DNA from: Raja brachyura
Lineage: Eukaryota
Assembly (NCBI GenBank): GCA_963514005.1
Contig: OY740798.1
Coordinates: 51,522,001-51,586,000, forward strand
Length of the DNA: 64,000 nucleotides
Direction of reading: 5' to 3'
The position numbers and the translations under genes were made by a program. Positions 1-64,000 of the stretch are shown one piece after another. The notes under the pieces are model-generated. The model saw only the letters and a program-made list of their open reading frames with translations, was not told where the DNA came from and searched no databases. Positions within the stretch are counted from its first letter, which is position 1. Each line of letters opens with the position of its first letter.

Positions 1-856
1 CACGGTGACACCGGCATCATCGCCCCGCTGCCTTGACCGTCCCCGTCCACCACTAAGTGCCGCCGCCAAAGGGGGAGGCAGTTGGGATCTCTTCGCCACC
101 GCCTCCGCTCCCGAGGGCACACAGCGACCGCTATGAAGGCGGGCGAGGCCACTGTCGCCTCTACTGCTGCTGTGCGAGGCCCGACATTCGCTCCGACCCT
201 CAGTCACGCTGCACTAGAGTCTCTGCCGCCGCCGACCAAAGCGGGGGCCTGCAGCGGGGGCGTGGACCCGGCCGAAGCGGCGCCTGGTGTCGGGTCACGG
301 CCACTGCCAGCACTGTTCAGTCCTTCCCGCTTCCTGCCCGGCGATGGGAGAACGGTCTCCCCGGACCGCCCGCCCGCCAGCAGCGGACCCGCTCCATGGC
401 CGCCAGGTTGGCCAGAGAAGCGGGCAGTCCTATTTTCCCCAAATCATCCCGCTGGTCGGATTGGACCATTTAACACCCCCGATATAAAACAAACAGATTC
501 CCCTCCCGCAACACAACGCAATATTTCACGGTCCCACTCACCCAAACTAGGCCCGGGATGTCGAGGTGATGCATTGAAAATGGCGGCGTCTAATCCCGCC
601 CGCGCGGAGAGACAGATTCATTTTAGTCGCTACCGCATAACCAGCTTCCCCCAACTGTGCAGATCGCAAATATTTTTTTTCAAATCATCCCACGGGCCGG
701 AACCAGAATTTCCCGAATTTCCGGTAAATTGCTTTAAAGTGGAAACACTGATCGCGCTCCAATTTTAATTTTTGTTTCTTGGGATTTGTTTTTATTCGGT
801 AAAAAAAAGGGGGGGGTGCGACCGCACCCAACGCACACCCCCTTCGGACGGCCATG
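1..856. mobile_element. GC-rich putative non-autonomous DNA transposon fragment, truncated by window start
   Basis: 20-190 is clearly similar to 30870-31175, the interior of the TIR-bounded element at 28455-31426. It abuts a Gypsy integrase remnant. ORFs here are low-complexity. Confidence 0.45.
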
Positions 857-1762
857 GAAACATTTCCAGGGACGGGGTCCTGGGTTCACCAGCTCAACGC
901 CTGATGCCTCGTACAACACGACTTCAACTACTGGTTGCCCAGCGACAGCTGAAGCCACATGTGTTTAAAACAGCTGCGCAGAAGCGCATTCAGGAGAAGC
1001 ACAACATTCAGTAGCGCTCCTATGACAAGTCCAGCAAACCACTGAAGCTGCTATTGCAGGGTCCAGTAATCCGTATGCAGACTAATGTGGGACATATCCG
1101 TCTGGGTTTCGTTGTCGGCCCGTCTAAGGAACCCCGTTGCTACCTTGTCAATGCCGATGGTGTTCTGTACAGACCAAGCCGTCAGCATTTGGTGCTTGTG
1201 AACGAACCTCGACCACCTGCAGCTGATCCATATGCTCCACCCCTGCCGTTTAAACTCTCTGCTGCTCCTGCTACCACCACTCCCAGTGTGTGCTCTCTGC
1301 CTCAGTTAGTTACCCCATCTAACCACGTTAACACTCCCGTATGTTCACCCCACCAGTCGCCTCATGCATCCCCAGCTGCATTCTCCTTTTCGGAGTCCTT
1401 GCCCCCCTCCCCCACTAACTTTTCTAGTACGGAGGGAGAGGGGTTTGTCTGCACGTGTTCGGGTCGTATTAGTAGACCGCCTGATAGATACGGCGAGTAC
1501 GTTTAATTGTGTGTGTTTAACATTTGCCTAACAATCTTCTCTTTACGGGGAAGGATGTAGATTGGTTATTGCTTGTGAACCAATCATAGTAGATTAACAT
1601 CACTAACTCCACCTTACTGTACACTTTATATTAACACCTGTGTCCTACATGAAGTAGTCTTGGAAGCGGTAGTGGTGAACTAACAACCTACTGTACGCTC
1701 TACTATATGTTATGATTAAAGATGATTTAAACTTCAGACCGGTGTCTATTAAGTCATTTACA
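857..1762 (+). mobile_element. Gypsy-like LTR retrotransposon 3' end (integrase C-terminal remnant, PPT, 3' LTR)
   Basis: ORF 1054-1506 resembles a Gypsy pol tail (GFVVGPSKEPRCYLV...CSGRISRPPDRY). Purine tract ggggaagga is followed by a TG...CA segment at 1556-1762. Confidence 0.65.
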
Positions 1763-2433
1763 TCTGCTAAATGGCATGAGGGATGCAACGAAAAAAGTTG
1801 AGACTATGCAGAGACTACAAGAGGTGATCAAATGAGGCTGGCCAGAGAACAAGAAGGAATTGACCCAGAACTTATCTCCTATTTCCATGTGAGGGGCGAG
1901 CTGAATGTTGGAGATGACCTCATATTTAGAGGAGAGAGAGTAATCATCCCTAAAGCCAGGAGACGAGACATGATCACACGAGTACATGATTCCCACATTG
2001 GTGTGAATGGCTGTCTGAGAAGGGCAAGAGAACATCTGCACTGGCCTGGAATGAGTGTAGAAATCAAGGACTTTGTACAGAAATGTGAGACATGTCAAGC
2101 TCAAGGGAAAGAGCAACTGAAAGAAACACTGTATTCGCATTAAATTCCAGAGAGTCCATGGGTGAAGATGGGCGCAGATTTGTTCCACTTGGATGGAAGG
2201 AACTATTTGATCACTATGGACTACTTCTCAGGATATTGGGAAATAGACTATCTAGAGAAAATATTGGTATTTAATGTCATCCATAAAATCAAAGGCCAGC
2301 TCGCAAGATATGGAATAGCAGGTCAGCTCATCATAGAGAATGGGCCACAGTTCACAGCTGAGGAGTTCAAGAGATTTGCCGTGAAGTGGCAATTTGAACA
2401 TATGACCACATCACCCCATTATCCACAGAGTAA

Positions 2434-2986
2434 AGGCCCTGTCCTACAAGCATGCAACTCTATGCGATTAGCGCGACCTAACGTGGTCGCTTGAGCCGTC
2501 CGGCGTCGCGGGGCCAGTCCCACTTCGATTGCCGGAGCCGTGCGGAATTGTGCGGAGTTCGTCCCGACATCGCGCGGGGCTCCGAAATACTGACTATGTT
2601 CAAAAATTCCACACGGCAACGGCTTGTCAGCTCGCAGTCGCCTCGACGCATTACACACCGCCCCAACATCGTGCCTCCGTGACCCTCTATGTGTGTGGCT
2701 CCGTGGCTCTCTGTGTGTGTGCCTCTGTGCCCCTCTCTGTGTGCTCCTCTCTGTCCTGGCGAACTTACCTTAGACTTCGCTCCAAGTTCGCCTCACTTTG
2801 CGCCGCGTTGCGCCACTCACCCGACCTCCGCGCAGCCCTCGCTGTCGGTTTGGTCGCGCTTGCCGCATGCAGGCGCATGCTGGTGGGAACGGCCCCGTAC
2901 AGGGGATCACCCGACCTCCGCGCGGCCCCCGCTTCTAGTTTGATCGCGTTCATCGCATAGAGTTGCATGCTTGTAGGACAGGCCCT
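2434..2986. mobile_element. PIF/Harbinger-type MITE
   Basis: About 35-bp TIRs (aggccctgtcctacaagcatgcaactctatgcgat / atcgcatagagttgcatgcttgtaggacaggccct). TAA duplicated at 2431-2433 and 2987-2989. It splits the integrase PQS|NGKAE motif. Confidence 0.85.
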
Positions 2987-3256
2987 TAATGAAAGGCGGA
3001 GAGCAGTGGGAAAGTTGCGAAGTCATTGCTGAGGAAGGCTAAGGCTGCAGGAGCTGACCCTGAGCCTACTGGCTTTTCGCAACACACCAACACCTGGCAT
3101 GAGTAGCAGTCCAGTACAAAGACTGATGAACAGATGTACCAGGACCATTCTACCAACTACTCAGAGGCTGCTCAAACCTGAAATGAAGAAAAAGGTAGGA
3201 GCTGAGTTGAGAGCAGCTAGAGACAGACAAGCAGACTGCTACAACAGCGGATCCTT

Positions 3257-3765
3257 AGTTGCTATTTCTTGCTATTGAGGGAGTGCAGCGTAGGTTTCCA
3301 AGGTTAATTCCCGGGATGGCGGGACTGTCATATGCTGAGAGAATGGAGCAGCTGGGCTTGTACACTCTGGAATTTAGAAGGATGAGAGGGCATCTTATTG
3401 AAGCATATAAGATTGTTAAGGGCTTGGACACACTAGAGGCAGGAAACATGTTCCCAATGTTGGTGGAGTCCAGAACCAGGGGCCACAGTTTAAGAATAAG
3501 GAGTAAGCCATTCAGAACGGAGACGAGGAAACACTTTTTCTCACAGAGAGTGGTGAGTCTGTGGAATTCTCTGCCTCAGAGGGCGGTGGAGGCAGGTTCT
3601 CTGGATGCTTTCAAGAAATAGCTAGATAGGGCTCGTAAAGATAGCGGAGTCAGGGGATATGGGGAGAAGGCAGGAACGGGTACTGATTGGGGATGATCAG
3701 CCATGATCACATTGAATGGTGGTGATGGCTCGAAGGCCTGATCCTGCACCTATTGTCTATTGTCA
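3257..3765 (+). mobile_element. CR1 LINE 3' fragment inside the Gypsy remnant
   Basis: CR1 ORF2 C-terminus (EGVQRRF..LIPGM..RTRGHSL..FFSQRVV.LWNSLP) and a (ctattgt)n tail. Confidence 0.9.
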
Positions 3766-4692
3766 ATTGATCCCAAGATCTGATTCCCCTGAAAGCTGAT
3801 GATCCAGTTTGAGTGAAGCCGACTGGTGACCGACATCAGCCCTGGAGGAAGGCTGTGGATGTAGGCCGTGTGGCACAACCCAGATCGTATGAAGTCAGGA
3901 CCGAGGACGGCGTCATCTATTGTTGGAATCGGCACCATCTGAGGAAGACCAACGAGCCGTTTCATCGTGCTGTTGACCTGGATGACCTGGTGACGTCGCC
4001 TGAACCAGAGCGACACAATCGACATGTGAGCCGACCACCGGTCCCCAGGGAGCATCAAACCCTGACAACAAGATCTGGTAGATGTGTTCAAAAACCACGC
4101 TATCTGCAGGATTATGTGGCCAAATAAGGATAGGGCCTGTACTTGTAGTTGATTATAGATTTAAAAGGCTATTAGGTTATGTTGAAAAAGTTAATGTCAT
4201 ATTGTTCTTTTATAGTTTGATATGCATAGTTTATGTAGAAGTCGTGGTAATGGCCATTTTAAAACTAAATAAGTAAATAAATTTACAAATAAAAAGGGGA
4301 AAGGAAATGAGAAACCAGACATGTGTTGTTCAAAGTTTAGATAATTCCGAGCACTGAACTGCCGCAGATCCAAGGAAGGAGAATTTGGAAGCTACCACGG
4401 AAATGGACTGTCAAATGCATGTTGGAAAATGGACTGTCGGACACGTGTTGGACTCAGTTTATTGCTATACATGTAAAGTGTCTGTACATATGTGTTTTGT
4501 AAACAAAGGGGGATGTTATGGGAATAGCGCCATCGGTGATGCAGTACCCATGATGCAATACCCACGCGCTGCAGCCAAGATGGACCCTGAATACAAATGG
4601 CTGAACGCAAGGCTCGAGTGTAAAGCCTCTGTTAATTAGTTGTGAAGCTGTAATGGAGCAGTTTACAGCAAGGAAACACAATATTAAAACAT

Positions 4693-5264
4693 ACTCCTCC
4701 CTCCCTCCCCTCGCCTCTCCCCCCTCCTCTCACTCCCCCTATCTGCCCCCTCCACTCTACCTCCCTCCACTCCCCCTACTCCCCCACCTCTCCCCCCTCC
4801 TCTTCTCTCCCCCCTCCCTCCTCCCCCCTCCCCTCTACCATACTCTTCGCCCCCTCCTCTCTCTCCCTCCCCCCCACCCTCTGGCACCCTCCTCCCCCCT
4901 CCTCTCCCCCCTCCTGTCCCATCTACTCTACCCCCTGCCCCTACCCCCTCTCTCCCCTCTCCCCCTCCCCCCTCTACTGTATTCCCCCTCTCTCCCCTCC
5001 TCTCTCTCCCCCTCCTCTCTCCCCCTCACCTCTCCCTCTCTACTGTCTCCCCCCTATCTCCTCCCCCTTTCTCCCCCCCTTTCTCCCCCCTCCTCCCCTT
5101 CCTCTCTTCCCCTCTACTCTCTCTCCACCTCCCCTCCCCTCCCCCTCTAACCCCCTCCCCCTCCCCCTCCACCCCCTCTCCCCAGTCCTCGCTCTCTTCC
5201 CATCTCTTCCCCTTTCCTCCCCCTCCCCCTCCCCCCCACCTCTTGCCCCTCTCTCCTCCCCCTT
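4693..5264. repeat. C/T-rich low-complexity polypyrimidine tract
   Basis: About 570 bp made almost entirely of C and T. Confidence 0.95.
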
Positions 5265-5368
5265 GATATTGTCCAGAAAGCTGGAATTGGTCAGTGTATT
5301 TTTATACTTTTTAACCTGGCACCTGGTCAGCTTGTTTCCTGCCTAATTGTCTTGTTTATGTTGTTCAG

Positions 5369-5446
5369 GACAGGTAAATACAACGGACGTTGAAGACCCA
5401 AACCGTACACCACTTATCGCCAAGACGGGCTCACAAACTGCACCAG
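5369..5446 (+). CDS. Putative small phase-1 exon of the upstream paralogue (gene A): xQVNTTDVEDPNRTPLIAKTGSQTAP
   Basis: Acceptor ttgttcag, donor CAG|gtaatt. It is 78 nt, open, phase 1-1, and compatible with the exon at 6426. The sequence is non-repeat. Confidence 0.6.
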
Positions 5447-5481
5447 GTAATTGATTATAGTGGTTAATTAAAATGTATCAA

Positions 5482-5960
5482 TTAATTAAAACCACCCACT
5501 TTTGTATCATCAGCAAACTTACTAACCTTGTCATGTAAGTTCTCATTCAAATCATTGATATAGATGACAAACAGTAACGGGCCCAGCACCGAACTCTGAG
5601 GCCCACCACTAGTCACAGGCCTCCAGTCTGAGGAGCAACCTTCCTCCATCACCCTCTTGCTTCCTTCCATTAAGCCAATTTTCTATCTATTCAGCTATCT
5701 CTCCTTTCCCTCAGAATACTCTCCAGTAACTTTCCAACTACAGATATTAAGCTCACTGGCCTATAGTTCCCAGCATTTTCCCTGTAGCCCGTCTCGAATA
5801 GAGGCACAACATTTGCCGCCCTCCAGTCTTCTGGCACCTCACCTGTATTTAAAGACGATTCATAAATTTCAACCAGGGCTCCCGCAATTTCCTCCCTAGT
5901 CCTCCACAAATATCTTCGGATATATCTGATCAGGCCATGGAGATTTGTCTACCTTTATAC
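5482..5960 (-). mobile_element. CR1 RT fragments
   Basis: GNYRPVSL and SGGPQSSVLGPLLFVIYINDL...SKFADDTK motifs on the minus strand. Confidence 0.85.
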
Positions 5961-6425
5961 ACAATACATTTTGCCCATCAAGTCTACTCCACCTTTCAAT
6001 CATGGCTGGTCTATCTTTCACTCTCAACTCCATTCTCCTGCCTTCTCCCCATAACCCTTGACACTCTGTTCTCTGGTTTTCCTCCCAGATCCCAAAATCT
6101 GCGGGTTGTAGGTTAATTGGCCCTCTATAAATTGCCCCTAGTGTGTCGGGAGTGGATGAGAAAGTGGGATAAGATAGTACAGTGTGAACGGGTGATCAAT
6201 GGCTTCTGTAAATAGCCCTCTAGTGTTCAGGATAGGACTAGTGTACGGAGTGATCACTGGTTGACACGGACTCAAGTAATCAGTGGGTCAAAGGGAGCTG
6301 TACCTCTAAACTAAACTAAATTAAATTAAATAAGTTTGTATATTATGATCAGGGAATAATACACAGTAGTAAAATGGAACATTTTGTTTACATTGCATTT
6401 GATTTTTTTTGTGTCTATCTTTCAG

Positions 6426-6868
6426 CTCCTGCAATTAGTGGTATGAAGAATCAGGATGAAGTCGTACATGGTGAAACTGCTGATGTGAGCTGGGATGTGA
6501 CCATGACTACTCTGCTGCCAATGGATATTGTTATATCACTGAAGAGGGGAGAGCGGAAAACAATTAAATTATTTCACTGGCAGTTGTCGGCAGAACAATT
6601 GCAGGGTCCAAAAAGGGTGACACAACCTCTGAAAACTATACCTCATTCATGCAATCAAGATACCTGTATATCCTTCTCTGCTGATCAGCCTGAATTACAA
6701 ACTACCGATAAGGGTCTTTCACACATTCACTGCTGTATTAAGGTGCAGCCTAATTTATCCACGGACGATGCCGCTCAGATCAATATTGAACACAAATCAA
6801 ACACTCCAGACGCCACTTGTTCTGAAGTGCACACTACAGTCCTTAAAGTTGCCTCATGTAATATCTAA
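6426..6868 (+). CDS. Terminal exon of the upstream paralogue (gene A): disulfide-less C1-type Ig domain
   Basis: T-rich acceptor ...tatctttcag, phase 1. APAISG...VSWDVT...DIVISLKRG...W...IKVQPNLSTDDAAQINIEHKS aligns with the exon at 43645. Ends at TAA 6866-6868. Confidence 0.72.
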
Positions 6869-7239
6869 TAATGCCTTGTACATTCTCATCTAAATCATTG
6901 ATATAGATAACAAACAGCAATGGGCCAAGCACCGATCTGTGAGGCACATCACTAAACAGAGTCTAGTCCAAAGAAACAACATTTCACCATCAGATCCCAA
7001 CCAAACTCAATGTTGTCCAGAGATGCTGCCTGACCCGCTGAGTTACTCCAGCACATTGTGTCCATGTTTTTGTAAACCAGCATCGACAGTCCCCAGTATC
7101 TTCCACCGTCACCCTCTGCTTCAACCATGATTGAATAGTGGAGTAGACTGATGGGCTGAATGGCCTGATTCTGCTCCTAGAACTTATGAATTTCTCAGGC
7201 CAATTCGGCATCCTATACTATTCCTATTCTCTTTACCCC

Positions 7240-9425
7240 TTAATAGACAATAGACAATAGGTGCGGGAGTAGGCCATTAGGCCCTACGAGCCAGCACCGC
7301 CATTCACTGTGATCATGGCTGATCATCCACAATCGGTATCCCGTTCCTGCCTTCTTCCCATATCCCTTGACTCCGCCATCTTTAAGAGCTCTATCCAACT
7401 CTCTCTTGAAAGCATCCAGAGAATAGGCCTCCACTGCCTTCTGAGGCGGAGAATTACACAGACTCATGACTCTCTGGGTGAAAAGGTTTTTGCTCATCTC
7501 CGTTCTAAATGGCTTACCCCTTATTCTTAAACTTTGGCCCCTGGATCTGGACTCCCCCAACATCTGGAACATGTTTCCTGCCTCTAGTGTGTCCAAACCC
7601 TGAATAATCTTATATGTTTCAATAAGATCCCCTCTCATCCATCTAAATTCCAGAGTATACAAGCCCAGCCGCTCCATTCTATCATTATCCTGGGAATGAA
7701 CCTGGTGAACCTATGCTCACTAGCAAGAATGTACTTCCTCAAATTGGGAGACCAAATCAGTACACATTACCGCAGGTGTGGTCTCACTAGGGCTCTGTCC
7801 AACTGCAGAATGACCTCTTTGCTCCTTAATTCTACACCTCTTGTTATGAAGCCCAACGTGCCATTAACTTTCTTCACTGCCTGCTGTACCTGCATGCTTT
7901 CTTTGAGTGACTGATGTACAAGGACAACCAGGTCTCATTGTAGTTCCCCTTTTCCTAACTCAAGATTCAAGAACTTTATTTGTCACATACACATACAGGA
8001 TGAACAGTGAATTGAACGTGGCAATGCTTACGGGATTGTGCAAAACAACAGAACCAGTATTTACAATAAAACAAGAAACAACAATATTTACAATAAAAAT
8101 AAAACACTATTGCAGTAGAAGTGGATATAAATAAAAATAAATAAGTATGTGTATCCATTATAAGTATCTACGTGTGTGTGCATGAGATGGGAAGTATGTG
8201 GGGCATGGCGGGACCCTGGTGGGATCAGTGTTTACAGTCCTGATGGCCTGTGGGTCGAAACTCGGTCTCAGTCTCTCTGTTTTTGCTGCGTGACAGTGGA
8301 GGCACTTGCCTGGCCGCAGCAGCTGGAACCCCCGTTGTTGTGGTGGTCCTTCGTCATCCCCCAGACTCTGGTTCTGCACCTCCTGGTGCATAGGTCCTGC
8401 AGGGCGGGGCGTGTAGTTCCGCAGTTCCGTGGTGCGTACTAGTCGAACGCACTGCTCTGCAGAGCCTTCCAGTCCTCAGCCCTCCTGTCCTGGGTAACTT
8501 GACACCATTCAGATAATAATCTGCCTTCCTCTTCTTGCCACCAAAGTGGATATCCTCACATTTATCCAAATTAAACTGCATCTGCCATGCATCTGCCCAC
8601 TTACCCAACCTGTCCAAGTCACCCTGCATCTTCATAGCATCCTCCTCACAGTTCACACTGCCACCCAGCTTTGTGTCATCTGCAAATACGCTAATGTTAC
8701 TTTTAATCCCTTCATCTAAATCATTAATGTATTTTGTAAATAGCTGCGGTCCCAGCACTGAGCCTTGCGTTACCCCACTAGTCACTGCCTGCCATTCTGA
8801 AAGGGACCCGTTAATCCCTACTCTTTGTTCCCTGTCTGCCAACCAATTTTCTGTCCATGTCAGTACCCTACTCCCAATAACATGTGTTCTAATTTTGCCC
8901 CCTAATCAAAGGTTTTCCTAAAGTCCAGATACACTACATCCACTGGCTCTCCCTGGTCAATTTTCCTAGTTACATCCTCAAAAAATTTCAGAAGATTAGT
9001 CAAGCATGATTTCCCCTTCATGAATCCATGCTGATTCAGACCGATTCTGTTACAGTTATCCAAATGTGCCACTATTTCATCTATTATAATTGACTCCAGC
9101 ATTTTCCCCACCACCAATGCTAGGCAAACTGGTCTATGTCCCTGTTTTCCCTCTCCCTCCTATCTTAAAAAGTGGGATAACGTTAGCTTCCCTCCAATCC
9201 ACTGGAACTGATCCTGAATCTGTAGAACATTGGAAAATGATCACCAATATGTCCATGATTTCTAGAGCCACATCCTTAAGTACCCTGGGATGCAGACTAC
9301 CAGGCCCTGGGGATTTATCAGCTACCAGTCCCATCAGTCTATCCAACACCATTTTCTGCCTAATGTGAATTTCCTACAGTTCCTCCGTCACCCTAGGTCC
9401 TCTGGCCACTCGTACATCAGGGAGA
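7240..9425 (-). mobile_element. Fragmented CR1 LINE with an internal unrelated LINE-type fragment (~7960-8490)
   Basis: KSPGP..LHPRVLK, QHGFMKGKSCLTNL, SGVTQGSVLGP, FADDTK and the CR1 3' tail on the minus strand. Confidence 0.9.
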
Positions 9426-10224
9426 TTGCCCCACACATCTCCTTTAACTTTGCTGTTCTCAACTTAAAGCTCTACCCTCTTTGTCTTTGACATGATTCAT
9501 ATCTAGTTATTCAATGCAATATTATATACAATACTCAGTTACCCCAACTCCCCGCGAGAAGTAGAATACAGAACAGTACAGTACAGGAGCTGGCCTGTGC
9601 CATGATGCCAAGACCATCACATAGCTACCTGCACATAACCCATATCCCTCTATTCCCTGCATATCCATGTGCCTATCCACAAGCCACTTAAATGCCACTA
9701 TCGTATCTGCCTCCATAACTACCCCTGGTAACCCGTTCCAGTCACCCACCACCCACTGTGTATATAACCTGCCCAGCACATCTCCTTTAAACTTTGCCCC
9801 TTTCACCTTAAACCCATGCCCTCTAGTAGATTTTTCCATCCTTGGAAAAAGATTCTGACTTTCTATACCTCTCTTAATTTTAGATATTCTATCAGGAAAA
9901 AAATCTAAAATATGGGGTTGAATTTTCTTTGGAACTTTAGTATTTAATTTTTTCATCCTGGGCAAAAGGTTTTAACTGTCTACACTATTTAGAACTCCTA
10001 TCTCTGGCTCTGATCATTTTCTATCCTTCTACCAGGACAATTCACAAGATGTCAGATTTTCTGTGTGCAACTCCACACATTCAAATTGAGTTGTTGCTCT
10101 TCGTGTGCTCTAATCTGTCAAATCATTTTTTCTAACTGCAAGTACAGATCTTTTACATCTTTTTTAGAACTATATTGTATCTTCTTTTTTGCTCCACCTA
10201 TTGTGCTTGAGTTTGATTGTATTT

Positions 10225-10500
10225 TTAGTTTTAGTTTTAGAGAAACAGGCCCTTCGGCCCACCGAGTCCTCGCCGACCAGCGATCCCCACACATTAACAT
10301 TACCTACACACTAGGGACAATTTCAACTTATACCAAGCCAATTAACCTCCAAGCCTGTATATCTTTGGAGTGTGGGAGGAAACCGAAGATCTCAGATAAA
10401 ACCCACGCTGTCACGGGGAGAATGTACAAACTCCGGACAGACAGCGCCCGTAGTCAGCATCGAACCCGGGTCTCTGGCGCTGCATGTACTGTAAGGCACC
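10225..10500 (-). mobile_element. tRNA-derived SINE with CR1-like tail (HE1-like)
   Basis: B-box-like cccgggttcgat on the minus strand. Body shared with copies at 39202, 41400, 42930 and 59137. Confidence 0.7.
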
Positions 10501-10819
10501 TGATCTGGAAGGATTGCCTGCAAAACAAAGCTTTCACTGTCTTAGTACATGTGACAATAATAAACCTGACCCTAAACCATGTGGTTTTACTGTAGTAAGA
10601 TCTTCTGCCATGAGACACAAGCGCACTTGCTGAATTGTTTCAATCTATATTCTCTGGGTTGACAGAGAGACATTTTGTCCAGTGTGAATAGCCCAGAATT
10701 GTTCATTCGGAAGTCTAGTAAATATTTGTAGCAGGGACGGGATCAGAGGGAATTTGATGTCTAGAGTGATGTATATAACTAAATAACAGTTGTACGTAAC
10801 TTTTGCAACAGCAACATCA

Positions 10820-12557
10820 CCCACTTTAAACTAAATAGTGGAGGGGTGGGGTCAGCAAATTGGAAATGTGAGGGTGGAGTTAAAGAGACAGACAGTGCAG
10901 GAAATGGTGCAGAAGATCCAAAATTAATGGGACGCAAAGTTCAAGAAGGGGTAAGAGAGTACGGTAGGGTAAAATCGGGACTGGTGTGAGAAGGGAGGTG
11001 AAGGGAGGTGAATGCCGAAATAAAGGTCTTGTATTTGAATCCATCGTAGTATAAGAAACAAAGTGGAAGAGCTTGTAGCATAGATGGAGCTTGTAGCACA
11101 GTTGGAGATTGGTAGGTATGATGCTGTGGCAATTACAGGGACGCGGCTACAAGAGGATCGGAGCTGGGAGCTGAATATTCAAGGTTATACGTTCTATCGG
11201 AATGACAAGAAGATACGAAAATAGGTGGAGGGGCAGGTAGTGTAGAGAAAGCAGGGATGCTGCAGAAGGACTTCAACAGGTTGGGAGAATGGGCAGAGAA
11301 GTGGCAGGTGGAATATAGTGTGGCAAATTGTGGAGTCATGCATTTTGGTTGTAGGAATAAAGGCGTAGACTATTTTCTGAAAGGGGAGAGAATCCAGAAA
11401 CCTGCAGTGCAAACAGACTTGGGAGTGCTGGTGCAGAATTCCCAAAAGGTTAATCTGCAAATCCAATGCTAGCATTCATTTCAAAATCTACAGGGATGTA
11501 ATGTTGAGGCTCTGATGTGGCTGCATTAGGAATATTGAGAGCAATTTTGGGCACCATATCTGAGGAAGGATGTGCTGGCTCTGGAGAGGGTCATAGTCAT
11601 AGAGTCATAGAGTGATACAGTGTGGAAACAGGCCCTTCGGCCCAACTTGTCCGCACCGGCCAACATGTCCCAGCTACGCTAATCTCACCTGCCTGCGCTT
11701 GGTCCATATCCCTCCAAAACGGGTCCCATTCATGTACCTGTACCATTCATGTGTCTAACTGTTTCTTAAACATCGGGATAGTCCAAGGCTCAACTTTCTC
11801 ATCTGGCAGCTTGTTCCATACATCCACCACCCTTTGTGTGAAAATGTTACCCCTCAGATTCCTATTAAATCGTTTCTCCTTCACCTTGAACCTATGTCCT
11901 CTGGTCCTCGATTCCCCTACTCTGGGCAAGAGACTCTGTGCGTCTACCCGATCTATTCTTCTCATGATCTTATACACCTCTTTAAGATCATGCCTCATCC
12001 TCCTGTGCTCCAAGGAATAGAGATCCAGCCTATTCAACCTCTCCCTATAACTCGCACCCTCTAGTCCTGGCAACATCCTCGTAAACCTCCTCGGGTCTAG
12101 AGATCTCAGGAATGAGTAGGTTAACCTATGATAAACGTGTGTCGACACTAGGCCTGTACTCGTTGGAGTTTAGAAGAATGAGGAGGGACATCTCTGAAAC
12201 ACACAGAATAGTGAAAGGCTTGGATAGAGTGGATGTGGAGAAGATGTTTCCACTAGTGGGAGAGCCTTGGACTAGAGATCATAGCCTCAGAATTAAAGAA
12301 CGTGCTTTTCAGAACGAGATGAAGAGAAATGTCTTTAGTCAGAGGGTGGTGAATCTGTGGAATTCATTCCCACGGACGGCTATGGAGGCCAAGTCAGTGG
12401 ATATTTTTAATGCAGAGATAGATAGATTCTTGATTATTACGGGTGTCGGAGGTTATGGGGAGAAGGCATGAGAATGGGGTTAGGGAGAGATGAATCAGCC
12501 ATGATTGGCGGAGTAGACTTCATGGGCCGAATGGCCTAATTCTATTCCTATTCCTTA
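10820..12557. mobile_element. Cluster of CR1 fragments in both orientations
   Basis: CR1 endonuclease-start, RT and 3'-end peptides (ORFs 11257+, 11747-, 12112+). Confidence 0.85.
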
Positions 12558-12727
12558 TGCAGATTTTTAGTCCGGTTAAGGCTTCTCTTTTGTGCTCTTA
12601 AAATATTGGTGGGGAACTAGAAAAGTTTGAGATCTGTGATCCAGCTTCTCGGAATGTGTTGGGGTACCTTATCTCAGGCAGTGTTGGCATCATTACATGT
12701 GAGACTCCTTCTTGTGTTTTAATACAG

Positions 12728-12817
12728 AGCTGGATTCAGATGTCACCACAGGAAGTCCTGATGAGGGTGAAAGGCAAGCAAGGAAACTGGAAAATCAAAA
12801 CGCAGTAAAACGGGAAG
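12728..12817 (+). pseudogene. Decayed small exon (xLDSDVTTGSPDEGERQARKLENQNAVKRE) with mutated donor
   Basis: Acceptor cttcttgtgttttaatacag and a 90-nt open phase-1 frame. It is followed by ataatg where the homologues at 15220 and 54393 have gtaatg. Confidence 0.6.
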
Positions 12818-12964
12818 ATAATGTTTTTGCTGAAACATAGAACATAGAACAGTACAGCACAGGAACATGCCCTTCAATGTCTATGCTGAACATGATGCCA
12901 AGGTCATCACTTATCTACCCACACATAACCCATATCCCTCACTCTGTGCATCTACCCGATCTAT

Positions 12965-25709: not shown

Positions 25710-26270
25710 TACATAGACAAGAGGTGCAGGAGTAGGCCATTCGTCCCTTCAAGCCAGCACCGCCATTCAATGTGATCATGGCTGATCATCCACAATCAGT
25801 ACCCCGTTCCTGCCTTCACCCATATCCCCTGATTCCGCTAGCCCTAAAAGCTCTGTCTAACTCTCTTTTGAATGCATCCAGTGAATCAGCCTCTACTGCC
25901 ATCTGAGGCAGAGAATTACACAAATTCACAACTCTCTGGGTGAAAGGTTTTTCCGCATATCAGTTCTAAATGGCCTACCCCATATTCTTAAACTGTGGCC
26001 CCTGGTTCTGGATTCCCCCAACATCGAGAACATGTTTCCTGCATCTAGTGAGTCCAATCCCATAATAATTTTATATGTTTCTAATAACATCCCCTCTCAT
26101 CCTTCTAAATTCCAGTGAGTACAAGCCCAGTCGCTCCATTCTTTCATCATAAATCAGTCACGCCATCCCGGGAATTAACCTTGTGAACCTACACTGCACT
26201 CCCTCAAGAGCAAGAATGTCATTCCTCAAATTAGGAGATCAAAACTGCACTCATTACTCCAGGTGTCTCC
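25710..26270 (-). mobile_element. CR1 3' fragment
   Basis: CR1 C-terminal sequence and tail. Confidence 0.85.
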
Positions 26271-29089
26271 AGGACCCTGACTGAGAGTCAGGTAACAGCA
26301 AACTAGAGATATGGAAGGGTAAGGTGTGAAAACGACGGATCAAAGCAGATGTTGATAAGGGAATGTAGAATGTCTACCTTTCACCTTACTCTCAGTCTGA
26401 AGAAGGGTCTCAACCCAAAATGTCAACCAAAACTTCTCTCCAGAGATGCTGCCTGTCCTGCTGAGTTGCTCCAGCTTTTTGTATCTATAGTGTAAACCAG
26501 CATCTGCAGTTCCTTCCTACAAATCTCTGGAGACCAAGGATGGGTAATGTTTTGGGTTGGGACCCTTCTTCAGACAAATGGGGGGTGGAGAGAATGCTGA
26601 AAGAGAGCAGGTGCAAATCAAAGCAGATGGTTAGTCAAAGGCCAGAGATGAAAAGACAGAAGGTGTGAGACAAGTTGAGGTGTGGCGGAGGGGAGGGGTA
26701 CTTACTTACAATTGGTTACTTACAATTGAAGAATTCAATGTTCATAGAAGGTGAACAGCCGGTAGTAGTTGTGCACGTAGGCACAAACGACATCGGGAAG
26801 AAGAGGAAGGAGGTTCTCCAACATGAGATCAGAGAGTTGGGAAGAAGACTGAAATATCGGACTTCTAGGGTGGTTATCTCTGGATTGCTTCCAGTACCTC
26901 GTGCTAGTGAGGACAGGAACAGGGAGATAGGGGATCTGAATGTGTGGCTGAGGGGCTGGAGCAGGGAGCAAGGATTTCAATTTATAGACCACTGGGATCT
27001 CTTCTGGGGTAGGGATGACCTGTACAAAAGGGAAGGGTTACACCTTAACTGGAGGGGGATCGACATTCTGGCTGGCAGGTTTGCTAGGGCTACACGTGTG
27101 GGTTTAAACTAAATAGTGGGGGGAAGGGATTGACAAATTGGGAGTATAAAGATGGAGTTGATGGGGAAGTGGCTACAGGAAAAATTACAAAAGATTCTCG
27201 AATTAATGAGAAGGAAAGCTCGAGAAGGGACAACAGAGTAAGGTCAGGGCCAATTGCGAACAGTGCGAGTGGGAATGTGAATACGGAGGTCAAAGTGCTG
27301 TATATGAATGCGCGAAGTATAAGGAATAAAGTGGACGAGCTTGAGGCTCAGTTAGAAACTGGCAAGTATGATGATGTGGGGATTACTGAGACGTGGCTGC
27401 AAGAGGGCCAAGGCTGGGAACTGAATATTCAAGGGTGTACCTCATATCGAAAAGACAGACAGGTGGGCAGAGGGGGTGGCGTTGCTCTGTTGGTGAGGAA
27501 TGAAATTCAGTCCCTTGCAAGGGATGACATTGAAACAGGAGATGTGGAGTCAGTATGTATAGAACTAAGGAAATGTAAGGGTAAAAAGACCCTAATGGGA
27601 CTAATCTACAGGCCCCCAAACAGTAGCCTGGACATAGGGCGCAAGTTGAATCAGGAGTTAAAATTGGCATTTAGCAAAAGTAATGCTGCAGTTGTTATAG
27701 GAGATTTCAACATGCAGGTAGACTGGGAAAATCAGGTTGGTACTGGACCCCAAGAAAGGGACTTTGTAGAGTGCCTTCGTGATGGATTCTTTGAACAGCT
27801 TGTATTGGAGCCTACCAGGGAGAAGGCAATTCTGGATTTAGTGTTATTTAATGAACCGGATTTGATAAAGGACCTCGAGGTTAATGAGCCATTGGGAGGG
27901 AGTGACCATAATATAGTCAGGTTTAATCTACAATTGGAGAGGGAGAAGGGTAGATCAGAGGTGTCAGTGTTACAGTTGAATAAAGGGGACTATGGAGCCA
28001 TGAAGGAGGAGCTGGCCAAAGTTGACTGGAAAGATACACTAGCGGGGATGACAGTGGAACAACAATGGCAGGTATCTCTAGGAATAATACACAAGGTGCA
28101 GGATCAGTTCATTCCTAGGAGGAAGAAAGATTCCAAGGGGAGAAAGGGGTGACCGTGCTGACAAGGGACGTCAGGGACAGTATCAAAATTAAAGCAAAGA
28201 AGTACAACATAGCAAAGATGAGCGGGAAGCAAGAGGATTGGGTAATGTTTAAAGAACAACAGAAGATAACCAAAAATATGGGGAGAAAAGATGAGGTACG
28301 AAGGTAAGCTAGCCAAGAATATAAAGCAGGATAGTAAAAGCTTCTTTCGGTATGTGAAGAGGAAAAAATTAGTTAAGACCAAAGTTGGACCCTTGAAGAC
28401 CGAAAAAGGTGAATTTATTATGGGGAACAAGGAAATGACAGATGAGTTGAACAGCAGGGCTCTCACTTAACTTTTTTTCCCAGTTGCCACCCGGGCAACC
28501 TTGGCAGCTTTTTAAGTTGCCAAATGACAGTTTAGGTGGTCATTTAACACAGTTTGCATGACACATGCGATAATGTGCTCGGACGAAGTGCGTAGTTACC
28601 AGTCGGAATTATGCTCAATGAAGCATTCACATATTATTTCTGCTTCAAATAAAGTCACACACTAAACATATTCACCAATCAAGACATGATATATACCACA
28701 ATGACATGCAGCAAAATTATAATACAGGATCTCAACTCTTTTTACACATTGCAATTAATGCAATTTCTATTATTTCTTTCCACTTCCAAACAAAAATGTG
28801 GTTGGATTATTCAGTGTATGATCAACCTGTGTCAATAAATCCTGGACCATGCACGCTACAGATTGATGCAAGCATGTTTTCTGTGAAGGACTGAAAATTG
28901 CCATGACATGGCCATGGCATGGGTCGTTATTGCTATTGGCACAGAAACAAACACTTTGGCTTCCCACATAATTTATCCATAACAAAAAATAAAGTTTTCA
29001 AGGAAATTTCTAAAGGCATTTTATGATTATAGCTGTTAAAACCGACTATACCCATCTGACAGGTTAAACATTACACTAAATGACAAGAG

Positions 29090-29547
29090 GGTTACACAAA
29101 AAGCTGGAGAAACTCAGCGGGTGCAGCAGCATCTAAGGAGCGAAGGAGATAGGCGACGTTTCGGGTTGAGACCCTTCTTCAGACTGGTCAGGGATCAGGG
29201 AAACGAGAGATATAAACAGTGATGTGGACAGATAAGGAACAATGAGTGAAAGATATGCAAAAAAGTATTGGTGATAAAGGAAGCAGGCCATTGTAACCAC
29301 AAACAGCTTACAATGGCCTGCTTCCTTTATCACCAATACTTTTTTGCATATCTTTCACTCATTGTTCCTTATCTCTCCACATCACTGTTTATATCTCTCG
29401 TTTCCCTGATCCCTGACCAGTCTGAAGAAGGGTCTCGACCCGAAACGTCGCCTATATCCTTCGCTCCTTAGATGCTGCTGCACCCGCTGAGTTTCTCCAG
29501 CTTTTTGTGTAACCCTCGATTCTCCAGCATCTGCAGTTCCTTCTTTA
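29090..29547. mobile_element. Penelope-derived inverted-repeat insertion with 17-bp TSD
   Basis: TSD acactaaatgacaagag at 29073-29089 and 29548-29564. Two inverted arms of about 210 bp match the 3' end of the Penelope copy at 46077. Confidence 0.88.
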
Positions 29548-30159
29548 ACACTAAATGACAAGAGATGGCCAAAGGACATAACTGCAGCAAATGTTCTTTT
29601 GGTAATGTTTAAAGGTGTTAAAACGCCACATAACCGGACATTCAGATTAGATGTACGTGTTGCGAACAGCAATGAAGATACCCAGTTTGTACGCACCAGA
29701 TTTAAAAAAAATAATTGATAAATGCTGTTTCCATCATTCCCACCAGAATTAACGTTAACATTTCAACTGAAATATCTCCTGACCAAATTTGTGATGTATA
29801 TGACCGACTGTAGAAGTAAAACCTGGAATAATCCAACGTATAGTTGTGAATGTTGCTCACTAAATAACGACAGTACTGATACTCCATATTAAGAGCATTG
29901 ATTTGCCGTTAAAATGAATTCTGTAATAACGTGTCAACGGTAGCAGTGACAATCGAACACTGCAGTTTTAATGTTTCACGTGTTCACAATTTAATTAATC
30001 CATCGTCATGGACTAAAACAAATAATAACATTGGGAGTTAAAACACATTTGATTGCATTCCGTTATCAAACATAGTCAATGTTCACTCTGAGAAGGCAAT
30101 CGGTGCGGAATGGATGGATTGAGGCAGGTGAATTAGTACGTGTTGGTTAGAGTATGTAA

Positions 30160-30665
30160 AGGATGAATGGAAGATCAATACAGGATGAATGAGGGGATCA
30201 GTACAGGATGAATGGGGGTAGACAATAGTGCTGGAGAAATTCAGCGGGTGAGGCAGCATCTATGGAAATAGGCAACGTTTCGGGTCGACAACGTTCTTCA
30301 GACTGTTCCTCCCATTCTTCTTGAATGGGGGGGGGGATCAGCGCAGGATGAATGGGTGGATCAGTACAGTGTGTATCGGAGGGTCTGTGCAGGATGAATG
30401 GGGGGCTCAGTACAGGATGAATGGGGGAATCAGTAAAAGATGAATGGGGATCAGTAAAATGTGAATGGGGATCAGTAAAAGGTGACTGAGGGGATCACTA
30501 TAGGATGAATGGGGAATCAGTAAAAGGTGAATGGGTAGATCACTACATGATGGATGGGGGAGGGGGATGTGGTGCAGGATGGATTGGGGGACCAGTGTAG
30601 GATGGATGGGGGGTGGCAGGAGAATCAATGTGAGGTGGATAGGGTGATCAGCGCAGGATGAATAT
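30160..30665 (+). repeat. Degenerate ~22-bp minisatellite (aggatgaatgggggatcagtac-like)
   Basis: Repeated ggatgaatggg...gatcag units inside the DNA transposon. Confidence 0.8.
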
Positions 30666-33600
30666 ATGGGGGGGGGGGGGGGGGTAGATGGGGAGGGAAG
30701 CACGGGATGCCAGCAAGGACAGAATAGAGGCGGGAATGGGAATAAGTGCAGGATGGAGAGGAGGTGTCCCAGGATAAGGGGGGGTGGAGGGGGGCGTACA
30801 AGAGAGAGAGAGGGGAAGGGGCAGAGGAGGTGGGGAGGAAGGAAGGTCAGCGCTCCTCGGACAACATCTCCCCGCTGCCTTGGCCGTCCCTGTCCACCGC
30901 CAAGTGCCGCCGCCAAAGGGGGAGGCGGTTGGGAACTCCTTGCCACCGCCTCCCCTCCTCCAAACAGCCGACAGGTAGGTGTGGGGCCGAGCTGTGCAGG
31001 TGCTTCAGACGGTGGAAGGAGGCCTCCCCCTCCCTCCTCCTGGCCTTGGCGTGTGGGAGGGTTTGTTTTGAAAGCGCCGTTAGCGGGTTTGCAAGCAGCG
31101 GCCGCTATCAGGGCGGGCGGGGGGCGGGAGGAGGATATGGAGCCGCTGTCATGGCCCGCTGTGCGGGGCCCGTCATTCACTCTGATCCCTTGTCACCACG
31201 CACTTAATATCTTTGCCCCGCACTACAGCCGTTGCCGACAGGAAACGTTACGTCCCTTTTCACCAGAGATGCTGCCTGACCCGCTGAGTTACTCCTGCTT
31301 TTTGTGTCTATCGGTATAAACCAGTATCTGCAGTGCCATGTCGGACAAAATGACTCAGCGTTTAGGTTGTCCGGAGGCACTTTGGGTGGTCATTGGCACC
31401 CGGGCAACCATTAATTTCGAGCCCTGAACAGGTACTTTGGATCTGTCTTCACTAAGTTGGACATAAACAATCTTCTGATATAGTAGTGGACAGAGGACCT
31501 GGGGTGACAGAGGAACTGAAGGAAATCAACATTAGGCAGGAAATTGTGTTGGATAGACTGATGGGACAGAAGGCTGATAAATCCCCAGGGCCTGATGGTC
31601 TGCATCCAGGGTACTTAAGGAGGTGGCTCTAGAAATCGTGGATGCATTGGTGATAATTTTCCAATGTTCTATAGACTCAGGATCAGTTCCAATGAATTAG
31701 AGGGTAGCTAATGTTATCCCACTTTTTAAGAAAGGCGGGAGAGAGAAAACAGGGAATTATAGACCAGTTAGCCTGACATCGGTGGTGGGGAAGATGCTGG
31801 AGTCAATTATAAAACATGAAATAGCCGAACATTTGGATAGCAGTAACAGGATTGGTGCGAGTCAGCATGGATTTACGAAGGGGAAATCATGCTTGACTAA
31901 TATTCTGGAATTTTTTGAAGATGTAACTAGAAAAATGGTCAAGGGTGAGTCAGTGGATGTAGTGTACCTGGATTTCAGAAAGTCCCACATAGAAGATTAG
32001 TGGGCAAAATTAGGGCACATGGTATTGGGGGTAGAGTGCTGACATGGATAGAAAAGTGGTTGGCAGACAGGAAACAAAGAGTAGGGATGAACAGGTCCCT
32101 TTCAGAATAGTGGCAGTGACTAGTGGGGTACCGCAAGACTCGGTGCTGGAACCGCAGCTATTTACAATACACATCAATGATTTGGATGAAGGGATTCAAA
32201 GTAACATTAGCAAATTTGCAGATGACACAAAGCTGGGTGGCAGTGTAAACTGTGAGGAGGATGCTATGAGAATGCAGAGTGATTTGGACAGGTTGGGGGA
32301 GTGGGCAGATGCATGGCAGATGACGTTTAATGCGGATAAATGTGAGGTTATCCACTTTGGTAGCAAAAACAGGAAGGCAAATTACTATCTAAATGGCGTC
32401 AAGTTGAGAAAAGGGGAAGTACAATGGGATATGGGGGTCCTTGTACATCAGTCTATGAAAGTCAGCATGCAGGTACAGCAGGCAGTGAAGAAAGCAAATG
32501 TTGGCCTTTATAACAAGAGGAATTGACTATAGGAGCAAAGAGGTCCTTCTGCAGTTGTACAGAGCCCTATTGAGACCACACCTGGAGTATTTTTTCACAG
32601 AGTGGTAAGTCTGTGGAATTCTCTGCCTCAGAGGGCAGTGGAGGCAGGTTCTCTAGATGCTTTCAAGAGAGAGCTAGATAGGGCCCTTAAAAATAGCAGG
32701 GTTAGGGGATATAGGGAGAAGGCAGGAACGGGGTATTGATTGGGGATGATCAGCCATGATCCCATTGAATGGCGGTGCTGGCTCGAAGGGCCGAATGGCC
32801 TACTCCTGCACCTATTGTCTATTGTTTATATGACGTGCAGTTTCTCCAGCTCGCATTTGGACCAACTCGTCCATGCCGACCATGATGCCCCATCTACTCT
32901 AGTCCCAATTGCCTGCGTTTGGACCATATCGTTCTAAACCTTATTTATCCATGTGAAAGAGTTAGTTATTAATTGATTGTTGTCATATTTAAGCTTTCCT
33001 GTTGTAAAAAGCCAATAGTAATGCATGATGGGATTTGGACAACTCGCATCGTGACAAGGGTTTTTTTAACTTAAGTTGAATAGTTCACAGCTCTCTTACA
33101 AGGTTTTTTTATGTAAGTTGAAGAGGTTAATCAGATAAGAAGGGGCCCAGAAGATGCCATTGGGGTGTCTGGTTTTTGGCAAAGAGTGAAAAACAACTCC
33201 ATATTTGGAGGTGGATGATGATTTTTTGTACATTTCCGTCATGCAATTTGTTTATATCTATACGTATATAAGCTGAAGTTCTCTGGTATTTCTTTGTGTG
33301 TGCTGCTGGAGATTCAGACGTGAAACTGTAGCCTCTGGGTCTCTAGGTCCACACCCGTCAGATGTTAAATTAAAGCTTTGTATGGTCTTAAGAATTTGTG
33401 CTTTGCCTATCTTTTTAAGTGAACTTTTTCACATGTACCTGTCCATGGATATGGTATCTCAGTATATCTGTTATACTCAGCTACTCCAGCAATGTGATTC
33501 TATCTTCACTGAAAGTGGCAGTAATGGTTTGTTACATTACCACAGAGAAGCAAGACTGAGCAAGACTTAGTAAGGTATCTCTTCCTGAAGAGCATTAGTC

Positions 33601-33694
33601 AACCATTTGTGCTTTCCTGACAGTATTGCAGCTTTTGCAGTCAGTATATCCTTTTCCAACTTTCTGGTCATTAACCCCGTTTCAGTTCTACATT

Positions 33695-34350
33695 TGCAAT
33701 GACGGTTTAGCTTTTTTGCTTGGTTTAGAGATATATTGAAACGCATTGAGCTCGTCAGGGAGTGATGTTAAGTCGACATTCGAGCTGCCTCCTGGTTTCG
33801 CCTTGTGGGAGGTGATTGCAATCAGGCCCCGCCACAGCTGCCGAACATCTGTCTCATCCTCCAGCTTGGAGCAGAAGTCCCTTTTGGCCTTTTTGATGGC
33901 CTTGTCATGGTTGTATCTGGACTTCTTGTCTGTATCATCAGACATGAATGCCCGGTGTCTGGTCTTCAGAAGAGTGTGTATCTCATAGTTCATCCAAGGC
34001 TTCTGATTGTGAAACACTCGGAAGGTTTTTGTAGAGATGCAGTCCTCCACACATTTCGTAATGAAGTCTGTAACAACTATGGAGTATTCGTTCAAGTCCG
34101 TTGCCGAGTCCCTGAACATTGCCCGGTCTACAGACTCCAAACAGCCCTGGATTGTTCCTCTGCCCCCCCCCCCCCGACCATCTCTGTACAGTCCTCGCCT
34201 CTGGGGGTGCGCTCTTCAATTGCTATTGAAGCAGCACTGCAGTATGGTCGGATTTACCAAAGGGAGGGCGAGGGGTAGAGCGGTAGGCATTCTTGATGGT
34301 TGTGTAGCAGTGGTCGAGGGTGTTTAGTCCTCTGGTGCAGCAGGAGACAT
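33695..34350 (-). mobile_element. Rex/Babar- or L2-type LINE ORF fragment
   Basis: VTDFITKCVEDCISTKTFRVFHNQKPWM...LPDELNAF is typical of the EN-RT linker. Confidence 0.75.
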
Positions 34351-34371
34351 GTTGGTGGAAGTTAGAGAGCG

Positions 34372-35287
34372 ACTATTCACAACTATTCATTGGATTTATC
34401 CAGGTTTTACTTCGACAGTAGGTCATATACATCACAAATTTGGTCAGGAGATATTTCAATTGAAGTGTTAACGTTAATTCTGAAGCGTGAACGGTGGAAA
34501 TGGCGTTTATCAATATTTTTTTTTAAATCTGATGCGTACAAACTGGGTATCTTCATTGCTGTTCTCAACACAAACATCTAATCTGAATGTCCGGTAATGT
34601 GGCGTTTTGACACCTTTAAAACTATGGCCAAGAGAACATTTGCTGCAGTTATGTCCTTTGGCCATCTCGTGTCAGTTAGTGTAATGTTTAACCTGTCAGA
34701 TGGGTATAGTCGGTTTTAACAGCTACTATCATAAAATGCCTTTCGAAATTTCCTTGCAACCTGTATATTTTGCTGTGGATAAATTATGTGGGAAGCCAGA
34801 GTGTTTATGTACCATGAATGTCATGGTAATTTTCAGTCCTTCACAGAAAACATCCCTGCATCAATCTGTAGTGTGCATGGTTAAGCATACATGTTACCAT
34901 GGTCCAGGGTTTATTGACACAGGTTGATCATACGCTGAATACTCCAACCACATTTTTGTTTGGAAGTGGAAAGAAATAATATAAATTGCATTCATAGCAA
35001 CGTGTAAAAAGAGTTGAGATTATAATTTTGCTGCATGCCATTGTGGTATATATCATGTCTTGATTGGTGAATATGTTTAGTTTGTGACTTTATTTGAAGC
35101 AGAAATAATATGTGAATGCTTCATTGCGCATAAATCCGACTGGTAACTACGCACTTCGTCCGAGCACATTATTGTACACGTCATGCAAGCCGTCTTAAAT
35201 GACCACATAAATTGTCATACGGCAACCTAAAAAGCTGCCTAGGTTGCCCGGCTGGCAACAGTGAAAAAACGTTAAGTGAGAGCCCTG
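34372..35287 (-). mobile_element. Truncated inverted second copy of the DNA transposon at 28455
   Basis: Reverse complement of about 28455-29860 without the Penelope insert; ends ...ttaagtgagagccctg at 35287. Confidence 0.85.
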
Positions 35288-35419
35288 CTTGGTATAAATG
35301 TAAATTGTCCCTAGTGTGTGTCGAATAGTGTTAATGTGCAGGGATCGCTGGTCGGTGCGGCCTTGGTGGGCAGAAGGGCCCGTTTCCGTGCTTGATCTCT
35401 AAACTAAAGCAATTAGACT

Positions 35420-35830
35420 CAATCTATAAATTCACAGACGACACCATCGTAGTGGGCTGGATATCAAATGATGAGATGGAGTATAGATAGGAGATTGAGA
35501 ACCTTGTATACTGGTGCCAAGGCAACAACCTTTCTCTCAATGTCAGCAAAAATGAGACAGTGATGGACTCCAGGTACACACCTCGGTATACATTGACAGT
35601 GCCGATGTAGATTGGTAGAAAGCTTCAAGTTCCTAGGAATAAGTCTCACCAGCAATTTTTCGTGGACCAGTCACATTGTCGGTTTGGCCAAGAAAGCAAA
35701 CCACGCCTTCACTTCCTAAGAAGGAATTGGAAGTCGGGATGCATCACAGCCAGGTTTAGGAACAGATTTATCCAAGACCGCCAGAAATTGCAGAGAACTG
35801 TGGACGTAACCCCGACCATCATGCAAACCA
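35420..35830 (+). mobile_element. Rex/L2-type RT fragment
   Basis: KFTDDTIVVG...WCQGNNLSLNVSK...FKFLG remnants. Confidence 0.7.
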
Positions 35831-36362
35831 ACCTAAGATAGACACAAAATGATGGAGTAACACAGAGGGACAGGCAGCATTACTGGAGAGAAGGAATGGG
35901 CGACTTTTCAGGTCGAGACCTTTGTTCAGACGTCTGAAGACCTGAAACGTCAACATTCTTCTCACCAGAGATGCTGCCTGTCCCGCTGTGTTACTCCAGC
36001 ATTTTGTGTCTACAATGGAAACCAACGAATACCATACCCGTTATCTTCTATGTGCGCACTGTTGATGGCTTGATTATAATCATGTATGTGTAGGAAGAAA
36101 CTGCAGATGCTGGTTTACACCGAAGATAGACACAAAATGCTGGAGTAACTCAGTGGGACAGGTGGCATCTCTGGAGAGAAGAAACGTTTTGGGTCGAGAC
36201 CCATTTTCAGACTCTTGTAATCATGTAATCTTGTAATCGATTGTATTCATGTATAGTCTTTTTTTGACTGGATAGCACGCGACCAAAAAGCTTTTCACTG
36301 TACCTCGGTACACGTGATGATAATAAACTAAACTGAACTTCTTGTTTTTGATTTCCATTTAG

Positions 36363-36698
36363 ATTCGTTGGATATGAACATTTTTGCCAGTCCGAAGAAA
36401 GTATTTTTAAAATCAAGTGTTTTGTTGGAATGTAAATTTACTGGGTTTAAAGCACCGCTTGACTTGACAAATGTAGGTGTGCGGTGGTTGTTCGGACCAC
36501 GGAAGGAAGAAATCTATGTTTTTGAAATGGGAGAACATAGGCCCAAGGAACATGGCATAGAAATATCCGGTGAACTATCCAAAGGAGATGCTTCACTTCT
36601 GCTTAATAATGTCCGAGTGGACAACGAAGGGAATTATACTTGCATTGTGTTTGTCACTCCTGAAAAGGCAGAAAAGAGTTCGGATCTGCGAGTTTTAG
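36363..36698 (+). CDS. NCR3LG1: Gene B exon 2: IgV domain, B7-H6-like
   Basis: Acceptor ccatttag, donor G|gtaaaa. VLLECKF...VRW...LSKGDASLLL...DNEGNYTCIVFVTPEKAE resembles B7-H6 GDASL...YRCEVVVTPLKA as recalled. Confidence 0.92.
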
Positions 36699-37619
36699 GT
36701 AAAAGACCGTCAACATTACCCGGGGTGATCTGCACTTTTATTACTGGATCTTGGTGGTAAAAATGTCTATCACCAATTGCCCTTTATCGGCCAGCGTATT
36801 GAATATAGAAGTTTGGAGGTCATGTTGCAGTTATATAAGGCGTTAGTGAGGCTGTATTTAGAGTATTGTGTTCAGTTCTGGGCACCATGTTGTAGGAAAG
36901 ATGGTGTAAAGCTGGAAAGGGTACAGAGAAGATTTACGAGGATGCTGCCAGGATTCGAGGGTCTGGGCTACAGGGAGAGGTTGAGCAGCCTGGGACTTTA
37001 TACTTGCGGCGCAGGAGGATGAGGGGTGATCTTATGGAGGTGTATAAAATTATGAGAGGGATAGATCGGGTAGACACACAGAGTCTCTTGCCCAGAGTAG
37101 GGGGATCGAGGACCAGAGGGCATAGGTTTTAAGGTGAATTGTTCCTCTGTAAATCACCTCTAGTGTGTCGAGAGTGGATGCGATAGAAAGGATAACAGAA
37201 CTAGTGTGAACGGGTGATCGATGGTTGACGTGGACTTAATGAATGTAGGGCCAATTTCAATGCTGATTCTCAAATAAAATTGCAAATGTGAAACTGTATA
37301 AAGAGTGACCACGTCAAAAGTATGTTAGTGTACTCATTAATATATCCCACACACTCATAGCGCACTCATTCATCTTTTGTACAAAATTTCATAGGTTTTG
37401 GATTGAAATCTTTGAAATGTTCACAAAACTCTTTAAAATAAATATAAATAAATAAAAAATAATATATCCTATACATACTTAGCTGAATAATGTGGCAATC
37501 TAAATCTGCGTGTCATCAAAGGCACTAAATTATAGGAAAGGAATAGTTGGCATGGACTCGATGGGTTGAAGGGCCTGTTTCTAAGCAGTATCAATCAAAA
37601 ATGAACGTTAATTGACTTT

Positions 37620-38915
37620 TATAACCATATAACAATTACAGCACGGAAACAGGCCATCTCGGCCCTTCTAGTCCGTGCCGAAGTTACTCTCACCTAGCCC
37701 CATCTACCTGCACTCAGCCCATAACCCTCCATTCCTTTCCCGTCCATATACATATCCAATTTATTTTTAAATGATAAAATCGAACCAGTCTCCATCACTT
37801 CCACTGGAAGCTCATTCCACACAGCTACCAATCTCTGAGTAAAGAAGTTCCCCCTCATGTTACCCCTAAACTTATGTCCCTTAATTCTCAAATCATGTCC
37901 TCTTGTTTGAATCTTCCCTACCCTCAATGGGAAAAGCTTATCCACGTCAACTCTGTCTATCCCACTCATAATTTTAAAGACCTCTATCAAGTCCCCCCTT
38001 AACCGTCTGCGCTCCAAAGAATAAATACCTAACTTGTTCAACCTTTCTCCGTAACTTAGTTGCTGGAACCCAGGCAACATTCTAGCAAATCTCCTCTGTA
38101 CTCTCTCTATTTTGTTGACATCTTTTCTATAATTTGGCGACCAAAATTGTACACCATACTCCCAATGTGGTCTCACCAATGCCTTGTACAATTTTAACAT
38201 TACATCTCAACTTCTATACTCAACGTTCTGAAATAAAGGCCAGCACACCAAAAGCTTACTTTACCACCCTATCTACATCAGATTCCACCTTCAGGGAACT
38301 ATGCAGTTATTCCTAGATCCCTCTGTTCAACTGCATTCCTCAATTCGCTACAATTTACCATGTAAGTCCTATTTGATTTGTCCTGCCAAGATATAGCACC
38401 TCACACTTATCAGCATTAAACTCCATCTGCCATCTTTCAGCACACTCTTCCAAATGGCCTAAATCTCTCTGTAGACTTTGAAAATCTACTTCATTATCCA
38501 CAACATCACCTATCTTAGGGTACACAAAATGCTGGAGAAACTCAGCGGGTGCAGCAGCATCTAAGGAGAGAGGGAGATAGGCAACGTTTCGGGCTGAAAC
38601 CCTTCTTCAAACTGATGGAGTCTGAAGAAGGGTTTCGGCCCGAAATGTTGCCTACCATCAGTCTGAAGAAGGGTTTTGGCCTGAAACGTCGTCTATCTCC
38701 TTCGCTCCATAGATGCTGCTGCACCTGCTGAGTTTCTCCAGCATGTTGTGTACCCTCGATTTTCCAGCATCTGCAGTTCCTTTTTTAACACCTATCTTAG
38801 TATCATCTGCACACTTACCAATCCAATTTACCACACCATCATCCAGATCATTGATGTAAATGACAAACAACAGTGGACCCAGCACAGATCCCTGAGGCAC
38901 CCCACTAGTCACCGG
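37620..38915 (-). mobile_element. CR1 3' half containing a Penelope-derived insertion
   Basis: ORF 37694-38200(-) and the SGVPQGSVLGP...ADDTK motifs. Confidence 0.9.
38519..38788. mobile_element. Penelope-derived inverted-repeat insertion with 12-bp TSD
   Basis: TSD cacctatcttag at 38507-38518 and 38789-38800; inverted arms plus a tandem ctgaagaagg...gaaa motif. Confidence 0.85.
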
Positions 38916-39201
38916 ATAAGGGCAATCTATTTTTATTAGGGCAAGAGTTGAAGGAAGGAAAGTGGTCCATTTTGTATTAGCCCATCTATATGTTAATATA
39001 GGACATAGGTTTAAGGGGAGAGGGGAAATATTTAATAGGAACCAGAGGAGCAACCTTTTCACAGAGAAGGTGGTGAGTGTATGGAACAAGTTGCCTAACG
39101 AGGAAGTTGAGGCAGGTACTATAACAATATTTAAAAGACATTTGGACATGGATAGGAAAGGTTTAGAGTGTTCTGGTCCAACATGGGCAGGTGGGATTAA
39201 G

Positions 39202-39510
39202 ACGGCACAGTGACACGTCTGGTAGAATTGCTGCTTCATAATGCAGGAGACCCGGGTTCAATCCTGACCATGGGTGTAGTCTGTATGGGGGTTGTACGTT
39301 TTCCCAGTGACCACGTGGATTTTCTCCAGGTGCTCCGGTTTCCTCCCACACTCCAAAGACGTGGAAGTTTATGTTAATTGACTTCTGCAAAATAAAGTTG
39401 TAAATTGTCCGTAGAGTAGGATCGTGCTAGTGCACAGGGCGATCGCTGTTTGGTGCGGACGCGTTGGGCTGAAGGGCCAGTTTCCATGCTGCATGTCTAA
39501 AGTCTAAACT
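39202..39510 (+). mobile_element. tRNA-derived SINE (HE1-like)
   Basis: Degenerate A box, B box gggttcaatcc, family body and CR1-like tail. Confidence 0.75.
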
Positions 39511-39675
39511 AGTGTAGATGGGGCACTTTGGTCATTGTGGGCAAATTGGGCTGAAGGGTCTGCTTCTGTGCTGAATGCTGTGACCCTTAGACTTAAGAGT
39601 CTTATAATGTGACAGTTATTTCTGGCAATACACTGCATGGCAACTAACCCGAGGTTGCACTTGTCTTTAATACAG

Positions 39676-39996
39676 CTCAGCCGAAGCTGCATTTATCCAC
39701 ACAACATGTTACCATTGAGACTGGCGAGGAGAGGCTGGTGACGTGTGATGCTACGGGATTTTACCCTCAGGCACTTAACATCTACTGGGAAAAAGTATCC
39801 AAGGATAAGACTGAGAAACTAAGCCACGATGTCTTCATCACACCTCCAGTTCATAATCCGGATAAAACCTTTAATGTCTCCAGTAGAATGAGAATTGAAC
39901 CAACTCTAGTTGATAATGGCAATGTGTACAAGTGTGTCGTGGAGCATCCAGCAGATGATAACCGTCGCTCGCTCGAGTTGAGACTCACAGTCAAAG
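39676..39996 (+). CDS. NCR3LG1: Gene B exon 3: IgC1 domain
   Basis: Acceptor tttaatacag, donor AAG|gtatgt. VTCDATGFYPQALNIYWEK...NPDKTFNVSS...VYKCVVEH matches the C1-set pattern and B7-H6 (GFYPEAINITWEK...GTFNVTS...YQCVVRH, as recalled). Confidence 0.93.
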
Positions 39997-42293
39997 GTAT
40001 GTTACATCCTTTGGAAAAGTTTGGTTTAGTTTGTTATTGCCTAATCTACCGAGGTACAGTTACAAGCTTTTGTTTTGTGTGCTCTCGAGTCCAGAAAAGA
40101 TTAGTTTAGTTTAGATATGGTTATATAGTTTAGTTTATTGTCACGTGTACCAAGGTAAAGTGAAAAGCTTTTGTTTGCATGCTATCGAGTCACAGAAACA
40201 TCGAGAAGTAGGTGCAGGAGTAGGCCATTCGGCCCTTCGAGCCAGCATGATCATGGCTGATCATCCAAAATCAGTACCCTGTTCCTGCTTTTTCCCCATA
40301 TCCCTCAATTCCTTTAGCCCTAAGAGCTAAATCTAACTCTCTTGAAAACATCCAGTGAATTGGCCTCCACTGCCTTCTGTGGCAGAGAATTCCACCGATT
40401 CACAACTCTCTGAGTGAAGAAGTTTTTTCTCAACTCAGTCCTAAATGACCTACCCTTTATTCTTAAACTGTGACCCCTGGTTCTGGACTCCCCAACATCG
40501 GGAACATTTTTCCTGCATCTAGTCTGTCCAATCCTTTAAGAATTTAAGACCCCCTCTCATCCTTCTAAATTCCAGTGAATAGTAGTCCAGAATAGAGTAG
40601 TTTGGTTTAGTTTATATTCACGTGTACCAAACTGCAGTGAAAAGCTTTAGCTGTAAGCTAACCAGTCAGCGGGAAGACTGAAATTCTTGCAAGTGTTTAA
40701 TAGACATATGTACCGAAAACGGAACAATTCAATTCTTACTTGGATGGACTACTGTAGATGGGGCATCTTGGCCAGCATGGAGAGGTTGGGCTGAAGGGCC
40801 TATTTCCATGCTGTATGACTCTCTTCCACCACAAGTAGTTACTGTCTCAGCCATTGAGAATGAACATAATCCTGGCACATTTGTGGTTTGGTGGGGAAGT
40901 TTGGTGCTGGTCTTTCATTGACTACCTAGTAATTCATACAGATTTTTGTGGCCCTGGCAGTGCAAGCTTTTGGGAGACCCTGATAGAAATATCTAAGATG
41001 ATTAGAGGCATTGATAAGTGTAGAAGTCAGAACCTTTTTCCCAGAGTGGAAATATCAAAGACTGGAGGACATAGCTTCAAGGTAAACAGGGCAAAGATTA
41101 AAGAGGATGTGCAGAGCAAGTTTTTTACACAGAGAGTGTCTGGAACCCGCTGCCAGGGGTGGTGGTGGAGGCAGATACCATAGTGGCATTAACTAGGCTT
41201 AAATCTGCACATAGATATGCAGGGAATGGAGGGATATGGATTATATACAGGCAGATTAATTTAATTCGGCATCATGGTCAGCATGGACATTGTGGGCCGA
41301 AGGGCCTGTTCCTGTGCTGTACTGTTCTAAATTTGTTCTTTCCATATACCATTAAAATATCATTTTTTTCAGTTGCCTATTTGCCATGAATACACATTAC
41401 AGACACATTACGAACAATTTACAATCTTACCAAAGCCAATTAACTTACAAACCTGCATGTCTTGGATCGTGGGATGAAACCGGAGCACCGAGAGAAACCC
41501 ACACAGGTCACAGGGAGAACGTACAAACTCCGTACACACAGCATTTGTCGTCACGATTGATCCCGGGTTTTTGGTGCTGCAAGGCTGCAACTCCACTGCT
41601 GCGCCACTGTGCCGCTTCTAAAACTAACTATTCCACACCACTCTTGTGTACGTGTGGGTGAGTCGAGTCAGGAATTGAGGTGTGAATAGCCTTCTAAACC
41701 CTTGAGTTATTTCTGATTGCAGCAGAAGTCATGGAATCACTAATTGGAATTCCTAGGCCTTTAATTAAATGGGATATAAATTGCACCATTATGGTTTAAA
41801 TGTTTTTAATAACTGTTCCCCCCCCCTCCCATTTTCCTCCCCTTTATCACCCGCCCCCTTCCACCAAAATTCCTCCTTCCATGTTACATTTCACTCCTCC
41901 CCTTCTCTCCTTATCTGACATCTTTTGTCTCCTTATCATCTCTAGCCTTTTGTCCACCCATCCTCAATCAGTAAAAATCCCTCGTCACCTATCACTTTGC
42001 CCAACCCCCATTTTCTTTCCATCTTTCCCCCACTGCAATCAGACTGAAGGAAGGTCCCGACCTGAAACGTCACCTATCCATGTTCTCCAGAGAAGCTGCT
42101 GAGTTACTCCAGCACTCTGTGTTCTACACTACATTTTGGCTTCTGTAGTTCCTTGTGTCGCCTCTTTAAAATCCTGTCCACTTGTATTGTTATTTACTAT
42201 TGACAAAAATGAATGAGTCTGCAAATAAAGAAGGGTATTTCACGTGGTGTGGTTTTTGTGGGTATGCCTGATTCTTAATGTTTTACATTCCAG

Positions 42294-42407
42294 AACCTGT
42301 GGAATATTCGTCAACAGGGGCTATTGTTGCAGTTGTAGTTATTGCATTACTTCTATTCACAATACTTGCCTGTGGACTCTGGGTTTACTTCGTGAAATTG
42401 AGATCAG
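42294..42407 (+). CDS. NCR3LG1: Gene B exon 4: transmembrane segment
   Basis: Acceptor acattccag, donor CAG|gtaata. EPVEYSSTGAIVAVVVIALLLFTILACGLWVYFVKLRS is a hydrophobic helix followed by basic residues. Confidence 0.9.
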
Positions 42408-43231
42408 GTAATATGACAAATGGAGAAAGTTCCTCAATGCGTTGTAATTGCCTGCCTCGAGTTATAGCAGCTACAGCACGGAAACAGGCCATTCAGCCCA
42501 CCACATCCACGCCGACCATCGAGCACTCTTATACATAAATATAATTTCATTCAGCCCACTTCCCCATGAGCTCGTACCTGATCCGACCACATTCCTCACA
42601 CACAAGCGGAAAGTTACAGGGCACAATTTACCTAACTTTTTGGAGTGCAGGAGGAACCCAAAACACCCAACATGGGGAACATGCAAACTCCACATAGACA
42701 ACATCGGAGGTTAGCATTGAACCCCGCCTGTGTGCTGTGTACTGGAGTTGTGTGTCTTTTGTGATTCTTTGATTCCTTCTTGTTACATTTTCCCAACATG
42801 GAGGGCTGGTGAACTTTTAGTTTCAACCACAGTTGACCCTGTGGTGATTGTATACCCATATAGACAAGCAACCAGGCTTGGAGCTTCTCTTTGAATGGCA
42901 TTCTGGGCATAACTTGTTTCAGTTATAATTTTAGAGATACAGTGTGGAAACAGGCCCTTCCACGCTGACCAGTGATCGCCCCTTATACTAGTTCTATCCT
43001 TCTCACTTGGGACAATAAACAGAAGCCAATTAACCCACAAGCCTATACGTCTGTGGAAACTGGGAGAAAACCCACGCGGTCACAGGGAGAACGTATAAAC
43101 TCCGTACAGACAGCACCCGAGGTCAGGATTAAACCCGGTGTCTGGTGGTGTGAAGTAGCAGTTTTCCATTGCACCTCATTGCCGCCCATATTAACTTGGA
43201 TTAAATTTTGAAAGGCCTGTTCCTGATTGCA

Positions 43232-43411
43232 NNNNNNNNNNNNNNNNNNNNNNNNNNNNNNNNNNNNNNNNNNNNNNNNNNNNNNNNNNNNNNNNNNNNN
43301 NNNNNNNNNNNNNNNNNNNNNNNNNNNNNNNNNNNNNNNNNNNNNNNNNNNNNNNNNNNNNNNNNNNNNNNNNNNNNNNNNNNNNNNNNNNNNNNNNNNN
43401 NNNNNNNNNNN
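43232..43411. other. Assembly gap (180 N)
   Basis: Run of N between exon 4 and exon 5. Confidence 1.
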
Positions 43412-43644
43412 CTTACAGCATAACAATTAAAATGAATGTACAAGAAAGAATATTTAATGTAGGAAGGAACTGCAGATGCTGGTTTACACTGAAGGTAGAC
43501 ACAAATTGCTGTGCGGGTCAGGCAGCATCTCTGGAGAAAAGGAATAGGCGACGTTTTTGGGTCAAGACCCTTCTTCAGACCCTTGTATCTTCAGAAAGAA
43601 CATTTAGATTGCCAAGTCCTATTTACCTGCTTTGTTTTGACTAG

Positions 43645-44082
43645 TTTCTCCAGAGATCAATGGAGCCAATGGACGTCAAACCATGAAACATCATGAAAAA
43701 AAAAAGGCCACTTGGAGTGTTAGTCCATTCCGACCTCGTGAAATTACAATTCACTTATACCTAAAGAGGAAGGGGGATCAGGTGAGAAATCCAATTTTAA
43801 ATTGGAACAGCAAAGAGTATATTCCAGACAGAAATGGAATGATCAATGGAGAGGGTCGCAATGAAGCGAAGATTCTTATGAATTCAAATTGCGTTGATGC
43901 ATCTTTTACACCATTGGATCACGAATATAACATTAATGCAGATGGGACTTACAGTGTGACGATCAATGGAGAAATATATCCAGATGTTAACAAGGATGCA
44001 GGGGCTGAATTAACCATTGAAGTTCAACATAAATCACTGAAACAGCCGATATCAAAGACTTTGATACTGGATGTAAAAGGAG
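43645..44082 (+). CDS. Gene B exon 5: post-TM C1-type Ig domain lacking the canonical disulfide
   Basis: Acceptor tttgttttgactag, donor GAG|gtaaag, 438 nt, phase 1-1. ATWSVSPFRP...NADGTYSVT...ELTIEVQHKSLKQPISKTL. Confidence 0.85.
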
Positions 44083-44144
44083 GTAAAGTATAAATGTTTT
44101 CTTTAATCATTAATGTCTATATATTGTGATTTAATTCTCAATGT

Positions 44145-44705
44145 CTTCAGTCATAGAGTGATACAGCGTAGAAACAGGCCCTTCAGCCCAACTTGCCCAA
44201 GCCGACCAACATGTCAGTCAGTCTGGACACTTCATCCCATCTGCCTACGTTTGGTCCATATCCCTCTAAACCTGTTCTATCCATGTACCTGCCAAAATAT
44301 TTATTTAAAATTGTGATAGTACCTACCTCAACTACCTCGTCTGGCAGCTTGTTCCACACACTCACCACCTTTGTATGAAAAGGTTACCCCTCAGATTCTG
44401 ATAAAATCTTTCCACCTTCCTTATCTTAAATCTATGTCCTCTGGTCCTCGATTCACCTACTCTGGGTAAAAGACTCTGTGCATCTACTCGATCTAGTCCT
44501 CTGATAATCTTCTACACCTCTATTTGATCACCCCTCATCCTCCTGTGCTCCAAGGAATAGAGTCCTAGCCTGCTCAACCTCTCCCTCTAGCTCAGACCCT
44601 CAGATCCCGGCAACATCCTCGTAAATCTTCTCTGCACTCTTTCCAGCTTGACAACATCTCTATTGTAACAAGGTGTCCAAAACTGAACACAATACTCTAA
44701 ATGCA
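44145..44705 (-). mobile_element. CR1 3' fragment
   Basis: CR1 C-terminus and catagagt tail. Confidence 0.85.
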
Positions 44706-45434
44706 TGATTATGCGTTCATATTAACATCTATAATTTGTAACATTGATGTGTTTATGCAATGAGAGCATGGAACAGCACAGCACAGGAACAGCCCCTTTG
44801 GCCCACAATGTCCATGCTGAACATGATGCCAAGATTAACTAATCTCTGCTGCTTGCACGTAATCCATGTCCCTCCATTCCCTGCTCATTCATGTGCCTAT
44901 CTAAAAGCTTCTTAAAAACCACCATTGTGTCTGGTGTCTGCCTCCACCACTGCCCTGGCAGCGTGTTCCACGCTGTGTTTAAAAATGAAACTTGCCCCTC
45001 ACCTCTCCTTTAAACTTTCCCACTCTAATCTTAAAGCTATGCCCCCCAGTCTTTGACATTTCTGCCCTGGGAAAAATATTCTGACTGCCTACCTTTCATC
45101 ATGTATGTCTCGATGGGCCGAAGGGCCTGTTTCCACGCTGTACCTCTAAACTAAACTAAATCAGGACCATTCTCTGGTTGGTAATAGGATGGTTCAATTG
45201 CCTGATGACAACTAATACATTAGTAATAGTAATACATTTGCAATGGAGCGGCTGGAACTGCACGCAATACTCCAACTGTGGCCTAACCAAGGTCTGCAGA
45301 GCTGCATCATGACCTCAACTCCTTTAGGAGATTCATCAGTTGACTCAAGTCACGGAATATTCACACAGTAATGTAATATTTTCTTGCTTTTGTGAATTTC
45401 AACTAGGTGATTTGTTTGTTTTCTTTTCTCAAAG

Positions 45435-45812
45435 TGCCACCCAAGGTTTTAAACATCTTCAAACCCTCTTGCATCATTCACAATAAATCTGCATCTTTGA
45501 TCTGTTCAATCACTGGGTTTAAACCGAGACCGTTACGTATCACGTGGCAACGAAAGAGAAAGAACATGGAGGCGGAAGAAATAGTTCGAATGGAGGAGGA
45601 CAACAGGACAATTATTCCCGGTGGTGACGGGGAGATGTCCAAATATAAACATTACATCAGTGAGATGAAGCATGATGATGAATCCTACAGCATCACCAGT
45701 GTACTCGTGATAGTGCCTGATATACAGCAAGATCAACACTCGCTTTACACGTGTAAAGTACATCACAGCGGCACCGGTGACCAGGAGAGAGAAATCGAGT
45801 TAATGATTGCAG
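45435..45812 (+). CDS. Gene B exon 6: second post-TM C1-type Ig domain (Cys and Trp retained)
   Basis: Acceptor ttttcttttctcaaag, donor CAG|gtatat, 378 nt. LICSITGFKP...ITW...DDESYSITSVL...LYTCKVHH. Confidence 0.9.
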
Positions 45813-46076
45813 GTATATAATACTTCCATCTAAGCTTTGCATTGACAGAGGATGCAGAGTGCCTACTTATTTGGAACGGTGTCTTAAATATCATACCACA
45901 ACCATTAATGTACGCAGTGCGTTTGAAGGCTCTGGGTCTGTACTCGCTGGAGTTTAGAAGGACGAGGGGGGGATCTCATTGAACCTACTGAATAATGAAA
46001 GGCCTGGATAGAGTGGATGTAGAAAAGATGTTTCCACTAATGTGAGACTCCAGGACCAGGCTAAGAGTAAAAGGAT

Positions 46077-47473
46077 TACACAAAAAGCTGGAGAAACTCA
46101 GCGGGTGCAGCAGCATCTAAGGAGTGAAGGAGATAGGCGACGTTTCGGGTCGAGACCCTTCTTCAGACTGGTCAGGGATCAGGGAAACGAGAGATATAAA
46201 CAGTGATATGGAGAGATAAAGCAAGAACAATGAGTGAAAGATATGCAAAAAAGTATTGGTGATAAGGAAAGCAGGCCATTGTAAGCTGTTTCTGGTGCGA
46301 AAATGAGAAGCTAGTGCGACTTGGGGGGGGGGGGGGAGATGGAGAAGGAATGTCAGGGCCCGAGGGCTGAGGGAGAGGTGGGGGGGTGGGGGGAAAGGAG
46401 CAGTCTGGGTTAACAGAATTGAGAAAATTCAATGTTTAAGCCCAGAGGATGCAGACTCCCCAAGCGGAATATGAGATGTTGTTCCTCAAACTTGCGGTGT
46501 TGTTCACTCTGGCCATGGAGGAGGCCCAGGACCGAGAGGTCGGATACGGAGTGGGAGGGGGAGTTGAAGTGCTGAGCCACCAGGAGGTCGGGTTGGTTAT
46601 TACGGACCGAGCGGAGGTGTTCGGCGAAACGATCGCCTAGCCTCCGCTTGGTCTCACCGATGTAGATTAGCTGGCATCTGGAGCAACGGATGCAGTAGAC
46701 GAGGTTGGAGGAGGTGCAGGTGAACCTCTGTCGGACTTGGAATGACTGCTTGGGTCCCTGAAAGGAGTGGATGGGGGAGGTGAAGGAACAAGTGTAGCAT
46801 CTCTTGCGGTTGCAAGGGAAAGTGCCCGGGGAAGGAGTGGAGCAGGAGGGAAGGGAAGAATTGACGAGGGAGTTGCGGAGGGAGCGGTCTTTGCGGAAGG
46901 CAGATAGGGGGGGAGATGGGAAGATGTGGCGAATGGAGGGGTCACGTTGGAGGTGGCGAAACTGGCGGAGGACTATCTGTTGTATGCGCTGGCTGGTGGG
47001 GTGAAAGGTGAGAACCAGGGGACTCGGCCCTTGTTGTGAGTGGGGGAATGGGGAGAGAGGGCAGTGTTGCGGGGTATGGAGGAGACCCTGGTGCGAGCCT
47101 CATCGATAGTGGGGGAGGGGAAACCCCGTTCTCTGAAGAACGAGTACATTTGCGATGACCTGGTGTGGAACACGTCATCCTGGGAGCAGATGCGGCGTAG
47201 TCGGAGGAATTGGGAATATCGGATGGAGTCCTTACAGGAAGCAGGGTGGGAGGAAGAGTAGTCCAGGTAGCTGTGGGAGTCAGTTGGTTTGTAGTGGATG
47301 TCAGTCAGGAGTGTGTCACCTGCAATAGAGATGGTGAGGTCAAGGAATGGTAGGGAAATGTCGGAAATGGTCCAAGTATATTTGAGTGCCGGATGGAAGT
47401 TGGTGGTGAAATGGATAAAGTCAGTCAGTTCTGCGTGGGTGCAGGAGGTGACACCAAAGCAGTCGTCAATGTG
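46077..47473 (-). mobile_element. 5'-truncated Penelope-like element (Neptune-type RT C-terminus, GIY-YIG, 3' pLTR region) with 14-bp TSD
   Basis: Minus strand reads IDDCFG...LPFLD...YKPTD...FLRLRRIC, Cys linker CNRKRCYTC, and NLVYCIRCSRCQLIYIGETKRRLGDRFAEH. TSD aagagtaaaaggat at 46063-46076 and 47474-47487 lies within a CR1 3' end. Confidence 0.93.
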
Positions 47474-48991
47474 AAGAGTAAAAGGATGTACCTTTAGAAT
47501 GGAGATGAGGAATTTCTTTAGTCAGAGGTTGGTGACTCGGTGGAGTTCATTGCTACAGGCAGCTGTGGAAGCCAAGTCATTGGGTTTTTCAAAGCGGAGA
47601 TTTATAGGTTCTTGATTAGCAAGAATGTCAAAGGTTATGGGGAGAAGGCAGGAGAATGTGGTTGAGGGAAAATAGATCAACTATGATTGAATGGCAAAGT
47701 AGACTTGATGGGCCGAATGGCCTAATTTTGCTCCTATAACTTATGAACGTATGAATTATCTAATGATATAGAACGTAGAACAGTACGGCACAACCACTCA
47801 ACCCACAATGTCTGACCAACACTCATCTGCCTGCACATAATCCATATCCCTCCATATCCATGTGCCTATCCAAAAGTCTATTAAATGCCACTATCCTTTC
47901 TGCCTCGACCACCATCCCCGATAACACGTTCCAGACACTCACCCCCTTCAATATTAAAAAAATGGACCCACACATATTCTTTAAAATTCGCCCCTCTCAC
48001 CTTAAAACTATGGCCTCTAGTATTTGATTTTTCTATTCTTTTTTTCCAGACAGAGGCTCTGACTGTCTACCCTATCTAGGCCTCTCCTGATTTTATGTAC
48101 CTCTATCAGGTCTGAGACCTTTTTGACCACCCGATCTACCTGCGACTCCACCTTCAAGGAACCTTGCACCTGAACTCCTAGATCCCTCTGCTCTACAACA
48201 CTCCCCAGAGCCCCACCATTTACTGTGTTGTTCCTGCCCATGTTAGACTTCCCAAAATGCAACATCTTACATTCTCTGTATTAAATTCCATCATCTATTC
48301 CTCAGCCCACCTGGCCAATCGACCCAGATCCAGCTGCAATTCTTCACAACAATCTTCACTAACTGCAAAACCACCCATTTTTTTAACTTATGTTTCTGCC
48401 GACAAGTATAGATCCCTTCATTTATTTTCTTGCATTAACCTTGGAACTATATTCTGCACTCGGTATCTTCCCCTTTGTTCTATCTATTGTACTTGGATTT
48501 GACTTGATTGTGTTTATGCCTGGTACATCTGATCTGGTGGAATTGCTACAAAACAAAGCTTTTCGCTGTTCCCGTACATGTGACAAAAATACACTTGAAC
48601 CTACACCACGTGATTTTACTGCAGTAAGATCTTCTGCCATGAGCCACAAGTGCATTTGCTGAATTGTTTCAATTTATATTCCCTGGGTTGACAGAGAGAC
48701 ATTTTGTCCAGTGTGAATAGCCCAGAATTGTTCATTCTGAAGTCTAGTAAACATTTGCCTTGTAGCAGGGATGGGATCAGAGGGAATTTGATGTGTAGAG
48801 TGATGTATTTAACCAAATAACAATTGTACATAACTTGTTCTGCAGCAACATGCAGATCTTTAGTCAGGTTAAGGCTTCTCTTAGAATCATAGAGTGATAC
48901 AGTGTGGAAACAGGCCCTTCGGCCCAATTTGCCCACACCGGCCAACATGTCCCAGCTACACGAGTCCCACCTGCCAGCATTTGATCCATAT

Positions 48992-49833
48992 AAGGTTCAT
49001 AAGATTCATTTATTGTCACATACACCAGTTGGTGTAGTGAAATTCGAGTTGCCATTGCAGCACGCTAATAAGAATACAACATAACATTATAAAGAAATTT
49101 AACATAAAACATAAAAACATCCCCCCACAAAGGTTCCCACTGTGGGGGAAGGCACAAAGTCCAGTCCCCACCCCCTTGTCCACCCATAGTCGGGCCTATT
49201 GAGGCCTCTGCAGTCGGCACTACGGGGCCCGATGTTCCAGGCCCTTCTCGCCGGGTGATGGTGCTCCGGCGACGGGAGAACCCTCACAGCGGCTCAGGGT
49301 GCCTGTAACGGCAGCTTCCTTACCGGAGACCGCAGCTACCGAAGCCAACAGGCCGCGCTGGATGGAGCTCCACCACTGGTGATCTCAGCGAGAGATCCCA
49401 GGCTCCCGGTGTTAAAGTCAGCACCGCCGCCCGTGGCTGGCCGCTCCACAGTCCCGCAGCTCCACGATGTTTGATCAGCGGTCTCAGCATTCCGGAGCTC
49501 CAGCGCGGTGACCCGGGCAAGGCATTGCGAGCTCCGCGATAGCGCTGCGCTGCCGCTGAAGCTGTGGTTCTGGCCGGTCCACTCAGGAAACGCTGCTCCA
49601 GACCCGATGGCAGGCTGCGAGGACGGGTCGAAGTTGCTGCTCAGAGGAAAGCTGCCTCTCTGACAAGGTAGGGACTGAGAAATACAGTTTCCTCCTCCCC
49701 CCCCCCCACACCCCCACACATAAAAGAATAGACCTCCAAACAACACTATTTAACGTACTAAAAATTTTAAAAAGGAGTGAAAGGACGGACAGCTGCAGGC
49801 AGGGCAGCCATACCCAACTGGACTGCGCCCCCA
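48992..49833 (-). mobile_element. Non-autonomous retroelement inserted in a CR1 tail
   Basis: Absent from duplication copy A. LINE-like 3' end (tgtgacaataaatgaatc on minus), GC-rich body, short atat duplication. Confidence 0.65.
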
Positions 49834-50029
49834 ATATCCCTCTAAACCTGTCCTATCCATGTGCCGGTCTAACTGCTTCTTAAATGTTGGGATAGTTCCT
49901 GCCTCAACTGTGTCCTCTGGCAGCTTGTTGCATACACCCACATGCAAAATTTCTCTTTGCCATTGTGTAGGAAGGAACTGCAGATGCTGTTTTAAACCAA
50001 AGATAGACTGTCTGAAGATGGGTCTTCGA

Positions 50030-51470
50030 CTTTGGATCAGTCTTCACTAAAGATGACACAAACAATCTCTCTGATGTACTAGTGGATCTGGGGTGACGAA
50101 GGAACTGAAGAAAATCCACATTAGGCAGGAAATGGTGTTGGGTAGACTGAAGACTGATAAATCCCAAGGGCCCGATGGTCTCATCCCAGGATACTTAAGG
50201 AGGTAGCTCTGGAAATCATAGGCGCATTGGTGATCATTTTCCAATGTTCTGTAGATTCAGGATCAGTTCTTGAGGGTTGGAGGGGAGTTAATGTTATCCC
50301 ACTTGTTAAGAAAGACGGGAGAGAGAAAACAGGGAATTATAGACCAGTTAGCCTGACATTGGTGGTGGGAAAGATGCTGGAGTCAATTATAAAAGATGAA
50401 ATAGTGGCACATTTGGATAGCAGTAGCAGGATTGGTCCGAGTCAGCATGGATTTACGAAGGGGAATTCATGCTTGACTAATCTTCTGGAATTTTTTGAGT
50501 ATGTAACCAGGAAAATGGACAAGGGAGAGCCAGTGGATGTAGTGCACCTGGACTTTCAGAAAGCATTTGATGAGGTCCACATAGGAGATTAGTGGGAAAA
50601 ATGAGAGCACATGGTATTGGGAGTAGAGTGCTGACATGGATAGAAAATTGGTTAGCAGACAGGAAACAAAGAGTAGGGACCCTTTCAGAATGGCTGGCAG
50701 TGACAAGTGAGGTGCCGCAGCTATTTATAATATACATTAATGATCTAGATGAAGGAATTCAAAGTAATATTAGCAAATTTGCAGATGACACAAAGCTGGG
50801 TGGCAGTGTGAACTGTGAAGAGGATGCCATGAGGATGCAGGGTGACTTGGACAGGTCGGGTGAGTGGGCAGATGCACGGCAGATGCAGTTTAATGTGGAT
50901 AAATGTGAGCTTATCCAGTTTGGTGGCAAAAACAGGAAGGCAGACTATCATCTAAATGGTGTCAACTTGGGAAAAGGGGAAGTACAATGGGATCTGGGGG
51001 TCCTTGTTCATCAGTCACTGAAAGTAAGCATGCAGGTACAGCAGGCAGTGAAGAAAGCGATAACAAGAGGAGTTGAGCATAGGAGCAAAGAGTTCCTTCT
51101 GCAGTTGTACAAGGACCTGGTGAGACCGCACCTGGAGTATTGTGTGCAGGTTTGTTCTCCAAATTTGAGGAAGGACATTCTTGCTATTGAGGGAGTGCAG
51201 CGTATGTTCAGCAGATTAATTCCTGGGATGGCGGGACTGTCATGTGTTGACAGAATGGAGCAGATGAGCTTGTAACAGTGCCTCAGAAGGAGGAGGAGAC
51301 CGGTTCTCTGGATGCTTTCAAGATCGAGCTCGTAAAAATAGTGGAGTCATGAGATATGGAGAGAAGGCAGGAACAGGGTACTGATTGTGGATGATCAGCC
51401 ATGATCACATTGGATGGCGGTGCTGGCTCGAAGGGCCGAATGTCCTACTTCTGCACCTATTGTCTATTGT
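50030..51470 (+). mobile_element. CR1 RT and 3' end
   Basis: ORFs 50227 and 50592 with NYRPVSLT, QHGF, YINDL, KFADDTK. Confidence 0.92.
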
Positions 51471-51894
51471 CCCGAAATATTACCCATTCCTTCTCTCCAG
51501 AGATGCCGCCTGTCCCGCTGAGTTACTCCAGCTTTTTGTGTCTATATTCTCTTTACCATTTCCATCTTGACAATATCTTTCCTATAGCATGGTGCCCATA
51601 ACTAAACACAATAATCGAAATGCGGTTTCACCAACGTCTTATACAACTGCAACATGACCTAACTTCTCAATACTCAGACTGATCAAGGCCAATGTGCTAA
51701 AGTCATTTTTGACCTCCCGATCGATCTGCGACCCTACCTTCAAGGGACCATGCACCTGCACTCCTAGATCCCTCTGCTCTACAACATTCCCCAGAGCCCA
51801 ACCATTCACTGTGTCGGTCCTGCCCAGGTCAGAATTCCCAAAATACAACACCTCGTTCTCTGTATTAAATTCCATCAATCATCCCTCGGCCCAC

Positions 51895-53710
51895 CAGGTG
51901 CAGGAGTAGGCTATTCGGCCCTTTGAGCCAGCACTACCATTCACTATGATCATGGTTGATCATCCAAAATCAGTACCATGTTCTTGCTTTTTCCCCATAT
52001 CCCTTGATTCACTTAGCCCTAAGAGTTAAATCTAATTCTCTCTTGAAAACATCCAGTGAATTGGCCTCCACTGCCTTCTGTGGAGAGAATTCCAAAGAAT
52101 CACAGCTCTCTGGGTGAAAATGTTTTTCCTCATCTCAGTCCTAAATGGGCTACCCCTTATTCTTAAACTGTGACCCCTGGTTCTGGACTCCTCCAACTAC
52201 CCCAACATTGGGAACATTTTCCCTGGATCTATCCTGTCCAATCCTCCAAGAATTTTACATGTTTCTATCAGATATCCTCTCATCCTTCTAAATTCCAGTG
52301 AATACAAACCCAGTAGACCCATTATTTCATCATCTGCCAGTCCCGCCATCCCGGGAATTAACATGGTGAACCTATACTGCACTCCCCAAATAGCAATAAT
52401 GTCCTTCCTCAAATTACGAGACCTAATTTCCACACAATACTCCAGGTGCGGTCTCACCAGGGTCCTGGACAACTACAGTAGGACCTCCTTGCTCCTAAAC
52501 CCAAATCCTCTTGCTATGAAGGTCAACATGCCATTAGCTTTCTTCACTGCCTGCTGTACCTGCATGCTGACATTCAGTGACTGATGTACAAGCACACCCA
52601 GGTTTTGTTGCACCTCCCCTTCTAATCTGACACCATTCAGATAATAATCTGCCTTCCTGTTCTAAACACCAAAGTGGATAACCTCACATTTATCCACATT
52701 ACACTGCACCTACCATGTATCTGCCCACTAGCCCAACCTATCCAAGTCACCCTGCAGCCTCATAGCAACCTCCTCTCAGCTCACACTGCCACCTAGCTTT
52801 GTGTCATCCACAAACTTGGAGATGTTACATTTGTCTAAATCGTTAATATATATTGTAAATAACTGGGGTCCCAGCACTGAGCCTTGCAGCACCCCACTAG
52901 TCACTGCTTGCCATGCTGAAAAGGATCTGTTAATTCCTACTCTTTGCTTTCTGTCTGCCAACCAATTTTCTATCCATGTCAATACCCGACCCCCAGTACC
53001 ATGTGCTCTAATTGTACACTAATCTCTAGTGTGGGTGCTTGTCAAAGGCATTTTGACATTCTAGATTTACTTCATGAACTGGCTCTCCCTTATCCATTCA
53101 ATTTGTTACATTCTCAAAAAATTCCAGAATATTAGTCAAGCAGGATTTCCCCTTCATAAATCCATGCTGACTTTGACCGATCCTGTCACTGCTTCCCAAA
53201 TGCTCTGCTATTACATCTTTAATAATCGACTCAAGCATCTTCACCATTACCGATGTAAGGCTAACTGTTCTATAATTCCCTGTTTTCTTTCTCCCTCCTT
53301 TCTTAAAAAGTGGGGGTACATTGGCTACCCTTCAGTCCACGGGAACTGATCCAGAGTCTATAGAACATTGGAAAATGATCACCAATGCATGCACGATCTA
53401 TAGGGCCACCTCCATGAGTACTCTGAGATGTAGACCATCAGGCCCTGGGGATTTATCTGCCTTACCTAACACCGTTTTCTGACTAATATGGATGCCCTTC
53501 AGTTCCTCTCTCCCACTAGATCCTCAGTCCCCTGGGGAGATTATTTGTGTTCTTTTTTTCCCCTCTTAATTAACCCCTTTGTCCTCCCCTGTTGAGTTCT
53601 AAATTTCTTCTGGTTAGCCGCTCCTCCTGGCCAATTTATATGCCACTTCCCTGGATTTAACACTATCCTTGACTTCCCTCGCCAGCCACGGTTGAGCCGC
53701 CTTCCCAGTT
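51895..53710 (-). mobile_element. CR1 ORF2 fragment
   Basis: RT and C-terminal motifs on the minus strand. Confidence 0.9.
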
Positions 53711-54301
53711 TTAGGGGGGATGTTTCCACTGGTGGGAGAGTCTAGGACTAGAGTTCATAGCCTCAGAATTAAAGGATGTTCTTTTAGGAAGGATATGAGG
53801 AGAAATGTCTTTAGTCAGAGGGTGGTGAATGTGTGGAATTATTTGCCACAGAAGGCTGTTAGTGGATATTTGTAAGGCAGAGATAGATTCATGATTAGTA
53901 CAGATGTCAGTGGTTATGGGGAGAAGGCAGGAGAATGGGGTTAGGATGGATTGATATATCAGCCATGATTGAATGGCACAGGGGACTTGATGGGCCAAAT
54001 GGCCTAATTCTACTACTACCACATAACCTTATGGCCTTATGACTAGCAGGGATGGAAACAGAGGAAATTTGATGTCTAAAGTGATGTATTTAACTAAATA
54101 ACAATTGTACGTCACTTTTGCAGCAGCAACATGCAGATCTTTAGTCAGGTTAAGGCTTCGCTTTTGTGCTCTTAAAATATTGGTGGGAAACTACAAAAGT
54201 TCGAGTCCTGTGATCCAGCTTTTCGGAATGTGTTGGGATACCTTATCTCAGGCAGTGTTGGCATCATTACACGTGAGACTCCTTCTTGTGTTTTAATACA
54301 G

Positions 54302-54392
54302 CACCGGATACAGATGTCACCACAGGAAGTCCCGATGTGGAGCATAAATCAAGCTAGGAATCTGGAAAATCAATATGCAGGAAAACAAGAAG
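54302..54392 (+). CDS. Candidate small/alternative exon of gene B (APDTDVTTGSPDVEHKSS*), +1 nt relative to the 12728 copy
   Basis: Intact acceptor cttcttgtgttttaatacag and donor AAG|gtaatg. It is 91 nt with an in-frame TAG at 54355-54357. Confidence 0.5.
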
Positions 54393-54529
54393 GTAATGCT
54401 TCTGCTGAATCATAGAACATAGAACAGTACAGCACAGGAACAGGCCCTTCAGCCCACACTATTTGTGCCGACCATCACTTATGATGCCGACCATCACCTG
54501 CACATAACCCATATCCCTCCATTCCCAGT

Positions 54530-57460
54530 ATAGAAACATAGAAAATAGGTGCAGGAGTAGGCCATTCGGCCCTTCGAGCCTGCAACTCCATTCAATATGA
54601 TCATGGCTGATCATCCAACTCAGTATCCTATACTTGCCTTCTCTCCATACCCCCTGATCCCTTTAGCCACAAGGACCACATCTAACTCCCTCTTAAATAT
54701 AGCCAATGAACTGGCCTCAACTACCTTCTGTGGCAGAGAATTCCAGAGATTCATCACTCTCTGTGATGAAAAATGTTTTCCTCATCTCGGTCCAAAAGGA
54801 ATTCCCCCTTAGTCTGGTGAACCTTCTCTGTACTTCCTCTATGGCAAGAATGACTTTCCTCAGATTTGGAGACCAAAACTGTATGCAATACTCCAGGTGT
54901 GGTCTCACCAAAACCCTGTACAACTGCAGTAGAACCTCCCTGCTCCTATACTCAAATCCTTTTGCTATGAATTCTAACATACCATTCGCTTTTTTCACTG
55001 CCTGCTGCACCTGCATGCCTACTTTCAATGACTGGTGTACCATGACACCCAGGTCTCGTTGCATCTCCCCTTTTCCTAATCGGCCACCATTCAGATAATA
55101 GTCTACCCTCCTGTTTTTGCCACCAAAGTGGATAACCTCACATTTATCCACATTATACTGCATCTGCCATGCATTTGTCCACTCATCCAGCCTATCCAAG
55201 TCAGCTTGCAGCTGCCTAACATCCTCCTCACACCTAACACTGCCCCCCAGCTTTATGTCATCCGCAAACTTGGAGATGTTGCATTCAATTCCCTCGTCCA
55301 AATCATTAATATATATTGCAAATAGCTGGGATCCCAGCACTGAGCTTTGCAGTACCACACTAGTCACTGCCTGCCATTCTGAAAAGGACCCGTTTACTCC
55401 TACACTTTGCTTCCCGTCTGCCAGTCAATTCTCTATCCACATCAATACTGAACCCCCAATACCGTGTGCTTTAAGTTTGTATACTAATCTCTTATGTGGG
55501 AACTGGTCGAAAGTCTTCTGAAAGTCTAGATATAACACATCCACTGGTTCTCCATTATCCACTCTACTAGTTACATCCTCGAAAAATTCTATAAGATTCG
55601 TCAGACATGATTTACCTTACGTAAATCCATGCTGACTTTGTCCAATGATTTCACCATTTTCCCAATGTGCTACTATCCCATCTTTAATAACTGACTCTAG
55701 CAGTTTCCCCACTACCAATGTTAGACTAACTGGTCTGTAATTCCCCATTTTCCCTCTCCCTCCTTTTTTAAAAAGCAGGATTACATTAGCTACCCTCCAA
55801 TCCTCAGGAACTACTCCTGAATCTAAAAAGTTTTGAAAAATTATCACTAATGCATCCACTATTTCTGTGGCTGCTTCCTTGAGTACTCTGGGATGCAGCT
55901 TATCTGGCCCTGGGGATTTATAGGCCTTTAATCCATTCAATTTACCCAACACCACTTCCCGGCTAACCTGGATTTCACTCAGTTCCTCCATCTCATTTGA
56001 CCCCGGTCCCCTGCTATTTCTGGCAGTCTTCTTTAGTGAAGACAGAACCAAAGTAGTTATTCAAATGGTCTGCCATGTCCTTGTTCCCCATGATCAATTC
56101 ACCTGTTTCTGATTGCAAGGGACCTACATTTGTTTTAACTGATCTTTTTCTCTTCACATATCTATAAAAACGTTTATAGTCAGTTTTTATCTTCTCTGCC
56201 ATTTTTCTTTCATAATCTATTTTCCCTTTCCTAATTAATCCCTTTGTCCTCCTCTGCTGGACTCTGAATTTCTCCCAGTCCTCTGGTAGGTTGCTTTTTC
56301 TGGCTACTTTGTATGCTTCATCTTTACATAGCAGCATACCCATGTTTCTATCCAAAAGCCTCTTAAACACCACTCCCTCACCGTCCCTGGCAGCATGTTC
56401 CAGACATTCACTTCCTTCTGTGTAAAAAATAACTTGGAGAGACTGGAGAAATCTATCGGCGGGACTCCGAGTTCAGCAGTCTGATGGTGTTATTGTAGAA
56501 GCTGTTCCTCATCCTACTAGTGCGGCACTAGGCTCCTACATAGAAACATAGAAACATAGAAAATAGGTGCAGGAGTAGGCTATTCGGCCCTTCGAGCCTC
56601 CACCGCCATTCAATATGACCATGGCTGATCATTCAACTCAATATCCTGTTCCTGCCTTCTCTCCATACACCCTGATCCCTTTAGCCACAAGGGCCACATC
56701 TAACTCCCTCTTAAATATAGCCAATGATCTGGCCTCAACTACCTTCTGTGACAGAGAATTCCAGAGACTCACCACACTCTGTGTGAAAAATGTTTTCCTC
56801 ATCTCGGTCCTAAAGGAATTCCCCCTTATCCTTAAACTGTGACCCCTTGTTCTGGACCTCCCCAACATCGGGGAACAATCTTCCTGCATCTAGCCTGTCC
56901 AACCCCTTAAGAATTTTGTAAGTTTCTATAAGATCCCCCCTCAATCTTCTAAATTCTAGCGAGATGTAAAGTCATTCTAGTCATAGATGTAAAGAACTTG
57001 TACTTCCAGGGAGATTGTATTTGAACAACCAGACATGACATGCGGAAATGTACTTTTAGGTGAATGATTATTCTAAACTCCCAATGCACAGATGAAAGGC
57101 CCAAGAGATGGGACGGGGGGGGGGGGGGGGGAAGAGGCGTGGGGTGGTGGTGGGCTGGGTGTGCGTGTTGGGGAGAGAAGGAAGAAAAAGAATGCAAGAG
57201 AGAGAACAGTTAACAGCTCCAAGTAAATCTAATCTAACATAGAACATAGAACATAGAAAATAGGTGCAGGAGTAGGCCATTCGGCCCTTCGAGCCTGCAC
57301 CGCCATTCAATGTGATCATGGCTGATCATCCAACTCAGTATCCCGTACCTGCCTTCTCTCCATACCCCCTGATCCCTTTAGCCACAAGGGCCACATCTAA
57401 CGCCCTCTTAAATATAGCCAATGAACTGGCCTCAACTACCTTCTGTGGCAGAGAATTCCA
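54530..57460 (-). mobile_element. CR1 ORF2 copy plus two further young CR1 3' ends
   Basis: ORFs 54717-, 55617-, 56014-, 56638-. Near-identical (catagaaa)n-tailed ends at 54530, 56540 and 57240. Confidence 0.9.
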
Positions 57461-57479
57461 GAGACACATCTCCTGTACC

Positions 57480-58211
57480 ACACAAGAGCGGAACTCGCTA
57501 TCAAAACATGGAGGGGAAGGGGGGACACAATTTTTTGGCAGCAGCGCGCGCATGCACACACTCATACACACATGCGCGAGCAAAGATACTAGAGGAGTAT
57601 CTTTATAGATACTCTAGTATCTTTGCTTCGGAGGCTCAATCCAGCGCTAAATGCAGCTCAACTCTGCCTGTGTCGCCGGGTTAACTACTGCCCTGTCTGG
57701 ACTGATGGGACACCAGCACTGCTTCTCCGCGCTGCCCATTTTTCCCGCAAGCCCAGGCAGGTTGACCTGGCGGGACAGGCAGAGTGAGCTGGGTTTAGTG
57801 CTGCTCCTAGGCGCTGGCTGTGGGCCTGGGGGTGGTGCACCCATCTGACTCCCGACCTCTCTGGCCACCCGTGGGGGGGGGGGTGGGGGGGGGCACTCGG
57901 GTGGGGACGGGCAGTGTGGGAGACCCGGCCGGGGTCGATCCTGGCTGCACATGAGGCGCAAGTCTGTGCCACGTCTCCCTCCTGCAATCATCGCACTCCC
58001 ATGTCCCGCCCCCATTGCCTGCTGATTGACATCTCCCCCTTCCAATCGGCCCCCTTGATCAGCAGTCCCACCTCCACTGTCTCGCGGAAAGCGGATATTT
58101 TAACATCCGGACAACAAAAACTTGGGGGGGACGTCCCCCACCTCTCAAAACATGGGGGGGGACGTGTCCGCTCTGCCCCCCCCCCCCCCCCCCCCATGTT
58201 TTCCGCCCCTG
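57480..58211. mobile_element. Putative GC-rich non-autonomous DNA transposon
   Basis: Ends ...ttccgcccctg (hAT-like terminus); repeated caaaacatgg...ggggac motifs; internal palindrome at 57580-57626. Confidence 0.45.
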
Positions 58212-59136
58212 GCTCCACACATCTCCATTAATCTTTGCATTTCTCACCTCAAGCTATGGCCTCTAGTGTTTGATTTTTCCATTCTGGGAAACAGATTCCT
58301 AATGTCTTTCCGTTCATTCCTCTCATAATTATACATACTTTTCTACACAATCTCCAGCATTCCAGAAATAAACAATACAAGTCTGTCCAACCACTCCCTG
58401 TAGTTAATACCCACAAATCCAAGCATCATTCTGGCAAACCTCTTCTGCACCCTTTCTAAAGCCTTGGGGCTTTCTAATTCCTGCCATGGGGCGACCAGAA
58501 CTGCACACAAGACTCCAAATGGGACCTGACCAAAGTCCTGTGAAGCTGCATGATGACTTCCTGACTCTTGTACTCAATTCCCCAGGGAATCATTGAAATA
58601 TGAATGTGATTTCATTGCCTGTTGTGGATTGTACATGTTTAACACCTAGTACATCCCTGGGAATATTTTCTCCATCATCTAGAGATAAGGCATTTCCAAA
58701 GTGCTGCATACACATGGTTTGATGTGTACAACTGCCTTGTCTTTTTTGGAGGGTTTCAAACCCGTTCCTTATAATATATCACAAATTCCAGAAATGCTCC
58801 CCTGCTGACTCGCCCTCTTTTTCACCAACTCAATCCCACAAGACAACATTCTGTCACATTTTTTGCCTCGTTGGTCTATCTACGGACTGTTAGAGGCTCC
58901 ATTAAATACGTCGCAGTAAATATGCTCCTTCTGTACTTAGATGCCAAGACAGTCTCAGTTAATACTTGGGGAAATTAAAATCCCTGAGATTAATAACGTT
59001 ATGTATCTCTGTGACATCTGTCTACATCACGGTTCCTCTACCTCTTGTCAACTGATGAACGGTCTGTAGCTCATCACCAGCAGTGACAATATCCTTTTGT
59101 TCCTAAACTCTTCCACATGGCTCGTTTGTGAAACAG

Positions 59137-59990
59137 GCAGCACGGTGGCGCAGCGGTAGAGTTGCTGCCTTGCAGCGCCGGAGATCCAGGTTAGATCCTG
59201 GCTGCATGTGCTGTGTGTACGGAGTTTGCACGTTCCTCCCGTGACTGTGGGTTTTCTCAGGGAGCTCCGGTTTCCTCCCACACTCCATAGACGTGCAGGT
59301 TTGTAGGTTACACAAAAAGCTGGAGAAACTCAGTGGGTGCAGCAGCATCTAAGGGGCGAAGGAGATAGGCGACATTTCGGGTCGAGACCCTTCTTCAGAC
59401 TGGTCAGGGAACAGGGAAACGAGAGATATAAACAGTGATGTGGAGAGATAAAGAACAATGAATGAAAGATATGCAAAAAAGTATTGATGATAAGGGAAAC
59501 TGGCCATTGTAAGCTGTTTGTGGTGTGAAAATGAGAAGCTAGTGCGACTGGGGAGGGGGGGGGAGATGGAGAAGGAATGTCAGGACCCGAGGGCTGAGGG
59601 AGAGGTGGGGAGGGGTGGTAAGTTGGAGGAACAGCACCTCATATTCCGCTTGGGGAGTCTGCATCCTCTGGGCTTAAACATTGAATTTTCTCAATTCTGT
59701 TAACCCAGACTGCCCCCACCCCTCCCCACCTCTCCCTCAGCCCTCGCGCCTATCTCCTTCGCCCCTTAGATGCTGCTGCACCCGCTGAGTTTCTCCAGCT
59801 TTTTGTGTAACCCTCGATTCTCCAGCATCTGCAGTTCCTTCTTTAACAGGTTTGTAGGTTAATTGGCTTTGGTAAGATTGTAAATTGTCCCTAGTGTGCA
59901 GGATAGTGCAAGTGTATGGGGTGATCGCTGGTCGGCGCGGACTCGGTGGGCTGATGGGCCCGTTTCCGCGCTGTATCTCTGAAGTCTAAA
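59137..59990 (+). mobile_element. Full-length tRNA-derived SINE (HE1-like) split by a Penelope-derived insertion
   Basis: A box tggcgcagcgg, B box-like ggttagatcc, CR1-like tail. Insert 59311-59846 is flanked by TSD caggtttgtaggtta (59296-59310, 59847-59861). Confidence 0.85.
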
Positions 59991-60304
59991 GTTCATAGAT
60001 AATCTGTCCAACACTGAAATAATGCAGTGATGCAAAGATAATGAATGCAAGCGTTATATTTGCTTATTTAAAAAGTTCGCATTTTAAATACATATTTTCT
60101 CATCGCAGCAAGCAGATGATAGGAATTATCCTGCTTAAATTAGAATGTAAAACATAGAACAGTACAGGAACAGGCCCTTCAGCCCACTATGTCCGTGCTT
60201 GACATGAATCCGACATGAATTCTGTGAATCATATGTGCAATAATTTTGACGCTGCTCATATTTGCTTGGTTCCATTTCTAAGCTCTTTCCTTGTGTTAAT
60301 TCAG

Positions 60305-60435
60305 CATCAAATCCAACGGGAATACAAGTGGAAGCAAAATACAGCAAAGCAGAAAATAATTTTAAATCACAGAATCAGGAAGAGAAAGGGGAAAAGAATC
60401 AGAAAATGACTGAGAACAAAGAAGAAAAGAATTGA
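60305..60435 (+). CDS. Probable terminal exon of gene B: charged tail ASNPTGIQVEAKYSKAENNFKSQNQEEKGEKNQKMTENKEEKN*
   Basis: Acceptor ctttccttgtgttaattcag; purine-rich non-repeat sequence open in phase 1 to TGA 60433-60435. Confidence 0.55.
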
Positions 60436-60709
60436 CAGCTTTAAACAAAGCTTCAGACAAAGGCAAAGACACTACAGGAACAAATGGTGTAAATTATAAC
60501 ATGGGGTTGCCAGCACGGTGGAGACACAAGGAACTGCAGATGCAGGAACATTGAGCAAAACACAAAGTACTGGAGGAACTCAGTGGGTCAGGCAGCATCC
60601 GTGGAGGGAACATCAAGGTTTCTGACCCCAAAGGTAATCAGTCCATTCCCTCCACAGATGCTGACTGACCCGCTGAGTTCCTCCAGCACTTTGTAATTTG
60701 CATGTATGG

Positions 60710-61800
60710 TGGATTCGGTGGCACTATGCTGGCTTAGGACACGCACTAATCACCTCCGCACCGTCAAATGCCAAAAACCTATTGAAAATTTAAACCGGAC
60801 AGACCTAAAAATATTTATCGGCGGACGTTCAGCAGTCGCATAAGTGACGTCATCAGAATGCGACCCCGGTACTTTTAAAATGCCCGTTAGGCGTTTGCCT
60901 AAACACCCGCTGAAACATCAACTACAGGTTACTGAAGGCCACGAAGAAGCCTCGACCTCGACTATTGCACAACCCCGAGAGGAAGCAGCAAGGTAACCTC
61001 CGGGTTTGGTGGAGGAGATCCGTTCAACACTGAGTCATGAACTTTCGGCTGTGAAGGCAGAAATCTGTGGCAAGATTGACAAGATTGATGCCCGTATAGA
61101 GGAGTGAATGCCGACCTGAAAGGGGAAATCCACAGGCTTGAAACCGACATCAGCCGTAAGTTGGAACCTATTCTTTCGCTACTTCACGAAAACAAAGCGA
61201 GGCTATTTGGGAATTGGAAACTACTGCAGCTTTAAATGTCGAGACAACACAGGCTGACGGCTGAGGCAGAACGTATGTCCGGGTTACTAGCTAAAGTAAC
61301 AGAAAAATGTCTAGATTTCGAGGGGCGCTCTAAACGTCAGAACCTAAGGATTGTTGGAGTGAGAGAAGGCAAATAACTTGGTCAAAATCGTCGAGATTTT
61401 ACGGCTCAACTACGTCACGACGTACTCTCTTTGGATGAAAAACCTAAACTTGACCAGGCTCACCGAGCTCTGAGAGCCAGGTCAGACATCACAGCCCCAC
61501 CAAGACATTTGATCCTGAGGGTGCACCACTGCCATGTTCTAGAGGATATTCTACAGGAAGTTGCCAGCAACAGAAACCTAACTTTTCAAGGTGAAAACGT
61601 ACGAATCTTCAGAGAATTTCCTGCCGAAGTCGTTAAGAAAAGAGCACTCTTCTCCAAGTCGAGAGCAATTCTGAGGGACATACCTGATCTCCGATTTGGC
61701 CTAATTGCCAGTTACTTATAAAGGGTTTGAATCCTTCTTTACTGATCCTGATAAAGCATTCCAGTTTGCCCAGGACACTGTGGCATCCGTCAAGGGATAA
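60710..61800 (+). mobile_element. Old L1 5' UTR and ORF1 remnant
   Basis: KCLDFEGRSKRQNLRIVGVREG, KLDQAHRALR, RIFREFPAEVVKKRALF, with frameshifts. Confidence 0.85.
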
Positions 61801-62199
61801 GTAATACTTTACTGAGTTTATACTGTGATTATAATCAATAAGTTGTTATATATCTACAGACTTCAAAACAGTATTAATAGAAAGTTAAGTAATAAGTGCC
61901 GTATGGTAGTTACATTTCTCATTATTCAACTACTTAGTTAGATCCCACTAAGATACTTAACTTCCTTGGAATGTTGATTCCCTGATGGATTTAAATATTT
62001 AAAAATATTTTTAAGGTTTGTTCTGTTTAGTTTTTATTAACTCCTTAAGGTGCGGAGTTATCTAATATTATCTATCTTACGGAAGCTTTCATTAACAACC
62101 ACCGTTGGGTGGTATTCACTAGCAGCATCCTTATATGCTGTAATTTTTGTGATAATATCCTAGTTAATAATGAAATATTTTATAATTAGAATGGATTAA

Positions 62200-62883
62200 G
62201 TAAAATATTAGCTTGAGTATAGCCTGAGTATAACCCAGCTTTTTCTGGGTGCTGAAATAAGCTGAGGTTTGCAGAAATGTGGGAATCAGGAAATTGGAGG
62301 CCAGCTTTCAAACTGCGTCCAAGCTGCTTCCTGCTGTGCCCAAGCAAAATATATTGACAATGGTGAAAGGGGATGTACTTCCTGAGAAGGTTCTGGCCTC
62401 TGTAAACAGAAGCCTTAAGAGAGGATAAGCTTTCTGAAACGTTGGAAGTTTCTGCATTCTGAAACTTCTGTGGGCAATTGATAAGGGTCCTTACATTATT
62501 TAAGAAGGTACTGCAGTTGGTAGACCTTTGACTAACTTCCCGTTATTTGGGGGTTTCGTAACTAAAGTTTGTGATCAATATAACCATAGCATGAGAAGGA
62601 TTGTATCAGTGACAAGCATGCTTTGAATGGGTAGAGCTGTGATTGATATGTTAGACGTCATTGCTGCAAATCTGTATAAACATGTGACTATTTTTCCGAA
62701 ATACTATAAAGGATGCTGTATGTCTTCATTCATTAGAGTGGTGCCCTAGGAGGAGTTAAGTGTCTGCTGAATGCTTGACTTTGTATCTCCTAACACTCTC
62801 TCTGGCTAAGTGATCATTAAAGCTTGTATTGGTTTTACCTAGCTTATTGTAAGTTGTTTGTTTTAAGAAAATGAACCTTAACA
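62200..62883 (+). mobile_element. Possible solo LTR
   Basis: TATAAA near 62705, ATTAAA near 62816, ends ...ccttaaca. No clean 5' end or TSD found. Confidence 0.3.
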
Positions 62884-63296
62884 TTTGTTGTTTCTCTTTT
62901 TCACTTTCTAATTTCTTTACTAAATATCTCATCTATCTTTACTAATGCACATTTTTCTTGGGGATATCTCTGGGGGATGGGGAAATGGGGATAGGGCTCA
63001 CCCACCCAGCATTTAAAGGAAATATTTCAAATAATATGTAGGACCATTTAAATCAAAAGAGACCATGTAAGCTTTAAAATGCAAGATGATGTAGCCAGGG
63101 CCGGCCTTAGGAGGTGCAGGGCCCAATTGGGAATTTTTTTGTAGAAATATAAATAAATAATTATAAATGAGTCACGTGTCATGAGTAACATGGACTGACT
63201 ACCCACACGCTGTGAAAGGAACTCCCCCCCCCCCCCCCCTTATCCAGCAGTGCTGTCCTTTTTCAGCCGCTTCCCATCAGCTGCTAGCAATGGGGG

Positions 63297-63368
63297 ATAG
63301 ACTTGGCTATATCTCAGTACAGCAACATTGTTCTTGATGTTGCTGTACTGAGGGATAACGAAGTCTAT
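63297..63368. repeat. Hairpin-forming inverted repeat
   Basis: 16-bp perfect stem ctcagtacagcaacat/atgttgctgtactgag with an 8-nt loop, plus outer atagactt/aagtctat. Confidence 0.85.
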
Positions 63369-64000
63369 CTTTCTTGGCTAACAACCTAACCGTCAGCCTC
63401 CAAGATGCAGCTACATTTTCTAGCAATGTTACAAAATTTTGAGATTTTAAAAATCAAGCCTGCAATTTATCCCATCAGATAAAGCATAAAAAGTTTTAAT
63501 TTGACACCTAATTCACTTTCATATCGTCAGTATTAAAAAAAGTTATGGCCATTTTCATACTCGGAAATTAGCATCTTGTCCCTATTGCTTTTCCATTGAC
63601 TTAACACAAAAGCTGTGATCGAGGACAGTCAAAAGCCCATAACTTTCTTAAAAATTAAGAGAACTGAATGAAATTTTCAGTTATTATAGATTGAAGCATT
63701 CTGAAACAAATATAAAACATCTTACTTGGGTAACATGAAATTAAAGCATATAATTAGTTAATTACCTAATTGTAGCTAAATACAAAATTGACCGTTGTGA
63801 AAATTCAAATATGTGATATTTTCAAGATCAGAACTTTAATATTATTGTATTATACGCTGTAAGTCCGTAACAGATAGGTAAATAAATTACAATTTCTAGC
63901 AATAGACCAAGTCTTTATAGAGAAGATCAGTTGCTAGCTGGTACGTTGGCAGATCATAACCAGTAGCATCATCACACTCCTCAGATTGTAACCAATAAGC

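What the first reader, a model, noticed from the sequence alone, without database searches (positions are those of the whole stretch)
5369..6868. Upstream paralogue ends in the same disulfide-less Ig domain, implying a tandem gene family
Seen: the 6426-6868 exon aligns without gaps to gene B exon 5 over the B-C strands (VSWDVTMTTLLPMDIVISLKRG vs ATWSVSPFRPREITIHLYLKRK) and the E-F strands (IKVQPNLSTDDAAQINIE vs GEIYPDVNKDAGAELTIE). Both have Trp at the first Cys position and Ile at the second, despite low overall identity. Inference: the substitution is ancestral and retained, not decay in one copy.
Basis: partly seen in the sequence, partly recalled or inferred. Interest (0 to 1): 0.75.

Follow-up and report, generated by a model that had tools for sequence, protein, structure and literature searches.

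The report
Disulfide-free Ig domains inside shark cells
This skate-like fish carries two neighbouring immune-surface genes resembling human B7-H6 whose antibody-type domains sit behind the membrane anchor, likely inside the cell, and have swapped the usual disulfide bond for tryptophan and isoleucine, a design shared by sharks, rays and chimaeras whose job is untested.

Summary
Confirmed and extended. Exon 6426-6857 and gene B exon 5 (43654-44082) are distant paralogues: 20% identity, profile probability 98%, both phase 1-1 exons of 432 and 429 nt, both predicted Ig sandwiches. Relatives occur in 14 named cartilaginous fishes, including the holocephalan Callorhinchus, in proteins built leader-V-C1-TM followed by 1-8 such domains. 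The closest solved ectodomain is B7-H6 (NCR3LG1). Of 53 distinct domains, 49 have Trp at the B-strand Cys (2 Cys, 2 gaps). None has the F-strand Cys or the C-strand Trp. The loss is therefore ancestral, not decay. A single TM with a positive-inside flank (17 of 17 proteins) predicts that the domains are cytosolic, which would explain the lost disulfide. One correction: the exon is not terminal in the family. It has a conserved donor at 6857, and a tail exon lies at 12728. Only this copy stops at the domain, and its own expression is unshown. Function is inferred: a docking or clustering tail on an NKp30-ligand-like protein. No description was found in 10 literature searches, but the key B7H6-evolution papers were not readable.

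The parts
5369..5446 (+). Gene A: 78-nt phase 1-1 exon, linker just behind the TM
   Evidence: AG/GT sites; 72% identical to P0025 269-293, behind its TM at 239-259
6426..6857 (+). Gene A: disulfide-free Ig exon (Trp22 at 6491, Ile36 at 6533, Ile120 at 6785); donor CAT|GTAATA at 6857; unspliced frame stops at 6866-6868
   Evidence: 76% identical to P0025; AF2 and fold search; a contig of run X7 matches 6386-6900 with 0 differences
12728..12817 (+). Gene A: 90-nt tail-repeat exon; acceptor intact, donor reads AT instead of GT
   Evidence: 93% identical to P0025 560-587; splice sites
15060..15309 (+). Degenerate third copy of the tail-exon unit (exon body mostly deleted)
   Evidence: blastn, 85-89% identity
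24992..25133 (+). Gene B exon 1: leader
   Evidence: 73-90% identical to the N-termini of P0001-P0003; CAG|GT
36363..36698 (+). Gene B exon 2: V-set domain
   Evidence: Pfam V-set E 8e-10
39676..39996 (+). Gene B exon 3: C1-set domain with canonical Cys pair and Trp
   Evidence: Pfam C1-set E 1e-13
42294..42407 (+). Gene B exon 4: transmembrane segment with basic residues behind it
   Evidence: translation; matches the TM of P0001-P0003
43654..44082 (+). Gene B exon 5: disulfide-free Ig domain, paralogue of exon A
45435..45812 (+). Gene B exon 6: post-TM C1 domain that keeps both Cys and the Trp
   Evidence: Pfam C1-set E 1e-12; 83-91% identical to orthologues
54302..54392 (+). Gene B exon 7: A-type tail exon (91 nt) with an in-frame stop at 54355; gene B is 591 aa
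   Evidence: 89% DNA identity to 12557-12876; matches the spliced product P0013
60305..60420 (+). Gene B probable last exon (3' end not defined)
   Evidence: 89% identical to the last 18 aa of P0013

Best explanation
Exon 6426-6857 and gene B exon 5 encode two anciently diverged copies of an Ig domain that lacks the canonical disulfide and lies behind the single transmembrane segment of B7-H6-like proteins, so it is predicted to fold in the cytosol and likely serves as a docking or clustering tail. SHOWN: homology; exon structure; the Cys to Trp (strand B), Trp to T/L/I/V/S/F (strand C) and Cys to I/V/L (strand F) pattern across elasmobranchs and a holocephalan; the order leader-V-C1-TM-(Ig)n in database models; B7-H6 as best solved-structure hit. 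PREDICTED: Ig fold; type I topology. INFERRED: an ectodomain-type C1 exon (phase 1-1) was placed behind the TM exon before holocephalans and elasmobranchs split. In the reducing cytosol the disulfide could not form, so a purely hydrophobic core was selected, with the new B-strand Trp filling the space left by the disulfide and the lost C-strand Trp. The exon was then duplicated 1-8 times per gene, and the genes were duplicated in tandem. The ectodomain would bind NKp30/NCR3-family receptors. The tail has no ITIM or ITAM, so it would act by protein-protein contact (scaffolding, oligomerisation or trafficking), tuned by copy number. Gene A in this window is a tail-shortened copy that stops at its Ig domain.
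For: 53 distinct domains from 20 database proteins plus the 2 window exons: B-strand W 49, C 2, gap 2; F-strand I 26, V 23, L 3, gap 1, Cys 0; C-strand Trp 0. HHalign: A vs B 98.3%; A vs Callorhinchus 100%; Callorhinchus vs ectodomain C1 95.6% and vs V 11%. 17 of 17 TM-bearing proteins tested have one hydrophobic peak (at least 2.07; next best behind it at most 1.40), and net charge is higher behind it in 17 of 17. Sequons occur at 58 of 211 Asn before the TM (27%) and 70 of 509 behind it (14%, about the S+T frequency of 15%). B7-H6 is the top PDB hit: E 2.5e-23 vs CD276 9e-14; 4e-32 vs 1.4e-17. P0013 (270 aa on a 1143-nt contig) joins exons 5, 6, 7 and 8 of a gene-B form, so it looks spliced. 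Further post-TM C1 domains of the B type show partial Cys loss, such as C..M and C..F (read).
Against: No transcript of this copy of exon A was shown (uninformative), and its leader, V, C1 and TM exons are outside the window. Architectures rest on NCBI predicted models. Gene B exon 6 keeps both Cys behind the TM, so a cytosolic site does not force the loss. An E-strand Cys is conserved in 44 of 53 domains, and a loop Cys never occurs without it (30 both, 0, 13, 8), which could be a non-canonical disulfide. The V exon alone ranks CD276 slightly above B7-H6. Exon A alone has no Pfam hit, A vs C1 HHalign is only 2.8%, and the folds rank closest to V-type domains. The sequences counted are related, so the counts are not independent. 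No binding or function was tested.
Confidence: 0.68

Rival explanations
1. The domains work outside the cell or in the secretory lumen (TM-skipping isoforms or unusual topology) and use a non-canonical disulfide between the loop Cys (A75) and the E-strand Cys (A102).
For: The loop Cys never occurs without the E-strand Cys in column counts (30/0/13/8). Some post-TM C1 domains keep the canonical pair. Many domains carry a sequon.
Against: One TM with positive-inside flanks in 17 of 17 proteins; sequons behind the TM at background rate. 21 of 51 scored domains lack the pair, including all five B-type domains. All full-length models seen contain the TM ahead of the domain.
Confidence: 0.12
2. The family is as described, but gene A in this genome is a decaying or non-expressed copy.
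For: Donor -1 base is T (G in 8 of 8 other intact donors listed), which creates TAG on splicing. The tail-exon donor is AT and the third tail copy is degenerate. Terminal branch 0.21 vs 0.058 for the Rhinoraja orthologue. 18 departures at 59 conserved columns.
Against: The frame is open over 143 codons, and the indels against the orthologue are in frame. Acceptors and donors of both exons are intact. The orthologue itself has 14 such departures. B exon 5 has a similar branch of 0.2. This rival does not touch the ancestral nature of the Cys loss.
Confidence: 0.3
3. The post-TM Ig exons belong to separate cytosolic or dead genes and were fused to B7-H6 genes by gene prediction.
For: All full-length architectures come from automatic annotation. 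Some models lack leader and TM (P0027, P0028).
Against: The same TM-to-Ig order recurs in 17 proteins across skates, rays, sharks and a chimaera. All exons are phase 1. In gene B the TM exon and exon 5 are only 1.2 kb apart with intact sites.
Confidence: 0.05
4. Cys to Trp arose independently in the A and B lineages (TGY to TGG is a single base change), so the shared Trp is convergent.
For: Two Callorhinchus domains have Cys at this position, and the deep branches of the tree are unresolved.
Against: A, B and Callorhinchus domains also share non-canonical features absent from C1 controls: invariant Arg40 (53 of 53), the C'-strand Trp51 (52 of 53) and the DxGA-type E-F loop. The two Cys-bearing domains group with Trp-bearing ones (86/94) and still lack the F Cys.
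Confidence: 0.07

Closest known systems
Human B7-H6 / NCR3LG1 (PDB 6YJP, 4ZSO, 3PV6)
   Same: Type I protein with signal peptide and V plus C ectodomain; best solved-structure hit for both the A and B orthologues. An Atlas cluster named NCR3LG1 scores 0.94.
   Different: The human tail is described as Gag-homologous with ITIM-like, SH2- and SH3-binding motifs (PMC11476788, passage seen; that this means retroviral Gag is recalled). Here the tail is 1-8 Ig domains plus acidic repeats, with no ITIM or ITAM pattern in 17 of 17 proteins.
Expanded B7H6 clusters of Xenopus and sharks (Flajnik et al. 2012; Ohta and Flajnik 2015)
   Same: Recalled, not read (not held): multigene B7H6 clusters co-evolving with NKp30 in cold-blooded vertebrates. 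This locus is probably such a cluster.
   Different: Whether those papers noted cytoplasmic Ig domains could not be checked. The Atlas lists 811-982 aa chordate V+C1 clusters at 0.96-0.97, one named LOC101734363. A similar long architecture may therefore exist in other vertebrates, although the Trp-type domain was found only in chondrichthyans.
IgSF C1-set domain
   Same: One phase 1-1 exon per domain; B-C and D-E loop motifs; profile link through the Callorhinchus domains (95.6%).
   Different: No B-F disulfide, no C-strand Trp, a long C-C' hairpin and insertion (about 143 vs 106 aa); predicted fold nearer to V-type topology.
UrIg / UrIg2 of elasmobranchs (PMC12227049, passages seen)
   Same: Cartilaginous-fish V plus repeated C1 exons with plastic copy number; 9DMX hits post-TM C1 domains of P0003 at E 3e-17.
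   Different: UrIg2 domains lie ahead of the TM and all keep the disulfide and Trp; here the repeats lie behind the TM.
Butyrophilins (V-C-TM-B30.2); titin and other cytosolic Ig proteins (recalled)
   Same: A B7-type ectodomain with a folded cytosolic domain; Ig folds that are stable without the canonical disulfide in the cytosol.
   Different: The cytosolic module here is C1-derived Ig, not B30.2. Titin-type domains are I-set and not part of a surface receptor.

Membership tests
B7-H6 / NCR3LG1 | Signal peptide, V-set, C1-set, single TM (type I) | tested here: met
   Gene B exons; A orthologue P0025. Gene A's own exons lie outside the window.
B7-H6 / NCR3LG1 | Ectodomain closer to B7-H6 than to other B7 or tapasin proteins | tested here: met
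   phmmer vs PDB: 2.5e-23 vs 9e-14 (CD276) and 2.6e-10 (TAPBPR); 4e-32 vs 1.4e-17. The V exon alone is tied with CD276.
B7-H6 / NCR3LG1 | Orthology by phylogeny or synteny with human NCR3LG1 | not tested
   No outgroup sequences in the tree; no genome held.
B7-H6 / NCR3LG1 | Binds NKp30/NCR3 | not testable with these tools
B7-H6 / NCR3LG1 (human form) | Gag-homologous tail with an ITIM-like motif | tested here: not met
   Tail is Ig domains; ITIM/ITAM patterns in 0 of 17 proteins.
IgSF C1-set domain (exon A, B exon 5) | Ig beta-sandwich fold | tested here: met
IgSF C1-set domain (exon A, B exon 5) | B-F strand disulfide | tested here: not met
   F-strand Cys in 0 of 52 scored domains; B-strand Cys in 2 of 51.
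IgSF C1-set domain (exon A, B exon 5) | C-strand Trp | tested here: not met
   0 of 53; T, L, I, V, S or F instead.
IgSF C1-set domain (exon A, B exon 5) | Sequence profile match to C1 rather than V | tested here: inconclusive
   No Pfam hit for the two exons; direct HHalign 2.8% (A) and 44% (B); via Callorhinchus 95.6% to C1 vs 11% to V; fold hits mostly V-type.
UrIg / UrIg2 | Repeated C1 domains ahead of the TM, all with the canonical disulfide | tested here: not met
   Repeats lie behind the TM and lack the disulfide (paper passages).

The most novel reading that the evidence does not exclude
Cartilaginous fishes keep an undescribed family of cytosolic, C1-derived Ig domains with a Trp-for-disulfide core, absent from Pfam, as the signalling tail of their B7-H6 genes. 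Copy number (1-8) evolves by exon duplication. An Ig-domain tail was the ancestral jawed-vertebrate state, later replaced by the Gag-like tail of human B7-H6.
Probability: 0.35. Interest if true: 0.8.

Novelty: new variant of a known kind. Interest (0 to 1): 0.6.

Why it matters
Ig domains on the cytosolic side of an immune surface protein are very unusual, and C1-set domains are normally confined to the outside of antigen receptors, MHC and a few relatives. A C1-derived domain that lost both Cys and the core Trp and has been kept since holocephalans and elasmobranchs split would be a natural disulfide-free Ig scaffold, relevant to intracellular antibody design. It would also give a testable handle on what B7-H6 tails do and on how the NKp30-B7-H6 system looked in early jawed vertebrates. 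The domain has no Pfam model, and every member whose name was seen is annotated 'uncharacterized'.

Full report

2. What it belongs to. phmmer with exon A found 16 representatives. The ten looked up are uncharacterized proteins of Heterodontus, Rhinoraja, two Scyliorhinus species, two Mobula species, Stegostoma, Hemitrygon and Callorhinchus. Further searches added Amblyraja, Leucoraja, Carcharodon, Cetorhinus and Pristis, giving 14 named species. Two weak non-chondrichthyan hits were dropped. No bony-vertebrate hit appeared, but the word-index searches scored only the top 8000 candidates. Full-length members read leader-V-C1-TM followed by 1 to 8 copies of the domain (7 in Heterodontus, 8 in Carcharodon and in one Callorhinchus model). 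The orthologue of gene A is Rhinoraja LOC144602449 (P0025, 76%). It also matches the small exon (72%, directly behind its TM) and the 12728 exon (93%). It lies on a contig of the same length as the gene B orthologue LOC144602191, and three Callorhinchus loci share one contig length. This shows linkage, not adjacency. The ectodomains hit B7-H6 best among solved structures, although the V exon alone is tied with CD276.

3. The substitution is ancestral. Among 53 distinct domain sequences from 20 database proteins and the two window exons, the B-strand position holds W 49, C 2 and gap 2. The F-strand position holds I 26, V 23, L 3 and gap 1. The C-strand Trp is absent in all 53, while Arg40 (53 of 53) and a C'-strand Trp (52 of 53) are shared. 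A-type (16 rows) and B-type (5 rows) domains are separate, fully supported clades, with Callorhinchus domains outside both and the deep branches unresolved (42 rows, near-identical repeats left out). Profiles link A to B (98.3%), both to Callorhinchus (100% and 99.8%), and Callorhinchus to the family's own ectodomain C1 (95.6%) far better than to V (11%). A C1 origin is therefore likely but indirect: exon A alone scores 2.8% against C1, has no Pfam hit, and its long C-C' hairpin makes the predicted fold resemble V domains.

4. Where the domain sits. In 17 of 17 TM-bearing proteins tested there is one hydrophobic segment after the leader, and the net charge is higher behind it. Glycosylation sequons are enriched before the TM (58 of 211 Asn) and at background behind it (70 of 509). 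These proteins are related, so this is consistent rather than independent evidence. By the positive-inside rule and the reducing state of the cytosol (established knowledge), the domains are predicted to be cytosolic and unable to form a structural disulfide. Against a simple rule, gene B exon 6 keeps both Cys behind the TM. Later domains of the long B orthologues keep one or both. A conserved E-strand Cys with a dependent loop Cys leaves a non-canonical pair or a metal or lipid site open.

5. 'Ends in' corrected. All A-type relatives inspected continue after the domain. In this copy the donor's last exonic base is T. Splicing to 12728 makes TAG, read-through stops at 6866-6868, the 12817 donor is AT, and a third tail unit near 15184 is degenerate. 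The protein would stop at the Ig domain either way, as a derived state of this copy. Its terminal branch is longer than the orthologue's (0.21 vs 0.058), but the frame is open and the indels are in frame. Whether it is expressed is unknown. Gene B here is a short form: after exon 6 it carries A-type tail DNA (12557-12876 vs 54131-54451, 89%; 13721-14585 vs 48115-48991, 95%) instead of the further C1 exons of the 1,100-1,300 aa orthologues. P0013, 270 aa on a 1143-nt contig in the Leucoraja cluster, joins exons 5, 6, 7 and 8 in this order. The short form thus appears to be transcribed in a related skate, and unequal exchange between neighbours is the likely origin (inference).

6. Mechanism. 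Most likely (0.68): B7-H6-like surface ligands whose cytosolic tails are stacks of C1-derived Ig domains. The domains are stabilised without a disulfide by a Trp, Ile and aliphatic core. They act by protein contact, since no ITIM or ITAM pattern was found in 17 tails.

7. Literature. Seen: passages of PMC11476788 (human B7-H6 tail), PMC12227049 (UrIg2), PMC13262535 (NCR3LG1 clusters near TAPBP/TAPBPL), PMC10751288 and PMC6514059, and a supplement search of PMC3964593. Ten searches listed no paper on these domains; a phrase search for cytoplasmic or intracellular Ig domains returned 3 unrelated papers. Flajnik et al. 2012 and Ohta and Flajnik 2015, recalled as describing expanded B7H6 clusters in Xenopus and sharks, were not held. 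They or their supplements may mention cytoplasmic Ig domains, so novelty is not settled. Atlas clusters of 811-982 aa V+C1 chordate proteins hint that long forms exist beyond chondrichthyans.

8. Verdict. A real feature; a new variant of a known kind (B7-H6-like family with a disulfide-free post-TM Ig domain not covered by Pfam). Interest 0.6.

Noticed in passing
window 16793-22126 (+): Near-full-length L1-type LINE between genes A and B: ORF1 of 309 aa, and an ORF2-like frame broken by two stops.
   Followed up: no
window 900-4130: Fragments of an LTR retrotransposon (integrase-like frames at 1802-2494), interrupted by other repeats.
   Followed up: no
window 10497-15362 vs 48115-54532: Genes A and B share recent 3' DNA blocks at 81-95% identity although their Ig exons are only 20% identical: recent unequal exchange or conversion in the cluster.
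   Followed up: partly
window 54302-54392: The tail exon of gene B is 91 nt against 90 nt in gene A. The extra base shifts the frame and a stop falls at 54355, 35 nt before the last junction.
   Followed up: yes
P0001-P0003, P0052 (post-TM region): Long B-type orthologues carry 5-7 post-TM Ig domains in a graded series from both Cys kept to one or none, plus short acidic repeat exons; Amblyraja and Leucoraja have a doubled V-C1 ectodomain.
   Followed up: partly
P0024, P0047, P0044: Near-identical tandem copies of the domain (7-8 per protein) point to very recent exon duplication or homogenisation.
   Followed up: partly
window 43232-43411: Assembly gap of 180 N in the intron between the TM exon and exon 5 of gene B.
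   Followed up: no
window 61080-61730 (+): Second, broken L1 ORF1-like fragment.
   Followed up: no

Follow-up and report, generated by a model that had tools for sequence, protein, structure and literature searches.

The window analysed here is a stretch of 64,000 nucleotides from Raja brachyura (assembly GCA_963514005.1, contig OY740798.1, positions 51,522,001 to 51,586,000). On its forward strand lie exons of a B7-H6-like gene and, further upstream, the last coding exon of a paralogue. A sequence-only reading had singled out one of these exons, here called X, as a C1 Ig domain whose core was rebuilt without a disulfide and which carries a long insertion. The features are as follows.

6426-6868, forward strand: last coding exon of the upstream paralogue; it encodes another subtype of the X-type domain and closes with a stop codon (BLASTP against X, E = 5e-5).
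24992-25133, forward strand: coding part of exon 1, with the start codon (ATG at 24992) and signal peptide, ending in phase 1 (tblastn with Amblyraja P0001, 90% identity; gt at 25134-35).
36363-36698, forward strand: IgV exon of the ectodomain, 112 codons, phase 1-1 (Pfam V-set, E = 8.8e-10; splice sites read).
39676-39996, forward strand: IgC1 exon of the ectodomain, 107 codons, phase 1-1, with the canonical Cys/Trp/Cys (Pfam C1-set, E = 4.4e-12).
42294-42407, forward strand: transmembrane (anchor) exon, 38 codons, phase 1-1, with a hydrophobic stretch followed by basic residues (from the sequence and its splice sites).
43645-44082, forward strand: X exon, the first post-anchor Ig domain, 438 nt or 146 codons, phase 1-1.
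45435-45812, forward strand: D2, the second post-anchor domain, a canonical C1-set exon of 126 codons, phase 1-1 (Pfam C1-set, E = 1.1e-12).

All internal exons of the B7-H6-like gene are phase 1-1. Relatives were sought exon by exon, with no joined gene model as query. The best solved relatives of the IgV exon are CD276 and B7-H6 (E about 1e-9; 1.6e-9 for B7-H6), and the best solved relative of the ectodomain C1 exon is human B7-H6 (NCR3LG1; E = 1.6e-15). A V plus C1 ectodomain near B7-H6, followed by one transmembrane helix exon, identifies the gene as B7-H6/NCR3LG1-like. Human B7-H6 is a ligand of the NK receptor NKp30 and has a short, non-Ig cytoplasmic tail bearing signalling motifs. The skate gene product resembles it in being type I with a V domain, a C1 domain, and an anchor, but differs in its tail, which opens with the X Ig domain and goes on with C1-type domains.

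In tblastn against the Amblyraja orthologue, D2 is the most conserved part of the gene at 91% identity; X reaches 79%, V 71%, and the anchor exon 51%. A search for more Ig exons of this gene between 45813 and 64000 found none, and the Amblyraja orthologue has about 460 further residues. Either the window ends before the gene does, or the local copy is shorter.

Logan contigs from two public runs were aligned to 39650-45640. That the runs are RNA, at first a guess, is shown by the intron-less joins in the contigs. One contig of 632 nt joins 44080 straight to 45433, and the X exon is spliced directly to the D2 exon in two contigs (X1 record 5 and X2 record 16). The second of these, at 2522 nt, contains the C1 exon, 114 unaligned nt, the X exon, and the D2 exon; the unaligned segment has the exact length of the anchor exon. 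Another contig (X1 record 1, 970 nt) covers the C1 exon without mismatch and runs on into the anchor exon. As ordered, the contigs therefore describe one mRNA encoding V, C1, anchor, X, and the next C1. The intron between the anchor and X exons includes a 180-base stretch of N (43232-43411); going by the RNA contigs, no coding exon can be concealed there. A further contig (X1 record 4) starts exactly at 43645, the first base of the X exon, and several variant RNA contigs lie over 43648-43826. These could reflect alternative upstream exons, alleles, or paralogues.

The X exon is preceded by a pyrimidine tract and an ag at 43643-44 and followed by a gt donor at 44083-84. Frame 3 alone is open across it, giving 145 full codons with a split codon at each end. 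The exon exceeds the ectodomain C1 exon at 39676-39996 by exactly the 39 codons noticed earlier (146 against 107). The canonical disulfide is absent, with W23, L37, and I124 (numbered on the 145-residue translation) at the sites concerned. The sequence-only reading had recognized this by gapless comparison with an ‘exon 6’, which is D2, itself downstream of the transmembrane exon and distinct from the ectodomain C1. The strings it quoted were located in both exons. Gapless pairings of twenty-two and twenty-seven residues between X and D2 (45435-45812) place the three residues on canonical B-, C-, and F-strand positions and, together with BLASTP, bear out the changes from C to W, W to L, and C to I at core sites. 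The BLASTP match of X to D2 has E = 9e-5 as a single comparison, with 21% identity, and that to the ectodomain C1 exon (39676-39996) has E = 0.009. In a Pfam scan of the window copy of X alone, there was no match at E ≤ 1, I-set included.

AlphaFold2, run on an alignment of thirty-five sequences, predicts an Ig sandwich with pLDDT 89.1 and pTM 0.80. The model is a two-sheet Greek-key beta sandwich of nine strands (A, A′, B, C, C′ at residues 48-54, D, E, F, and G); set against the seven-strand A-B-E-D / C-F-G layout of C1 domains, it is predicted to have A′ and C′ as extra strands, and the added C′ strand bears W53. Between C′ and D runs a loop of about thirty residues (58-86) with pLDDT of about 55 and poor conservation. 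The ‘long insertion’ of the sequence-only reading thus stands as to length, and appears as a flexible loop that is predicted to be disordered. Comparison of the model with known structures by Foldseek and VIA-align returned Ig domains only, with V-type and C-type chains mixed; 993 of the 1000 compared chains reached Z ≥ 8, with a top Z of 13.0. The C domain of B7-H6 was among the best matches (Z 12.0, rmsd 2.0, 23% identity). The check proposed with the sequence-only reading, AlphaFold followed by a comparison with C1-set structures, has thus given a confident Ig fold, with best Z values of 12-13.

A HMMER search with X against 1.84 billion representative proteins found ninety clusters at E ≤ 1e-3, thirty-five of them at E ≤ 1e-10. 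The closest is a 1256-residue protein of the skate Amblyraja radiata with 71% identity. Source names were looked up for thirty of the ninety clusters. These include cartilaginous fishes (the chimaera Callorhinchus, Heterodontus, Scyliorhinus, Pristiophorus, Amblyraja, Narcine, and Hemitrygon), the bichirs Polypterus and Erpetoichthys, the coelacanth Latimeria, the lungfish Protopterus, several frogs, and one newt; no teleosts or amniotes were among the thirty. Nearly all named homologues are labelled ‘uncharacterized’, and a few are called NCR3LG1 by their sources. In some of the proteins, X domains occur in tandem, in three to seven copies. The family of such domains, for which the sequence-only reading had proposed an HMM search, is therefore real, and spans classes of jawed vertebrates.

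Across seventy full-length domains, core site 23 is C in 33, W in 28, F in 4, and Y in 2; site 37 is L in 17, V in 13, T in 12, and I in 7; and site 124 is V in 28, I in 25, L in 11, and C in 4. The first site is thus Cys or aromatic, the second aliphatic or Thr, and the third Val, Ile, or Leu. Random degeneration at these positions, which would have told against the idea of a repacked core, is not what the relatives show: the hydrophobic replacements are patterned over all seventy domains. Cys persists at site 23 in roughly half of the family; the F-strand Cys is found in only 4/70. A few members (P0041, P0071) keep both the canonical Trp and the F-strand Cys, and intermediate states therefore survive. 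Several features are new in the family: W53 (62/70), Cys106 (57/70; Ile in the window copy), a K-R-K turn, P112, and A120. X is a genuine, anciently conserved Ig domain without the usual disulfide.

An alternative disulfide in X, pairing Cys106 with Cys23 or with other residues, was considered and rejected. Cys106 is equally common alongside Trp23, and with an odd number of Cys in 41/70 X domains there is no sign of another pairing pattern. The basic turn after strand C reads L-K-R-K / Q-R-K-R-K in X (43759-43771) and D2 (45548-45560), at a place where ordinary C1 domains have x-x-N-G, and its R41 occurs in 59/70 family domains. The turn was also considered as a lipid-binding patch; it is at the end of the domain opposite the N-terminus, and would point off the membrane if the domain stands upright.

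As to ancestry, the sixty best matches listed for the family profile against the PDB are all chains containing C1-set domains, with E down to 6e-7. They comprise IgA and IgM constant regions, MHC class II beta-2, beta-2-microglobulin, light-chain constant domains, and SIRP. Pfam C1-set (PF07654) is matched by 13/35 family members (best E = 9.5e-9), and a chimaera homologue in the Atlas has C1-set neighbours only. The window copy itself lacks the Cys(B)-Cys(F) pair and strand-C Trp of the C1 set (it has W23, L37, and I124) and falls below the Pfam threshold; its C1-set membership is therefore by transitive homology only. In profile-profile comparison with hhalign, X matches D2 at E = 3e-27 and the ectodomain C1 at 2e-16. 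X and D2 also have the motifs G-F-K-P-R-P, K-R-K, and P-D-I in common, and D2 has a shorter loop in the same place. By profile comparison X is thus closest to D2, and it is therefore a diverged tandem duplicate of it. Judged by these sequence comparisons, the ancestry of X is in the C1 set.

Set beside C1-set domains such as B7-H6 C, MHC class II beta-2, beta-2-microglobulin, and the Ig heavy-chain constant domains, X has the same two-sheet Ig sandwich and keeps G-F-x-P after strand B and H-x-x-L-x-x-P ending strand F. It differs in having neither the B-F disulfide nor the C-strand Trp, in an added C′ strand whose conserved Trp is new, in its 30-residue disordered loop, in the basic K-R-K turn after strand C, and in its position after the anchor. 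The I-set Ig sandwiches of titin, telokin, and obscurin, most of which lack a structural disulfide, reach their fold in the cytosol; the proteins that carry them are soluble or filament-bound and do not form the tails of immune ligands. The A′ and C′ strand pattern of the X model would resemble theirs; unlike titin-type domains, X has no I-set match, and its best sixty profile matches are all C1-set-containing chains. Domain 1 of CD2 and of CD58 is extracellular and lacks the intersheet disulfide, with hydrophobic packing instead, and disulfide loss alone is therefore no proof of a cytosolic origin. Those domains, unlike X, are V-like adhesion domains at the N-terminus of the ectodomain, and we found no specific similarity between them and X.

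The location of X relative to the membrane is central to its interpretation. In forty-three homologues a hydrophobic helix lies no more than 40 residues upstream of the first X domain, with a gap of 1-10 residues in 35/43. The flanks of this helix hold 75 K+R before and 117 after, and 90 D+E before and 43 after; net charge after the helix is positive. Together with the signal peptide and the presence of one helix only, these flanks speak for a cytosolic X, as does the lack of a consistent Cys pairing in X. N-glycosylation sequons before the helix number 99 against 66 expected (1.49), and those after it 141 against 127 (1.11), which is no enrichment. As X follows the anchor in the mRNA, it probably folds inside the cell. 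It begins 3-10 residues past basic stop-transfer residues, which would put it directly under the membrane, in the cytosol, and we infer a cytosolic location for the post-anchor part of the protein as a whole.

On this evidence we favour, with moderate confidence, a main product that contains the anchor, in which X sits inside the cell next to the membrane, as an Ig module that connects the helix with a chain of C1-type domains and folds without a disulfide. X would come first among the modules that follow the transmembrane helix in a type I membrane protein resembling B7-H6 (NCR3LG1), and would have arisen as a diverged tandem duplicate of the C1-set domain D2. During that divergence the intersheet disulfide and core Trp would have been replaced by Trp on the B strand, Leu on the C strand, and Ile on the F strand, and the family would have gained a C′ strand with a nearly invariant Trp and a long flexible C′-D loop. 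An interior re-cored in this way may be what lets X fold without a disulfide. As the leading domain of this chain, X may serve close to the membrane as a structural adaptor that joins the helix to the intracellular Ig domains. The chain in turn could cluster the ligand, act as a scaffold, or couple the cell interior to the ectodomain that faces the NK receptor, by analogy with B30.2 in butyrophilins. Butyrophilins have a B7-related V-C ectodomain, one helix, and an intracellular B30.2 domain, and are a precedent for inside-out coupling. The analogy would extend to a B7-family ectodomain linked by one helix to a folded intracellular domain; that domain is B30.2/SPRY in butyrophilins and Ig here, and the two have no homology.

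The sequence-only reading went further, and explained the re-coring as suited to the reducing cytosol. Its premise fares well, with X on the cytosolic side in the transmembrane-containing mRNA; causation is not established. Cys/Trp/Cys is kept in D2 in 20/20 proteins compared, from skate to frog, and later domains are mostly likewise. One would not expect such retention in a chain that had spent hundreds of millions of years in the cytosol. The skippable anchor cassette, and the Cys that about half of the family has at core site 23, also tell against a cytosolic cause. The cytosol as the driver of re-coring is plausible but unproven, because neighbouring domains did not follow.

A different reading of the same gene is that X works mainly outside the cell, in a secreted V-C1-X-C1 chain produced by skipping the anchor, and that its loss of the disulfide is a structural change specific to this domain, of the kind known from other disulfide-free extracellular Ig domains, and unrelated to redox. 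We consider this possible, though unlikely. Annotated isoforms of Hemitrygon akajei (P0099, 38 residues) and Heterodontus francisci (P0095, 31 residues) lack precisely the anchor exon, and a secreted form carrying X may therefore exist. The reading frame would survive such skipping, since all exons are phase 1-1. In four gene models (P0009, P0034, P0042, and P0051) C1 is joined directly to X with no anchor between them. Gene predictors, however, easily miss short anchor exons, and these anchor-less isoforms and models could be either real secreted forms or cases of a missed small exon. Retention of the anchor is the rule among annotated isoforms (6/7 in Hemitrygon, 4/5 in Heterodontus, and 3/3 in Amblyraja), the 114-nt anchor exon is in both RNA contigs that span the junction, and the exon has been maintained from chimaera to frog. 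The invariant Cys/Trp/Cys of D2 and the return of canonical units further down the tail fit an extracellular chain, whereas the often odd number of Cys in X domains does not. The sequons cut both ways: D2 has an N-x-T common to skates, rays, and one shark, but post-anchor sequons are at chance level overall and the D2 sequon is not conserved beyond elasmobranchs. With the sequon so confined, glycosylation of D2 is indecisive as proof of a lumenal location.

It is highly improbable that X is a defunct or degenerating duplicate of the C1 exon next to it, with random damage as the source of the three substitutions. The window copy has no Pfam match and shares only 21% identity with D2, but its frame is open, its splice sites are intact, and it is present in spliced RNA contigs. 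It is also closer to its Amblyraja orthologue by tblastn (79%) than the V exon is (71%), and it belongs to a family that extends across jawed-vertebrate classes, with patterned substitutions and a confident fold prediction. The spliced RNA and the conserved family together led us to reject decay. We give equally little credence to two misjoined genes (a V-C1-anchor gene and a separate downstream gene starting at the X exon), an idea suggested by an anchor that sits unusually amid a run of Ig exons and by an N stretch before X that could conceal a small exon; it is ruled out by the RNA contigs, one with C1, 114 nt, X, and D2 in order and another with C1 and the anchor, and it also conflicts with the X exon itself, which starts in phase 1 and lacks both a start codon and a signal peptide, and with the identical exon order annotated in many species.

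Returning to X as an intracellular module of an anchored protein, we note that C1-type Ig domains are so far known only outside the cell. A full-text literature search turned up no account of post-anchor Ig domains in B7-H6-like genes, though a prior description is possible. We give an even chance to a broader proposal, that C1-type Ig domains form the intracellular part of an ancient and undescribed family of B7-H6-like NK ligands in cartilaginous fishes, basal bony fishes, and amphibians, in which X is a C1-derived domain evolved to fold without a disulfide under the plasma membrane and Ig domains lie on both membrane sides. A post-anchor chain that truly lay in the cytosol would be an exception to the rule by which C1-set domains are either extracellular or lumenal, and would equip the NKp30-ligand family in cold-blooded vertebrates with a large folded region inside the cell; the tail might then report the internal state of the cell to NK cells. 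The conserved Cys of the neighbouring domains and the skippable anchor exon are reasons for caution on the cytosolic reading. The family also offers dozens of natural C1-derived sequences that have gone without the canonical disulfide over hundreds of millions of years. Some members retain one or both ancestral residues, which makes the family a useful series for work on the repacking of an Ig core, and it is also a candidate disulfide-free scaffold.

The exon of the upstream paralogue (6426-6868) also has W, L, and I at the three core sites. It was found by tblastn with the shark proteins P0002, P0029, and P0078 (E down to 5e-30), and its acceptor and stop codon were read from the sequence. 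The Heterodontus protein P0002 contains this second X subtype seven times, as near-identical tandem copies. Elsewhere in the window, introns and flanks are filled with retrotransposon open reading frames (reverse-transcriptase and endonuclease-like) and SINE-like repeats, at 16832-22126, 27130-28152, 50227-51275, and many other places, on which read depth is 10^4-10^5.
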